This document shows, piece by piece, positions 1 through 39,683 of a stretch of DNA of 39,683 bases. This stretch comes from a virus. Position 1 is the first letter of the stretch; the number at the start of each line of letters is the position of its first letter. Position numbers and translations under genes: made by a program. Below the pieces are notes generated by a model. The model ran no database searches and had not been told where the DNA came from. It saw nothing but the letters and a program-made list of their open reading frames with translations. The DNA is taken from IMG/VR virus record IMGVR_UViG_3300030106_005675. The stretch is one strand, 5' to 3'.

Positions 1-98
1 TTAGTGGATTTCAGTGATAGTGGAGAAAAAGTCATTAAAGTTCCTCGTAATCAGGTGTTTCCTCAAACGGAACAGGTTGAAGATCAGGGTTTAAGGGG
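1..98. repeat. Terminal direct repeat; bases 1-98 are identical to 39586-39683 (circular-assembly overlap or terminal redundancy)
   Basis: Read directly. The window starts ttagtggatttcagtgatagtgg..., and the same string restarts at 39586 and runs to the last base. Unique unit is 39585 bp. Confidence 0.95.
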
Positions 99-277
99 TC
101 ATAGCTTCCCGCAATGTGCATGTTTTTGGCCCATTGCTTAATTGGGTCAGGCTTGCAACCTGCCTTGTTTTCGCGTTGGCAATACTCTTGATATTCTTGC
201 TGAAGCGGGGTCAAAAGTTCAGGCAATTGGTCTGCAGGATCAATAATGTTCATATCAAAGGAGGGAGGAAAAATCAT
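35..277 (-). CDS. Hypothetical small acidic protein (80 aa)
   Basis: ORF in the co-oriented minus-strand array. D/E-rich with a C-terminal ...EETPDYEEL. The stop overlaps the next ATG (TAATG at 33-37). No family recognised. Confidence 0.5.
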   Translation of the reverse strand: MIFPPSFDMNIIDPADQLPELLTPLQQEYQEYCQRENKAGCKPDPIKQWAKNMHIAGSYDPLNPDLQPVPFEETPDYEEL

Positions 278-542
278 TTAGCCATCTTTTGCAAGAAGCA
301 AGTGTGCCGCAATGATGGAAACCTTCGGACTCAGGATTGACCTTGAAACTGGCTGTGTAGTGGCGAGTCGAGCCTTGGGCAATACCACCGGAAGGCTGGT
401 CTGCAAAAATTGAACCAACCTGTCTGCCAGCGTATTCAGCGATGTAGATACCGGTTTCAACGCGAGTGATTGAGAGCATTGAGAAAACATTGTTGAGGTT
501 TGGGGTCGCCCCCTGGTAAGAGTATGGCATACCAAAGGGCAA
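255..542 (-). CDS. Hypothetical protein (95 aa)
   Basis: Its amino-acid composition looks more protein-like than the alternative frame 278..535. It is co-oriented with its neighbours and overlaps the downstream ORF by 23 nt. Confidence 0.4.
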   Translation of the reverse strand: MPFGMPYSYQGATPNLNNVFSMLSITRVETGIYIAEYAGRQVGSIFADQPSGGIAQGSTRHYTASFKVNPESEGFHHCGTLASCKRWLNDFSSLL

Positions 543-550
543 AGCGCAAC

Positions 551-844
551 CTACAAGCTGTTGAGCTTAACAATTATTGCGGAAACCATGCCTACAAGCT
601 CATTTCTAGGAATCCCGCTATATTTTCTGGCAACATCCTCTACACATTCAGCGACAACAGCCCTGCCAAGTGGGATTGACGTGTCAACCGGGCAAACACC
701 TTTCAAATAATTTAAAGCAGAAATACGGAGCAATTCATTTCGTGTTGTGTTGCGTTCAGAGGCTTGTAGTTCAACCATTAATAATTCATCTTGAGAAAGT
801 GAAACCGAAACACGTTCTTTTTTAAACTGAGCTGAATTTTTCAT
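551..844 (-). CDS. Putative ribbon-helix-helix DNA-binding protein (97 aa)
   Basis: N-terminal ERVSVSLSQDELLMVELQASERNTTRNELLRISALNYL fits a beta-strand/helix/helix (CopG/Arc/MobC-like) pattern. It shares the base at 844 with the end of the helicase ORF. Confidence 0.45.
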   Translation of the reverse strand: MKNSAQFKKERVSVSLSQDELLMVELQASERNTTRNELLRISALNYLKGVCPVDTSIPLGRAVVAECVEDVARKYSGIPRNELVGMVSAIIVKLNSL

Positions 845-2562
845 TAAAAACGAAGTTTACGTTTGTTGGGTTTTGAATTCTCTGTTGGTTCAATATTTGG
901 ACTTTCAGAGGATTCAAAGGGTGAGCGCTCGCACGGTCTTATGTCAACCGGCCAACGCATATTTTTTATCTTATAATGTATTTGACCAATTTTTGAAATT
1001 GTAATTGCATGTAAATTGCTTGCATCATCAATAATCCAACCATTTTGCCAACATTCAGTAGGTTTTCCTGCATTAATAAGACGCTCAACCGGAAGCCCCG
1101 CACAGGGGTGGTTTAATGGGGTCCCCTCCTGGGGTGGTTTATTATGAATAAAATGACTTAAATGGTTTTTTTTATGTGCGAGAGAGGTTTTAGGGGGGTT
1201 TAAAGTCATTTCATTCATTAAACACACGTTTTCGGGGGTACCCTCATAATCATTTGGTTTAACTGGTCTGAATTCGACAGCTGGTCGTCCGGCAGTGCCA
1301 GGACGGTTGGCGGCATTGGCAAGAGCGCCTCCACTTTGTATTTTCTTTGTCATTAAGCCACGCTTTACAAGCTGTTGCAGAGAACGTAAAGCCTTTTGCT
1401 GTGACCATTCGTAAGTGTTTGCAATTAATGGTGCCGTTGTCGTCAAATTATTAGACCAGCGCATAAGCGCACAGTCATAGACCTTAGACAGCTGCTCTGT
1501 TAGGTCGGCTTCAGCGTTCTCTATGGCCTCTAAGGCAAATGCAGCATCACCAGCGCCGTGGCTAACCCAACCAGCGTCATTAAGCTCAATGACAAGCGAT
1601 TGAGCTTGACCACGACCCATAGGCTTTACGGCAATTCTGTGGTCAACTTGTAATTGCCCTTCTGCAGGCACGTTTAACCAGTTAAGCAACACAGACCAAC
1701 TAACCGCAGCAGCCAAACTGTTGTTGCCTCTTGATGCTGTTATTGGGTTTCCACCGCTAACACTTTTATTTGTATGGTGAATTAAGACAGTTGTTGAATT
1801 AGTGCCCGCTAAAGCTTGTTCCAATTGTCTTGCAGGTATGTCAAATTCACTGCTAGATTCTTCAATGCCTAGTAAACCCATGCAAGCATGATATGTATCA
1901 ATCAAAATTAAAGATCCTGGGTTGCAAATTGCTTGGCCGCATATCGCTTCAATTCCTTCATCATTCAACTGTAGTCGATCCTCTAAGCTCCAAAGCAAAA
2001 CTTTTTCGTGCAAAACATGTTTAAGCGACCCACTTTCATCAATAAAATCTGAGCCTAAACCCTCTCTTTTTAAAAGTGTCCACCAATCTGATTCGTTTTG
2101 ATCAGTTCCAACAATGATCAATTTATTAATGTGCTGCTTTATGTCAAGCCCTAAAAAACTTTTTTGGCAACGAATTGATGCCCCAGCCAACGCAACCATT
2201 AAAGCACTTTTGCCAACTTTTGGAGGGGCCACTAAAAGGTTTTGACGTCCGCTCATGATGATTCCATCCCACAAAAAAGGCTGAGGAACAACGTTTAAAA
2301 AATCACCACCTTTTTTAGGATCAGGGAGTATAAAATTCCGCCCCTCAGCTCTAGCAATAATCCCAGAAATTTCAGCTCTAGACATAGTTAGCCCTATATC
2401 AATTGCAATTTCTCTAACCATTTGCATACGTACAAACGTATCTTTTGTATGATTACATATTTGCCTTACTGATTGCTCTAATTCTTCTATATTCGCGTCT
2501 AGATTCTTTATTATCTGGTTTTGAGCGTCGGGATTGTTTGAGCTGTTTTGAGTAGTAGCCAC
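844..2562 (-). CDS. RecA-fold P-loop ATPase, RepA/DnaB-like replicative helicase (AAA_25-type)
   Basis: Walker A is APPKVGKSAL and Walker B is SLILIDTYHA, followed by LIHHTNK, which is typical of RepA-like helicases. Size is 572 aa. The true start may be the internal Met at 2427 or 2421, because 2453..2821 overlaps the first 110 nt. Confidence 0.75.
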   Translation of the reverse strand: MATTQNSSNNPDAQNQIIKNLDANIEELEQSVRQICNHTKDTFVRMQMVREIAIDIGLTMSRAEISGIIARAEGRNFILPDPKKGGDFLNVVPQPFLWDGIIMSGRQNLLVAPPKVGKSALMVALAGASIRCQKSFLGLDIKQHINKLIIVGTDQNESDWWTLLKREGLGSDFIDESGSLKHVLHEKVLLWSLEDRLQLNDEGIEAICGQAICNPGSLILIDTYHACMGLLGIEESSSEFDIPARQLEQALAGTNSTTVLIHHTNKSVSGGNPITASRGNNSLAAAVSWSVLLNWLNVPAEGQLQVDHRIAVKPMGRGQAQSLVIELNDAGWVSHGAGDAAFALEAIENAEADLTEQLSKVYDCALMRWSNNLTTTAPLIANTYEWSQQKALRSLQQLVKRGLMTKKIQSGGALANAANRPGTAGRPAVEFRPVKPNDYEGTPENVCLMNEMTLNPPKTSLAHKKNHLSHFIHNKPPQEGTPLNHPCAGLPVERLINAGKPTECWQNGWIIDDASNLHAITISKIGQIHYKIKNMRWPVDIRPCERSPFESSESPNIEPTENSKPNKRKLRF

Positions 2563-2821
2563 ACTTTGCTTTTGCAGGGGAAAAAAGTTGAGATTCGGGA
2601 AAGTGTCCTGTTTTAATTAAATATTTGAATGCTTTTAATTCTGTGCTCGATTCGTATTGATTATGTTGCTCGAACTTAAGCAACGCATCATCAGAGCGCC
2701 GCCTTTGTTGTTTTGTGTAAACACCAGCGGCGGCCAAAGCATCGTCATACTCTACAGGCAGACAATAGGGAACCCAAAGCAGCATAGAGAATGCTCGTTT
2801 TTCTTTATCTATATTAATCAT
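2453..2821 (-). CDS. Hypothetical protein (122 aa)
   Basis: ORF coupled to the upstream ORF (its ATG lies inside CATGATTAA at 2814-2822). The basic low-complexity C-terminus lies in the overlap with the helicase ORF. Confidence 0.4.
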   Translation of the reverse strand: MINIDKEKRAFSMLLWVPYCLPVEYDDALAAAGVYTKQQRRRSDDALLKFEQHNQYESSTELKAFKYLIKTGHFPESQLFSPAKAKCGYYSKQLKQSRRSKPDNKESRREYRRIRAISKANM

Positions 2822-3017
2822 GAATTTTGTCGGGTTGTGATGGTAAATACTGCTGTAATAAAATGTTAACGTAAGCCGTTAAAGTTGGCACTCCAATAGG
2901 TTTTTTTTGCTGCAAAAGTTTTTTTACGCGAGGGTCTAATAAAATGTAATCAGATTCAGCTAGTCGGTGATGTTGAGAGTGCATGAAAGACTTGCAGGCT
3001 TTGCTACGATGCGGCAT
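2814..3017 (-). CDS. Hypothetical protein (67 aa), first gene of the leftward arm
   Basis: An 8-nt overlap couples it to 2453..2821. Its ATG at 3017 lies 24 bp from the divergent plus-strand ATG at 3042. Confidence 0.3.
   Translation of the reverse strand: MPHRSKACKSFMHSQHHRLAESDYILLDPRVKKLLQQKKPIGVPTLTAYVNILLQQYLPSQPDKIHD
2856..2947 (+). promoter_or_regulatory. Candidate control elements: TAATAAAATGT twice (2856-2866 and 2937-2947) and palindrome TTTTGC-T-GCAAAA (2905-2917)
   Basis: Exact 11-mer repeated 81 bp apart, each containing a TAAAAT -10-like hexamer, with a 13-bp palindrome between them. They lie next to the strand-switch point but inside ORF 2814..3017 if that ORF is real. Confidence 0.25.
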
Positions 3018-3041
3018 GCAACCAACCTTGTCAAGCCTTTC

Positions 3042-3671
3042 ATGACTTTAGAGCCTGTTCCAAACTTAATTTTTTACCCTGAATACCATAAATATCAATT
3101 AAATAAAAAATGGCTTGCCCGTTCTACAACAGAGGTTATAAACTTTGACATGCCAGAAGAAAAAAAATATTATATTACCAAATCAAAAGATGGCCCGAAT
3201 GGTTGGAAAAGGCGAGGAGATGCAGTTCATGATTTTTTGGAGAACTTTTTAAGGAAGCAATCATTCACAGTTGATGATCATTGGCGTGAGTGGACTGAAG
3301 CAATTGCAGACAATGAACTTTTAAAAACATCTAGTTTAATTGCTGCAGAATATCGACTTTGTGACAAGCAAAAATCAATGGGAGGATCATTTGATTTTTT
3401 ATTAAAAAAGCCTGATGGCACCTTGGTTTTAGGGGATTTAAAATCTGTTAGTAAATGCAGTTATGTTAATTCTAGAGAGTCTGCCACGGCACAATTAGGG
3501 TCATATGCACAAATGCTAAATAAAATCCATCCCAACCTATACATTCATCAATGTGCAACCATTGTTGCAGGGCCTGGAAAAACAAGAACTATTTATGATG
3601 ATGTTGATATATGTGTATCAAATTGGGAAGAAAAATGGGACAAATATCATTTGACGAGGAGACGCTGGTAG
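3042..3671 (+). CDS. PD-(D/E)XK (RecB/Cas4/lambda-Exo-like) exonuclease
   Basis: Motifs are SFDFLL ... LGDLKS (D...DxK), QLGSYAQML (QxxxY), and N-terminal YPEYHKY...STTEVIN. The track ORF begins at 2967, but I chose ATG 3042 to avoid overlap with 2814..3017. Confidence 0.65.
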   Translation: MTLEPVPNLIFYPEYHKYQLNKKWLARSTTEVINFDMPEEKKYYITKSKDGPNGWKRRGDAVHDFLENFLRKQSFTVDDHWREWTEAIADNELLKTSSLIAAEYRLCDKQKSMGGSFDFLLKKPDGTLVLGDLKSVSKCSYVNSRESATAQLGSYAQMLNKIHPNLYIHQCATIVAGPGKTRTIYDDVDICVSNWEEKWDKYHLTRRRW

Positions 3672-3675
3672 GTAG

Positions 3676-3720
3676 GGGTTGCGGTATGCCTTACGGCATG
3701 CCATGCTATGGCAGCAACCC
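3676..3720 (+). promoter_or_regulatory. Predicted RNA structure enclosing the start codon of the 309-aa ORF
   Basis: Inner hairpin ggtatgcc-ttac-ggcatgcc (3683-3702, 8 bp including one G-U). The outer helix gggttgc (3676-3682) pairs with gcaaccc (3714-3720). ATG 3708 sits in the bulge between them. Confidence 0.3.
3689..3720 (+). repeat. Copy A of a conserved 32-nt element (core 3691-3718)
   Basis: ccttacggcatgccatgctatggcagcaaccc matches the reverse complement of 39517-39548 at 28 of 32 positions. The 28-nt core matches at 26 of 28. Confidence 0.85.
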
Positions 3721-4637
3721 GCGCAAGCTTACTTCAAATGACAACAACAAATGGTGTCGCAACGACACAAGAAACTCAACTTAAATTTGGTAACACATCA
3801 ACCAACATAAAACAAAGTGAAGAATTTTATTTGTTAAAAAATTCAAAAGCAGCAATTGATGAAATTACAAAATGGGCAATTGGAAGAATTGCCCAACCGA
3901 ACACCAATATAGTAAAGGAAGGCAGAGCAAGAGGGCCATATCTGCCACTTACAATTCAAAACTATGAGGTTTTAGGTTTAAAATATTCGGAGGAAAATAA
4001 AAGCTATGGCATTTTACTTCGTGGCAAAATGAGCCTTTTTGAAAGTCCAGATAATTTAACAAAAACATGTGAAGTACGAATTTGGGCTAATAACATTAAC
4101 TTAGAAAAGAATAAATTGATTAAAGAATTTGTGGAGTGTTTAAATTTAAACCGTGAAAAAAACAATTCTAAATTAATCTTGCCATCATTTGAATTTTGTC
4201 TTGAAATGAGCAAAAAGGGGGAAAATTGGGAGCCATTCATATACTATCGATACCCAAAACAATCGGAGAGTGGAAATATGCAAGGTGTATTTCAGCAAGA
4301 ATTTAACGACAAAGAGTTAAAAATGATAAACTCATTTATTAAAAATGTTAAAATAAAAGAACCTGAGTATTTGAATTTTGAAAATTATGATTTTAGAAAA
4401 TCTTGGCGACAAGAGAGAAAAGAACAATTTGTTGATAATTATATCAAAGGTTCTAACTTGTGGAAAGAATATAATTGGCATTTAGACAAGATTAATTTTT
4501 TAGAAGCCAATTCTGATGAGAACGCAAGCAAGTTAGATTCATTAAGAATAAGTCTTAATGAACTTAAGAATTTGCTTGACAAAAACTATAGAAATGGTGA
4601 CAACGCATTAGATTATTGCAAAAAACAAAACATTTAA
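3708..4637 (+). CDS. Hypothetical protein (309 aa), A/T-rich orphan
   Basis: Long ORF in the plus-strand module. The protein is rich in K, N, I, F and E, and the DNA is visibly more A/T-rich than the structural genes. No motif recognised. Confidence 0.6.
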   Translation: MAATRASLLQMTTTNGVATTQETQLKFGNTSTNIKQSEEFYLLKNSKAAIDEITKWAIGRIAQPNTNIVKEGRARGPYLPLTIQNYEVLGLKYSEENKSYGILLRGKMSLFESPDNLTKTCEVRIWANNINLEKNKLIKEFVECLNLNREKNNSKLILPSFEFCLEMSKKGENWEPFIYYRYPKQSESGNMQGVFQQEFNDKELKMINSFIKNVKIKEPEYLNFENYDFRKSWRQERKEQFVDNYIKGSNLWKEYNWHLDKINFLEANSDENASKLDSLRISLNELKNLLDKNYRNGDNALDYCKKQNI

Positions 4638-4646
4638 TTCTTCAAT

Positions 4647-4859
4647 TTGCATATTATGAATTCACATTTTCTTCCAGAGCCTTTAGACGAATTTTTTACG
4701 TCACAATGTCAGCGTTATGACTGTTACCCATTGCGTTTAACTAAAGACGAAATATCACTACTTGTGTCTTTAGTTTGTGATGCTTACGACAGTGTAGACG
4801 AAGAAAAACTTAAAACTATTCGCTCTATTGACAACAAACTAACTTCGCTTTTATCATGA
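4647..4859 (+). CDS. Hypothetical protein (about 67-70 aa)
   Basis: The track start at 4647 is TTG, and ATG 4656 is more likely. Its stop overlaps the next start (ATGA at 4856-4859). Confidence 0.45.
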   Translation: MHIMNSHFLPEPLDEFFTSQCQRYDCYPLRLTKDEISLLVSLVCDAYDSVDEEKLKTIRSIDNKLTSLLS

Positions 4860-5086
4860 ATCCACGACTTAAACCCATGATCCCTGCCAAAACACGCAAG
4901 CCTTTCAGTCAAAAAAACTTTTATGGCAAAAAGTCAAGCACTTTAAAAAATGCATCCATTTCTATTATAATTTGGGTCATGTTATCAATGGGGTTTTGGC
5001 ATGCGTTGACAACTACATTGCACGATATGACTTTGCGCGACTGTCTGTATGGAATCCAAAAAGCCTGCGATGCACTCAACAAATAG
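4856..5086 (+). CDS. Hypothetical protein with one hydrophobic segment (76 aa)
   Basis: ASISIIIWVMLSMGFWHAL is a putative TM helix. The ORF is coupled to the upstream ORF. Confidence 0.4.
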   Translation: MNPRLKPMIPAKTRKPFSQKNFYGKKSSTLKNASISIIIWVMLSMGFWHALTTTLHDMTLRDCLYGIQKACDALNK

Positions 5087-5504
5087 CTTTTCTTTTACTG
5101 TTTTGGGCAAGCCCGCACCGCAGGGAAGCAAAACTTACTTGGGCCATGGCATGAAAGAAGCGTCAGACCGTTTGCCATCATGGCGGTCTGATATAAGAGC
5201 TAAGGCCGAGGGGTTGCTACCTAGCAAGTGGCATGCCATACTGCCTATGCAGATTGATGTTGAATTTTTATTCCCTCGTCCTCAGTCTGATTTTCGCTCA
5301 AATGGTCAACTGAAACCATCGGCCCTAAAACACTGCACAAAACGAGTTGGCGACTTAGACAAGTTAACCAGGGCTTTGTGCGACGCTTTAACTGGCCTTT
5401 GCTATCACGATGACTCGCAAATTATCCGCATCAACGCTATTCGACGCTATGCAACCGAACACGAACAACCCTCCGCAATCATCACCATTACAGCCATTAA
5501 TTGA
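5049..5504 (+). CDS. rusA: RusA-family Holliday junction resolvase
   Basis: F..LGKPAPQGSK near the N-terminus, and GDLDKLTRALCDALTGLCYHDDSQI matches the RusA D.D...K...D.L....DD.Q signature. The likely start is ATG 5070. Confidence 0.8.
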   Translation: MESKKPAMHSTNSFSFTVLGKPAPQGSKTYLGHGMKEASDRLPSWRSDIRAKAEGLLPSKWHAILPMQIDVEFLFPRPQSDFRSNGQLKPSALKHCTKRVGDLDKLTRALCDALTGLCYHDDSQIIRINAIRRYATEHEQPSAIITITAIN

Positions 5505-6234
5505 AGCTTTAATTACCTTTCACAAAACCGTTCCAGCAATTAACAAAACAGCAAAAGCACAGTACGGAAACTTTGCTGATCTCGAAACTGTCCTTTCAAC
5601 TGTCACCCCGCATCTAATCATAAACGGGCTGGCTGTCTCTCAGAGTTTTGAGCCAAGCACCCATGACAACAACCCTGTGCTTGTCACACAGTTGCTTCAT
5701 GTCAGCGGTGGTCAACTCATCAGCCGTTTGCCCATGGTCGTCGGTGGTCGGGGGAAAAATCCACTTCACGACTTTGGTGGAAGCTGCACTTATTCAAGGC
5801 GTTATAGCCTACTCGCCATCCTTGGCCTTACAGCCGACATGGATGTTGATGGTGACTTTGCCGATTCCGTAGAGGCCAAAACAGCAAAAGAACAAATTGA
5901 AAATCCTTCCCGCGAAAACGCTGAAGGACCTAAAGCAAAAAAAACTACCGTAAAAAAAGGTCAGATTCCCGGTTCATTGCCTAAATCTGATGCTAACAAA
6001 GCACCAAATGACATTTTAAATCAAAAAGAACGCGAATTATGTTTAGCGGTGCTTGACGAATTAGATGACAAAACACTCGACGATTTTTGTGAATCTTTCA
6101 GGGAAGCATTCCCAGGCTCAATTATTGTTTCAGATGAAATTCAGACTTACGAACATTTGGCTTTTATTAACCACTGGCATAAAGACAAAAAATTTGATAA
6201 AACTAACCTAGCAGTCCCTTTGGAGCTTGATTAA
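5410..6234 (+). CDS. erf: ERF-family single-strand annealing protein
   Basis: QYGNFADLETVLSTVTPHLIINGLAVSQ ... SRRYSLLAILGL resembles the ERF core. The C-terminus is acidic and K-rich low complexity. The true start is probably downstream (for example ATG 5449) because 5410 overlaps rusA by 95 nt. Confidence 0.65.
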   Translation: MTRKLSASTLFDAMQPNTNNPPQSSPLQPLIEALITFHKTVPAINKTAKAQYGNFADLETVLSTVTPHLIINGLAVSQSFEPSTHDNNPVLVTQLLHVSGGQLISRLPMVVGGRGKNPLHDFGGSCTYSRRYSLLAILGLTADMDVDGDFADSVEAKTAKEQIENPSRENAEGPKAKKTTVKKGQIPGSLPKSDANKAPNDILNQKERELCLAVLDELDDKTLDDFCESFREAFPGSIIVSDEIQTYEHLAFINHWHKDKKFDKTNLAVPLELD

Positions 6235-6444
6235 TTGGAAGAAAAATGGATTTCAAAAGCAAAACGTTTAAATGATGCGCAATTAAATGCTGATAAAAAA
6301 CGCCGTGATCGTCATTTTCAAGTCCGTTTAGAACCAGATTTGGCTGCAAGCTTACGGCATTTTATGGAAAAAAGAGATTACAACGTTAACCAAGCTCTCA
6401 ACGTCATCATTTCTCAATTCTTCAGAGGAAACCCCCATGCTTAA
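6235..6444 (+). CDS. Small RHH-like protein (69 aa)
   Basis: TTG start. HFQVRLEPDLAASLRHFMEKRDYNVNQALNVIISQFF fits a strand-helix-helix pattern. It overlaps the ssb start by 8 nt. Confidence 0.4.
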   Translation: MEEKWISKAKRLNDAQLNADKKRRDRHFQVRLEPDLAASLRHFMEKRDYNVNQALNVIISQFFRGNPHA

Positions 6445-6802
6445 TCTCACAGCCATTGGCCACGTTGGCATTTCCCCACAGCAAAAAACATTTGAGTCAG
6501 GGAGAACAGTCGTAAATTTTACGCTTGCTGTTAATCACAAAAACAAAGGCGAAGATACTGTTAGTTGGATTAATTGTTCTATTTGGGGGGCACGCGGCGA
6601 AACTATTATGCGTTTTGTTAAAAAAGGCGACAAATTATGTGTGAATGGAGAGGCACAATTAACTAAAAGCAATGATGAAGATGCAAACACATATTTAAAC
6701 CTAAATGTTCAAAATTTTACATTTTTAAATTCTAAAACTAATGACAATTCTGAATCTGATGACACAATTCCTGTAGCGCCTATACAGCGTCGCCGATTTT
6801 GA
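6437..6802 (+). CDS. ssb: Single-stranded DNA-binding protein
   Basis: OB-fold signature VSWINCSIWGARGETIMRFVKKGDKLCVNGEAQL. The acidic tail is SESDDTIP. Confidence 0.85.
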   Translation: MLNLTAIGHVGISPQQKTFESGRTVVNFTLAVNHKNKGEDTVSWINCSIWGARGETIMRFVKKGDKLCVNGEAQLTKSNDEDANTYLNLNVQNFTFLNSKTNDNSESDDTIPVAPIQRRRF

Positions 6803-6816
6803 CATAGGGGGGCATC

Positions 6817-6909
6817 AAGCGCACAACCCGTGCTGTGGGTTTAGTACATGCCCTCAGTGTGCGCTTTGTGTAAGTTGCAAAACAAGTTTTTTTGAGTTGT
6901 CTTGTTTTG
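6817..6909. terminator. Nested inverted repeats at the convergent junction (candidate bidirectional terminators)
   Basis: aagcgcaca (6817-6825) pairs with tgtgcgctt (6858-6866), and caaaacaag (6878-6886) pairs with cttgttttg (6901-6909). The loops are long and there is no clean U-tract, so terminator function is uncertain. Confidence 0.3.
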
Positions 6910-7093
6910 TCCCCTTTCCCTAAAATAAATGTTGTTGCTGATTTTACTCATGAAAAATCTTGGCGTTACCTATGCGTTCCATGATGGCAATTGGCAATGG
7001 TGTGTCGAATATGCGGGCATGAAACGTTGCCATCGCCAAGACTGGCAAGCTCAACACCAGCACGAATATTTTATGCACACTCGATGCAGCGGC

Positions 7094-7312
7094 TTAAGGC
7101 GCGTCATCAAGCATTCCAGCATCTAGCTCAGCAACCCGGCCAACAGCTTGTTTTAATAATCTCGTTTGATGCCAATGCTGGCGAACCAGGGCCACGGTGA
7201 GGCCTTTTAGAATTTCAACATCTGCACAGCCCTCAACTTCCCTTACACTGCGCTCTAGCTCTAATTCCTCTTCAAGGCTTTGATTGACGATCATCCAATC
7301 TGCCCATCCCAT
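7094..7312 (-). CDS. NblA-like small helical protein (72 aa), tentative
   Basis: SLEEELELERSVREVEG...ILKGLTVALVRQHWHQTRLLKQ parallels the NblA pattern as I recall it (sLEQQF.l..f..qV ... L...l.RQ.m..en.lk). AGGGGG lies 8 nt upstream of the ATG. Confidence 0.4.
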   Translation of the reverse strand: MGWADWMIVNQSLEEELELERSVREVEGCADVEILKGLTVALVRQHWHQTRLLKQAVGRVAELDAGMLDDAP

Positions 7313-7511
7313 GAGAGCCCCCTAAGGTGCATTTTTCTGAATGGTAAGGTCCGTTTTGCTGTATGTGAATAGCATCATGCACCCAAGGGATAAGCCACGC
7401 ATGAACTGGAAAGCAATTTTGCCAATTGTCAGGGTGAGCACAATTTAAAATAACAGACGTCCAAAATGCCGTCAAAAAACTCCACAGCCAATAAAAATCA
7501 GCCATCATCAA
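7272..7511 (-). CDS. Hypothetical Trp-rich protein (79 aa)
   Basis: The ORF overlaps both neighbours (14 nt and 41 nt). Its N-terminus FYWLWSFLTAFWTSVIL is hydrophobic. Confidence 0.3.
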   Translation of the reverse strand: MMMADFYWLWSFLTAFWTSVILNCAHPDNWQNCFPVHAWLIPWVHDAIHIQQNGPYHSEKCTLGGSHGMGRLDDRQSKP

Positions 7512-8226
7512 CCAAAATTACCCAACCAGTTCTAGCCCCCTCAACCTCAAATCGTTGTTTAAAATATGATTTACGCACGCGAATTTGATAGCCTGTTTTT
7601 TTATGATCATGTCCGCCAACATCAACCAAAGGGAAACCAGCGGGGTCGGACATTATCCAATTTTGATCATCGCTATTTTTGCCGGTGTAACCCGTGATTA
7701 CGCTCCAATGGCCACAGTTAAGACGGTTGCATCGTGGCGCTTGGCCTTTTGTTAAATTGCCTTGATGTAGCCATCCCACCAAAACAGGGCGACCGCGTTC
7801 GATTTCTAATTCTAATAATGTGCCGTCACCATCTTGCCTGAAATTTGCATTTAGGCCTAAAGACCGCAAAGTTTGCAAATGAGCCCAAACCGATGTTGTA
7901 TCGCCATATTTGCGCCTTATTTCATTATATTCATCATCTGTTTTAATTTTTCCCCAAAAAGCCGCCACCATGGCAGCGGAGGAGCTGAAGCACTCCCTAT
8001 ATCCATAACCGGAAGCGTTATCGTGCTGACTGAAGTAGGGCATAAAAATTTCTTGGTCGATGCCGCTTGCGCGCCAAGCCTCAAACCAAGCCGCGTTTTC
8101 ATCAAGTAATTCCTTCGGCAAGGAGCTTTCAAGTTCTGCAATTGCAGCCAATTGATGGGGCGAGCCACGAAAAAAATGGAAAAAACTGAGCAAATTAAGA
8201 GACACGATGAATATCCTAAGTTTCAC
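7498..8226 (-). CDS. Secreted or signal-anchored papain-like cysteine peptidase (C39-like/YvpB-like); endolysin candidate
   Basis: GTG start and hydrophobic N-terminus MKLRIFIVSLNLLSFFHFF. MPYFSQHDN...YRECFSSSAAMVAAFWG carries the catalytic Cys context and CGHWSVITGY the His context. Confidence 0.6.
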   Translation of the reverse strand: MKLRIFIVSLNLLSFFHFFRGSPHQLAAIAELESSLPKELLDENAAWFEAWRASGIDQEIFMPYFSQHDNASGYGYRECFSSSAAMVAAFWGKIKTDDEYNEIRRKYGDTTSVWAHLQTLRSLGLNANFRQDGDGTLLELEIERGRPVLVGWLHQGNLTKGQAPRCNRLNCGHWSVITGYTGKNSDDQNWIMSDPAGFPLVDVGGHDHKKTGYQIRVRKSYFKQRFEVEGARTGWVILVDDG

Positions 8227-8259
8227 TAATAAAACAATGAAAGCCTTTGCTTGTATTTT

Positions 8260-8448
8260 TCAATTTTGGTTTGGCAATTTGATTTGTTTTTTTGGTAGGA
8301 ACAAATTTGCCTTTACAAAATCAACAACTTTGTCGTCAACGGTATTGTCAGTCATTTTGCAATAAGCCTCTAGCATTTCGATAACCAAATTTTTTACACC
8401 CTGAGTTTTTAAGAATTTAAAAAGAATTGGCTTGATGAGCAAAAGCAT
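8260..8448 (-). CDS. Hypothetical protein (62 aa)
   Basis: Co-oriented ORF. The 10-bp palindrome cgaggcctcg (8451-8460) lies just upstream. Confidence 0.4.
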   Translation of the reverse strand: MLLLIKPILFKFLKTQGVKNLVIEMLEAYCKMTDNTVDDKVVDFVKANLFLPKKQIKLPNQN

Positions 8449-8472
8449 GACGAGGCCTCGATTTCAGCAATT

Positions 8473-8724
8473 CTAGTGCCGATCGCTGTGACCCTCTAAC
8501 CTGGCTACAGCCCTTTCTAGCTCTCCAATACGGGCAAACACCTCAACATCCTTTGTTTTTATGTCGCCATGTAGTACATCCAACCTATTTGCAAGATTGT
8601 CAACAGCAATCGTCAGCCGCACCAATGAATCCCTAGCATGACGGTTCTGGTGGCTAAGACCAGATACGCCAATGCCTGCGACTGTGATTGATGCCCCTGC
8701 AACAGCAGCCCAAACTTCAACCAT
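8473..8724 (-). CDS. Membrane-anchored coiled-coil protein (83 aa)
   Basis: N-terminal TM helix VWAAVAGASITVAGIGVSGL, followed by the heptad-like LVRLTIAVDNLANRLDVLHGDI...ELERAVARLEG. Confidence 0.5.
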   Translation of the reverse strand: MVEVWAAVAGASITVAGIGVSGLSHQNRHARDSLVRLTIAVDNLANRLDVLHGDIKTKDVEVFARIGELERAVARLEGHSDRH

Positions 8725-8749
8725 GGTTAGCCGCTTGCGTTAATTCATC

Positions 8750-9007
8750 ATGACAGATCCCACCGAAAACCAAGACCAAGACAAAGATTTTACGCCACTT
8801 GCTGATTTTGTCCGACTTGCAGTTTTGACGTGGTCAATTGCAATGCTAAGCCTGAATTATTTAGGCTACGTGAAGGCAATGGATCCAACCTTTCCCGCCA
8901 GTCTTCTAACTGGCACAATGGCATCGTTTGGCGTCAACGTGGGTCGCGCTAACACTAAGAAAAAAGAGGATGGCACTAGACTGGAACAAACACCATTAAA
9001 AAAATGA
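8750..9007 (+). CDS. Two-TM small membrane protein (85 aa), holin-like topology
   Basis: Acidic N-terminus, two hydrophobic stretches (FVRLAVLTWSIAMLSLNYLGYV and FPASLLTGTMASFGV) and a basic C-terminus. ATGA overlap with the next gene. Confidence 0.5.
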   Translation: MTDPTENQDQDKDFTPLADFVRLAVLTWSIAMLSLNYLGYVKAMDPTFPASLLTGTMASFGVNVGRANTKKKEDGTRLEQTPLKK

Positions 9008-9498
9008 AACCATTTGCATTGTTGTTTGCACTTGCTTTGCTAGCACCCTGTGCTCGCGCTGACATCACACATAGAATTTCATCAAGTATTCAACTGCAAG
9101 TTGATGGTGCCGGGTCTGTATCGACGCGAGTTCCTTCGGTTTATGCTGTTAGTGGCAATAACGTCACTTTGGGCACTGCTGGTGGGCTTGGCACCCTTAC
9201 ACCTGGCGCCGCTGTTGGCTTTACTCCCGCTGATTACTCTATTACTACTGCTGGCGATGCATTTAGTTTGACTGAATCTTATATTGAAGGTGACGCAACC
9301 CCAACAGTGTTATCAACAACAGTTACATCAGGAGTCGTGCCTGCGTTGCCAATATTTGGACAAAATACGACAACTTCCGGTGGTGTTCCGGGGTCACTTG
9401 CTGGAACAATTGCAACTGATGGTGCTTTACAAATTACAGCCGGAAGCTCTGGCACATCTGCAATTGGTCAAGTTATACAAGAGCTTACTATAAGATGA
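9004..9498 (+). CDS. Secreted beta-rich T/G/S-rich protein (164 aa), unknown family
   Basis: Signal peptide MKPFALLFALALLAPCARA followed by DI. No Cys in the mature part. ATGA overlaps at both ends. Confidence 0.6.
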   Translation: MKPFALLFALALLAPCARADITHRISSSIQLQVDGAGSVSTRVPSVYAVSGNNVTLGTAGGLGTLTPGAAVGFTPADYSITTAGDAFSLTESYIEGDATPTVLSTTVTSGVVPALPIFGQNTTTSGGVPGSLAGTIATDGALQITAGSSGTSAIGQVIQELTIR

Positions 9499-9926
9499 TA
9501 TTGTTACTTTTGATAGTGCTTGGCCTGTTTCCAACTGCTTCAGAAGCTGTTCCAGTCGTGCCGAATTTCCAGCAAGGTCTTATGAATTCGACAACAAAAA
9601 CAAAAACACAAGTAAAAGAAATTATTAATAGCTACGAATACAGGACAGGCTATGAGTATAGCGTTTCTGGCACAAATATTCAATCAATGAATGGTAAGCT
9701 CGCCCCTAAAAATTTAGATATTACAACTAACACGATAAATGGCATTTCTAGCCGATGGGTTGGGCTTGATGCGTCAAGCCGTCCAACATGGAATCTTGTT
9801 AACGAAGGCGCTAGTTTTCAATTTGTAGAAACTTTAAACGGGCCTGGTTTAGTCAATCATACTTTAATCGAAAGGACAACTGACATTGAATCTTTGACAG
9901 AAACGACTAGCACTTTTACTCAATGA
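9495..9926 (+). CDS. Secreted protein (143 aa), unknown family
   Basis: Signal peptide MILLLLIVLGLFPTASEA followed by VP. ATGA overlaps at both ends. Confidence 0.6.
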   Translation: MILLLLIVLGLFPTASEAVPVVPNFQQGLMNSTTKTKTQVKEIINSYEYRTGYEYSVSGTNIQSMNGKLAPKNLDITTNTINGISSRWVGLDASSRPTWNLVNEGASFQFVETLNGPGLVNHTLIERTTDIESLTETTSTFTQ

Positions 9927-10630
9927 GAAAGTTTTTGGCAGCTTTTTTTTTACTTGCCGCTCCTGTAAATGCACAAGTTAGTGGCACTGCTGCACCAGTT
10001 GCAAATAGCTCAGGCAGTGTAACCAATCAAGCTGTGCAAGTTGTGCCCTCTAGACAATTCAGTTATTTATACGGCAACGGCGTAAGTTGCCAAGGCGCAA
10101 CCTTAAACATAAACCCTTTTATTAGCACGACAACCAGTTGGGCTAATCCATATGAGGGGTTTTACAATGAACCCGTTTACGATACTTTAGATTTAGTTGG
10201 TGCTTTTGATCCTGAGGGCAACCCAATCCCTGACGGCGTACCTGATAACCCTGGAAACATTTTGTATTATCGGCCTATTAGAACCGGGCAGAAAACAAAT
10301 TTCTCAATTAATGGCGGTATCACTGCAACATTTTCAATCCCTTTGGACAATTCTCTTATTAAAGCATGTCGGCGCGCCGCGCAAAAAAGAGTCGAACTAT
10401 TAGAAGCAACTTTAGCCGATAAACGATTAAATTATGAACTTGCTAGAGTAAAAAATTGCGGCGAATTAATGAAAGCAGGGATAATTTTCCATCCCAAATC
10501 GCCATATGCAGCAATTTGCGCGGATGTAGTTCTAGTTAATCCCCCCGGTGTGATCCCTCCACATGTCCATAAAATCCCTATTTCCTCAGGCGACGTTGAG
10601 ACACTTGACGCTGAAAAACAGATTCAATAA
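9923..10630 (+). CDS. Secreted Cys-containing protein (235 aa), unknown family
   Basis: Signal peptide MRKFLAAFFLLAAPVNA followed by QV. Several Cys in the mature part. A T9 tract at 9943-9951 lies in the signal-peptide codons. Confidence 0.6.
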   Translation: MRKFLAAFFLLAAPVNAQVSGTAAPVANSSGSVTNQAVQVVPSRQFSYLYGNGVSCQGATLNINPFISTTTSWANPYEGFYNEPVYDTLDLVGAFDPEGNPIPDGVPDNPGNILYYRPIRTGQKTNFSINGGITATFSIPLDNSLIKACRRAAQKRVELLEATLADKRLNYELARVKNCGELMKAGIIFHPKSPYAAICADVVLVNPPGVIPPHVHKIPISSGDVETLDAEKQIQ

Positions 10631-11366
10631 TTTTTTTCCTTGTTAATTTCTCTTTAATTTTTTTAATCGTTTTTTTCACAATTGGTTTAACTGCCCTCAG
10701 TGCAAAATCGCCTAATGGTTTGACAAAAATGGCAACAGTAGTTGCAACAGATGTAATTGTGGCTGTTGTTATGACCACTGGCGCCCCTGGCAAATAATTA
10801 TCAATAATATTAATAACTGGGAGAGTTTCCGTTTCGGGCACGCAATCGCCATTAATTGTGTTATATGCAACAATTATTGCCGTTTGTGATTTATTCTTGG
10901 CGCCGATTGGAATTGCATCTGGTGGCGGACATGGCAAATCTTTGGTTAAAATAGGCATGTCAGTTGGCCCGGCACTAACTGACGGAAGGGGGGGCGAAGC
11001 CGGTTGGTTTTTTGAATCAGCCGGTTTTGCTTCATTTTTTGCTTCATTTTTTGGCTCTATCGCCGGTGGTTTTGCTGTCCCATAAATTAATGTACCGGGA
11101 GTAAAATTTAATGGTTCATAGTATGGGGCGGTACCATCACACAAGACATAGTTGCCTTTTGGATCGTTGTCATATGCATCATTATTCCCAGGTTGTATCT
11201 TTCGAGTTTTCACACACCCTGGCATCTGAATAATTGGAAAGCCTAAGCCTGAAGTTATTGGCGGTGCACTTGGAAGGCTTTGAAGCGGCAGAGATTGCCA
11301 CACGGGAACTGGTGGGATATAAACGCTTCCAACGCCAATTTCAGGAATATTTGGGATTTCAGGCAC
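10578..11366 (-). CDS. Pro-rich protein with C-terminal TM anchor (262 aa)
   Basis: GTG start directly after an in-frame TAA. The N-terminal two-thirds is Pro-rich and contains Cys residues. PKNEAKNEAKP comes from a 12-bp tandem repeat (11029-11052). The C-terminal segment APVVITTATITSVATTVAIFV is followed by a K/R-rich tail. Confidence 0.55.
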   Translation of the reverse strand: MPEIPNIPEIGVGSVYIPPVPVWQSLPLQSLPSAPPITSGLGFPIIQMPGCVKTRKIQPGNNDAYDNDPKGNYVLCDGTAPYYEPLNFTPGTLIYGTAKPPAIEPKNEAKNEAKPADSKNQPASPPLPSVSAGPTDMPILTKDLPCPPPDAIPIGAKNKSQTAIIVAYNTINGDCVPETETLPVINIIDNYLPGAPVVITTATITSVATTVAIFVKPLGDFALRAVKPIVKKTIKKIKEKLTRKKIIESVFQRQVSQRRLRK

Positions 11367-11381
11367 GACTTAAAAACCTGT

Positions 11382-11600
11382 TTAAGGTTGCCATTCTTTA
11401 ATTACAGCTAAACGACCTTTGATTTCACTTTCACTTTCTCTTGCAAAAATGCCAATGTCAATGCCAATTAAAGCTTTAGCCATTGCGCCGTAACGATTTT
11501 GCGATTTATGCCGTTCATAGCTATCAATAATTAATATTTTTGCATCAGAATAAGACAACCACGGGTGCCGCTCTTGCAAGAATTTGATTGCTTTTTTCAT
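11382..11600 (-). CDS. Hypothetical protein (72 aa)
   Basis: Coupled to the upstream ORF by an ATGA-type overlap at 11597-11600. Confidence 0.5.
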   Translation of the reverse strand: MKKAIKFLQERHPWLSYSDAKILIIDSYERHKSQNRYGAMAKALIGIDIGIFARESESEIKGRLAVIKEWQP

Positions 11601-11875
11601 TGTTTTAGTTCCCTAGTTTTTTGCAAAGGTATTGCAGGCCCGGTCACTTGCGGCAAAGATGGTAGATTTTTGATAGTTTCATCTATTTCATGTAATTTTT
11701 CGTCTATTACTTTAGGCATCATTTGTTTAACCTCAGGTAATATGTCGCCTTTTACGCCTTCAATGTATTCTTGTGTTATTTTTGGAATGAACCAATAAGC
11801 TGCAACCGTCGCCGCTGTTAATCCTGCAGACAACACAAAGCCAGCAACTGCAATTACATTGAAAAGCTTTTGCAT
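11597..11875 (-). CDS. N-terminally TM-anchored small protein (92 aa)
   Basis: VIAVAGFVLSAGLTAATVAAYWFI is a TM helix. The ATG lies 3 nt after the terminator U-tract. Confidence 0.55.
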   Translation of the reverse strand: MQKLFNVIAVAGFVLSAGLTAATVAAYWFIPKITQEYIEGVKGDILPEVKQMMPKVIDEKLHEIDETIKNLPSLPQVTGPAIPLQKTRELKQ

Positions 11876-11878
11876 AAT

Positions 11879-11902
11879 AAAAAAAAAGCCCCGTTTGGGG
11901 CT
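11879..11902 (-). terminator. Rho-independent terminator after the OMP-like gene
   Basis: The minus strand reads AGCCCC-AAAC-GGGGCT followed by a run of T (plus-strand A run at 11879-11887). Confidence 0.7.
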
Positions 11903-11929
11903 TGGATCGTGTGAGGCTTCCGTTATAGC

Positions 11930-12286
11930 CTAAAAACTGTATTTGGCGCCGATTTTCGTGCCAAATGACGGATCGTCATCAGTCGTAATAAAACTGACTT
12001 CGCCATAAAAATTTAATTTTTCAGTGGCGTTAACGCTGCCGCCAACTTTGGCCGAAACCTCCATTTCTGCGTCACCATCATCTGGCGCCACAATGGCAGG
12101 GCCTAGCTGGGCATAGTAGCCATAAGTTGAATCGCCGCCCTCATACCCAACATGAAGATCAGTAATTGAGCCGACATAATCGCCCCCTGAGTAGCCGCCG
12201 TTATTTTCGACGTTCACAAAGGGGCCGGCCAAGGCAGGCGCTCCAGCGAGCACACCACTGGCAACTATCAAAAACGCTTTGAACAT
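11930..12286 (-). CDS. Small outer-membrane beta-barrel-like protein (118 aa)
   Basis: Signal peptide MFKAFLIVASGVLAGAPALA followed by GP. Alternating hydrophobic strands and G/D/Y-rich turns. C-terminal ...GAKYSF has a terminal Phe beta-signal. Confidence 0.6.
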   Translation of the reverse strand: MFKAFLIVASGVLAGAPALAGPFVNVENNGGYSGGDYVGSITDLHVGYEGGDSTYGYYAQLGPAIVAPDDGDAEMEVSAKVGGSVNATEKLNFYGEVSFITTDDDPSFGTKIGAKYSF

Positions 12287-12294
12287 GAGGAAAA

Positions 12295-12420
12295 TTAACG
12301 TTTACCTTGCCCACGGTATCGTTTTTTGCCCTTGGCTGGTTTGGAGTGTGTGCCATTGCCTTGATGGGTTTTTTTTGGATTGCTTGGTAAAAAAACGCCC
12401 CCGCTTAGTGGCTTAGCCAT
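12295..12420 (-). CDS. Tiny basic protein (41 aa), not in the ORF track
   Basis: Hand translation gives MAKPLSGGVFLPSNPKKTHQGNGTHSKPAKGKKRYRGQGKR. Its ATG overlaps the upstream stop (TAATG at 12418-12422). Confidence 0.35.
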   Translation of the reverse strand: MAKPLSGGVFLPSNPKKTHQGNGTHSKPAKGKKRYRGQGKR

Positions 12421-12623
12421 TAGTTTTCGTCTGTTCCTGGAAACGTGCTGACATGTTTTTTATGTAAACCGGTATAAAGGCCGTGCAACGGGTGTGTTTG
12501 CCGGTCTCGTCCTTCCAACATGTAAAGCATTTCAAGCCATTCAACACGATTTCTCATGCATTCAACGTCCTCTGCCTTTGGCAATAAAGGGATCAGAGGA
12601 TGCAAACGTTTTTTCAAGTCCAA
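12420..12623 (-). CDS. Hypothetical protein (67 aa)
   Basis: Co-oriented ORF overlapping the upstream ORF by 10 nt. Confidence 0.5.
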   Translation of the reverse strand: MDLKKRLHPLIPLLPKAEDVECMRNRVEWLEMLYMLEGRDRQTHPLHGLYTGLHKKHVSTFPGTDEN

Positions 12624-12949
12624 GGCTTGCCCTTCCCCATTGTTGGTGTGCGTTGCTCATCAAGATGACTTTGCAAAGTTTGCTCTAATTTCGTAATATA
12701 AGTGTCTCCATTGTCTTTAGTAAGTTTTGCTTTAGTTGCCGAAATCGCCCAATCTTCTGTCAAATCAGCGTAAGGCGTTAAATCACTATCAGATTCTGGC
12801 TGGTCAAGTGCCGTTGAGCCATATGCACCGCTTTGATAAGTGCCATCAGAGGCATCAATTGAATAATGAACTGTAGTGACGGCACCGTTTGAAAGCTTGC
12901 GTTCCAGTTCGTTAATAATCCATTTAAAAGTCGTAACGGGGTCGGCCAT
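12614..12949 (-). CDS. Hypothetical protein downstream of the tail fibre (111 aa)
   Basis: ORF 33 nt after the fibre gene. No motif recognised. Confidence 0.55.
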   Translation of the reverse strand: MADPVTTFKWIINELERKLSNGAVTTVHYSIDASDGTYQSGAYGSTALDQPESDSDLTPYADLTEDWAISATKAKLTKDNGDTYITKLEQTLQSHLDEQRTPTMGKGKPWT

Positions 12950-12982
12950 GGGGCGAGGTTTAGGCAGTCTTCATCATTATAT

Positions 12983-15900
12983 CTAAGAGCCCTTCAATGT
13001 TGCAACTTCTGTTTCTAAGGCTTCAATACGTTCCATTGCTTCTTGAAGTGCTTTGATAGCTTTCATATAGAGCACGGAATAACTTACGGATTTGGTAGTG
13101 GTTCCAAGATCTTTTCCTTCTGTGTCAGTGTCAGGCACTTCATTAACAAGACCGGGAGATATCGTTTCAATTTCTTGAGCAATAACACCAATCTGAGTAT
13201 GTGTTTGTCCTTCAATAAAATTATAGTTACGAACGCGGATACCTTTAATATCATCCCACTGTGAATTTGCATCGACAATATTCTCTTTTAGTTTAATGTC
13301 AGAAATAGCACCGTAGGAATTGTTAGTATTCGCAACGTTACCGTTAGCTAAAACATGAAAAGTCTGGGTCGAACCAAAATAAGCATTATAAAGACCAGTA
13401 TATTGACTGGCAGTTCCTTGGCACTGCGCATATATCATACCTGCATTTGCGGTTACATCATTTACCACACCATACCCAGTGCTTGAACTTATATTAATTG
13501 GTCCAGCCTGTATCGTGCCGCTTGTAGGATTTAAGATAAACTTGTCATTAGAACCATCAAATGCGCCAGTAGAATCTCCTCTAATAAATCCAGCTGTGTA
13601 AGAGTTACCACTGCTTTCAATCAAGAAAGATCCTGTAGCAAACTGCGCAGAGCCGTTAGCCATGAGCTGAGTGGTGGCGGTTCCAGCGTTGTTTTTACCT
13701 TGGAAGGCAACTCCAGACTGGAAGTTCTGAGCTACTAGTGCGGGGTAAGTGCCGCTTGTACTGTTACCATAAAACTCAGCGCCGATTCTGCCAGCAACGT
13801 AACCGCTATTACCTTTTACGGTTCCAGCAGCAGTAACAGCTAAATCAAAAGTTGCATTGCCCGAAGTATCTATTCCAAGCTTAGCGCTACCATTAACTTG
13901 CAAATAAACAGGATGATTAGTGGCAGATCCAAACTTACCGTCATAGCCGCTAGTAAAGAATCCAGCATTTGCATTAGCATTTACAATGCTTCCTGCTGCA
14001 ACAGTGCCTGGAGTTGCAGCAAGTCCTGCAGTTGTAATTGTCCCATCGGATAGGATTCGCAGCCGCTCGGTAGCATTAGCACTGCCATCAGCAGTAGTGG
14101 CAAACATTAGGCGGCCAGGCATATCGTTAGAGCCAGGAGTACCGTCTACCGATGCAGTAATTTTTGCTCCTGCTGTTCGCATGTCAGTGCCATCACCAGC
14201 AGAAAAAATAAGAGCGCCTAAAGAATCACCATTTTGCACAATGGTTGGAGTCCCACCCACAGTGCTATTTCTATGACGGCCTAACGACAATGTCCCACAA
14301 CGATTGGCGTCTGCTGTTCCAGCAGAGATAATGCTCATAATTGCATCACTGTTCGTTGCCTCTATTTGAATTTTGCCCTGAGGTCCATTGCCTACATGGT
14401 CTTCAACAATTCTGGAAACAGAAGTTCCTACTAAGATCCTGCCCGAGCTATCTATTCGCAGTCTCTCGGTACCACCTGCGGTGCCAAACCTTAGGTGTTG
14501 ATCGTTATGTGAATAATCAATATAACCGTCATACTCAGCAGCTCCAGAGGTGCCATCTGCAAAATAAATTGAGCTACTACTTGTGCTTCCACTTCTAATA
14601 GTCATTCCACAATGACTACTGTTAGCAATAGTAAATTGATCAGCTACGTTATTAAATCCCTTAGTCGTAGTCCCAATCATCAAGTGACCATCGCTATCTA
14701 TTCGCAGTCTCTCGCCACCATTAGTAACAAATGTCAAGTTATTAGCAGCACTTGCGATACTAAAATCGGTGTCACTGCCTCCGGCAGTCATTTGATTAGC
14801 ACGCCCTACATATCCTACAGTTGTTGTCCCATTACTTGCAAACCAACGATCATATAAATAATGATAAATTTGACCATCTGATAAGATCTTAAATTTTTCC
14901 GTACCTGCAGTTTTGATACTTACGTTATCAAAATTAGAAGTACCTGTGTTGCCCGGATTATTGATAAAAAATCCTGTAACAGCACTGTCACTACTTCTGG
15001 TACCTTGAAAACCAACTGCTTCACCGGAAACGTGAAATTCACCATAAATGGTTTCTTTACCAAACCTGCTAACAATACCGCTACCAGAACGATAGGCATC
15101 AATCTTATATGAAGGAGATGTTGTCCCCACGCCAAGATTTCCTGAGCTATCTATTCGTATCCGCTGAGCCATACTTCCACCAGAAGGCCTAGTATTAAAA
15201 GCAATTGCACCTTCGTTATTAGTGTGACTTACATTAATAAATTGAACTTGGCTTGTACCTTGCCCTTGAGCATCAACACCCTCGATAACCATTGAGTTAT
15301 TATCAGTGGTATTTGTATTCTGCAGGTACAAATATCCACCAACAGTAGAAGCTGCACCAGAGAGCTTGGCATTAGTTTCTCCAGAACCAGATACGATTAA
15401 CTTTTGATCTGGATTGCTGTCGCCTATCCCAAAATTTCCACTGCTTGTGACACGAAATCGCTCTATGCCCGCAGTTTCAACAGAAACCGTATCTGCAGCA
15501 GGAAATCTAATCGCTGTATTAGTATCACCAGCATGAATTATCTTATCAGAAAGCGTTAAATCGCCGCCATTGGCCACAGTTAGCCCGCTGCTGTTTATTT
15601 TTAATCGCTCAGAACCGCCAGTTGCTACAGCAAATTCATCAGCGCCAGGTTGAAAAATTCCTGAATTTACGTCACCGTTTAAAATTAAAGATGGCGCAGA
15701 TGCTGAACCGGCTGTTAAATTTAGAGATTGATTAAACGTCCAACAATCGGTTGAATTAACCCATAATAAAGTCTTGTCGGTTGCTCCTTTAAGAGTTATT
15801 CCGCCACCATCTGCAGTTGTATCGCTAGGCGTAGAAACAACCCCTAATTCTATATTTTTGTCGTCAACTTGCAACGTTGTACTTTCAATAATTGTGCTTG

Positions 15901-16198
15901 TTCCATTTACAGTTAAATTTCCTTGGATTGTTGTATTTCCTGAAGCATCAATTAAAAACCGCTGAGCACCGCCAGTTGCTACAGCAAATTGGTTTGCGCC
16001 AGGGCTATAAATTCCCGTGTCACTATCGCCATCAAAACTTAAGGATGGAGCGCCGACAGAACCTAAACCAAAATTCTTAAGTAAATCCTCAACCTTTACT
16101 TTTTTGGTTTGATCATTAACTAGATCGACAATTGGCAGAACGTCAGTTAAAACCGGGTCGGTGTAGGCCGTAAGCGCGGAAATCTTGACGTTTGCCAT
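12983..16198 (-). CDS. Long tail fibre with C-terminal intramolecular chaperone (peptidase S74) domain
   Basis: N-terminus MANVKISALT...LPIVD. The motif (E/Q)R(L/F)RIDSSG recurs at least 8 times. The C-terminus SDIKLKENIVD ... ALETEVATLKGS is S74-like. Confidence 0.85.
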   Translation of the reverse strand: MANVKISALTAYTDPVLTDVLPIVDLVNDQTKKVKVEDLLKNFGLGSVGAPSLSFDGDSDTGIYSPGANQFAVATGGAQRFLIDASGNTTIQGNLTVNGTSTIIESTTLQVDDKNIELGVVSTPSDTTADGGGITLKGATDKTLLWVNSTDCWTFNQSLNLTAGSASAPSLILNGDVNSGIFQPGADEFAVATGGSERLKINSSGLTVANGGDLTLSDKIIHAGDTNTAIRFPAADTVSVETAGIERFRVTSSGNFGIGDSNPDQKLIVSGSGETNAKLSGAASTVGGYLYLQNTNTTDNNSMVIEGVDAQGQGTSQVQFINVSHTNNEGAIAFNTRPSGGSMAQRIRIDSSGNLGVGTTSPSYKIDAYRSGSGIVSRFGKETIYGEFHVSGEAVGFQGTRSSDSAVTGFFINNPGNTGTSNFDNVSIKTAGTEKFKILSDGQIYHYLYDRWFASNGTTTVGYVGRANQMTAGGSDTDFSIASAANNLTFVTNGGERLRIDSDGHLMIGTTTKGFNNVADQFTIANSSHCGMTIRSGSTSSSSIYFADGTSGAAEYDGYIDYSHNDQHLRFGTAGGTERLRIDSSGRILVGTSVSRIVEDHVGNGPQGKIQIEATNSDAIMSIISAGTADANRCGTLSLGRHRNSTVGGTPTIVQNGDSLGALIFSAGDGTDMRTAGAKITASVDGTPGSNDMPGRLMFATTADGSANATERLRILSDGTITTAGLAATPGTVAAGSIVNANANAGFFTSGYDGKFGSATNHPVYLQVNGSAKLGIDTSGNATFDLAVTAAGTVKGNSGYVAGRIGAEFYGNSTSGTYPALVAQNFQSGVAFQGKNNAGTATTQLMANGSAQFATGSFLIESSGNSYTAGFIRGDSTGAFDGSNDKFILNPTSGTIQAGPINISSSTGYGVVNDVTANAGMIYAQCQGTASQYTGLYNAYFGSTQTFHVLANGNVANTNNSYGAISDIKLKENIVDANSQWDDIKGIRVRNYNFIEGQTHTQIGVIAQEIETISPGLVNEVPDTDTEGKDLGTTTKSVSYSVLYMKAIKALQEAMERIEALETEVATLKGS

Positions 16199-16237
16199 TG
16201 CCTCGTTATGCGGCGTCTGTTGGCATTATTTTAACCT

Positions 16238-17335
16238 TTAAGACCAAGTGCTAACAGCAACACGCTTCCAAGTGTTTGAGGCCACGCAAACGTAGATATA
16301 GCTTGCATCCCAAGCAATTTCACCAGCCGTGCCCGTTGCCGAAGCAGATGACGGTGTATGGGTTGGAATGATGGGCCTTGCACCTAGCGTCACATTGGCC
16401 GCTGTGATCGCCGCCATGCTTGTCAAAGTGCCTGCAGCCATGACTTTTAGGTCTAGCTTTCCGTCTTCTGTTGTGTCGCTTGCATCGACAATGGAGGCCA
16501 GCAAAGACGCATAGTCTTTTTCCGCTGGGGTGCCGGCATCATTATTTGATCGGAACGAAATCGAATTGATTTGGTCTGAATCTTGCCCGGCTGCAGTATT
16601 GCGATGATGATATAAAACAATATTTCCGGCAGTTGTGCTAACGTTTTCGGCGGATTCAACAAATAAAGCAATATCCTCTACTGATTCTGTAACATGCAAT
16701 GGATATAATGGCGTCGGTTGATTAATTCCTATAAATTGGCCTGAAACACGAATACGGCTTGAAACAGAGCCTGCATTGCTTGTCATAATATCAACAATTC
16801 CATCCTCAGTGCCATCAGATGCGTCTGATATTTTTGCAGTTATTTGGGCATATACGTGATCTTGAGTGTTGTCATTTCTTCCTCTAAATTCAATATTGGC
16901 TAAATTGTCACTATCGGCAGGTGAACTTGAGTTGCGATATAAAACAAGATCTGGAGCAGTATCTACGCCTGCATCAGTGTTTTCAATAATTACTTGGTCC
17001 GTTGTATCTGTGCTAAACAAGTGCAGCTGCGCTGCTGCAGTCCCGGTGCCTACTTGTAGCCCAGCAGCAGTAATTGTTGCAATATTTGAGCCATTTGCTG
17101 TAAAGCCGATTTGATCAGCTGCAGCCCTATAAAGCCCGGTATCACTACCATCTGAGCTAAAACTCAAGCTTGGCGCCGATGCAGTGCCGTCAGGCAACTT
17201 GCTATGCAAGTTATCAAATCTAATCTTTTTGTTTTGATTAGCGCTTGATGCTTCACTAACATCAACTATAGGCAATAAATCATTAACAGCTGGCGCCGTA
17301 AGCTCTGTAAGCTCAGTAATTTTTTTGTTTGCCAT
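16238..17335 (-). CDS. Tail fibre paralog without S74 domain
   Basis: MANKKITELTELT...LLPIVDV and APSLSFSSDGSDTGLY are shared with the other fibres. C-terminus is GEIAWDASYIYVCVASNTWKRV. I chose the start at 17335; the track gives 17362. Confidence 0.75.
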   Translation of the reverse strand: MANKKITELTELTAPAVNDLLPIVDVSEASSANQNKKIRFDNLHSKLPDGTASAPSLSFSSDGSDTGLYRAAADQIGFTANGSNIATITAAGLQVGTGTAAAQLHLFSTDTTDQVIIENTDAGVDTAPDLVLYRNSSSPADSDNLANIEFRGRNDNTQDHVYAQITAKISDASDGTEDGIVDIMTSNAGSVSSRIRVSGQFIGINQPTPLYPLHVTESVEDIALFVESAENVSTTAGNIVLYHHRNTAAGQDSDQINSISFRSNNDAGTPAEKDYASLLASIVDASDTTEDGKLDLKVMAAGTLTSMAAITAANVTLGARPIIPTHTPSSASATGTAGEIAWDASYIYVCVASNTWKRVAVSTWS

Positions 17336-17339
17336 TGAT

Positions 17340-18314
17340 TTAGCTAGCCTCCAAAGCAGCAACGCGAGTAGTTAATGCTTCAATCTCAGCGTATGCCTCT
17401 TGCAAACCTTTCATAAGCAACGGCACCAATGAAGCCTTGCCAACACCCATATAATCAATGTTTCCGTTTTCATCAAGTGTGTTCTCATCATTTAAAACAG
17501 CTTCAGGGCAAATTTCTTTTAATTCTTGCGCGATAAAACCCTCTTCGTAATTATCAGCCGCAATCAAACGGAAACGACGCATTTTGATTTGATTAATTCG
17601 CGTTTTCGCCGCAGGCATATCGGTAATATTATCTTTTAATCTTCTGTCAGATGAATCAAATAAGGTTACGTCAGTTGTGCTAACACTGCCAATCCTTCCC
17701 GATTGACTGCCATTAACCATAAACAAAACATGCGAACCAAGTTCTTGTCCTCCTGATCCAACTCTGTTTAAAGTCAACTGATGTGCATTATTCATAGATA
17801 TTCTCATCCGCCCTCGCTTTTGTATAATCATGCCTTCGTTTGTTGTATTGCTGGTCGCCGTTGGGTTTGTTTGAAAATTCCAATATAAAGACGGGCCATC
17901 ATCTCCGCCAGAAGTGCCAAGATTTTTGCCAACTGTAAATAAAGTATGATCAGAGCCACTGTCTTGAGTAACAAAACCAAACCCTGCTGCGTTAGCCTCA
18001 GTGCCGCTAACCCTATAAAAACCATGATTAGGGCCATCGCTGCCAAAACTAATTGACGGCGCAGCTTCTGAGCCATTAGGAATAATTACATCACCCGTTA
18101 AAGATCTAAGTGGAACCCAAGTGTTTGAAGCCGTTCTAAATTTAAGTTGACCTGCCGTTGTATCAGCCCACGTTTGATATACATATTTTGTGCTTATTGC
18201 TGTATCGGTTGCCCCGCTGTGGTTTGTAAACAGCGCGTGAAACCTAGTATTCATATCGGAACGCACAGCGGCGCCCGTACCGTTGTCAACGTCATGATCA
18301 GGGGCCTGTGGCAT
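17340..18314 (-). CDS. Short tail fibre with C-terminal S74 intramolecular chaperone domain
   Basis: APSISFGSDGPNHGFY motif. SDRRLKDNITD ... EIEALTTRVAALEAS is S74-like. Confidence 0.8.
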   Translation of the reverse strand: MPQAPDHDVDNGTGAAVRSDMNTRFHALFTNHSGATDTAISTKYVYQTWADTTAGQLKFRTASNTWVPLRSLTGDVIIPNGSEAAPSISFGSDGPNHGFYRVSGTEANAAGFGFVTQDSGSDHTLFTVGKNLGTSGGDDGPSLYWNFQTNPTATSNTTNEGMIIQKRGRMRISMNNAHQLTLNRVGSGGQELGSHVLFMVNGSQSGRIGSVSTTDVTLFDSSDRRLKDNITDMPAAKTRINQIKMRRFRLIAADNYEEGFIAQELKEICPEAVLNDENTLDENGNIDYMGVGKASLVPLLMKGLQEAYAEIEALTTRVAALEAS

Positions 18315-18318
18315 TTTA

Positions 18319-21300
18319 TTAAGCCTGAATTGTTCCGTATCCTATCGCAGTATAGCGAAACTCTCGACTTATCAACTCTGTGCCGTCAAAACTAGATTTA
18401 AACGTGACGCTAAACCCTGTTGATGTTGGCTTGCTTAAAATAAAATAATCGCCAGGCTCCATGTCATAGGCAATAATTCCAACCGAACAATCTGTGTCGG
18501 CATCAGTATAAAATGCATTTTTAAATGTCACAGTTCTCGTCCCTAGCCCTGATCGAATGACGTCACTTGTCTCAGTGCGTGTTTCAAATTTTATATCCAC
18601 GCCAAGTGACTCACAGACAGGCGATTGATCAGATTGGGTAGTTGTCAAAACCGCTTTAAATTGAAAGTGCCGCCCTGTAAAGCTTGTGTTTTCGAGTGGT
18701 ACCCAATCGCCATAAGTAATATTTGACGCCGTACCAAATATAAAGCCGTCTTCTCCTGTCAATGCGTCAGCATCTTGTAAACCTATTGCATTATCTGTCG
18801 GAATATCATTACTGCTTCTTAAGTAAAGTTGAACGTCAACATCATCAGCAATATCCCCATCAAAATCACTCCATGTATCGCACAAATCAACACGATCATC
18901 AAAAGTGTTTGTTCTGTAAATGCCTGTTGCGTCTAATATTCGTTTAAATAATGGACTGAATTTAAAGCCATCGCTAGAAGAACCATTGCCAAAATCAATT
19001 AATGAACCAAAATAATATGTGCCTGTCGTGCGTTGTGTCCCAAAAATAGTGTCGATATTAGCGCTTAATCCGTCTAAACTTGTTACTTCGTGATCAAAGG
19101 ATGCATCACCATCCAAAACTAAACCGTCAAAACTATCATCAAAATAGACACCATCACGCTGCCCTGGGAAACCATTTGCTGCCTCGTTAATACTCTCAAA
19201 ATTAAATTTTGGTAATATATCAGGCAAATTTATAACAGCGCTTGCCGCAACGTTGCTTTTTAATTTTTCTCTGTTTTCAAATTTAACAAAATACTCCCCT
19301 TCAAGTAATGGACACAACGCTGAACCATGGTGCGCGCCTCTACGCCTTAGAAAAACTGATTTATACCAAACACCAGTCCCGTCTACATTGCCAGAATGAC
19401 GAATAATTGCCGTAAAATCTCTTAAATTTTGGCCATCAATTTTTGAATCCCAACCAACTAGAACTTGATCAGTCCCAACAGGCTCAAGCGTTACCCCTGT
19501 TGGGTCAGGGGGCAATGTTTGGGTCGTAGCTCCTGATTCATCCCTTTCTACGCCATCGGGAGGGGCTACGTCATTAGCCTTTGCTGGCTTTGATCGCAGC
19601 CGGTTTGGCTCTGGCCCAATAGCAAAAACACGAATAACAATTTTTTGGCCAACAAGTATTGATTGATCAATATCAACGCTTGTGTTTATGGTTGTAATTG
19701 ATTTAAAATTGCCTGATCCAGAAATTTTATATTGAACCTCATAATTTATAGCTCGGTTGTCTGTGCCTCTTGACCATGAAACATTAATACGTTTAAACTT
19801 ATTAGCATTACGTGTGATCTCATAAAATTGAATTTTTAAATTTGTTGGAGTCGATGGTCTGTCATCAAATAATGTTACGTCAGGGAAAATAAGCTGAGAG
19901 TTTGCACTTTCAACAACGCTATAAATGCTGTCATTATGAATTACCCCTGTGACTGCATATACCCCATCTTCCCCTTCAGCAACAGCTAAACACCTAAATT
20001 TTTGATTGGCAACGCTGCTATCTGTTATAGACCAAATCGCCCCATCTTCAGGGGGATCATCAAATTTAGTGCTCACAATAATTGTATTAGAACCATCTAA
20101 GGTTGCAGAACGTGTTTGCACCCGACCATCTGGCAGTCGCACCGTTATTTCATCATTGCTCCCTGGCAGGGAAGAAACGTTTTGATCTGCAATGATTTTT
20201 TTTCTAGTCGCACCAATAATGCGACCAGACAAGCGTGAGCCTTGCCGCATTGCGTCAGAGACTGCAAAGATTTGGCCTGGCAGTACGTTAAGGCCCTCTA
20301 ACCCCACAGCAAAACTAACTGTTTCGCCCTCTAATTGCTCTGAAGTTAAAACCCATTTAGCCATTCTCTGCGCTTGCGTTCGTGACGTGCAACCGAAAGC
20401 AACAATCTCTCTTGTTTGCAGCCCATATTTATCTATGGCCGCACGATCCTCAACAATTATATGATCAGGTTTATAGAAATTATTTGGGTCATTATATCTT
20501 GCAACCACGCGAGTGCTGCGAGTCTTTAAAGATGAGCCACTATAAGAAAAGCCACCTTCGACAACATTAGAATTAGAAAATATATGAATTGCGTCTAGCG
20601 TAGTTCCGTCTAAATTACCGTGATCCGCCGCAAGCTGCACTGTATTTGATCGCCAATAAACAATCCCTCGAAATACACTTGCTAAATCCTGGATAACACT
20701 ATATGCGTCAGCCTGCGTTGAAATTGCTGTGTTAATTGCAAACCGTGGCTCAGTTTGACCATTGCCTAAATCTATCTGTTGATTGCAATATTTTGAAATT
20801 TCTATTAAATCAACCCAGCTGACATTATCGGCATTGATAAAATTGCCGGCGCCATATCGTTTGTTGATAAGCATATCGTAAAAACAGCAGACTGGACACG
20901 TTGTCCACTCTTTGTTTGTTTTTAAGCTGCCATTAAATGGAATATTGTCATTGTAAATTAAAGCGCCGTCTATGCCTGCACAAGAGTTATGAGGGATTGC
21001 AAGCTTCCTGCCCTTAACTTCATAAGATCTTGATGGTAAAGAAGAGTATTCCTCTGCATCTAAAGACAGCGCAGCAATGGCGGTTCCTGAATAATTAGTT
21101 TTTACATACTTACCAACAATAATTGAATTCCAAACAATTGTATCAGCTCTCCCGTCTGCTAATGGGGTTGTTGACGGTAGCTCTACAAGATCAGATGTCT
21201 TAATTTCAAAAGCATCTTCTCGATCACCAGTTACAGATCTGAAATTTAATTTTTTAACTTTAATTCGCCAAGGGGGGCGTTTGCCGCCTAACTCACACTC

Positions 21301-21858
21301 AAGATCGATCGGACTTGTCTTGAATTGATAGGCAGACGTTGCAATCCCTTCAATAATTTGACTTTCCAAATTATCACTAACATCAACAAAACCTTGCCCC
21401 TCTTCAGCAATTTTAATTTCTAGTCTAATTTTTGCGGGAAACAATTGACCACGGGCTAAGCCTTCAACGGCAGTGCTAAATAATCGCGGTATTGTAAAAA
21501 TCAATTGCACATAATCAGCTTCAGGATCGTTTACCTGTTGAATTACCTTGCCAACGCCATATTTGCGATCATCAGGATTAACAACATTATTGGCATCTGG
21601 TGTTTCGCTGTAATTTTCGCCAACTTGTTGCTCAACATTTATAATTGATGTTGTTGTTGTGGCAAAACCGCTGCGATCGCTAAGCATTGGTTGGCGTAAA
21701 GTCCCAAGCCGTTCTTCAAAATCAACCTTTCGCAGATCTTTGCTAGTTGCAGGTGTTTCGTTTAAAAAAACGCCATCCCGCTTTCCGACAATGCCCTCAA
21801 TTGGACCCTCGCAAATTAGGTCAACAAGCTTAATAACAGTTTTTGAATTTAAAGCCAT
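18319..21858 (-). CDS. Lambda gpJ-like central tail fibre / host specificity protein
   Basis: 1179 aa. N-terminal LICEGPIEGIVGKRDGVFLNETP is a J-family motif. It follows the gpI-like gene. Confidence 0.85.
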   Translation of the reverse strand: MALNSKTVIKLVDLICEGPIEGIVGKRDGVFLNETPATSKDLRKVDFEERLGTLRQPMLSDRSGFATTTTSIINVEQQVGENYSETPDANNVVNPDDRKYGVGKVIQQVNDPEADYVQLIFTIPRLFSTAVEGLARGQLFPAKIRLEIKIAEEGQGFVDVSDNLESQIIEGIATSAYQFKTSPIDLECELGGKRPPWRIKVKKLNFRSVTGDREDAFEIKTSDLVELPSTTPLADGRADTIVWNSIIVGKYVKTNYSGTAIAALSLDAEEYSSLPSRSYEVKGRKLAIPHNSCAGIDGALIYNDNIPFNGSLKTNKEWTTCPVCCFYDMLINKRYGAGNFINADNVSWVDLIEISKYCNQQIDLGNGQTEPRFAINTAISTQADAYSVIQDLASVFRGIVYWRSNTVQLAADHGNLDGTTLDAIHIFSNSNVVEGGFSYSGSSLKTRSTRVVARYNDPNNFYKPDHIIVEDRAAIDKYGLQTREIVAFGCTSRTQAQRMAKWVLTSEQLEGETVSFAVGLEGLNVLPGQIFAVSDAMRQGSRLSGRIIGATRKKIIADQNVSSLPGSNDEITVRLPDGRVQTRSATLDGSNTIIVSTKFDDPPEDGAIWSITDSSVANQKFRCLAVAEGEDGVYAVTGVIHNDSIYSVVESANSQLIFPDVTLFDDRPSTPTNLKIQFYEITRNANKFKRINVSWSRGTDNRAINYEVQYKISGSGNFKSITTINTSVDIDQSILVGQKIVIRVFAIGPEPNRLRSKPAKANDVAPPDGVERDESGATTQTLPPDPTGVTLEPVGTDQVLVGWDSKIDGQNLRDFTAIIRHSGNVDGTGVWYKSVFLRRRGAHHGSALCPLLEGEYFVKFENREKLKSNVAASAVINLPDILPKFNFESINEAANGFPGQRDGVYFDDSFDGLVLDGDASFDHEVTSLDGLSANIDTIFGTQRTTGTYYFGSLIDFGNGSSSDGFKFSPLFKRILDATGIYRTNTFDDRVDLCDTWSDFDGDIADDVDVQLYLRSSNDIPTDNAIGLQDADALTGEDGFIFGTASNITYGDWVPLENTSFTGRHFQFKAVLTTTQSDQSPVCESLGVDIKFETRTETSDVIRSGLGTRTVTFKNAFYTDADTDCSVGIIAYDMEPGDYFILSKPTSTGFSVTFKSSFDGTELISREFRYTAIGYGTIQA

Positions 21859-21859
21859 G

Positions 21860-23143
21860 TCAACCCTTTAAAATATTGTAACCATAACCGATTACTTTAA
21901 GGCGGGCTTGTTCGCGGACGTCTGCATCAGTAATTTTAACTTGTAATTTGACTCTCGTAGCATCGTCAATGCTTTCTGGTATTTCTAACCTATGCCCATA
22001 TCTGTAAGGAAAGTTATCCGTTGCATGAAATAAACCCTGCAAAGTTGCGGAAGCTCTGCCGACTATAGGATCCACACCGCTTTGATCAACGCTAATTTCA
22101 ATTTCATAAGTGATAAATCCATCGATTTTTGTAGTTGTTGTGTCGCCGACATGACTATAAAAAGGTCTATCAACTTCAAAAATAACATCTAAAGCGTTAA
22201 CATCGGCTGAGACATAAGCCAACCCGTTATTGTCTTTGGTTTCCCCTATGTTGTCTGTTGGGTTAGAAAAAACGAAGTCAACCTTTTCACGCCTATTACT
22301 GCTAGTGTCACGAATTTGTTTATTTCTGCCGATCGTAGCAGTTTCAAGACCGCCAGCTGAATTAAGCTCTCTCTCTGGTCTTTCGCCATTAATCCTAATT
22401 GTTTTTCGACTAATTGGCTTGATAGATTTTAAAAGAGGATCAGACTCATCGCTAATTTCAAGATTTACAGCTAACAAATGTCCGCCGATAATGACTTTTC
22501 CATATACAACAGGAATTGTCGCACCCGTGCCAACAGTATTTGCAGGGCCTTGAAATGCATATGACTGTTGCCCAGATGCACCGCGTTGAACGCTTTGAGG
22601 GCCAGTGCCTCGCGCATTAGTGCTGTTCATTCGATTAGAACCAGACAAGCGGGGGGTTTCGGGTTGTGGTGATATTAAATTTGCAGTGCCTGCCAAAACT
22701 AAGCCTGCGCCGATTGAACCAGCAGCTGTTGCAGCAACCCCACCAATAATTCCTGCACCCCCACCTGCTAATCCCAAACCTAACCCAGCAAATCCACCGG
22801 TAGCCGGGCCGAGGATAATAGCACCCGCAACCAAAGCAACCCCTATAGCGATTGTTCCGGCATCGCTGCCACTGCCCATAATGACCGGAACAACCGTTAA
22901 TGTCTTGCTGCCAATAGGCAGGAACATTTCCTCATAATTCATAGAGGCCCCACCTTGTATAACTTTATAGCCAACACCGTTTAAATGAGCCGTGACTAAT
23001 TCCTTTTTAAATGCAGGATAATTTACGCAAAGTAATTTTATCGCATCAGCAGGTGTTCTCAGACCACAATATAAATGCTCTGCTCCATACTTTTCGCCCA
23101 GATCACCGGCCAGCAAAACCCGTTGCATAGCGATAAACGGCAA
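21860..23143 (-). CDS. Lambda gpI-like tail assembly protein with C-terminal extension
   Basis: The N-terminal domain is followed by a G/A-rich hydrophobic block, then YAFQGPANTVGTGATIPVVYGKVIIGG. At 427 aa it is longer than lambda gpI. Confidence 0.65.
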   Translation of the reverse strand: MPFIAMQRVLLAGDLGEKYGAEHLYCGLRTPADAIKLLCVNYPAFKKELVTAHLNGVGYKVIQGGASMNYEEMFLPIGSKTLTVVPVIMGSGSDAGTIAIGVALVAGAIILGPATGGFAGLGLGLAGGGAGIIGGVAATAAGSIGAGLVLAGTANLISPQPETPRLSGSNRMNSTNARGTGPQSVQRGASGQQSYAFQGPANTVGTGATIPVVYGKVIIGGHLLAVNLEISDESDPLLKSIKPISRKTIRINGERPERELNSAGGLETATIGRNKQIRDTSSNRREKVDFVFSNPTDNIGETKDNNGLAYVSADVNALDVIFEVDRPFYSHVGDTTTTKIDGFITYEIEISVDQSGVDPIVGRASATLQGLFHATDNFPYRYGHRLEIPESIDDATRVKLQVKITDADVREQARLKVIGYGYNILKG

Positions 23144-23492
23144 CTACACTACTTCTATAATAACGTCCCAAAGGCTCTACAGCACTAAGACTGCTCATCC
23201 GCTGATGCAAAAGCCGGTCACCTTTTAAATAAATTGCTCCATGCATGGGCGATGCTGTGCCTAAATTCATAATTAAAACATCGTGTTGCCGGCGACAGTT
23301 AAAATTAATTCGTTGAAAGCCAAGCTCCCTTGCGTGTCTCATAAAAACACTTTTACATAGATTTAAGTCGTCAGGTCTTGGAAAATCCGGCAGGCTAATT
23401 CCCAACAATTTATAATAATCTCGCACAATGGTATAGCAATCTTGCTGCCCATATTTCCATTGTTTTCCAGTTAAGGATTGATAGTAAACCAT
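23103..23492 (-). CDS. NlpC/P60 cysteine peptidase (gpK C-terminal-half equivalent)
   Basis: QDCYTIVRDYY carries the catalytic Cys. PMHGAIYL and LLHQ carry the His residues. Confidence 0.7.
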   Translation of the reverse strand: MVYYQSLTGKQWKYGQQDCYTIVRDYYKLLGISLPDFPRPDDLNLCKSVFMRHARELGFQRINFNCRRQHDVLIMNLGTASPMHGAIYLKGDRLLHQRMSSLSAVEPLGRYYRSSVVAVYRYATGFAGR

Positions 23493-23845
23493 TTTTGATT
23501 CAGCACGTCATAAATATACCACGGAATATTAGTGTACTTACAAGCTTTTTGATCATTTTTGCTAGGCGCGCCGCCTTTAGGGTGCGAATGAACAACGGCT
23601 TGAATATTTCCGCTATTCATAGCCATTGCATAATCATAAGGATTTATTGCAAATGCCTCTGTAGGATTATCGGCAATATTGCGACAAGGCCAATAACTGC
23701 CATTAACAACAAGACCGCAACATTCATTAGGCAGCGTTTTATTGGCGTGCCATTCAGCCTCAGATTTGAAGCCGTGCACCTGGAAAACCTCCGAATGGCA
23801 AGGCGTCATGATTTTTTGAGCTACCTTTAGGGAACCTTGCCTCAC
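23471..23845 (-). CDS. MPN/JAMM domain protein (gpK N-terminal-half equivalent)
   Basis: NECCGLV and HSHPKGGAPSKND form the JAMM motif. The start is probably downstream of 23845 because it overlaps the gpL-like gene. Confidence 0.75.
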   Translation of the reverse strand: MRQGSLKVAQKIMTPCHSEVFQVHGFKSEAEWHANKTLPNECCGLVVNGSYWPCRNIADNPTEAFAINPYDYAMAMNSGNIQAVVHSHPKGGAPSKNDQKACKYTNIPWYIYDVLNQKWFTINP

Positions 23846-24782
23846 AACTGCTTAACCTTTTGCCGCAAACATCATTTTTCTTTTTTTCGCTTAATGTACC
23901 ACTTGTTAACAATGTGTCATTAATAGTAAAACACCTATCTCCATTATATGTGCATTCTCGGCTCCTATACTCCCATTGGCAAAATTCAGTGACGGTTCGT
24001 CTAGGTAATTGCAAGTTAGTCAAGTCTAGCTTTGCAGTTAATTCAAACTCCACAAATTGCAAATTTTCGGATGCAATCCTATCGATATACCATGTTTCAA
24101 CAATTTTTGCATCAGGATCGGCGGTGTCATTAAACGTTTGGTAAATTATATTATCACCCCCCTGCGTTATAACGTCATCGTCTCCTTCGGTTTGCGAAAG
24201 CTGGTTTTGGTTAAAATTTGAAATGTCCAAAAATTTTGCAAAAGTCCGAATGCGTCTAACCCTAGCGTTTAAAATATTAACTTTTTCGCCGTCACTAGGA
24301 TCACTTGATAACAAAAGTGCGCTAATCGCGTTGTTGGTATTTGCTATTTTAATAGTTGGCCGGGGCAACGTTCCTTTAGATGACGCGCTAAAGCCATCGG
24401 CCTCAACAGGAACAGCAGGGTAAGATTTACCGTCAAACACAATTGTTGAGATTAAGCCATTTGTGCCAGGGTGATAACGCAAAGTGTCAGCCAAACCGTT
24501 AACGTCTTTTGTTAGCTTTATTTCAAACAAATCAATAACAGCAGTTGGAGCAAGTGCTTGGAGTTGCTCTGCTAAAGGCTCAAATGCCTCCCAAGTGATT
24601 GTATTGTCAATTGCAGTTGATGTAATTTGACGCGGAAACTCCGGCTCACTACTGCCTGACAAGCCTGCAACAATGCATTTAAAGGCAAGAGTGTGGTGCT
24701 CTCCTCTACTTGCGCGAACAACCTCGCCAACCTTATAAGTGCGGCTAGCCTGCCATGCATGTAACGAATGCGGAAAAGCCAT
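23760..24782 (-). CDS. Lambda gpL-like minor tail protein with N-terminal extra module
   Basis: C-terminal Cys cluster CQWEYRSRECTYNGDRCF...CGKRLSSC. The N-terminal 70 aa or so, W..S.TYKVGEVV...CIVAGLSGSSEPEFP...TITW, is a glycan-binding-like module. Confidence 0.75.
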   Translation of the reverse strand: MAFPHSLHAWQASRTYKVGEVVRASRGEHHTLAFKCIVAGLSGSSEPEFPRQITSTAIDNTITWEAFEPLAEQLQALAPTAVIDLFEIKLTKDVNGLADTLRYHPGTNGLISTIVFDGKSYPAVPVEADGFSASSKGTLPRPTIKIANTNNAISALLLSSDPSDGEKVNILNARVRRIRTFAKFLDISNFNQNQLSQTEGDDDVITQGGDNIIYQTFNDTADPDAKIVETWYIDRIASENLQFVEFELTAKLDLTNLQLPRRTVTEFCQWEYRSRECTYNGDRCFTINDTLLTSGTLSEKKKNDVCGKRLSSCEARFPKGSSKNHDALPFGGFPGARLQI

Positions 24783-24785
24783 TAT

Positions 24786-25124
24786 TTAAGGTTCAAATAC
24801 TTGTTCAAATGTAGCGTTAACCGTTGCCCTGTTTAAATATGGGATAGTTTTGCTCCATTCTCTGCATACGAATTTACTGCTAGAGCTTTCGCCGGGCGGC
24901 GTAAATGTAAAGCTTTCCACAGCGGCTCTAGCGTCTAAAAATGTTTCAATGGTGTCAGAATCTGTTTCTGAAACTTCAAACGTTAACTGATAAACCTTTG
25001 GATTTTGGTTTATCCCAAATTGAATGCGTTGCTCATAGCCGGAACCAAATCTGATTCCCCTTACATTAGGCCTGCTCGCTTTCACAATGCCATAGGTTGG
25101 TGTGATTGACGGGAAAGTTGCCAT
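24786..25124 (-). CDS. Lambda gpM-like minor tail protein
   Basis: 112 aa, between the tape measure and gpL-like genes. The ...FTFTPPGE... core is typical of the family. Confidence 0.65.
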   Translation of the reverse strand: MATFPSITPTYGIVKASRPNVRGIRFGSGYEQRIQFGINQNPKVYQLTFEVSETDSDTIETFLDARAAVESFTFTPPGESSSSKFVCREWSKTIPYLNRATVNATFEQVFEP

Positions 25125-27088
25125 TAGCTTAAAAGTCCTCCGGGTCTTTTTTGTTTGACAAGCTCAGATTGCACAGCAGCACCAATGGCCGCGCCTAGCG
25201 CCTTTGCGCTGGGCTGGTCGCCTTGCACGCTAGAACCAGATGCATCAACGTTTATGGTCATGTTAGAGCCGTTAAAACTGCCTGATGGCGCAATGCTACC
25301 TGAACGACCTGGCGTAAACAACTCAGGCCCTTTTTCACCAACCAAATAAGATTTGCCGCCCATCACGCTGCCCCCCTTTGCCCTCCCAGGAAAAAATTTG
25401 TCTAAGCCTGGGATTGCACCTAATGCAGTGCTTACACCAAATTGAAGCAAAATATTTGCAACTTGCCGTAAAGTGTCTGAGGCCACATCAGCAAGCTCTT
25501 TAGTGCCGTCAACTGCGGCTGTCAATGAATCCACAATGCCGGTTTGAATTGTTTGACCAATGCTTGCATAAAGAGTGTTCATTTTTTCGCCTAATTCTTT
25601 TATTTTTGCATCGTCAGCATCAATATACAGTTGCGCAAATGCTTCGCCTGCATCTCTCGCTGCTTCTTGTAACTCAACGGCGCCATCAATAATAGGAGAC
25701 AATAGTTTCTGAAATTCCATAAGGCGTGCTGTTCTTGCATTGTCAATTGCAGCAGCTTCTTTGTTTGCAGGTAAGGCTTTCTCTTGAATTTTTAAAATGT
25801 CTAATTCTAAGCTTTTTGCAATTTTAACATGTTCTAACCCGTCGATTTTTGCTGCATTTATATCGTAATTTAATTGAAGCATCTCAGCCGTAATGTCTTT
25901 TTGCTCTTTTATTTTTGCAGTAGTGCCGCCAGTTCCGCTAGAGGTTTTGCCCAATAATTCCGGCACTTCAGTTGCAAGACTAGATGTTTTTGGTTTATCT
26001 GCTGGAAGTTGTAATAACCCTGATTCATAGCCTTGCAATTTCAAAATATCTTGTGCAATTTGCTGCTGAAGTAAAGCTTGTTTAATTGAATCTAATGGGC
26101 CATATCCCCTCAAATCCGCAATTTGACTTGCTCTTTTGTAAGCCTCAGCATCGACAGCATTTAATTGTTTTTGGTTAAGACCAAGTTTTTGCGCCATGCT
26201 TGCGCCCTCCATCATTGCCCGGATTTCATTTAAAGCAGCATTAGCAAGATCTAAAATATCTGAAATTACAGGCTTTAACACGTTGCCAATAATTTGAGCT
26301 AAGCGCGTAATATTATCCGTTAATGTACTGAATTTGCCCGCCAAAGTGTCAGATTGCGCTATGGCGCCATTTGCATAAGTTCCGCCAGTGCTAGTTAAAT
26401 TGTTTAAAGCCACCTCAACCGCTTTTGCTGAGAATTTACCGCCCTCTAATGCTTTTCTAAATTCTTCGCCGGTCATTTTGTACATATCTTGCAATTCACC
26501 TTGTAAATTAATTCCCCTTTCTTGCAATTGCAAAAGCTCCTCGCCTTGCAATCTGCCTTTTGCCTGGATTTGCCCATATGCTGTGGCAATGCCCGTCAAA
26601 TCTGAACCAGTCGCTCCAGCTATATCACCTAATCGCTTTGTCGTTTCAACAATTTTGTTTGTCTCAACGCCAAAAGCTTTTAAGCGTTTTGCGGTTTCAA
26701 TTAGCTCAGTGCTTGTAAACGGCGTTACTGAACCAAATTCTTGTAGCTCTTGAATAACATTTTTTGCAGTTTCAAGACTACCTGTTAAAACTGTTAAACT
26801 GCGGGTTTGAGTTTCTAACTCAGCCGTCTTTACAACAATAAATTTTAAAGCCTGAAACGCTGCTGCCGCTGCAATAAGCTGTTTTAATGCACCACCAAAC
26901 CCTTGAACCCCTTTTTTCGCCCTGGTGGCTTCTTTGCCCATAGCGACAAATCGACCTTTTGAATCATGCAATCTACCGTTTAAATCTTTAACTGTTTTCC
27001 CTAGCTTTTGTGTCTCACTATTGACTTTCGTCAATGCCTTTGTGGCGGACGCCGCGTCAACGATTAATTTGACGTTAGAGGTTGCCAT
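25124..27088 (-). CDS. Tape measure protein
   Basis: 654 aa, largely helical and A/L/E/Q-rich. C-terminal motif is YLVGEKGPELFTPG. It lies after the chaperone pair. Confidence 0.85.
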   Translation of the reverse strand: MATSNVKLIVDAASATKALTKVNSETQKLGKTVKDLNGRLHDSKGRFVAMGKEATRAKKGVQGFGGALKQLIAAAAAFQALKFIVVKTAELETQTRSLTVLTGSLETAKNVIQELQEFGSVTPFTSTELIETAKRLKAFGVETNKIVETTKRLGDIAGATGSDLTGIATAYGQIQAKGRLQGEELLQLQERGINLQGELQDMYKMTGEEFRKALEGGKFSAKAVEVALNNLTSTGGTYANGAIAQSDTLAGKFSTLTDNITRLAQIIGNVLKPVISDILDLANAALNEIRAMMEGASMAQKLGLNQKQLNAVDAEAYKRASQIADLRGYGPLDSIKQALLQQQIAQDILKLQGYESGLLQLPADKPKTSSLATEVPELLGKTSSGTGGTTAKIKEQKDITAEMLQLNYDINAAKIDGLEHVKIAKSLELDILKIQEKALPANKEAAAIDNARTARLMEFQKLLSPIIDGAVELQEAARDAGEAFAQLYIDADDAKIKELGEKMNTLYASIGQTIQTGIVDSLTAAVDGTKELADVASDTLRQVANILLQFGVSTALGAIPGLDKFFPGRAKGGSVMGGKSYLVGEKGPELFTPGRSGSIAPSGSFNGSNMTINVDASGSSVQGDQPSAKALGAAIGAAVQSELVKQKRPGGLLS

Positions 27089-27111
27089 GACATCGCCGCT
27101 TTTGCCTTATC

Positions 27112-27300
27112 TTACCGCCGCTTTGCCTTTGCGTGATCCATTGCTTTTTCCTCCTCCTCCTGTTTTATTTCAAAATATGCCGCAAAATATAAAAGCTCTT
27201 TATCTGTAAGCTCTTGTCGCAATCGACTGACTGTCATGCTTAACTCGCAGGCTAAATAGAATTCGAATAAAGTCCATTTATCCTGCCTTAATCGTTTTTT
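27112..27300 (-). CDS. gpT-like -1 frame extension of the tail assembly chaperone (fusion product spans 27112..27650)
   Basis: Hand translation of the -1 frame after the slippery site gives RLRQDKWTLFEFYLACELSMTVSRLRQELTDKELLYFAAYFEIKQEEEEKAMDHAKAKRR, with the stop at 27112-27114. Confidence 0.6.
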   Translation of the reverse strand, partial: KKRLRQDKWTLFEFYLACELSMTVSRLRQELTDKELLYFAAYFEIKQEEEEKAMDHAKAKRR

Positions 27301-27650
27301 GCTTCATCTAAGCTAGTTTCTGATATATCACCTATTTCAAATAAAAAGAGTTCAAGTTCATTCAATACCTTTTCAGGCAATCTTTTTTGCAGCTTAATAC
27401 TATCAGCGGACGCAAAAGCTTTGGTGCCATCCTCTAACTCTGCTTTTAAGCACAAAATTTGAGTGCTTATATCTAGCGCTTCGTCATTTGAGACATAAGA
27501 TTGAGCTTTTTTGCGATCAGCCCTTGTGATCGGTGTGAAATACAAATCAAGCACTTTGCCGCCTTCTTCGTTTTTCAACACAAACTTACGACGTTGGTTA
27601 AGGTCAAACGCCTCAACCAACAAGTCAACTGGTCGTTGTGATGCTGCCAT
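27288..27650 (-). CDS. Tail assembly chaperone (gpG-like)
   Basis: 120 aa acidic protein between the tail tube and tape measure genes. It ends at the slippery site. Confidence 0.7.
   Translation of the reverse strand: MAASQRPVDLLVEAFDLNQRRKFVLKNEEGGKVLDLYFTPITRADRKKAQSYVSNDEALDISTQILCLKAELEDGTKAFASADSIKLQKRLPEKVLNELELFLFEIGDISETSLDEAKND
27294..27300 (-). promoter_or_regulatory. -1 programmed ribosomal frameshift heptamer A_AAA_AAC
   Basis: The minus strand reads GC A AAA AAC GAT TAA. It is an exact X_XXY_YYZ site in the zero frame, 2 codons before the G stop. Confidence 0.65.
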
Positions 27651-27685
27651 TAAATGGGTTGCTAATCTTTTAAATTATACGTTAC

Positions 27686-28108
27686 TTACTGCAGGTTGGA
27701 CGTAATTGTTCCGCAAGTTTGGAAATTGCAAGAGGCTACGTTCAATTCCCCGACAGTAGCGGAAATTTCCATATTGGTGATAATTGCGCCAAATGAAAGT
27801 GAATCAGTGCCGGCGCTGGTGCCAGTAGTAAACAATTCAAAAGAAGCATCAGCGGCATCATTGGCTTTTACAATATCCTCAATCAAACCGGCTTGGCCAG
27901 TTGCATCAGGATCATAGATAAGCTCAACCGTGCCACTGCCTGAAATTAGACCACCAACATAATTTCTGAAGGTGTCGCCATGCTTGGTAACCTCGTAAGT
28001 TTCTTTATCAATTGTGATTGACCAGCTGCGGGTGCCAACCACAGTTGCCAACGATCCGCCGCCAGTCTCAAATTGGACTGCGCCTTGTTCTCCTCTTAGT
28101 GTTGCCAT
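27686..28108 (-). CDS. Major tail (tube) protein
   Basis: 140 aa beta-rich protein immediately upstream of the chaperone. Position and size fit. Confidence 0.7.
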   Translation of the reverse strand: MATLRGEQGAVQFETGGGSLATVVGTRSWSITIDKETYEVTKHGDTFRNYVGGLISGSGTVELIYDPDATGQAGLIEDIVKANDAADASFELFTTGTSAGTDSLSFGAIITNMEISATVGELNVASCNFQTCGTITSNLQ

Positions 28109-28111
28109 GGG

Positions 28112-28537
28112 TTAAAGATCCTCAATGAATTCAAAGGTCACACGGACCTGGGATTGGAAATAACCCTCAGGCGACGGCGTAGCCAATGCTTGCGGGCCAG
28201 TGGGAGCGTCAAAGAAAACCCCTGACGCGATCACTCTATTGTATAAGTCTCGCACCCGTTTACCAATAGTCAAATTTGCGCCAGGGCCAACACCCTTGGC
28301 TGAAAAAATGTTAATCACAAGCAAGCCAATAATTCTGTTTTGAGAATTAGTTGTCGAACCATGGCTTAAAAATTCACTATCTCCAAAGGTTGTTAAACAT
28401 TGCACCCATGAGGAACTAGGGGTTGGCTCATATGCCATATTATGAAAAACGACTGGAATAACAGGACTGCTGGCCAACTCTGTTGCTAAACGTCCTTCGA
28501 CAGTCGCCCTAATTGCGTTTAAATCAGCAGCCGCCAT
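28112..28537 (-). CDS. Tail terminator / tail completion protein (gpU/DUF4128-like)
   Basis: 141 aa immediately upstream of the tube gene. The family assignment is from memory. Confidence 0.55.
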   Translation of the reverse strand: MAAADLNAIRATVEGRLATELASSPVIPVVFHNMAYEPTPSSSWVQCLTTFGDSEFLSHGSTTNSQNRIIGLLVINIFSAKGVGPGANLTIGKRVRDLYNRVIASGVFFDAPTGPQALATPSPEGYFQSQVRVTFEFIEDL

Positions 28538-28896
28538 TAGTTACGCCTCCGAAAATGTCTTATAAGTTGTGGAATTCGTTTAGTACGTTTTTCCTTGAGA
28601 ATTAAGTCAGGAAACCCTGGGATAGTGTTAACACGTGTTCTATATTGGCCACCCCAGCTTTCAGGTAAATTTTTGCCATATAATACAGGTTCAGCATATT
28701 CAATATTATTAGTAACCTCTCCTGTGTATTTTTCTATTTTCATTTCCCAAGCATTGCGCAAACCTCCTTTATCAACTGGGGTGGCATCTTTAACCTCCTG
28801 TATGATTTCAGTCGTAACCGTTTTTACAATAAATTCAATCTCTTCAGCCATTAAGCCGGCTATGTCAGTAATTTTAATGTTTCTTCTTGTTGGCAT
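28537..28896 (-). CDS. HK97 gp10-like head-tail joining protein
   Basis: DATPVDKGGLRNAW matches the gp10-family TPVDTG.LR motif. Confidence 0.65.
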   Translation of the reverse strand: MPTRRNIKITDIAGLMAEEIEFIVKTVTTEIIQEVKDATPVDKGGLRNAWEMKIEKYTGEVTNNIEYAEPVLYGKNLPESWGGQYRTRVNTIPGFPDLILKEKRTKRIPQLIRHFRRRN

Positions 28897-28898
28897 AA

Positions 28899-29279
28899 TT
28901 AGAGCCTCAGTAGCAATTGATATGATAAAGCAATATTATCTTGTTCAATTGTTTTTACAATAATAATTTGATGAACTATGCCACCAATGACAACCCGGTC
29001 TTTTGTTTCGGGTGCGGTTGTAAGGTCAGCAGCGGCAATTGTTAGGCTTTTATCGCCCGATTGAATTAATTCGTTTATCGCTGATCCTGTAAGGGATTTG
29101 GTGAGCCGACTGCTAACATTTTCCAACACACCTGGAACTGTCGTATCACTTTCGCTTTCCGTGATTACGCCGGTTGTTGCGTTATAGCTACCAGCAGAAA
29201 CGTAACGAATCGTCACATCCCCGCCAACCTTGGCCATTGCGTTTTTAACAGCCTTGCGAACTGAACTAGCAATGCCCAT
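28899..29279 (-). CDS. Head closure / head-tail adaptor protein
   Basis: 126 aa in the connector block. Assigned by position only. Confidence 0.45.
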   Translation of the reverse strand: MGIASSVRKAVKNAMAKVGGDVTIRYVSAGSYNATTGVITESESDTTVPGVLENVSSRLTKSLTGSAINELIQSGDKSLTIAAADLTTAPETKDRVVIGGIVHQIIIVKTIEQDNIALSYQLLLRL

Positions 29280-29524
29280 CAGACTGCATATGCAATAACT
29301 GTGCCGCTTGTCAATGTAATGCTTGTTATTTCTAACCCCTCAATGCAAGCTGACGTGTCAAATTCAATGCCTTCGATTGTTGATGACCCGTTTTCAGTGA
29401 TTGCAGCCGACGTAATCGAAGCAATAACAGAATCCTCTAAAGCCATGATTTTTACGAAACGCCCAGTATGGGCAGCAGTGTTCGTAATGATGGTTGCCTT
29501 TGTTGGCTCGTATCCATAGCCCAT
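29279..29524 (-). CDS. Hypothetical structural-module protein (81 aa)
   Basis: Coupled ORF in the connector block. Confidence 0.45.
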   Translation of the reverse strand: MGYGYEPTKATIITNTAAHTGRFVKIMALEDSVIASITSAAITENGSSTIEGIEFDTSACIEGLEITSITLTSGTVIAYAV

Positions 29525-29527
29525 GAT

Positions 29528-30088
29528 TCAGCTCCTGCGAATAGCAATGTTGCCTGGTCCGCTGATTCTAATGCCTGTCAGGTACCTTTCAAACATTGGC
29601 GGCACCCTGTCGGCACCGATCGCACCAGATTTATCTGGCGTCAAATTAATACTGCCAATTTGAATTGACTTAAAATCTTCTAGCCCGCCAAGGCTTATGC
29701 CATCAGTGTTGTTTTTTAAATAAACAGCTAATTCGACTTGTGCTCGCTTAATTTGGTCTGGCAATTCTGTATCTGTAAAATAATCCTCTGAAATGCGAAA
29801 TGGAAACCCCGTTGCATACGTGTTTACATATGTGTCCGGCTTTCTTACACCAGTACGGGGCCATTGCATCGCCTGTGTATCGGTTGCTTTGGCGCCAATA
29901 AATCTTTCCCGGTCAAGCCTTTGCGCTGCAGCAGTAAGCGCACGATTGCGTGTGTCATCAGTGCCGACTAGCCATTGCCCAACGTCTGTGCTTGAAATCA
30001 TCGCCTCAACCAATGTATTTGCATCAGCTAGGGTCAGATAGCTGTTGGCGCTTGCGCCGCCCGCTGTTGCGTCGATCGTTACTGCCAT
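29528..30088 (-). CDS. Head-tail connector (gp6-like) protein
   Basis: N-terminal ANSYLTLADANTLV resembles the SY.t..eAd motif of connector proteins. Position fits. Confidence 0.55.
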   Translation of the reverse strand: MAVTIDATAGGASANSYLTLADANTLVEAMISSTDVGQWLVGTDDTRNRALTAAAQRLDRERFIGAKATDTQAMQWPRTGVRKPDTYVNTYATGFPFRISEDYFTDTELPDQIKRAQVELAVYLKNNTDGISLGGLEDFKSIQIGSINLTPDKSGAIGADRVPPMFERYLTGIRISGPGNIAIRRS

Positions 30089-30200
30089 CAGCCTTTAAAG
30101 TCGTAGATTGATTTTTTTTAATTGGCTTTGAAGAGGCGAGAGCAGCTGCGTTAACAGCTGCCTCACGTTCTTTCATTCGCCTAAAGGCAAACAAACCCAT
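30024..30200 (-). CDS. Possible 58-aa basic ORF filling the 111-nt gap (not in the track)
   Basis: Hand translation gives MGLFAFRRMKEREAAVNAAALASSKPIKKNQSTTLKADGSNDRRNSGRRKRQQLSDPS. TAATG overlap at 30198-30202. It overlaps the connector gene by 65 nt. Confidence 0.25.
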   Translation of the reverse strand: MGLFAFRRMKEREAAVNAAALASSKPIKKNQSTTLKADGSNDRRNSGRRKRQQLSDPS

Positions 30201-30565
30201 TAGGAGCTTGCACCTTTTAGAGCAACAAAGTTGAGAACAATTGCCTCACCTAAGTTGCCAGCAGAAACATTGCTAATTGTGATAGCAAAAGATCCTGCCG
30301 CAATGGTGTTGGCTTGCACCAAATAACTGCCAGCAGTGCCGCCAGAAGCATGGTTAACAACCACAACATCAGTAGCTGCAATCGTGCTATTTGTGACAGC
30401 AAATGAAACCTCAACCCCTGCATTTAGTGTTGCGTCATCACAAGTAATAACGCCCGTTGCAGCATTCAAGGTTACCCCTGTTGCCTTGCTGGTTGTTTGA
30501 GTGACTGAACCACCAGCCGTTGGGCCAATAAGTGTGCCCGCTGTTGCCTCAAAAATGGATGACAT
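30200..30565 (-). CDS. Putative head decoration / Ig-like capsid accessory protein
   Basis: 121 aa, T/A/G/V-rich and beta-rich, directly after the capsid gene. Confidence 0.45.
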   Translation of the reverse strand: MSSIFEATAGTLIGPTAGGSVTQTTSKATGVTLNAATGVITCDDATLNAGVEVSFAVTNSTIAATDVVVVNHASGGTAGSYLVQANTIAAGSFAITISNVSAGNLGEAIVLNFVALKGASS

Positions 30566-30579
30566 AATGATTACCTTCC

Positions 30580-31602
30580 TTAATCAAGGTTGCTAGTTGT
30601 GGTAATCCGAACGATACCAATGTTATTGGTTTCGTAAACCTTAGTCCAATTGCCAACAGTCTCTAGCTGTGCCCTAGTTGGGTTGCTAACAGATGTTGAG
30701 AATTTAGAACCAATCGGATGATAAACATAGTGCAAATCGATGGACATTGCATCACTTTTTGCAAGGATGTCTCTGTCAGTTTCAGTTTGCAAGCCTAGTT
30801 GTTCACCGGAACCAATGGCCCCTTGTGTAAACAGATAGCTCACATATTCTGTCGATGAACCAGATCCAGCCGTTTGCAAATCAGCCGAAACAATGACACG
30901 CAAACCCATAAAGGTTGGAACTTGCACGCTGCCAAAAGCCGGGGCAGTTGAACCTTGAGCCGCTGCAGTGTCAGGCGCTCCAGTGTTGTCGTAGATCATA
31001 TCGATTGCTTTACGCTCCTTCAAGTCATAATAGACTTTTGGATGCATCGCAATTGCAGCCAATTTTTCCCCTTGATCGCCAAGAATTGATTGGCCCTCAA
31101 CAATTTGGCGAGGTCCAAGAATTGTTGGCGTGTCGCCGGTTGTGCCATCAACAGCTAGCGCCGCATACGCTGCGGAACTTGTGTCACCAACAGCACCAAA
31201 CACCCCAGCAAGACAGGAAAGCAAATCTTTCTGCCGCTGGTTAGCGATGTAATCAGCAATTTTTGAGCCGATAGCTGCCATTGGGTCAGATCCAGCAGCC
31301 AAAGCCGCGAGATCTCTGCTTTCAAAAGCTCTCCCACGGTGGAGTACAACTCCCACTTGCTTGTCGGCTTCGATCTTGCCAGGTGTCAAAGATGAGCTAT
31401 CAGTCAAACGCTCAAAGTCGCCTGACAAATTGGCCTTGTAAAAAGGCACTTGAATGAAATCACCAGCATCCTCGGAAGCATTTAGCTCTGCCATTGGCTG
31501 AACGACACCGCTAGCCAAAAAGGCATCACGTTGTGTCGTCTGCTCAATGACATAAGGCGTAAATACTTCTGGAATGATGATGTCAGAGCGAAGTGTCGCC
31601 AT
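30580..31602 (-). CDS. Major capsid protein
   Basis: 340 aa, N-terminal MATLRSDIIIPEVFTPYV. It follows the scaffold gene. Confidence 0.8.
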   Translation of the reverse strand: MATLRSDIIIPEVFTPYVIEQTTQRDAFLASGVVQPMAELNASEDAGDFIQVPFYKANLSGDFERLTDSSSLTPGKIEADKQVGVVLHRGRAFESRDLAALAAGSDPMAAIGSKIADYIANQRQKDLLSCLAGVFGAVGDTSSAAYAALAVDGTTGDTPTILGPRQIVEGQSILGDQGEKLAAIAMHPKVYYDLKERKAIDMIYDNTGAPDTAAAQGSTAPAFGSVQVPTFMGLRVIVSADLQTAGSGSSTEYVSYLFTQGAIGSGEQLGLQTETDRDILAKSDAMSIDLHYVYHPIGSKFSTSVSNPTRAQLETVGNWTKVYETNNIGIVRITTTSNLD

Positions 31603-31678
31603 GACAGAAAACCAAAGTAGTGTTTACGTTTTGGGCGTAGCCCGTTTGGCTCTGCGTAGCTTTGCCTTATGCCATATC

Positions 31679-32365
31679 TTAACGCCTTGCCGCCGTTTTT
31701 AACCTTTCATATAAATCACGATCCGTGCGGAACAACCTAGATTGCTCTGTTAGGTTGAAACTGTCAGGCAAAAACGGGTTTTTTGTCCCAGGTGGGATGT
31801 CTGAAACACCTGCACGACCTAAAGGGGCGCCACTGCCTTGCGGTTTTGGTGCTTTTTGCATATAAGCAGGAAGAGTCTTAGCCCAGTCAGCAATAGGCTT
31901 TCTTTCGTAGCCATTGACTACAACAACAGTGCCGTCAGGCTCTCTTTCGATTTGATTTGGTTTGAGCAAATCTGCTTTAAATACAATACTAGGGTCATGA
32001 ACCACGTCAGCTAATGCAGTGTTTGCAGGCGCAATCAACTCCAATTCACGAATTCGTGCTTCAAGCTCAGCAATGCGGGCATCTTTTTGAGAGGTCGCCT
32101 CACGATATTGCTGTTCAAGAGCCTGACGGGCTTCAGTGTACTTGCCTTCTGATTCGAGTTTGTCCTGTTCAGCCTGACGCTTAAATTCTCTAAGTTCCTT
32201 ATAATCATCTGGGACTTTATCAGTTGACTCATTTTTTTTAAGCTTGCCAATTAACTCATAATTTTTTCGCTCAAGTGCGGCAACACTATTTTTAAGTGTT
32301 TCGATCTCTGAGGCATTGCTACCGGTTTGTTGAGGCGTAGCCTCATTGAGGCGTTCTTCTGTCAT
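31679..32365 (-). CDS. Scaffolding protein
   Basis: 228 aa with an E/K/R/Q-rich coiled coil (IAELEARIRELE). It lies upstream of the capsid gene. Confidence 0.7.
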   Translation of the reverse strand: MTEERLNEATPQQTGSNASEIETLKNSVAALERKNYELIGKLKKNESTDKVPDDYKELREFKRQAEQDKLESEGKYTEARQALEQQYREATSQKDARIAELEARIRELELIAPANTALADVVHDPSIVFKADLLKPNQIEREPDGTVVVVNGYERKPIADWAKTLPAYMQKAPKPQGSGAPLGRAGVSDIPPGTKNPFLPDSFNLTEQSRLFRTDRDLYERLKTAARR

Positions 32366-32386
32366 TTTTAACCCGTAGGGTTGTTT

Positions 32387-32668
32387 TCAGCTCCATTTTA
32401 TCTTATCTGCCCAATATGCGGCAGACGTTTTCCCCTTGGCAATGTTTTTTGCATGTCGTGCTTTAAACGCTGCCCGTTTGGCTTTATCGCTAGAGCTTTC
32501 ACCCTTTCGGGGCCGTTTTGTTTTAGCACCTTGCTGGCCAAATCTAATTAATTTATCTTTGCCTTTATCTTTGATGACTACAGCATGAGACTTTCCGCTG
32601 CTATGGCTTGGTGTGCTAATCGGCTTATTATATCTTGCAAAAACATGGCCGCCACGTTTAATGCTCAT
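32387..32668 (-). CDS. Small very basic protein (93 aa)
   Basis: K/R-rich (GKSHAVVIKDKGKDKLIRFGQQGAKTKRPRKG...KAKRAAFKARHAKNIAKGK). Coupled to the upstream ORF. Confidence 0.55.
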   Translation of the reverse strand: MSIKRGGHVFARYNKPISTPSHSSGKSHAVVIKDKGKDKLIRFGQQGAKTKRPRKGESSSDKAKRAAFKARHAKNIAKGKTSAAYWADKIKWS

Positions 32669-32892
32669 TTGCGCTTTGGCGCACTGGACAACTGAGAACG
32701 TTTTTTTAATACAGGGTTGCCCGTGCTTTCAGATTTAATTGCTACAACAGGATCACCCTTTGCACCGCGCCGAGTAACAGTGCCACCAGTTGGTCCTTTA
32801 ATGCTATAAGAACCCTCACCCTTAACGCTTGTTACAACGCCAAAAGTGCGTTTACCTTGGTAAACCCAACTAACACGGGAACCTTTTTTCAT
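32665..32892 (-). CDS. Small Tudor/SH3-like basic protein (DUF2945-like, from memory)
   Basis: MKKGSRVSWVYQGKRTFGVVTSV...GDPVVAIKS pattern. 75 aa. Confidence 0.5.
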   Translation of the reverse strand: MKKGSRVSWVYQGKRTFGVVTSVKGEGSYSIKGPTGGTVTRRGAKGDPVVAIKSESTGNPVLKKRSQLSSAPKRK

Positions 32893-32963
32893 TTTTTCTT
32901 ACCACCTTTCTTTTTTTTGCCCATTGGTTTTTGTGGTTTCTTTGGCCCATAGTGGCTAGGCAT
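32889..32963 (-). CDS. Tiny lysine-rich ORF (24 aa), not in the track
   Basis: Hand translation gives MPSHYGPKKPQKPMGKKKKGGKKK. ATGA overlap downstream (32889-32892) and TGATG overlap upstream (32961-32965). Confidence 0.3.
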   Translation of the reverse strand: MPSHYGPKKPQKPMGKKKKGGKKK

Positions 32964-33082
32964 CAGGAAGACTCCTTTGTCTCTTCAGTTTTAGCAGATT
33001 TTTTCTTAGCTGTGGCCTTGGGTTTCTGTTTTGGGGATTCGCCCTGAATAGTAAATTTGAACTTGTTATGAAGCTGAGCCAT
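32963..33082 (-). CDS. Tiny basic ORF (39 aa), not in the track
   Basis: Hand translation gives MAQLHNKFKFTIQGESPKQKPKATAKKKSAKTEETKESS. Its start lies inside the last codons of the Mu-F-like gene. Confidence 0.3.
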   Translation of the reverse strand: MAQLHNKFKFTIQGESPKQKPKATAKKKSAKTEETKESS

Positions 33083-34331
33083 TTGGATACCGACGTTTTA
33101 ACTGTTCTAAGGTTAGCTCTGATCCGTCTTGACTAACAAATTTTCTAATGGCATCAGTTGGGCCAAATTTTTTGACAAGGCGGTTGAAATAAGGCACTTT
33201 CTTGGGGCCAAGGACATCAGCCTGGACATCAGAGGTTTGTTTGTCAAGCCATTCGCCATAGGTTTGATTGCTTGGCACAGTGTCTGTCCGCGTAGTTTGA
33301 GATGGCCCAAACGTGGTATTCGACCGTTTTAAGCGGCTTTCCCTTGGTGGCGGGATACCTAAACCCTCATAATCAATGATTGGAACGGTTGTTGAACGAC
33401 AATTAAAGTGCTGAGGGGGCACTGGTCCTTTGCCATATTTAAAAATTTGGCCATCTAATGATCTGCAAATGGGGCTTGTCCTGGAATCCAATGTCGAAAC
33501 GTATCTGTAAGATTTCGTAACATTCTGATTCGCTTCGTAGCTCTTTTGGCTAGCCGCGTTGGCCACTTGGTTTACGCTTGTGCGCACCAAGGCCATAATT
33601 TGATGATTTGCAACCGCTGTTAACTCGCCACCTGCCTGGACAAGCTGCCGCATTGATAAACCTGCCGCACGGGCTTGGCCTGTTGACAATGGTCCCAGGT
33701 CACCAAAACGCAATCGACCTTTTAAACGTCTGGCTAGTTTATCTGTTGATTCACCAGTCAAAAGACCATTGCGCACAGTTTTTGCAAACAAATCAGCCTG
33801 CGATTCAGCTAAACCACGAAACGATTTATTTAAAACTTTGCCATTTGGCAGCGTAATTGCTGTTCCTTGCGTTGCCGTAAGTTGAAATCTTGCAGGAGCG
33901 CCAGTGACAGCAGCTTGTAAATCATCGCTTAACACTACTACATTTAGTGCAGTTGGATCAACAGTTGCTACAAATTGTGCAAATTGTGGGCTGATTTGAA
34001 TGCTACGAATTTGGTCTGCAAATTCTAATGGTAATGCTTTTTTTAGCTCCTCAATAACAAATTCAGACTGCAGAATCGCCAAGCCTTGAAGCTCTTCTGT
34101 CATCAACAACGTGCTTGTGCCAGCCCAACCATTCAACGACTCCTTTAATTGCGCGATGATCGCCCGAAGCCGTGCAGCCTTTGCAGGCGCTGCAAGCTCA
34201 TCAATGCCGCGAAGCTGATCAACAGCATCCAAAATAAGATCATTATATGCAACAGCAATTCTCCGTGCAGTCCCATTGCTAAACCTGTTTAGATCCACTG
34301 CATTTTTAAACAAGTTTGATGGTGTTGTCAT
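33066..34331 (-). CDS. Head morphogenesis protein (Mu F / SPP1 gp7 family)
   Basis: STLDSRTSPICRSLDGQIF...PPQHFNCRSTTVP is the family signature. It lies downstream of the portal gene. Confidence 0.85.
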   Translation of the reverse strand: MTTPSNLFKNAVDLNRFSNGTARRIAVAYNDLILDAVDQLRGIDELAAPAKAARLRAIIAQLKESLNGWAGTSTLLMTEELQGLAILQSEFVIEELKKALPLEFADQIRSIQISPQFAQFVATVDPTALNVVVLSDDLQAAVTGAPARFQLTATQGTAITLPNGKVLNKSFRGLAESQADLFAKTVRNGLLTGESTDKLARRLKGRLRFGDLGPLSTGQARAAGLSMRQLVQAGGELTAVANHQIMALVRTSVNQVANAASQKSYEANQNVTKSYRYVSTLDSRTSPICRSLDGQIFKYGKGPVPPQHFNCRSTTVPIIDYEGLGIPPPRESRLKRSNTTFGPSQTTRTDTVPSNQTYGEWLDKQTSDVQADVLGPKKVPYFNRLVKKFGPTDAIRKFVSQDGSELTLEQLKRRYPNGSAS

Positions 34332-34651
34332 TCGTCTAAACCAAGATCTTCAGGCGCTAAAGGGCAGCAGACCGACACATCAGCGCCAGACGTTAGGGCA
34401 TCGCTAATGCATGAAGTAAACTCGTATTTTAAATCATCAATAATATAATTTGGCAAAACAGTTTCTTCAACGCAAACAATTTTGCCATCATGAAACCAAG
34501 TTAATCTAATTACTGCAAAAACATTTGCCTCACTGCAAAAACTTTGCCGTGAATAATACAAACTGCGGCGCCTGCGGTCTTTGCCCTTTGAACGGCGTAA
34601 ATTATTAAGCCAACCCATCAGCATCATTTGATTCTGTTGGCATTGTGGCAT
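34328..34651 (-). CDS. Hypothetical protein between portal and Mu-F-like genes
   Basis: The ORF overlaps the portal end. The probable start is Met-12 at 34618. No motif recognised. Confidence 0.4.
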   Translation of the reverse strand: MPQCQQNQMMLMGWLNNLRRSKGKDRRRRSLYYSRQSFCSEANVFAVIRLTWFHDGKIVCVEETVLPNYIIDDLKYEFTSCISDALTSGADVSVCCPLAPEDLGLDE

Positions 34652-36053
34652 TGTCTACGGCTTGCGGCTCGGGTGCTGGCTGCAATGACTCACTGTCCAG
34701 CAAGCCGCCCGCCATAGTTGCATCAATTTCTGATTCAACGTTAAATTCGTCGCCTAAGATTTCGCCGGCTTCTAATTGCAATAGCAATGTTTCTTGAGTG
34801 ATTGTCCCAGCTGTGTAAAGCTGCAACAATGCTTGGATGTCTTGCGGCGTCAAGCGCATGCCCATAAAATCACGATTTACTAAGCAGCTGCCTGGGTTAT
34901 TCTCTTGCATATATTCGGCATGAAATCGCAAGCAATTATCAATCATATCTTGCATTTGTTGGCTAACAACCATCATAGTAGAGTCACCTTGGCTACGATC
35001 AATCCTTTTAGCTTCTGCCGTCTCTCCTACAAGCTTTGCACCAATTACACTTGCCAAACCCAAAGCATTTATTTGATCAGCTATTCGGTCTAATTGCTTA
35101 AATTGCGCTTCGTAACTATTGCCAGCCGGTTCAATATACTTTGCTTCACTCCCCTCAGGTAAAGCCATTGCCTCGCCTGGCCCTGCACTAATCTCTTCCG
35201 CTGATTGTGGAAATCCAAAAATTGCAAGCATCGGCACTGCACTAATATGAAGCTGATTGGCTAGATCAGATTGAACTCGATAATGCTGCAAATTCAACTC
35301 AGCAATATCCCCTAAAGGCGGAATAGATTCGAGCACACCCATACGATTAGAATAAGCGACACTAAAAGGAATGTCGCTAAGGCTAGTTCTGCCCTCATTA
35401 ACAATTTGGAAATCTCCCTTTTCGTTTTTCTGATGAATTTCAAACGCGCCAGGCGTTAAAACTCTAACTTGTTCTATTTGTTTTTCACCATATAAACCGT
35501 CAGGCGCAATAATTGTCTCAGACAATCGCAATTGCATAAGTTTTTGCTGCCCGTCAATAATTTGGGTTCTCCAGCCTAAAATATCTCTTGGCGAATAACT
35601 TACCCAATATGGGCGGCCATTCTCACCCGCCGTTGGCGCATCAACCAAAACGCCAACGTGCCCATAACGTAAACAAATGCGGCTTGTATCATATAAAAAA
35701 GTCTGTAAATCATTTCCCTGCAAATCAACGTCAAATAATTGCTCGCGAATAACATCACTCACATCATTTAAACGCACAGGCTTACGTGTAAGCATTCCCG
35801 CAAGCATTCGCTCCAGCCTGACGTAATAGGGCGACAAAACAGACCGCTGCAATCTGTTGTCATAACTAAAATCCTGTTCTCTAGGCTCTTGTGGTAAAAA
35901 TTTTCTGTGCCCTTTTCTGATTTTGTAGGTTCCGCCTAGAAGCGTTTCAATCAAACCCCAATGAGGTTCCATGTTGACCCATGCCGTACTAGCGTCATTA
36001 ACTGCCGTAGTAGTGCCAACACGCTTGCGACCGCTGGAAAGATTTGAATACAC
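34605..36053 (-). CDS. Portal protein
   Basis: 482 aa, directly after the large terminase and before the Mu-F-like gene. Acidic C-terminus. Confidence 0.8.
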   Translation of the reverse strand: MYSNLSSGRKRVGTTTAVNDASTAWVNMEPHWGLIETLLGGTYKIRKGHRKFLPQEPREQDFSYDNRLQRSVLSPYYVRLERMLAGMLTRKPVRLNDVSDVIREQLFDVDLQGNDLQTFLYDTSRICLRYGHVGVLVDAPTAGENGRPYWVSYSPRDILGWRTQIIDGQQKLMQLRLSETIIAPDGLYGEKQIEQVRVLTPGAFEIHQKNEKGDFQIVNEGRTSLSDIPFSVAYSNRMGVLESIPPLGDIAELNLQHYRVQSDLANQLHISAVPMLAIFGFPQSAEEISAGPGEAMALPEGSEAKYIEPAGNSYEAQFKQLDRIADQINALGLASVIGAKLVGETAEAKRIDRSQGDSTMMVVSQQMQDMIDNCLRFHAEYMQENNPGSCLVNRDFMGMRLTPQDIQALLQLYTAGTITQETLLLQLEAGEILGDEFNVESEIDATMAGGLLDSESLQPAPEPQAVDNATMPTESNDADGLA

Positions 36054-36074
36054 AATGATGCCCGCCTAATACCA

Positions 36075-37427
36075 TCAATATAAACGTATCCCGGTGCCCC
36101 TGCCCGCACGGGCATAAAGCATTGAAAACTCCCTATAAACAAGGTAGCCCAAGGCATCAACCATGTGGTCGTTACCTGCATCCTTGTCAGGCTCACCTTT
36201 GTCTGTGTAACTTTGCAGTTCTAAACATTCAATTAACCTTTTACAATTAGGCGCAACATGCAACCTTGTTTGGCCTTTGCCATTCTCCAAAAGAGCTTGC
36301 ACACTAGCCACACGATCACGAATTGGAGGATTTGCTTTAGGTGATTGATTGCTAAATCCATAAGATTCAAGAATTTGTATGTCTGTTCTAGATGCATTTG
36401 TTGACCTGGCAGAGCCAGACGCATCAGGGTAAACGTAAACAATACGTCCGTCAGCTTTACGTTTAATTTCTTTTGCAAGATCATCTGTGTCATGCGCCTT
36501 GGTAATTTCATCAACAATATGCAAAGCATTACCCAACCGAACACCAATAACCGCGCTCATATTGCCAATGTTGAAATCAACTCCAACTCTAAAAGGTTCA
36601 TTACTATATTTTGATAAAAGCAAAGTTTGAATATGTTTTTCTCTATTAAAACGATCATAAACCTGACCAGTTGTAAGATTGCAAAATTGCCCTTCTAAAT
36701 ATGCCTGCAATAAAGATGGATCATAATTAGCCTTAAGACGTTCTAAAAAATCTGGTGGCAAGTGCGGATTATCTGACGTTTTCATCCTTATTAATCGCCT
36801 GTCAATGCGTTGCTGCGCCTCTTCTGTTCCAAATGTGTTCCACATCCAGCGAAACCCCTCAGGAGTTGATGCTGCAGCAAATTGACGCACATTGCCAGCG
36901 CGTAAACGACCTAAAATTTTAGGAAATGCTTTATTTGCAATTGATGGCGGCACTGTATCAATTTCATCAGCTAAACACCAAGCTGCATTTATGCCAATGC
37001 AGCGTGTCCAATTTTCAAAACTACGACAAAGAATCTTTGTGTTGCCGCCAGGTAAATGCAAAACATATTCTGGCAACGGAGACGCTCTAAAGGTGTAAGG
37101 GACTTCATAATGCTCTAAAAAATTATCAAAATCAGTTTGAAAAATATCACGTATTAGCGGCCCTGTTGGTTCCATAACAATTCCAATGAAACCTTGGTTT
37201 GCTATTGCCAATGAAACAGCTTTGCTTACTAGCGACCTTGTCTTGCCGGCTCCATAACCTGCAGACAAGCCAATGATTTCAGTTGTTTGATCCTCTACAA
37301 AATCTAATTGCCCTGGATGTAAATCAGATTTAATTTTTTTAATTATTGATTCTGCATGTAATTGCGTTGGAGGCGTTGCAAACGCTAGCAACGGTTCAGA
37401 ATTAGTTAATCCTGTTAGTAATGTCAT
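36075..37427 (-). CDS. terL: Terminase large subunit
   Basis: Walker A is SAGYGAGKTRS and Walker B is WCLADEID. The C-terminal nuclease region has DHMVDALGY. Confidence 0.9.
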   Translation of the reverse strand: MTLLTGLTNSEPLLAFATPPTQLHAESIIKKIKSDLHPGQLDFVEDQTTEIIGLSAGYGAGKTRSLVSKAVSLAIANQGFIGIVMEPTGPLIRDIFQTDFDNFLEHYEVPYTFRASPLPEYVLHLPGGNTKILCRSFENWTRCIGINAAWCLADEIDTVPPSIANKAFPKILGRLRAGNVRQFAAASTPEGFRWMWNTFGTEEAQQRIDRRLIRMKTSDNPHLPPDFLERLKANYDPSLLQAYLEGQFCNLTTGQVYDRFNREKHIQTLLLSKYSNEPFRVGVDFNIGNMSAVIGVRLGNALHIVDEITKAHDTDDLAKEIKRKADGRIVYVYPDASGSARSTNASRTDIQILESYGFSNQSPKANPPIRDRVASVQALLENGKGQTRLHVAPNCKRLIECLELQSYTDKGEPDKDAGNDHMVDALGYLVYREFSMLYARAGRGTGIRLY

Positions 37428-37747
37428 TAAATGTCAAACTGCAAAAGTTTGGCTTGAAGCTCTAAGGCCCGTATAGCGACTTGAAGCTGCGAAGCGTCTA
37501 CCCCCTGGCGTTCATAGTTTGCAAGCCTTGCAACCGCTTGTGCTAGCCACTGGGAACGCTCCATCTCAGCGTCTAAGTGTATGAGCTTGCGGGCGCGGGC
37601 AATGTAGTTCTCAGCCTGCCGCTCATGAATATCCCAATTTTCCGCACAGTGCCGCACAATTTGCGAACGGCTGTAACTTTTCAAAAGCAGATCATAAACC
37701 GCATGAATACGGGCGTCCACCTCAGTATTGGTTGATTTCTGTGCCAT
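37427..37747 (-). CDS. Putative terminase small subunit / DNA-binding packaging protein
   Basis: 106 aa helical protein. Its stop shares a base with the terL start. SRSQIVRHCAENWDIHERQAENYIARA is HTH-like. Confidence 0.5.
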   Translation of the reverse strand: MAQKSTNTEVDARIHAVYDLLLKSYSRSQIVRHCAENWDIHERQAENYIARARKLIHLDAEMERSQWLAQAVARLANYERQGVDASQLQVAIRALELQAKLLQFDI

Positions 37748-37777
37748 GCCCTGAATTTACAGGATATACGGCATATG

Positions 37778-37954
37778 TTAACAGTTTTCGTGAGAGTCAT
37801 GAAATTTTGCCCAAAGTTCGCGAAGTTGAACAATTTTTTGCTCAATGAGATGATGTGATGAGACCATGCCACGAAATTCACCAACGGTCACAAGCACACA
37901 ACCATCCGAGAGATTGCGCAAACGAGCTGGCGGAGGGTTTAGGTTTGATTCCAT
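37778..37954 (-). CDS. Possible 58-aa ORF upstream of the terminase genes (not in the track)
   Basis: Hand translation gives MESNLNPPPARLRNLSDGCVLVTVGEFRGMVSSHHLIEQKIVQLRELWAKFHDSHENC. It competes with track ORF 37681..37884. Confidence 0.3.
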   Translation of the reverse strand: MESNLNPPPARLRNLSDGCVLVTVGEFRGMVSSHHLIEQKIVQLRELWAKFHDSHENC

Positions 37955-38065
37955 TTTTTAAGCAATAATGTTGAAATGCAAAATTATGGTGTCAGGAGAT
38001 AGATCACGCCTCAAACGTGCCCTGCCTTTCCCTCGTACACCTAAAAGGGTGTTGTATAGCTTTCA

Positions 38066-38087
38066 GCCTTGTGTATCAGCACAAGGC
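38066..38087 (-). promoter_or_regulatory. 8-bp stem hairpin / palindrome after the early block
   Basis: gccttgtg-tatcag-cacaaggc, about 20 nt downstream of the stop at 38108. No U-tract follows. Confidence 0.3.
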
Positions 38088-38107
38088 ATCAGGCCTCCCG
38101 ACAAAAT

Positions 38108-38497
38108 TCAAGAATAACGATTTAAGTGTATCAAATTATCTGTTTGGCGTAAATAGATCAAAACATAATCCCAAATTTCAGTTGCAGAATATTGGCATGG
38201 GATAAAATCAATAACATTTTCCGCAATTGTCAGCCTGTTACCATAAACGCCTTTAACTAAAAGTTCTGATTTAGTTTGCCATCTAATCGGAAAAGAATTA
38301 TAGACAGCATATCTTTGTCTTCTGATCTGATTTGATTCTTTTTGCCAAGAATTTAGATCATAATTATGTTTATCTCGAATTGATTGAGAACGCACGAATA
38401 AATGCAGATCTGCCATTGTCAGACAATTTTGTTTTTTAAATTTCATCTGATCCATACTCCTTAACGGCAAAAGTGCAGCCAGATTCAATAGCATCAT
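38108..38497 (-). CDS. Hypothetical early protein
   Basis: The ORF overlaps the upstream gene by 62 nt. Internal starts at 38455, 38446 or 38416 are more likely. Confidence 0.45.
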   Translation of the reverse strand: MMLLNLAALLPLRSMDQMKFKKQNCLTMADLHLFVRSQSIRDKHNYDLNSWQKESNQIRRQRYAVYNSFPIRWQTKSELLVKGVYGNRLTIAENVIDFIPCQYSATEIWDYVLIYLRQTDNLIHLNRYS

Positions 38498-38684
38498 TTA
38501 TAAGCCTTTGAAGCTCATCCTTATCATATGCCCATTCAGTCCATTCAAGGTTACCGTCAAAAAATGCCTCAATATAATAAGTAGTTGCCGGCTCTTTAAT
38601 TGCTTCAAAAAATTTTGTGTGCATTTGTTCTGCAGCTTTTTCAAATTGTTCAAAAAGATTAAGCATGTAATAATGATTTTCCAT
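38436..38684 (-). CDS. Hypothetical acidic early protein (82 aa)
   Basis: Its start shares a base with the upstream stop. Confidence 0.5.
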   Translation of the reverse strand: MENHYYMLNLFEQFEKAAEQMHTKFFEAIKEPATTYYIEAFFDGNLEWTEWAYDKDELQRLINDAIESGCTFAVKEYGSDEI

Positions 38685-38929
38685 TAGTACATCATTGAAT
38701 TCAAGGAACTCCCGGAGACTGCACAGTCAGGTGGTGCTTTTTCAACACGGGAGAAAACATCTAGAAGATCTTTTACCGTCATTTCGTGAAGGGTAGTAGT
38801 TTCCATCTCTGGGGACCAATAACCATTCTGCAGATAAATCCAATAGCCATTGTCTTGGTCAGTTTCGTCATCCCAACCACTGACTAAAGGGTGAGCCTTG
38901 AGCTGAGCAAGCGTGCGTGGTTTTTTCAT
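38684..38929 (-). CDS. Hypothetical early protein (81 aa)
   Basis: Coupled ORF. GYWIYLQNGYW...LHEMTVKDLL. No family named. Confidence 0.5.
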   Translation of the reverse strand: MKKPRTLAQLKAHPLVSGWDDETDQDNGYWIYLQNGYWSPEMETTTLHEMTVKDLLDVFSRVEKAPPDCAVSGSSLNSMMY

Positions 38930-39132
38930 GGAAGCTTGAAATTAGGGTTGGCCTTAAGAACAGCTTTTGTATATCCAGCTTTGTAAGCGTTATACCAGTC
39001 AATCAGCATTTGATCCCAATTGTCTTCTGTCGTAATGGCGTATTTAGTGCCGGGAGCCAATACTTCGCCAGGATTGTAAATGTCAGGCATTGGATTTAGC
39101 TGCCTGAGCTTTTTCAGGAATGAGTATTTCAT
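38926..39132 (-). CDS. Hypothetical early protein (68 aa)
   Basis: ATGA-type overlaps at both ends. Confidence 0.5.
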   Translation of the reverse strand: MKYSFLKKLRQLNPMPDIYNPGEVLAPGTKYAITTEDNWDQMLIDWYNAYKAGYTKAVLKANPNFKLP

Positions 39133-39314
39133 TTGACAGCCCAGCGTTGAGCAGTTCTTTCACAACAACCGTAACGGCTGGCGATTTGCTTCCAAGTGTA
39201 GCCAGTGCGTTTAAGGCGCTTAATACGTGTGTGGCGACTTTCTGTTGCCCAAAACAGAATTAAAAGTGGCAGAAAAAGAACCATTAAAAGAACAACAAAA
39301 AAAGAAGTAGTCAT
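39129..39314 (-). CDS. Membrane-anchored helix-turn-helix protein (61 aa)
   Basis: N-terminal TM helix FFVVLLMVLFLPLLILFW, then YTWKQIASRYGCCERTAQRW, which is HTH-like. Confidence 0.5.
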   Translation of the reverse strand: MTTSFFVVLLMVLFLPLLILFWATESRHTRIKRLKRTGYTWKQIASRYGCCERTAQRWAVK

Positions 39315-39315
39315 T

Positions 39316-39570
39316 TTAAGAAAGCTCCAATGGATGCAATGAATTTGAAAAATTAACTGTTAAACGATGAACATAATCATTGAAAGACTCGATTAAATCC
39401 TCATGATATTTATGTTCATCATTGGTCATAAGATCGTATAAAGCTTTACGAATTTGCAAAGCTTTTTCTAAACGCTGCTGGTCTGATCCAGCAAATTTAG
39501 TTGGTTTCATAGAAAGGTGTTGCTGCCGTAGCATGGCATACCGTAAAGCATCAGATTTAGTTGGTTTCAT
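39316..39570 (-). CDS. Hypothetical early protein with duplicated start region
   Basis: MKPTK occurs at residues 1 and 21 because of the 25-bp direct repeat. Either ATG (39570 or 39510) could be the start. Confidence 0.5.
   Translation of the reverse strand: MKPTKSDALRYAMLRQQHLSMKPTKFAGSDQQRLEKALQIRKALYDLMTNDEHKYHEDLIESFNDYVHRLTVNFSNSLHPLELS
39495..39519 (-). repeat. 25-bp direct repeat, copy 1 (atttagttggtttcatagaaaggtg)
   Basis: Exact match to 39555-39579. The minus strand reads CACCTTTCTATGAAACCAACTAAAT. Confidence 0.95.
39517..39548 (-). repeat. Copy B of the conserved 32-nt element (core 39519-39546)
   Basis: The minus strand reads ctttacggtatgccatgctacggcagcaacac, which matches 3689-3720 at 28 of 32 positions. 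Confidence 0.85.
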
Positions 39571-39579
39571 AGAAAGGTG
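39555..39579 (-). repeat. 25-bp direct repeat, copy 2
   Basis: Exact match to 39495-39519, with a 60-bp period. Confidence 0.95.
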
Positions 39580-39585
39580 CGGTCA

Positions 39586-39683
39586 TTAGTGGATTTCAGT
39601 GATAGTGGAGAAAAAGTCATTAAAGTTCCTCGTAATCAGGTGTTTCCTCAAACGGAACAGGTTGAAGATCAGGGTTTAAGGGG
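39586..39683. repeat. Terminal direct repeat, second copy of bases 1-98
   Basis: Exact identity read directly. Confidence 0.95.

Follow-up and report, generated by a model that had tools for sequence, protein, structure and literature searches.

Two near-identical promoter cores in a marine siphovirus genome probably belong to one phage-specific promoter/operator family, one apparently rebuilt from the other

Introduction

The closest described parallels to the sites reported here are the PL/OL and PR/OR regions of phage lambda and the Pant promoter of P22 with Arc and Mnt. There, as at the present locus, a dyad-symmetric site lies inside the core promoter and occurs at several promoters in divergent arms, and small ribbon-helix-helix-like proteins are encoded nearby; repetition of the site at the promoters of both arms means that one small phage protein can control both. 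Short, repeated intergenic motifs that are oriented with transcription, lie near gene starts and are confined to one cluster of phages are also known as the stoperators of mycobacteriophage L5 and the start-associated sequences of Cluster K. The middle promoters of T4 are phage-specific, serve non-structural genes, and combine a good -10 box with a non-canonical upstream element, the MotA box. Short GC stems at the 5' ends of transcripts occur as stabilisers in the E. coli ompA leader and as boxB in the lambda nut site. Ectopic gene conversion and template-switching repair, with templated insertions of the FoSTeS/MMBIR type, bring in sequence copied from a distant site.

The locus described here lies in a viral stretch of 39,683 nt (the window; IMG/VR record IMGVR_UViG_3300030106_005675), whose ends overlap exactly over 98 nt, which makes it a circular assembly of 39585 bp. 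An initial annotation had pointed to a 28–32-nt element present once in each of two oppositely transcribed arms, here copies A and B. We consider it probable (about 0.75) that A and B are the cores of two promoters from one phage-specific promoter/operator family, and that B was rebuilt by copying from A. The element is of an ordinary kind and makes no new class, and it is newly described for this phage group; literature searches with the palindrome and the accession number found no description of it.

Results

The match between copies A and B

A repeat search of the window recovers A and B as an inverted pair, 3686-3718 (+) and 39519-39551 (-), identical at 30 of 33 nt (91%). The 28-nt core pattern occurs at these two places only, with none expected (100 shuffles), which bears out the match as first described; the sense orientation of both copies, each adjoining a gene start, is likewise confirmed. 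Nine loci from separate samples, NCBI MK892830.1 among them, have exactly this structure, which is thus real and stable. No phage records near-identical to the window were found, and the relatives reached through the nuclease were none of them closer than ~50% identity.

Copies A and B resemble each other far more closely than either resembles the rest of its kind: any other family member matches at no more than 22 of 33 positions. A search of the viral contig collection with the 21-nt A/B core gave no matches, so the 33-nt unit is private to the window's lineage. The expectation that related genomes would carry the element therefore holds for the promoter core, which recurs among them, and not for the 32-nt near-identity, which on these comparisons is lineage-specific. 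Outside the 33 nt, the two gene starts share 13 of 16 positions, which is not significant, as 8–27% of gene starts in the window do equally well. Partial overwriting of one copy with a copy of the other best explains the near-identity.

A family of promoter-like sites in the window

The core that A and B have in common, the palindromic (T/C)GG(C/T)ATGCCA, stands in a promoter-like context in both. It did not prove to be limited to one copy per arm: the family of which it is part has three full members in the window (copy A, copy C at 549-521 on the minus strand, and 5214-5242 on the plus strand inside rusA). The features concerned are as follows.

3679-3707, plus strand: copy A, a complete family promoter (by pattern, PWM and orthology)
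3686-3718, plus strand: the 33-nt stretch of copy A common to copy B at 30/33
3694-3703, no strand assigned: operator-like palindrome of copy A, CGGCATGCCA (consensus TGGCATGCCA; by sequence comparison)
3738-4637, plus strand: p309 from its proposed start ATG 3738 (ORF finders call ATG 3708), predicted to be driven by copy A
521-549, minus strand: copy C, promoter P1 (by pattern and PWM; position matches P1 of relatives)
5214-5242, plus strand: the rusA site, TTGCTA-17-CATACT, best-scoring of the sites (by pattern and PWM)

The family reads GgTTGC, 11 nt, and TGGCATGCCA, the last bases of the palindrome beginning an extended -10 (TGC-CATAAT); its full consensus is GgTTGC-N11-TGGCATGCCAtaAT. 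In this architecture a spacer of 17 nt separates a -35-like box from the extended -10, which the 10-bp palindrome overlaps; a short leader comes next, and an ATG stands about 35 nt past the -10. The pattern TTGC-N12-GGYATGCCAT has three matches in the window against 0.06 expected, and a PWM trained on relatives only scores the rusA site at 40.9, copy A at 29.1 and copy C at 24.7, where the highest score in shuffled sequence is 12.2.

In all three sites the hexamers stand 17 nt apart, within the 16–18 nt of sigma-70-type promoters, and the -10 has A at position 2 and T at position 6; TG is present at -15/-14. The -35 (TTGCnn) and -10 (CATGCT, CATACT) boxes are non-consensus, and a generic sigma-70 scan flagged none of these sites. 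Dyad symmetry is plain, as TGGCATGCCA is a perfect 10-bp palindrome, present as such in the rusA site (5229-5238) and as the variants CGGCATGCCA in A, CGGTATGCCA in B and TGGTATGCCA in C. From this architecture and its conservation we infer the promoter and operator roles. Of the four roles put forward in the initial annotation, the operator came closest: a palindromic operator-like core is indeed present in both arms and in relatives, with the qualification that the palindrome of some 10 bp, together with the two hexamers, would form the functional unit in place of a 32-nt element. A sigma-54 reading of TGGCA...TTGC was ruled out by the spacing and order of the elements in the direct reading.

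Copy A has TTGCGG (3679-3684) as its -35 and CATGCT (3702-3707) as its -10, preceded by TG, with transcription predicted to start near 3713-3716. Relatives carry orthologous promoters immediately 3' of the nuclease stop codon: at this position one related locus (L006) has CGCTGGTAGGT...CGGCATGCCAT in common with the window, and two others (L008 and L017) have GGGTTGCGC-N9-TGGCATGCCATGCT. This comparison shows copy A to be the orthologue of these sites and, as judged by sequence, the intact promoter of the first rightward cassette past the nuclease gene. ATG 3708, which had been taken as the gene start, falls just past the predicted -10 and ahead of the point where transcription is predicted to begin. 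ATG 3738 lies 30 nt from the -10, within the interquartile range of the family given below. p309 is a low-GC cassette (GC 0.308 for 4001-5000), and tblastn found no match to it in 68 family loci.

Copy C, immediately 3' of the p97 stop codon, has the -35 TTGCGC, a 17-nt spacer with TGGTATGCCA (534-525), and the -10 CATACT (526-521). The rusA site lies within the rusA reading frame, ahead of erf, and is kept in relatives with 47–69% protein identity, a conservation that could come partly from coding constraint (W-H-A).

The family in related phages

The motif turned up in 96 stretches of IMG/VR, of which 68 carry two or more cores. The family recurs in no fewer than 68 contigs of related, uncultured marine siphoviruses, and every site is co-oriented with the genes that flank it. 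Unique perfect palindromes number 132, and in 116 of these a TTG stands exactly 15 nt upstream. A further 12 adjoin a TTGACa box and have a CATAAT box 5–7 nt downstream. The palindrome therefore stands in two registers, over the -10 in 116 sites and abutting the -35 in 12, as expected for a separate operator. An ORF beginning with ATG follows 90 of the 96 non-embedded sites, at a median of 35 nt (interquartile range 30–39) past the -10. The class-2 consensus has a single chance match in 185,579 bacterial and archaeal genomes, which marks the motif as phage-specific. Two sites in sense orientation, with TTGACC and a spacing of 16–17 nt, are also present in a cultured phage, S-CBS3 of Synechococcus.

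These properties set the family apart from the mycobacteriophage motifs. L5 stoperators are asymmetric 13-bp repressor sites untied to -35 and -10 boxes, whereas the site here is a symmetric palindrome in a fixed, promoter-like register, and where the start-associated sequences of Cluster K overlap the ribosome-binding site, the present motif lies within the -35/-10 frame. As for T4 middle promoters, TTGCnn resembles the TGCTT of the MotA box, but TTGC lies at the normal -35 distance (17-nt spacer) and not at -30, and the most conserved part is the palindrome over the -10.

As an alternative to an operator, the palindrome might be the recognition element of a positive factor (a phage activator, a sigma-appropriating protein or a host factor) that would bring RNA polymerase to promoters otherwise weak and so make of them a middle-promoter class, with the A-to-B history unchanged. 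The class-2 boxes, non-consensus and missed by a generic scan, would suit such a factor, as would a palindrome far better conserved than either hexamer; the leftward early operon p67-p97, moreover, has no family site in front of it, so that its products could switch the other promoters on. We nonetheless consider this reading rather unlikely. Given the position of the palindrome, within the spacer or over the -10, a protein bound to it would normally obstruct RNA polymerase; in class 1 it stands between near-consensus TTGACA and CATAAT boxes, at which an activator should be unneeded; and a spacer already at the optimum of 17 nt does not need a MerR-type realignment. Scanning the ORFs against Pfam revealed neither a phage RNA polymerase nor a sigma factor, and no MotA or AsiA homologues were found.

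Candidate regulators and leader hairpins

Under the preferred reading, that of a promoter with an operator inside it, host RNA polymerase with its primary sigma factor would start transcription at the family promoters, and a small dimeric phage DNA-binding protein would bind the palindrome. For such a protein the palindrome is most likely the operator, and its binding would most likely repress transcription, because the site lies inside the core promoter; non-structural cassettes in both arms would in this way be co-regulated. Several features distinguish this arrangement from the lambdoid and P22 systems. The half-sites TGGCA/TGCCA, at which binding is predicted, adjoin directly and make a palindrome of just 10 bp; it stands at most cassette promoters, 3–8 per early region, where those systems have two or three points of control; neither an integrase nor a lysogeny module is seen; and p69 is a candidate regulator.

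6235-6444, plus strand: p69, a small protein, ribbon-helix-helix by eye (by co-occurrence)
551-844, minus strand: p97, weakly ribbon-helix-helix-like, an alternative regulator candidate (by a weak Pfam match)
502-513, minus strand: 5'-terminal hairpin GGGG-GCGA-CCCC with a GNRA loop, downstream of copy C

Among the candidate operator-binding proteins, co-occurrence favours p69, with p67, p97 and the HTH protein as alternatives. Its homologues are present in 37 family loci and in the motif-bearing S-CBS3, and are absent from the motif-less S-CBS1, KBS-S-2A, MED4-184 and S-H1. Neither p67 nor p69 has a Pfam match. p97 matches Pfam RHH_1 at E = 0.011, which is below the cut-off, and occurs in only 18 of the 68 family loci. 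AlphaFold models made from the single sequences of p97 and p67 reach low to medium confidence; that of p97 (pLDDT 71) has an extended segment followed by helices, and a Foldseek search with it gave no significant match.

The hairpin below copy C begins about 7 nt past the -10. Many family promoters have a short GC stem within 5–14 nt of the -10, and therefore at the very 5' end of the predicted transcript, and a GNRA-type loop is present at 27 of 97 sites compared with 0.4% of control windows. The likeness to the ompA stabilisers and to boxB is limited, as copies A and B lack such a 5'-terminal GC hairpin and neither an N-like protein nor boxA was identified; a role for the hairpin is putative. 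A bolder idea, which we regard as doubtful, is that TGGCATGCCA and the 5'-terminal GNRA hairpin form a clade-wide transcription code of marine cyanosiphovirus-like phages, in which a p69-like protein reads the palindrome as a signal for positive specificity or anti-termination, instead of simply repressing, and the cores double as homology patches for ERF/nuclease/RusA cassette rewiring. If true, this would be a transcription-code system analogous to MotA or N/nut, and the A-to-B copy would be an example of the rewiring.

Probable rebuilding of copy B

Copy B stands where relatives have a complete promoter, P2, ahead of the p64 homologue, and is bracketed by a direct repeat (X).

39519-39551, minus strand: copy B, a probably A-derived promoter core (by repeat match and partial PWM; position orthologous to P2)
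39549-39579, minus strand: X1, the upstream copy of a duplicated gene start, CACCTTTCTATGAAACCAACTAAAT(cTGaTG) (by repeat search)
39489-39519, minus strand: X2, the downstream copy, that is, the native p64 leader and start, ATG 39510 (by repeat search and alignment)
39316-39510, minus strand: the gene p64, whose product would have 84 aa with ATG 39570 as start (by homologues in 12 contigs of relatives)

The operator of copy B is CGGTATGCCA (39543-39534) and its -10 is CATGCT (39535-39530), 19 nt from ATG 39510. It has no -35 box, with AAATCT at that position, and no hairpin in the 5'-UTR; its partial PWM score of 10.2 is the fourth best in the window and falls inside the shuffle range (maximum 18.7). 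Repeat X (39579-39549 and 39519-39489) is 94% identical over 31 nt, with a period of 60 nt. Its first 25 nt are exact, and this 25-mer occurs twice in the window with none expected. X1 occupies the place of the would-be -35, and its ATG 39570 opens an in-frame ORF of 84 aa; since X repeats the start codon of the gene downstream along with its leader, which has no RBS, 84-aa and 64-aa in-frame ORFs coexist. The 5' part of X2 can be aligned with the leader of the p64 homologues in relatives.

For the 84-aa product, a search for homologous proteins returned only itself and a pattern-based locus search nothing; tblastn against the fetched family loci then found p64 homologues, 47–53% identical, in 12 related contigs. 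In 9 of the 12 a complete family promoter (P2) lies 38 nt upstream, and the synteny in relatives is identical (p97-P1-gene-P2-p64 homologue-p82...terL). Where P2 orthologues have CATAAT as their -10 (8 of 8), copy B has the CATG type present at A-orthologous sites, and it carries flanking bases specific to A. The missing -35 box and hairpin, the A-specific flanks and the duplicated gene start together indicate a promoter apparently rebuilt from A.

The P2 promoter ahead of p64 would thus have been rebuilt in the window's lineage. A 33-nt stretch, from the spacer through the -10 to about +10, would have been copied non-reciprocally from A to B, and a 25/31-nt copy of the p64 leader and start put at the former -35 place, with loss of the leader hairpin. 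Both the A-to-B direction and a single event are inferred: the change may have come about in one complex repair or template-switching event, or through gene conversion plus local duplication. The 33 nt copied from a distant site in inverted orientation, the local duplication (25/31 nt), the small deletion (-35 box and leader hairpin) and junction microhomology of at most 1–3 nt are all as in FoSTeS/MMBIR templated insertions. The mechanism here, though, is read from one product with no intermediate allele, and donor and recipient already shared a 10–14-nt promoter core, so that homology-assisted conversion is equally possible. A search for the ancestral allele of copy B did not find it; this included a scan of metagenomes with repeat X, whose 31 loci were all chance matches with no similarity to the window. 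As it stands, with the operator-like core and the extended -10 retained, copy B may be a weak, -35-less promoter for p64 and HTH61, or a tolerated scar.

That A and B clearly exchanged sequence also gives indirect support to the suggestion of a module-boundary sequence used in recombination. On that account the conserved sequence would be mainly a site for cassette exchange or for inversion of a 3.8-kb replication module, moving the sole -35 from A to B. A and B are inverted repeats that flank the divergent early region (3.8 kb across the circular junction), and the promoters bracket variable cassettes: the family loci contain no homologue of p309, p80, p95 or HTH61, and p309 is atypical in GC. 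The phage also encodes an ERF annealing protein, a PD-(D/E)XK nuclease, RusA and SSB. Against this, all 17–22 independent contigs have the same arrangement on both sides, with no inversion isomer, and the search for an invertase or an integrase found neither. Constant distances to the -35, -10 and ATG and strict co-orientation with genes are properties of promoters and needless for recombination, which at these sites would be a by-product of sequence similarity. We think it quite improbable that recombination is the main role.

It is more improbable still that copy B is an unrelated de novo insertion with no ancestral promoter, whether an ectopic Cas1-Cas2-type spacer, a miniature mobile element that duplicated its target, or the scar of a neutral templated insertion. 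The repeat-insert-repeat geometry (repeat 25–31 nt, insert 29–35 nt, period 60 nt) would fit, as would the inverted match of the insert to a second place in the genome, and a further short ectopic copy (3884-3909 = 36524-36549, 24/26) suggests that such events occur in this genome. Yet B lies exactly at the promoter position of relatives; its orientation and register are correct, and the orthologous leader adjoins it directly. Only a single repeat-spacer-repeat unit is present, with no further units, no cas genes or domains, and no X elsewhere or in other arrays; to our knowledge, marine picocyanobacteria, the likely hosts, generally lack CRISPR-Cas. The 33-nt stretch has just two copies, and among 562 core occurrences counted on both strands of the related loci copy B is the sole case with flanking direct repeats, the absence of which at the other cores argues against mobility.

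RNA folding and the proposed third copy

The 8-bp hairpin within a 7-bp outer helix that had been described for copy A is indeed predicted (-31.9 kcal/mol), and arises because a degenerate second copy of the palindrome, CGGTATGCCT at 3682-3691, pairs with CGGCATGCCA at 3694-3703. It is unexceptional, with z = -1.9 and 9 of 200 shuffles folding equally well. Copy B, as had been noted, does not fold (z = 0.16), and the pairing partners are missing at orthologous sites, so that these values do not describe a structured cis-regulatory RNA. An RNA-level role, whether in processing, in the binding of a protein or in regulation by a hairpin that encloses the start codon, was suggested by the fold of A and by the sense-strand position of both copies near gene starts, but is highly unlikely: besides the insignificant and unshared fold, an Rfam search gave no matches, most of the element would lie upstream of the predicted transcription start, and the core is a DNA palindrome at a fixed distance from a -35-like box.

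The weak third copy proposed at 3012-3023 is not supported either; it is a 12-mer with a non-contiguous match, at the level of chance, as 23 of 100 shuffles give a match with one mismatch or fewer. As a separate point of gene calling, 3012-3023 overlaps the annotated start of p67, the true start of which is probably Met12 at 2984.

Discussion

The comparisons give a concrete promoter/operator consensus, open to test, for a widespread group of uncultured marine siphoviruses related to cyanophages, and the cultured S-CBS3 could serve as an entry point to the family. The consensus improves gene-start calls, as for p309, p67 and S-CBS3 gp38, and the family promoters mark cassette boundaries in these genomes. 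If copy B was indeed rebuilt from copy A, as we consider probable, the window would in addition provide a natural case of one promoter rebuilt from another inside a phage genome.

A Probable Operator-Bearing Promoter Family in Related Viruses

Judged by sequence comparison, the element shared by copies A and B is a predicted early promoter of the operator-bearing kind, a previously undescribed member found in a marine cyanosiphovirus-like clade. Related viral contigs were retrieved via the nuclease gene (protein identity 42%-47%), and the early regions of these relatives each hold three to eight occurrences of a perfect 10-bp palindrome, TGGCATGCCA. At 116 of 132 unique occurrences, TTG stands exactly 15 nt upstream of the palindrome, which itself runs into CATAAT. 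The family consensus, GgTTGC-N11-TGGCATGCCAtaAT, can be read as a -35-like box separated by a 17-nt spacer from an extended -10 (TGC-CATAAT). A second group of 12 sites places the palindrome against a near-consensus TTGACa box, and the CATAAT box follows 5-7 nt downstream. Because the palindrome occurs in two registers relative to the -10, it fits a protein-binding operator inside promoters, not a component of the -10. Family sites are all co-oriented with the neighboring genes. Outside coding sequence there are 96 sites, and 90 of these precede an ATG-initiated ORF whose start is a median 35 nt (interquartile range 30-39) past the -10. Comparison thus shows a promoter-like architecture whose position and orientation are conserved clade-wide.

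IMG/VR has 96 stretches with the motif, and 68 of these contain two or more cores; the motif is all but missing from 185,579 genomes of bacteria and archaea (one chance match). A literature search found no description of it. Two sites in sense orientation, TTGACC-16/17-(TGGTATGCCA)TA(G/C)T, occur in the phage isolate S-CBS3, and there are no motif sites in S-CBS1, KBS-S-2A, MED4-184, or S-H1. The family-like sites of S-CBS3 (L160, NC_015465.1; cultured, host group Synechococcus) lie near 26128 and 28928 on the minus strand. Behind one of them come a hairpin, CCGGG-GCAG-CCCGG, and an ATG located ~54 nt past the annotated start of gp38, which is therefore probably a mis-call; the other immediately precedes gp41.

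Short GC stems with 4-nt loops stand 5-14 nt past the -10 at 35 of 97 family sites, compared with 4.5% of control windows, and GNRA-type loops (GAGA, GGGA, GCGA, GCAA) at 27 of 97, compared with 0.4% of controls. The stems behind family promoters are of at least 12 kinds, and an ACTAC or CACACA tract comes next, before the ATG. These hairpins, which copies A and B do not have, may be mRNA 5'-end stabilizers or boxB-like elements. Examples are:

502-513, minus strand: promoter-trailing GC hairpin in the window
L001 (related locus), near 6630 and near 7285: promoter-trailing GC hairpins
L007 (related locus), near 3340: promoter-trailing GC hairpin

Family Sites in the Window

The pattern TTGC-N12-GGYATGCCAT occurs three times in the window, against 0.06 expected. 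Scores are from a position weight matrix (PWM) trained on relatives alone (shuffle maximum 12.2).

Occurrences of the family pattern in the window
3679-3707, plus strand: copy A, pattern match; PWM score 29.1
549-521, minus strand: copy C, just past the p97 stop codon, occupying conserved promoter position P1; PWM score 24.7
5214-5242, plus strand: site inside rusA (5049-5504); PWM score 40.9, best of the family sites

Copy A lies directly behind the nuclease stop codon, the exact position of a family promoter in relatives. It has CGCTGGTAGGT...CGGCATGCCAT in common with the related locus L006, and L008 and L017 have GGGTTGCGC-N9-TGGCATGCCATGCT. With the -10 at 3702-3707, family geometry fits a start at ATG 3738, not ATG 3708. 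The initial annotation had seen in copy A a hairpin enclosing a start codon. As an RNA element this is not supported, for the fold is not significant and is absent from copy B and from orthologous sites; it also lies mostly upstream of the predicted transcription start, and Rfam returned no match for the element. The apparent hairpin is explained by a degenerate second operator copy, GGTATGCC, 12 nt upstream of GGCATGCC, together with complementarity between the -35 box GGTTGC and a GCAACC close to the predicted transcription start.

The rusA site is in the ...LLPSKWHAILPM... region of the coding sequence, with erf starting ~170 nt further downstream. Its TTGC box and perfect palindrome are kept in relatives' rusA at only 47%-69% protein identity, a conservation suggestive of a promoter/operator lying within the gene on top of its coding function.

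Origin of Copy B

The match between the two arms is real: 3686-3718 (copy A, plus strand) and 39519-39551 (copy B, minus strand, before p64) are identical at 30 of 33 nt and form the strongest inverted repeat of the window. The 28-nt core pattern occurs at these two places only (0 expected), and no homology was found past the 33 nt. Compared with 756 in-register 33-mers of relatives, copies A and B reach a top match of 22/33. Since their similarity extends to positions not conserved in the family, copy B is a specific paralogue of A. The near-identity is most likely a historical accident, sequence copied between two predicted promoters, and provides no evidence for the 32-nt functional unit proposed previously. 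No inversion isomers of the 3.8-kb A-B segment were seen in 17-22 contigs.

Copy B has the operator-like core CGGTATGCCA, a -10 of CATGCT, and AAATCT at the -35 box position; its full PWM score is negative, and its partial score, 10.2, is fourth in the window and inside the shuffle range. It is bracketed by a direct repeat overlooked in the initial annotation (39579-39549, X1, and 39519-39489, X2; 31 nt, 94% identity, first 25 nt exact, period 60 nt), which consists of the leader and start codon of the downstream gene. Because of the duplication, an 84-aa ORF beginning at ATG 39570 spans the element and continues in the same frame as the 64-aa ORF (ATG 39510). Nine loci from different samples have this structure without a single base difference, so it is no assembly artefact.

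Homologues of p64 were found in 12 contigs (47%-53% identity; tblastn, window proteins against family contigs) in the same gene order as in the window: nuclease / p67-p122-helicase-p97-P1-gene-P2-p64 homologue-p82...p106-terL. Nine of the 12 contigs carry the whole family promoter, GTTGCC-N10-TGGCATGCCATAAT followed by a hairpin, 38 nt before the p64 homologue, and the 3' part of the relatives' P2 leader, with the start codon, can be aligned with X2. Synteny, promoter, and alignment together put copy B at the ancestral P2 position and copy C at P1. Compared with P2 of the relatives, copy B has lost the -35 box, where the gene-start copy X1 now stands, and the leader hairpin. From the spacer to ~+10 its sequence is A-type, and its -10 is of the CATG type, which occurs at A-orthologous sites but not at P2 orthologues (CATAAT in 8/8).

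A mobile element is rejected, as copy B alone has flanking direct repeats among the 562 operator cores counted over both strands in related loci, which instead indicates a one-off event. The simplest reading, inferred from these comparisons, is that P2 was rebuilt with A as donor, either in a single complex repair/template-switch event or by gene conversion plus local duplication. A and P2 had a 10-14-nt core in common before copying; none of the collections searched contained an intermediate allele.

Downstream of copy A, p309 (3738-4637) has 30.8% GC (profile 4001-5000), compared with ~42% for the genome. No homologue was found in 68 related contigs, nor any Pfam or PHROG match, and p309 probably arrived recently, as a cassette inserted downstream of a conserved promoter. 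Another short sequence is duplicated within the genome, at 3884-3909 and 36524-36549 (both plus strand; 24 of 26 nt identical, 0 expected). The first copy is in the sense strand of p309 and the other on the strand antisense to the terminase gene; the p309 and terL mRNAs could therefore pair. The 9-nt inverted repeat (TGGGCAATT/AATTGCCCA) preceding the p309 copy suggests another template-switch product.

Genome Context

Bases 1-98 are an exact repeat of 39586-39683 (98 nt), indicating a circular assembly with a unit of 39585 bp. The same genome is in NCBI (MK892830.1, same unit length) and in many marine metagenome assemblies. The virus is a siphovirus, with structural and packaging genes (terminase, portal, Mu-F-like protein, major capsid protein, tape measure protein, gpJ-like tail protein, tail fibres) and early genes (AAA_25 helicase, PD-(D/E)XK nuclease, RusA, ERF, SSB). 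Its terminase shares 67%-74% identity with the terminases of cyanosiphoviruses S-H1, KBS-S-2A, and MED4-184; for the helicase, identity to the proteins of S-CBS3 and S-CBS1 (Synechococcus phages) is 34%-36%. Genes diverge at ~3000, into a minus-strand arm (3017 through 1 and 39585 to ~10600) and a plus-strand arm (~3040 to ~10630). The ORFs scanned yielded no RNA polymerase, sigma factor, integrase, or invertase. A cyanophage outer-membrane-protein-like beta-barrel domain (PF24653, Pfam E = 5e-39) in ORF 11930-12286 (minus strand) supports a cyanobacterial host. ORF 9495-9926 (plus strand) strongly matches DUF6322 (Pfam, E = 1e-35). The 1071-aa tail-fibre gene contains two pairs of diverged, in-frame internal repeats, 15603-15697/15957-16051 (95 nt, 73% identity, spacing 354 nt) and 14447-14474/14693-14720 (28 nt, 93% identity, spacing 246 nt), which are ordinary repeated fibre modules.

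Alignments of p67 with relatives start at Met12 (ATG 2984), not at the annotated ATG 3017 (region 2982-3037, minus strand), and the annotated start is probably wrong. With a promoter-like site, TTGACA-17-CATCGT, at 3037-3009, the predicted transcription start would fall after ATG 3017. The weak third copy reported earlier lies within this p67 leader region.

Regulation and Known Systems

We infer that host RNA polymerase would initiate ~7 nt past the -10 and that a small dimeric phage protein would bind the palindrome and, judging from the palindrome's position, repress transcription. The palindrome is unlikely to be a site for an activator or specificity factor. Three small proteins conserved in the module, p67, p97, and p69, look ribbon-helix-helix-like by eye; the one database match, p97 to RHH_1 (E = 0.011), is below the cut-off. 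Structure prediction gave models of low to medium confidence for p97 and p67; the p97 model has an extended stretch and then helices (pLDDT 71), and a fold search with it returned no significant match. Present in family contigs and S-CBS3, p69 is absent from S-CBS1, KBS-S-2A, MED4-184, and S-H1, the phages without the motif, and is by phyletic pattern the best candidate regulator. The gene for another window protein, HTH61, is just downstream of p64, and its S-CBS3 homologue is gp41, the gene directly preceded by a family site.

Binding of the proposed repressor to the palindrome would tie cassette expression in both arms together. The element would work like the operator-bearing early promoters of temperate phages, and its genome-wide repetition resembles that of mycobacteriophage stoperators and start-associated sequences. 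This kind of promoter is thus already known, and the putative member from this clade is a new description.

What the first reader, a model, noticed from the sequence alone, without database searches (positions are those of the whole stretch)
8750..10630. Inverted four-gene cassette: a 2-TM protein plus three Sec-signal secreted orphan proteins inside the late/lysis region
These are the only plus-strand genes between 7094 and 39570. Three consecutive ATGA start/stop overlaps (9004-9007, 9495-9498, 9923-9926) link the four genes into one translationally coupled unit.

The first product has holin-like topology: an acidic N-terminus, two hydrophobic helices and a basic C-terminus. The other three each start with a textbook signal peptide (cleavage contexts ARA/D, SEA/V, VNA/Q) and look beta-rich. 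I recognise no family motif in any of the four.

The cassette splits a run of minus-strand membrane-protein genes (11875-10578 and 8724-7498). That pattern suggests an inserted or inverted module rather than core virion genes.

As inference only, the module could remodel the envelope or act in the periplasm. Possible roles include receptor masking, superinfection exclusion, an assembled surface structure or a non-canonical lysis accessory.
Basis: partly seen in the sequence, partly recalled or inferred. Interest (0 to 1): 0.75.

Follow-up and report, generated by a model that had tools for sequence, protein, structure and literature searches.

The report
Conserved cyanophage envelope-protein gene cassette
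The four genes are real, but they are not orphans: they are one arm of a cassette of membrane and secreted proteins found in hundreds of marine cyanobacterial viruses, noted in 2010 and still without a known function, and it may be those viruses' missing cell-bursting machinery.

Summary
Four plus-strand ORFs (8750-9007, 9004-9498, 9495-9926, 9923-10630) are joined by three ATGA overlaps. They encode a 2-TM protein and three proteins with Sec-type signal peptides.

"Orphan" and "inserted module" do not hold. The products belong to Pfam DUF6450, PHROG 564, DUF6322/PHROG 650 and PHROG 848. With the converging minus-strand genes 10578-11366 and 11597-11875 they form the cluster Sullivan et al. 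(2010) described in T4-like cyanophages (T4-GC 218, 234-237 plus "plasmid stability"). I find it in T4-like myoviruses, T7-like podoviruses and siphoviruses of Prochlorococcus and Synechococcus, and in no genuine cellular genome.

In relatives the genes are transcribed late and the products are absent from virion proteomes. In T7-like phages they occupy the slot where T7 keeps its holin and spanins. In two lineages they adjoin an endolysin-like peptidase. Marine cyanophages have no recognisable spanins.

My best reading (about 0.4) is a late envelope-disruption (lysis) module: ORF1 as holin candidate, the secreted proteins acting on the periplasm and outer membrane. Structure prediction and fold search gave no functional match, so the mechanism is inferred. 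This copy is a new member of a known but uncharacterised kind.

The parts
8750..9007 (+). ORF1 (85 aa): small 2-TM membrane protein with acidic N-terminus and basic C-tail; Pfam DUF6450; homologue of Syn9 gp161, P-HM2 PHM2_191 (T4-GC 218) and P-SSP7 PSSP7_043; holin candidate
   Evidence: Pfam DUF6450 E 3.3e-15, 56 bits against a cut-off of 25. PHROGs 721, 2714 and 21865. Hydropathy. Homologue mapping. In locus L040 its homologue overlaps by 4 nt the start of a Peptidase_C39_2 'endolysin' gene.
9004..9498 (+). ORF2 (164 aa): Sec signal peptide (ARA|D), G/T/S/A-rich beta protein; PHROG 564; homologue of Syn9 gp167 and PHM2_197 (T4-GC 237); paralogue of ORF3; not a lipoprotein
   Evidence: PHROG 564 E 7.9e-39. 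Signal peptide and mature N-terminus conserved in 65 homologues, Cys16 not conserved. hhalign ORF2 against ORF3: probability 96.8%, E 3e-10.
9495..9926 (+). ORF3 (143 aa): Sec signal peptide (SEA|V), all-beta soluble protein; Pfam DUF6322, PHROG 650; homologue of Syn9 gp166, PHM2_196 (T4-GC 236) and PSSP7_044
   Evidence: DUF6322 E 1e-35. PHROG 650 E 4.5e-49. Invariant mature N-terminus VPVVPNF.QG and C-terminal F.Q. AF2 pLDDT 74.9, long beta strands 28-50 and 118-141. No amphipathic membrane-type strands.
9923..10630 (+). ORF4 (235 aa): Sec signal peptide (VNA|Q); motif SPVANSSGSVTNQA; four invariant Cys (56, 149, 179, 199); beta region followed by a roughly 40-residue helix; PHROG 848; homologue of Syn9 gp165, PHM2_195 (T4-GC 235) and PSSP7_045
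   Evidence: PHROG 848 E 3.5e-86. 441 phage records by tblastn. Invariant columns. AF2 poor: pLDDT 50.6, helix 143-184. 534 clusters at 50% identity.
10578..11366 (-). gp164-like protein (262 aa): Pro-rich N-terminal part with MPGC motif and 4 conserved Cys, TMD 197-215, basic C-tail; converges on ORF4 and overlaps it by 53 nt; PHROG 570; T4-GC 234
   Evidence: PHROG 570 E 7.1e-53. Hydropathy. Conservation. Present next to ORF4 in 75 of 84 loci. Tail-to-tail overlap in 72 of 90 loci.
11597..11875 (-). gp162-like 'plasmid stability' protein (92 aa): N-terminal TMD with a helical remainder (Rz-like topology); PHROG 568; T4-GC 414
   Evidence: PHROG 568 E 2.9e-12. TMD 7-25. Syntenic in Syn9, MED4-117, P-HM2 and L040.
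11930..12286 (-). Small signal-peptide protein with Pfam Phage_OMP (cyanophage outer-membrane-protein-like beta barrel); loosely linked to the cassette in siphoviruses and in several T4-like loci
   Evidence: PF24653 E 5e-39. Found near the cassette in 21 of 84 loci.
8473..8724 (-). 83-aa protein: G/A-rich N-terminal TMD with a coiled-coil-like remainder; diverges from ORF1 across a 25-nt spacer; PHROG 26178
   Evidence: Syntenic in 17 siphovirus-type loci.
8260..8448 (-). 62-aa protein, PHROG 2738/402; homologues lie next to the cassette in T7-like cyanophages (9515-10a CYOG_00023, P-SSP7, S-SBP1) and in MED4-117
7498..8226 (-). Endolysin-like papain-fold peptidase (Peptidase_C39_2; PHROG 10051 'endolysin') with a hydrophobic N-terminus
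   Evidence: PF13529 E 1.2e-7, 32.8 bits against a cut-off of 24. PHROG 10051 E 1.5e-54. N-terminus MKLRIFIVSLNLLSFFHFF. Adjacent to the cassette in 21 siphovirus-type loci and in L040/L046.

Best explanation
The four genes are one arm of a conserved, cyanophage-specific envelope cassette. The whole cassette comprises:
- ORF1/DUF6450;
- the paralogous secreted beta proteins ORF2 and ORF3/DUF6322;
- the Cys-containing secreted protein ORF4 (the Syn9 gp165 family);
- the converging membrane-anchored gp164-like protein;
- the gp162-like 'plasmid stability' protein;
- often a small phage outer-membrane protein.

I propose it is a late-expressed lysis and egress module that deals with the envelope of marine picocyanobacteria. 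ORF1 would act as the holin-type inner-membrane protein working with the neighbouring endolysin-like peptidase. ORF2-4 would be exported by Sec late in infection. Together with the inner-membrane-anchored gp164-like and gp162-like proteins, and possibly the phage OMP, they would form a periplasm-to-outer-membrane assembly that breaks the outer layers once the wall is cut. That is the job spanins or disruptins do in other phages.

Shown: homology, synteny, export signals, conserved cysteines, late transcription in relatives, absence from virions, and restriction to phages.

Inferred: the holin role of ORF1, any physical complex, and outer-membrane disruption.
For: Identity:
- Family hits for all parts.
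- The same gene order in Syn9, S-TIM54, MED4-117, P-HM2, P-SSP7, 9515-10a and 80 IMG/VR loci.
- The P-HM2 record labels the homologues T4-GC 218, 414, 234, 235, 236 and 237. That is the cluster of Sullivan et al. 2010, PMC3037559.

Envelope location:
- Conserved signal peptides.
- Four invariant Cys in ORF4 and four conserved Cys in gp164-like.
- TMDs in ORF1, gp164-like and gp162-like.
- Phage_OMP next door.

Timing:
- In P-HM2, PHM2_191-194 and 197 are 'Late', 196 is Late/Mid and 195 is Mid (Thompson 2016, supplementary file 3).
- In P-SSP7 the homologues are genes 42-45, inside the late block 29-51.

Not virion proteins: none of the T4-GCs appears in the S-SM1, Syn9 or S-PM2 virion proteome table.

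Link to lysis:
- In the window and 21 related loci the cassette abuts an endolysin-like C39 peptidase and two small TM proteins.
- In L040/L046 the ORF1 homologue is translationally coupled to a signal-less C39 'endolysin'.
- In T7-like cyanophages the genes lie between the tail fibre and terminase genes. T7 keeps holin 17.5 and spanins 18.5/18.7 there (T7 map from my own knowledge).
- 20 of 91 'spanin-less' phages infect Prochlorococcus or Synechococcus, including Syn9, P-SSP7 and P-HM2 (Kongari 2018).
- No lipobox ORF exists in 6800-12600.

Host-specific, not phage-type-specific: the cassette is shared by three morphotypes with unrelated tails and is found only in cyanophage or marine viral sequence.
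Against: - No experimental or structural evidence for function. AF2 of ORF4 failed (pLDDT 50.6).
- The ORF3 model (pLDDT 74.9) has no significant PDB match. The best hit is E 0.025 with TM 0.22 or less. BFVD returns only uncharacterised homologues.
- Profile searches against PDB sequences return nothing.
- No part matches a known holin or spanin family. Rz-like PHROG hits to the small TM proteins are E 0.2-0.4.
- Six or seven proteins is far more than known outer-membrane disruption systems need.
- Sullivan 2010 reports that the lytic cyanomyovirus S-PM2 lacks the cluster. I checked only its first 50 kb and found no hits. So the cluster is not universally required for lysis.
- In T4-like phages the cassette sits among replication genes, which says nothing about lysis.
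- gp164-like has no signal peptide, so its topology is unclear.
Confidence: 0.4

Rival explanations
1. Envelope remodelling that protects the infected cell or the progeny. The secreted proteins would mask or alter surface receptors, either as superinfection exclusion or to stop new virions adsorbing to debris. They would not take part in lysis itself.
For: All products are targeted to the membrane, periplasm or outer membrane. A phage-encoded OMP is linked. Late expression would fit protection of progeny at release.
Against: The same cassette is shared by myo-, podo- and siphoviruses with unrelated tail fibres, and so probably different receptors. There are no PADLOC hits. No integrase or other lysogeny gene was detected in the nearly complete genome. 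Classical exclusion proteins, such as T4 Imm and Sp, are early (my own knowledge). Gene neighbours are lysis-type, not early genes.
Confidence: 0.2
2. A periplasmic or outer-membrane assembly that supports the infection physiologically. Examples are a transport or uptake structure, or envelope stabilisation that delays premature lysis, in the manner of an auxiliary host-interaction module.
For: Cyanophages carry many host-interaction genes, including the periplasmic PstS (title seen). In T4-like phages the cassette lies beside hsp20, hli and other auxiliary genes. ORF2 and ORF3 are soluble beta proteins without catalytic motifs.
Against: No cellular homologue exists from which such a function could derive. 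Only 27 loci were found in 185,579 genomes, all on marine MAG or single-cell contigs that look like phage. Auxiliary metabolic genes are mostly early or middle, while these are mostly late. The cassette is retained in minimal genomes of 38-47 kb.
Confidence: 0.15
3. Minor virion or ejection proteins, for example proteins that build a trans-envelope conduit at entry.
For: Late co-expression with structural genes. Position next to tail-fibre genes in sipho- and podoviruses.
Against: Sec signal peptides would export the proteins away from cytoplasmic assembly. None of the cluster's T4-GCs is among the 41 S-SM1 or the Syn9 virion proteins. S-TIM54 annotates neighbours, but not these genes, as virion proteins.
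Confidence: 0.05
4. A selfish mobile cassette whose spread is helped by the 'plasmid stability' gene, as Sullivan et al. 2010 suggested, with no dedicated role in the infection cycle.
For: Its position varies among T4-like genomes. It is present in three unrelated phage backbones.
Against: The 'plasmid stability' protein is a 92-aa N-terminally anchored membrane protein with no partition or toxin domain. No recombinase, repeats or tRNA flank the cassette in the window. There is strong purifying conservation over more than 500 clusters at 50% identity. It is retained in very small genomes.
Confidence: 0.05

Closest known systems
Cyanophage cluster of T4-GC 218, 219, 234, 235 and 237 plus 'plasmid stability' (Sullivan et al. 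2010, Environ Microbiol 12:3035; Syn9 gp161-gp167; P-HM2 PHM2_191-197; P-SSP7 genes 42-45)
   Same: Homologous proteins one for one: ORF1=GC218, ORF2=GC237, ORF3=GC236, ORF4=GC235, 10578-11366=GC234, 11597-11875=GC414. The convergent layout and tail-to-tail overlap are the same.
   Different: In this siphovirus group ORF1 heads the plus-strand arm instead of ending the other arm. ORF4 has an ordinary ATG and signal peptide instead of the long upstream overlap seen in T4-like and T7-like phages. The cassette lies directly beside an endolysin-like gene and a phage OMP gene. No function has been published for the cluster, as far as my ten searches of the held library show.
Two-component spanins (lambda Rz/Rz1, T7 gp18.5/18.7, T4 PseT.3/PseT.2)
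   Same: Late envelope proteins. Inner-membrane-anchored proteins with helical periplasmic parts (the gp162-like protein and the 83-aa protein). Conserved periplasmic cysteines. In T7-like cyanophages, the same genomic slot.
   Different: No lipoprotein (lipobox) partner anywhere in 6800-12600. No embedded or overlapped Rz1-type gene. No sequence similarity. Three soluble secreted proteins have no counterpart in spanins.
Class II holins and pinholins (for example lambda S, phage 21 S68)
   Same: ORF1 is small, has two TMDs and a charged C-terminal tail, and in one lineage sits immediately upstream of, and coupled to, an endolysin-like gene.
   Different: No homology to any annotated holin PHROG or Pfam family. 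No dual-start motif seen. Hole formation untested.
Disruptin-type and other non-spanin outer-membrane disruptors (phiKT gp28)
   Same: They solve the same problem in spanin-less phages.
   Different: Disruptin is a single small cationic peptide. Here there are several larger, mostly acidic or neutral beta-rich secreted proteins.

Membership tests
Sullivan-2010 cyanophage cluster (T4-GC 218/234-237/414) | Homologues of each cluster protein | tested here: met
   tblastn of the window proteins onto Syn9, P-HM2, S-TIM54, MED4-117 and P-SSP7. T4-GC labels are in the P-HM2 record.
Sullivan-2010 cyanophage cluster (T4-GC 218/234-237/414) | Conserved clustering: gp167->166->165 converging on gp164, with gp162/gp161 nearby | tested here: met
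   Of 84 loci, ORF3 is present in 79, gp164-like in 75, ORF2 in 71 and ORF1 in 63. The orientation is as in the window.
Sullivan-2010 cyanophage cluster (T4-GC 218/234-237/414) | Restricted to phages of marine picocyanobacteria | tested here: met
   441-442 phage records, all Synechococcus, Prochlorococcus, cyanophage or marine virus. Only 27 hits in 185,579 genomes, all marine MAG or single-cell contigs.
Pfam DUF6450 (ORF1) and DUF6322 (ORF3) | Score above the Pfam gathering threshold | tested here: met
   56.1 bits against 25, and 122.7 bits against 30.6.
Holin (class II) | Small protein with two TMDs and a charged C-terminus | tested here: met
   Hydropathy. P-SSP7 homologue annotated with 2 TMHMM helices. 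The second helix is weak.
Holin (class II) | Genetic linkage to an endolysin | tested here: inconclusive
   Adjacent but divergent in the window and 21 related loci. Coupled directly upstream of a C39 'endolysin' in L040/L046. Not linked in Syn9-type phages.
Holin (class II) | Timed, lethal hole formation in the inner membrane | not testable with these tools
   Needs expression and lysis assays.
Two-component spanin | Outer-membrane lipoprotein subunit with a lipobox | tested here: not met
   No ORF with a lipobox in any frame of 6800-12600. Cys16 of ORF2 is not conserved.
Two-component spanin | Type II inner-membrane subunit with a periplasmic coiled coil | tested here: inconclusive
   The gp162-like protein and the 83-aa protein have this layout, but their Rz-like PHROG hits are only E 0.2-0.4.
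Unimolecular spanin (T1 gp11) | N-terminal lipoprotein signal plus a C-terminal TMD in one chain | tested here: not met
   gp164-like has the C-terminal TMD but a conserved, non-hydrophobic N-terminus MP(E/D)IP and no lipobox.
Virion structural protein | Detected in purified particles | tested here: not met
   Absent from the S-SM1 and Syn9 proteome table (Sullivan 2010 Table S8). Tested in relatives only, not in this phage.
Known anti-phage or exclusion systems (PADLOC) | Match to a PADLOC model | tested here: not met
   0 hits for 10 proteins at E up to 1.
Beta-barrel pore formers, OMPs, MCE (LetB) and TolC-like OEP | Significant sequence or fold match; amphipathic membrane strands | tested here: not met
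   Foldseek best E 0.025 with TM 0.24 or less. LetB phmmer E 0.44. OEP in 2 of 37 members, best E 4.4e-4, below cut-off. Profiles against PDB give 0 hits. ORF3 has no amphipathic strands.

The most novel reading that the evidence does not exclude
The cassette is a previously unrecognised, lipoprotein-free, multi-protein outer-envelope disruption system. It would comprise a holin-like ORF1, two paralogous periplasmic beta proteins, a disulphide-bonded helix-bearing protein, and two inner-membrane-anchored partners with or without a phage OMP. It would replace spanins in essentially all marine Prochlorococcus and Synechococcus phages, and it would have moved between myo-, podo- and siphoviruses because it is matched to the host envelope.
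Probability: 0.3. Interest if true: 0.8.

Novelty: new member of a known kind. Interest (0 to 1): 0.5.

Why it matters
Prochlorococcus and Synechococcus phages kill a large share of ocean primary producers, yet how they open the cell is unknown. They have no recognisable spanins, and holins are mostly unassigned. A cassette of 6-7 envelope-targeted proteins is kept in hundreds of cyanophage genomes across three morphotypes, including genomes of only 38-47 kb. It is expressed late and is absent from virions. That makes it the obvious candidate for this missing step. The siphovirus version found here is compact, sits next to its endolysin and has plain start codons, so it offers a convenient construct for testing. 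Even if lysis proves to be the wrong function, the family is among the most widespread uncharacterised gene sets in marine viruses.

Tried and rejected
1. ORF3-ORF4 fusion in podovirus 9515-10a. Rejected: the ORF3 homologue is a separate, unannotated ORF in another frame under an over-extended 'gp165' CDS.
2. ORF2 as a lipoprotein (LLAPC). Rejected: the Cys is not conserved.
3. MCE/LetB similarity of ORF4. phmmer gives E 0.44 and 0.9 to one protein. It was not recovered by Pfam, by profile searches or by Foldseek.
4. TolC-like OEP. Seen in 2 of 37 members, best E 4.4e-4, below the cut-off and not supported by PDB profile search.
5. LPXTG surface protein hit of ORF3 (E 0.0023). It disappears when the search is repeated with the ORF3 alignment profile.
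6. Pore-forming-toxin look of the ORF3 model (anthrax PA, lysenin, CDTb). E is 0.1 or more, TM 0.24 or less, and there are no amphipathic strands.
7. AF2 of ORF4 with 105 sequences from two clades gave pLDDT 50.6, which is unusable.
8. The sigma-70 promoter and terminator scan was no better than shuffles.
9. Literature: ten full-text searches found no functional study of the cluster. The Syn9 transcriptome paper (Doron 2016) is not held.
10. Absence from S-PM2 was checked only for the first 50 kb. The rest rests on Sullivan 2010.
Full report
**1. Observation**

The four plus-strand ORFs exist exactly as described: 8750-9007 (85 aa), 9004-9498 (164 aa), 9495-9926 (143 aa) and 9923-10630 (235 aa). 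ATGA overlaps lie at 9004, 9495 and 9923. Every other plus-strand ORF of 90 aa or more between 7094 and 39570 is nested in a longer minus-strand ORF.

ORF1 has an acidic N-terminus, a clear hydrophobic helix, a weaker G/S/T/A-rich second helix and a basic tail. ORF2-4 begin with n-h-c signal-peptide layouts.

GC content of the cassette (0.42-0.43) matches the rest of the window. Only the GC skew changes, as expected for a switch of coding strand.

The window is a small lambda-like siphovirus. It has a tape measure, J-type tip, major head protein, portal and TerL, plus exonuclease, Erf, RusA, SSB and an AAA_25 protein. No integrase was found. ORF4 is 100% identical to a hypothetical protein of 'Prokaryotic dsDNA virus sp. 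Unbinned1819contig1001', a contig of 39,737 bp.

**2. The products are not orphans**

| Product | Family | E-value |
|---|---|---|
| ORF1 | Pfam DUF6450 | 3.3e-15 |
| ORF2 | PHROG 564 | 7.9e-39 |
| ORF3 | Pfam DUF6322 | 1e-35 |
| ORF3 | PHROG 650 | 4.5e-49 |
| ORF4 | PHROG 848 | 3.5e-86 |

All these families are labelled 'unknown function'.

- tblastn with ORF4 finds 441 phage records. All are Synechococcus or Prochlorococcus phages or marine viral sequences.
- Protein searches find more than 5,700 clusters for ORF4 and at least 8,000 for ORF3.
- The ORF4 family forms 534 clusters at 50% identity.
- A scan of one genome for each of 185,579 bacterial and archaeal species gave only 27 loci. All are on marine MAG or single-cell contigs that look like phage DNA. 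The family is therefore phage-specific.

**3. The unit is larger than four genes and has been described before**

- Syn9: gp167 (ORF2), gp166 (ORF3) and gp165 (ORF4) converge on gp164 (the window's 10578-11366). Then come gp163, gp162 'plasmid stability' (the window's 11597-11875) and gp161 (ORF1).
- P-HM2: the record labels the homologues T4-GC 218, 414, 234, 235, 236 and 237. [quoted passage not shown] 2010 found in 15 of 16 cyanomyoviruses and left without function.
- Prochlorococcus siphovirus MED4-117 has the window's layout.
- T7-like podoviruses (9515-10a, P-SSP7, S-SBP1) carry homologues of ORF1, ORF3 and ORF4. They also carry a short gp164-like protein and a homologue of the window's 62-aa protein. 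No ORF2 homologue was found there. All these genes lie between the tail fibre and terminase genes.
- Across 84 loci the ORF2->3->4 order, converging on gp164-like, is nearly universal. The two converging genes overlap tail-to-tail in 72 of 90 loci.

**4. Protein features**

- Signal peptides are conserved in every ORF2 and ORF3 homologue, and the mature N-termini are conserved directly after the predicted cleavage site.
- ORF2 and ORF3 are paralogues (hhalign probability 96.8%, E 3e-10).
- ORF4 has four invariant cysteines and the invariant motifs SPVANSSGSVTNQA and RTGQK.
- gp164-like has a conserved MPGC motif and four conserved cysteines, followed by a TMD and a basic tail. It has no signal peptide, so its topology is unclear.
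- gp162-like is a 92-aa protein with an N-terminal anchor and a helical remainder. Nothing supports the 'plasmid stability' label.
- A Phage_OMP gene (PF24653) follows at 11930-12286.
- No lipobox ORF exists in 6800-12600.

**5. Structure**

- The AF2 model of ORF3 (pLDDT 74.9) is all-beta with very long strands. Foldseek finds no significant PDB match (best E 0.025, TM 0.24 or less). In BFVD it finds only uncharacterised cyanophage homologues. The family profile shows no amphipathic membrane-type strands, so ORF3 is probably soluble.
- AF2 of ORF4 failed (pLDDT 50.6). Only a beta region followed by a helix at 143-184 is suggested, and its fold search is meaningless.
- Profile searches against PDB sequences return nothing.

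**6. Timing and location in relatives**

- In P-HM2, PHM2_191-194 and 197 are classed Late, 196 Late/Mid and 195 Mid (Thompson 2016 supplement).
- P-SSP7 genes 42-45 lie within its late block, genes 29-51.
- None of the cluster's T4-GCs is listed among proteins detected in S-SM1, Syn9 or S-PM2 virions.

**7. Link to lysis**

- In the window the cassette diverges, across a 25-nt spacer, from an 83-aa TM/coiled-coil protein, a 62-aa protein and a Peptidase_C39_2/PHROG 10051 'endolysin' with a hydrophobic N-terminus. Twenty-one related loci share this arrangement.
- In a different lineage (L040, L046) the ORF1 homologue overlaps by 4 nt the start of a signal-less C39 'endolysin'. That is a classical holin-endolysin arrangement.
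- In T7-like cyanophages the genes occupy the slot where T7 keeps holin 17.5 and spanins 18.5/18.7 (my own knowledge of the T7 map).
- Kongari et al. 2018 list Syn9, P-SSP7, P-HM2 and 17 other picocyanobacterial phages as spanin-less. [quoted passage not shown]

**8. Best explanation (confidence about 0.4 for function, above 0.9 for identity)**

This is a late lysis and egress module tuned to the picocyanobacterial envelope. ORF1 is the holin-type partner of the endolysin-like peptidase. The Sec-exported ORF2-4, together with the membrane-anchored gp164-like and gp162-like proteins and perhaps the OMP, would act on the periplasm and outer membrane. Only homology, export signals, timing, absence from virions and gene linkage are shown. 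The complex and the disruption step are inferred.

Points against:
- There is no structural or family match.
- The system is more complex than any known outer-membrane disruptor.
- S-PM2 is reported to lack the cluster.
- The context in T4-like genomes is uninformative.

**9. Rivals**

| Rival | Confidence | Main weaknesses |
|---|---|---|
| Receptor masking or exclusion | 0.2 | Shared across morphotypes; late timing; no lysogeny genes; no PADLOC hit |
| Physiological envelope module | 0.15 | No cellular homologue; late timing |
| Virion or ejection proteins | 0.05 | Signal peptides; virion proteomes |
| Selfish mobile cassette | 0.05 | 'Plasmid stability' protein has no partition or toxin domain; no flanking recombinase, repeats or tRNA; strong purifying conservation |

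**10. Novelty**

The kind is known but uncharacterised. This copy is a new member, in an uncultured siphovirus. It stands out for its compactness, its plain start codons and its direct adjacency to the endolysin. Interest is moderate (0.5). It would be high if the spanin-replacement reading were proved.

**11. Side observations**

- In T4-like and T7-like phages and in MED4-117, the ORF4 homologue has no start codon next to its signal peptide. Its frame stays open 121-427 nt into the ORF3 gene. In about 50 T4-like loci an ATG sits 163 or 169 nt upstream of the ORF3 stop, built on ORF3's invariant Trp codon.
- The 9515-10a record misses the ORF3 homologue.
- A strong terminator-like hairpin lies at 11903-11886.

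Noticed in passing
L002:4788-5016 (Syn9), also L001, L003, L004, L029-L113; window 9923-9926 for contrast: In T4-like and T7-like cyanophages and in MED4-117, the gp165/ORF4 homologue has a signal-peptide-like segment with no ATG, GTG or TTG beside it. Its reading frame (-1 relative to ORF3) stays open 121-427 nt upstream of the ORF3 stop. In about 50 T4-like loci an in-frame ATG lies exactly 163 or 169 nt upstream, formed by a wobble A plus the TG of ORF3's invariant Trp codon. This suggests a long out-of-frame overlap giving a basic N-terminal extension of about 55 aa, or frameshifting, or unusual initiation. The window's own group has a plain ATGA junction.
   Followed up: partly
window 10578-10630; 90 related loci: ORF4 and the gp164-like gene converge and overlap at their 3' ends (53 nt in the window). 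The overlap is present in 72 of 90 loci, with a median of 80 nt and a maximum of 230 nt. This implies convergent transcription through each other's ends.
   Followed up: partly
L003:4627-4998 (Cyanophage 9515-10a, NC_016657): An unannotated 123-aa DUF6322/ORF3 homologue with its own signal peptide lies under the N-terminally over-extended 'gp165' CDS. At first this looked like an ORF3-ORF4 fusion, but it is not.
   Followed up: yes
window 11597-11875 (-): The widely copied 'plasmid stability' annotation (PHROG 568, T4-GC 414) belongs to a 92-aa protein with an N-terminal TMD and a helical remainder. No partition, toxin or DNA-binding domain was found.
   Followed up: partly
window 11886-11903 (-): A strong terminator-like hairpin (AAGCCCCAAACGGGGCTT followed by T7) lies immediately after the Phage_OMP gene and immediately before the gp162-like start. 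It may separate the structural operon from the cassette's minus-strand arm.
   Followed up: no
window 8725-8749: Only 25 nt separate the divergent start codons of the 83-aa TM protein (8724, minus strand) and ORF1 (8750, plus strand). Both promoters must therefore lie inside coding sequence, or transcription must read in from elsewhere.
   Followed up: no
window 7498-8226 (-): The endolysin candidate is a papain-fold Peptidase_C39_2 protein with a hydrophobic N-terminus, suggesting Sec-dependent or signal-anchored export. Its homologue in L040 (1231-2010) has no such segment.
   Followed up: partly
window 12614-12949 (-): A 111-aa DUF7936/PHROG 7802 protein lies just downstream of the tail-fibre gene. 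It has a homologue in the same position in the T7-like 9515-10a (CYOG_00028), another small gene shared across morphotypes.
   Followed up: no
window 9923-10630 (residues 96-111 and 213-218): ORF4 carries a nearly invariant D-x-x-G-N-P-I-x-D-G-x-x-D-N-P-G stretch, which looks like a calcium-binding loop, and a nearly invariant P-H-x-H-x-I near the C-terminus. Long family members carry insertions in the variable stretch between the Cys56 region and this D/G-rich loop.
   Followed up: no
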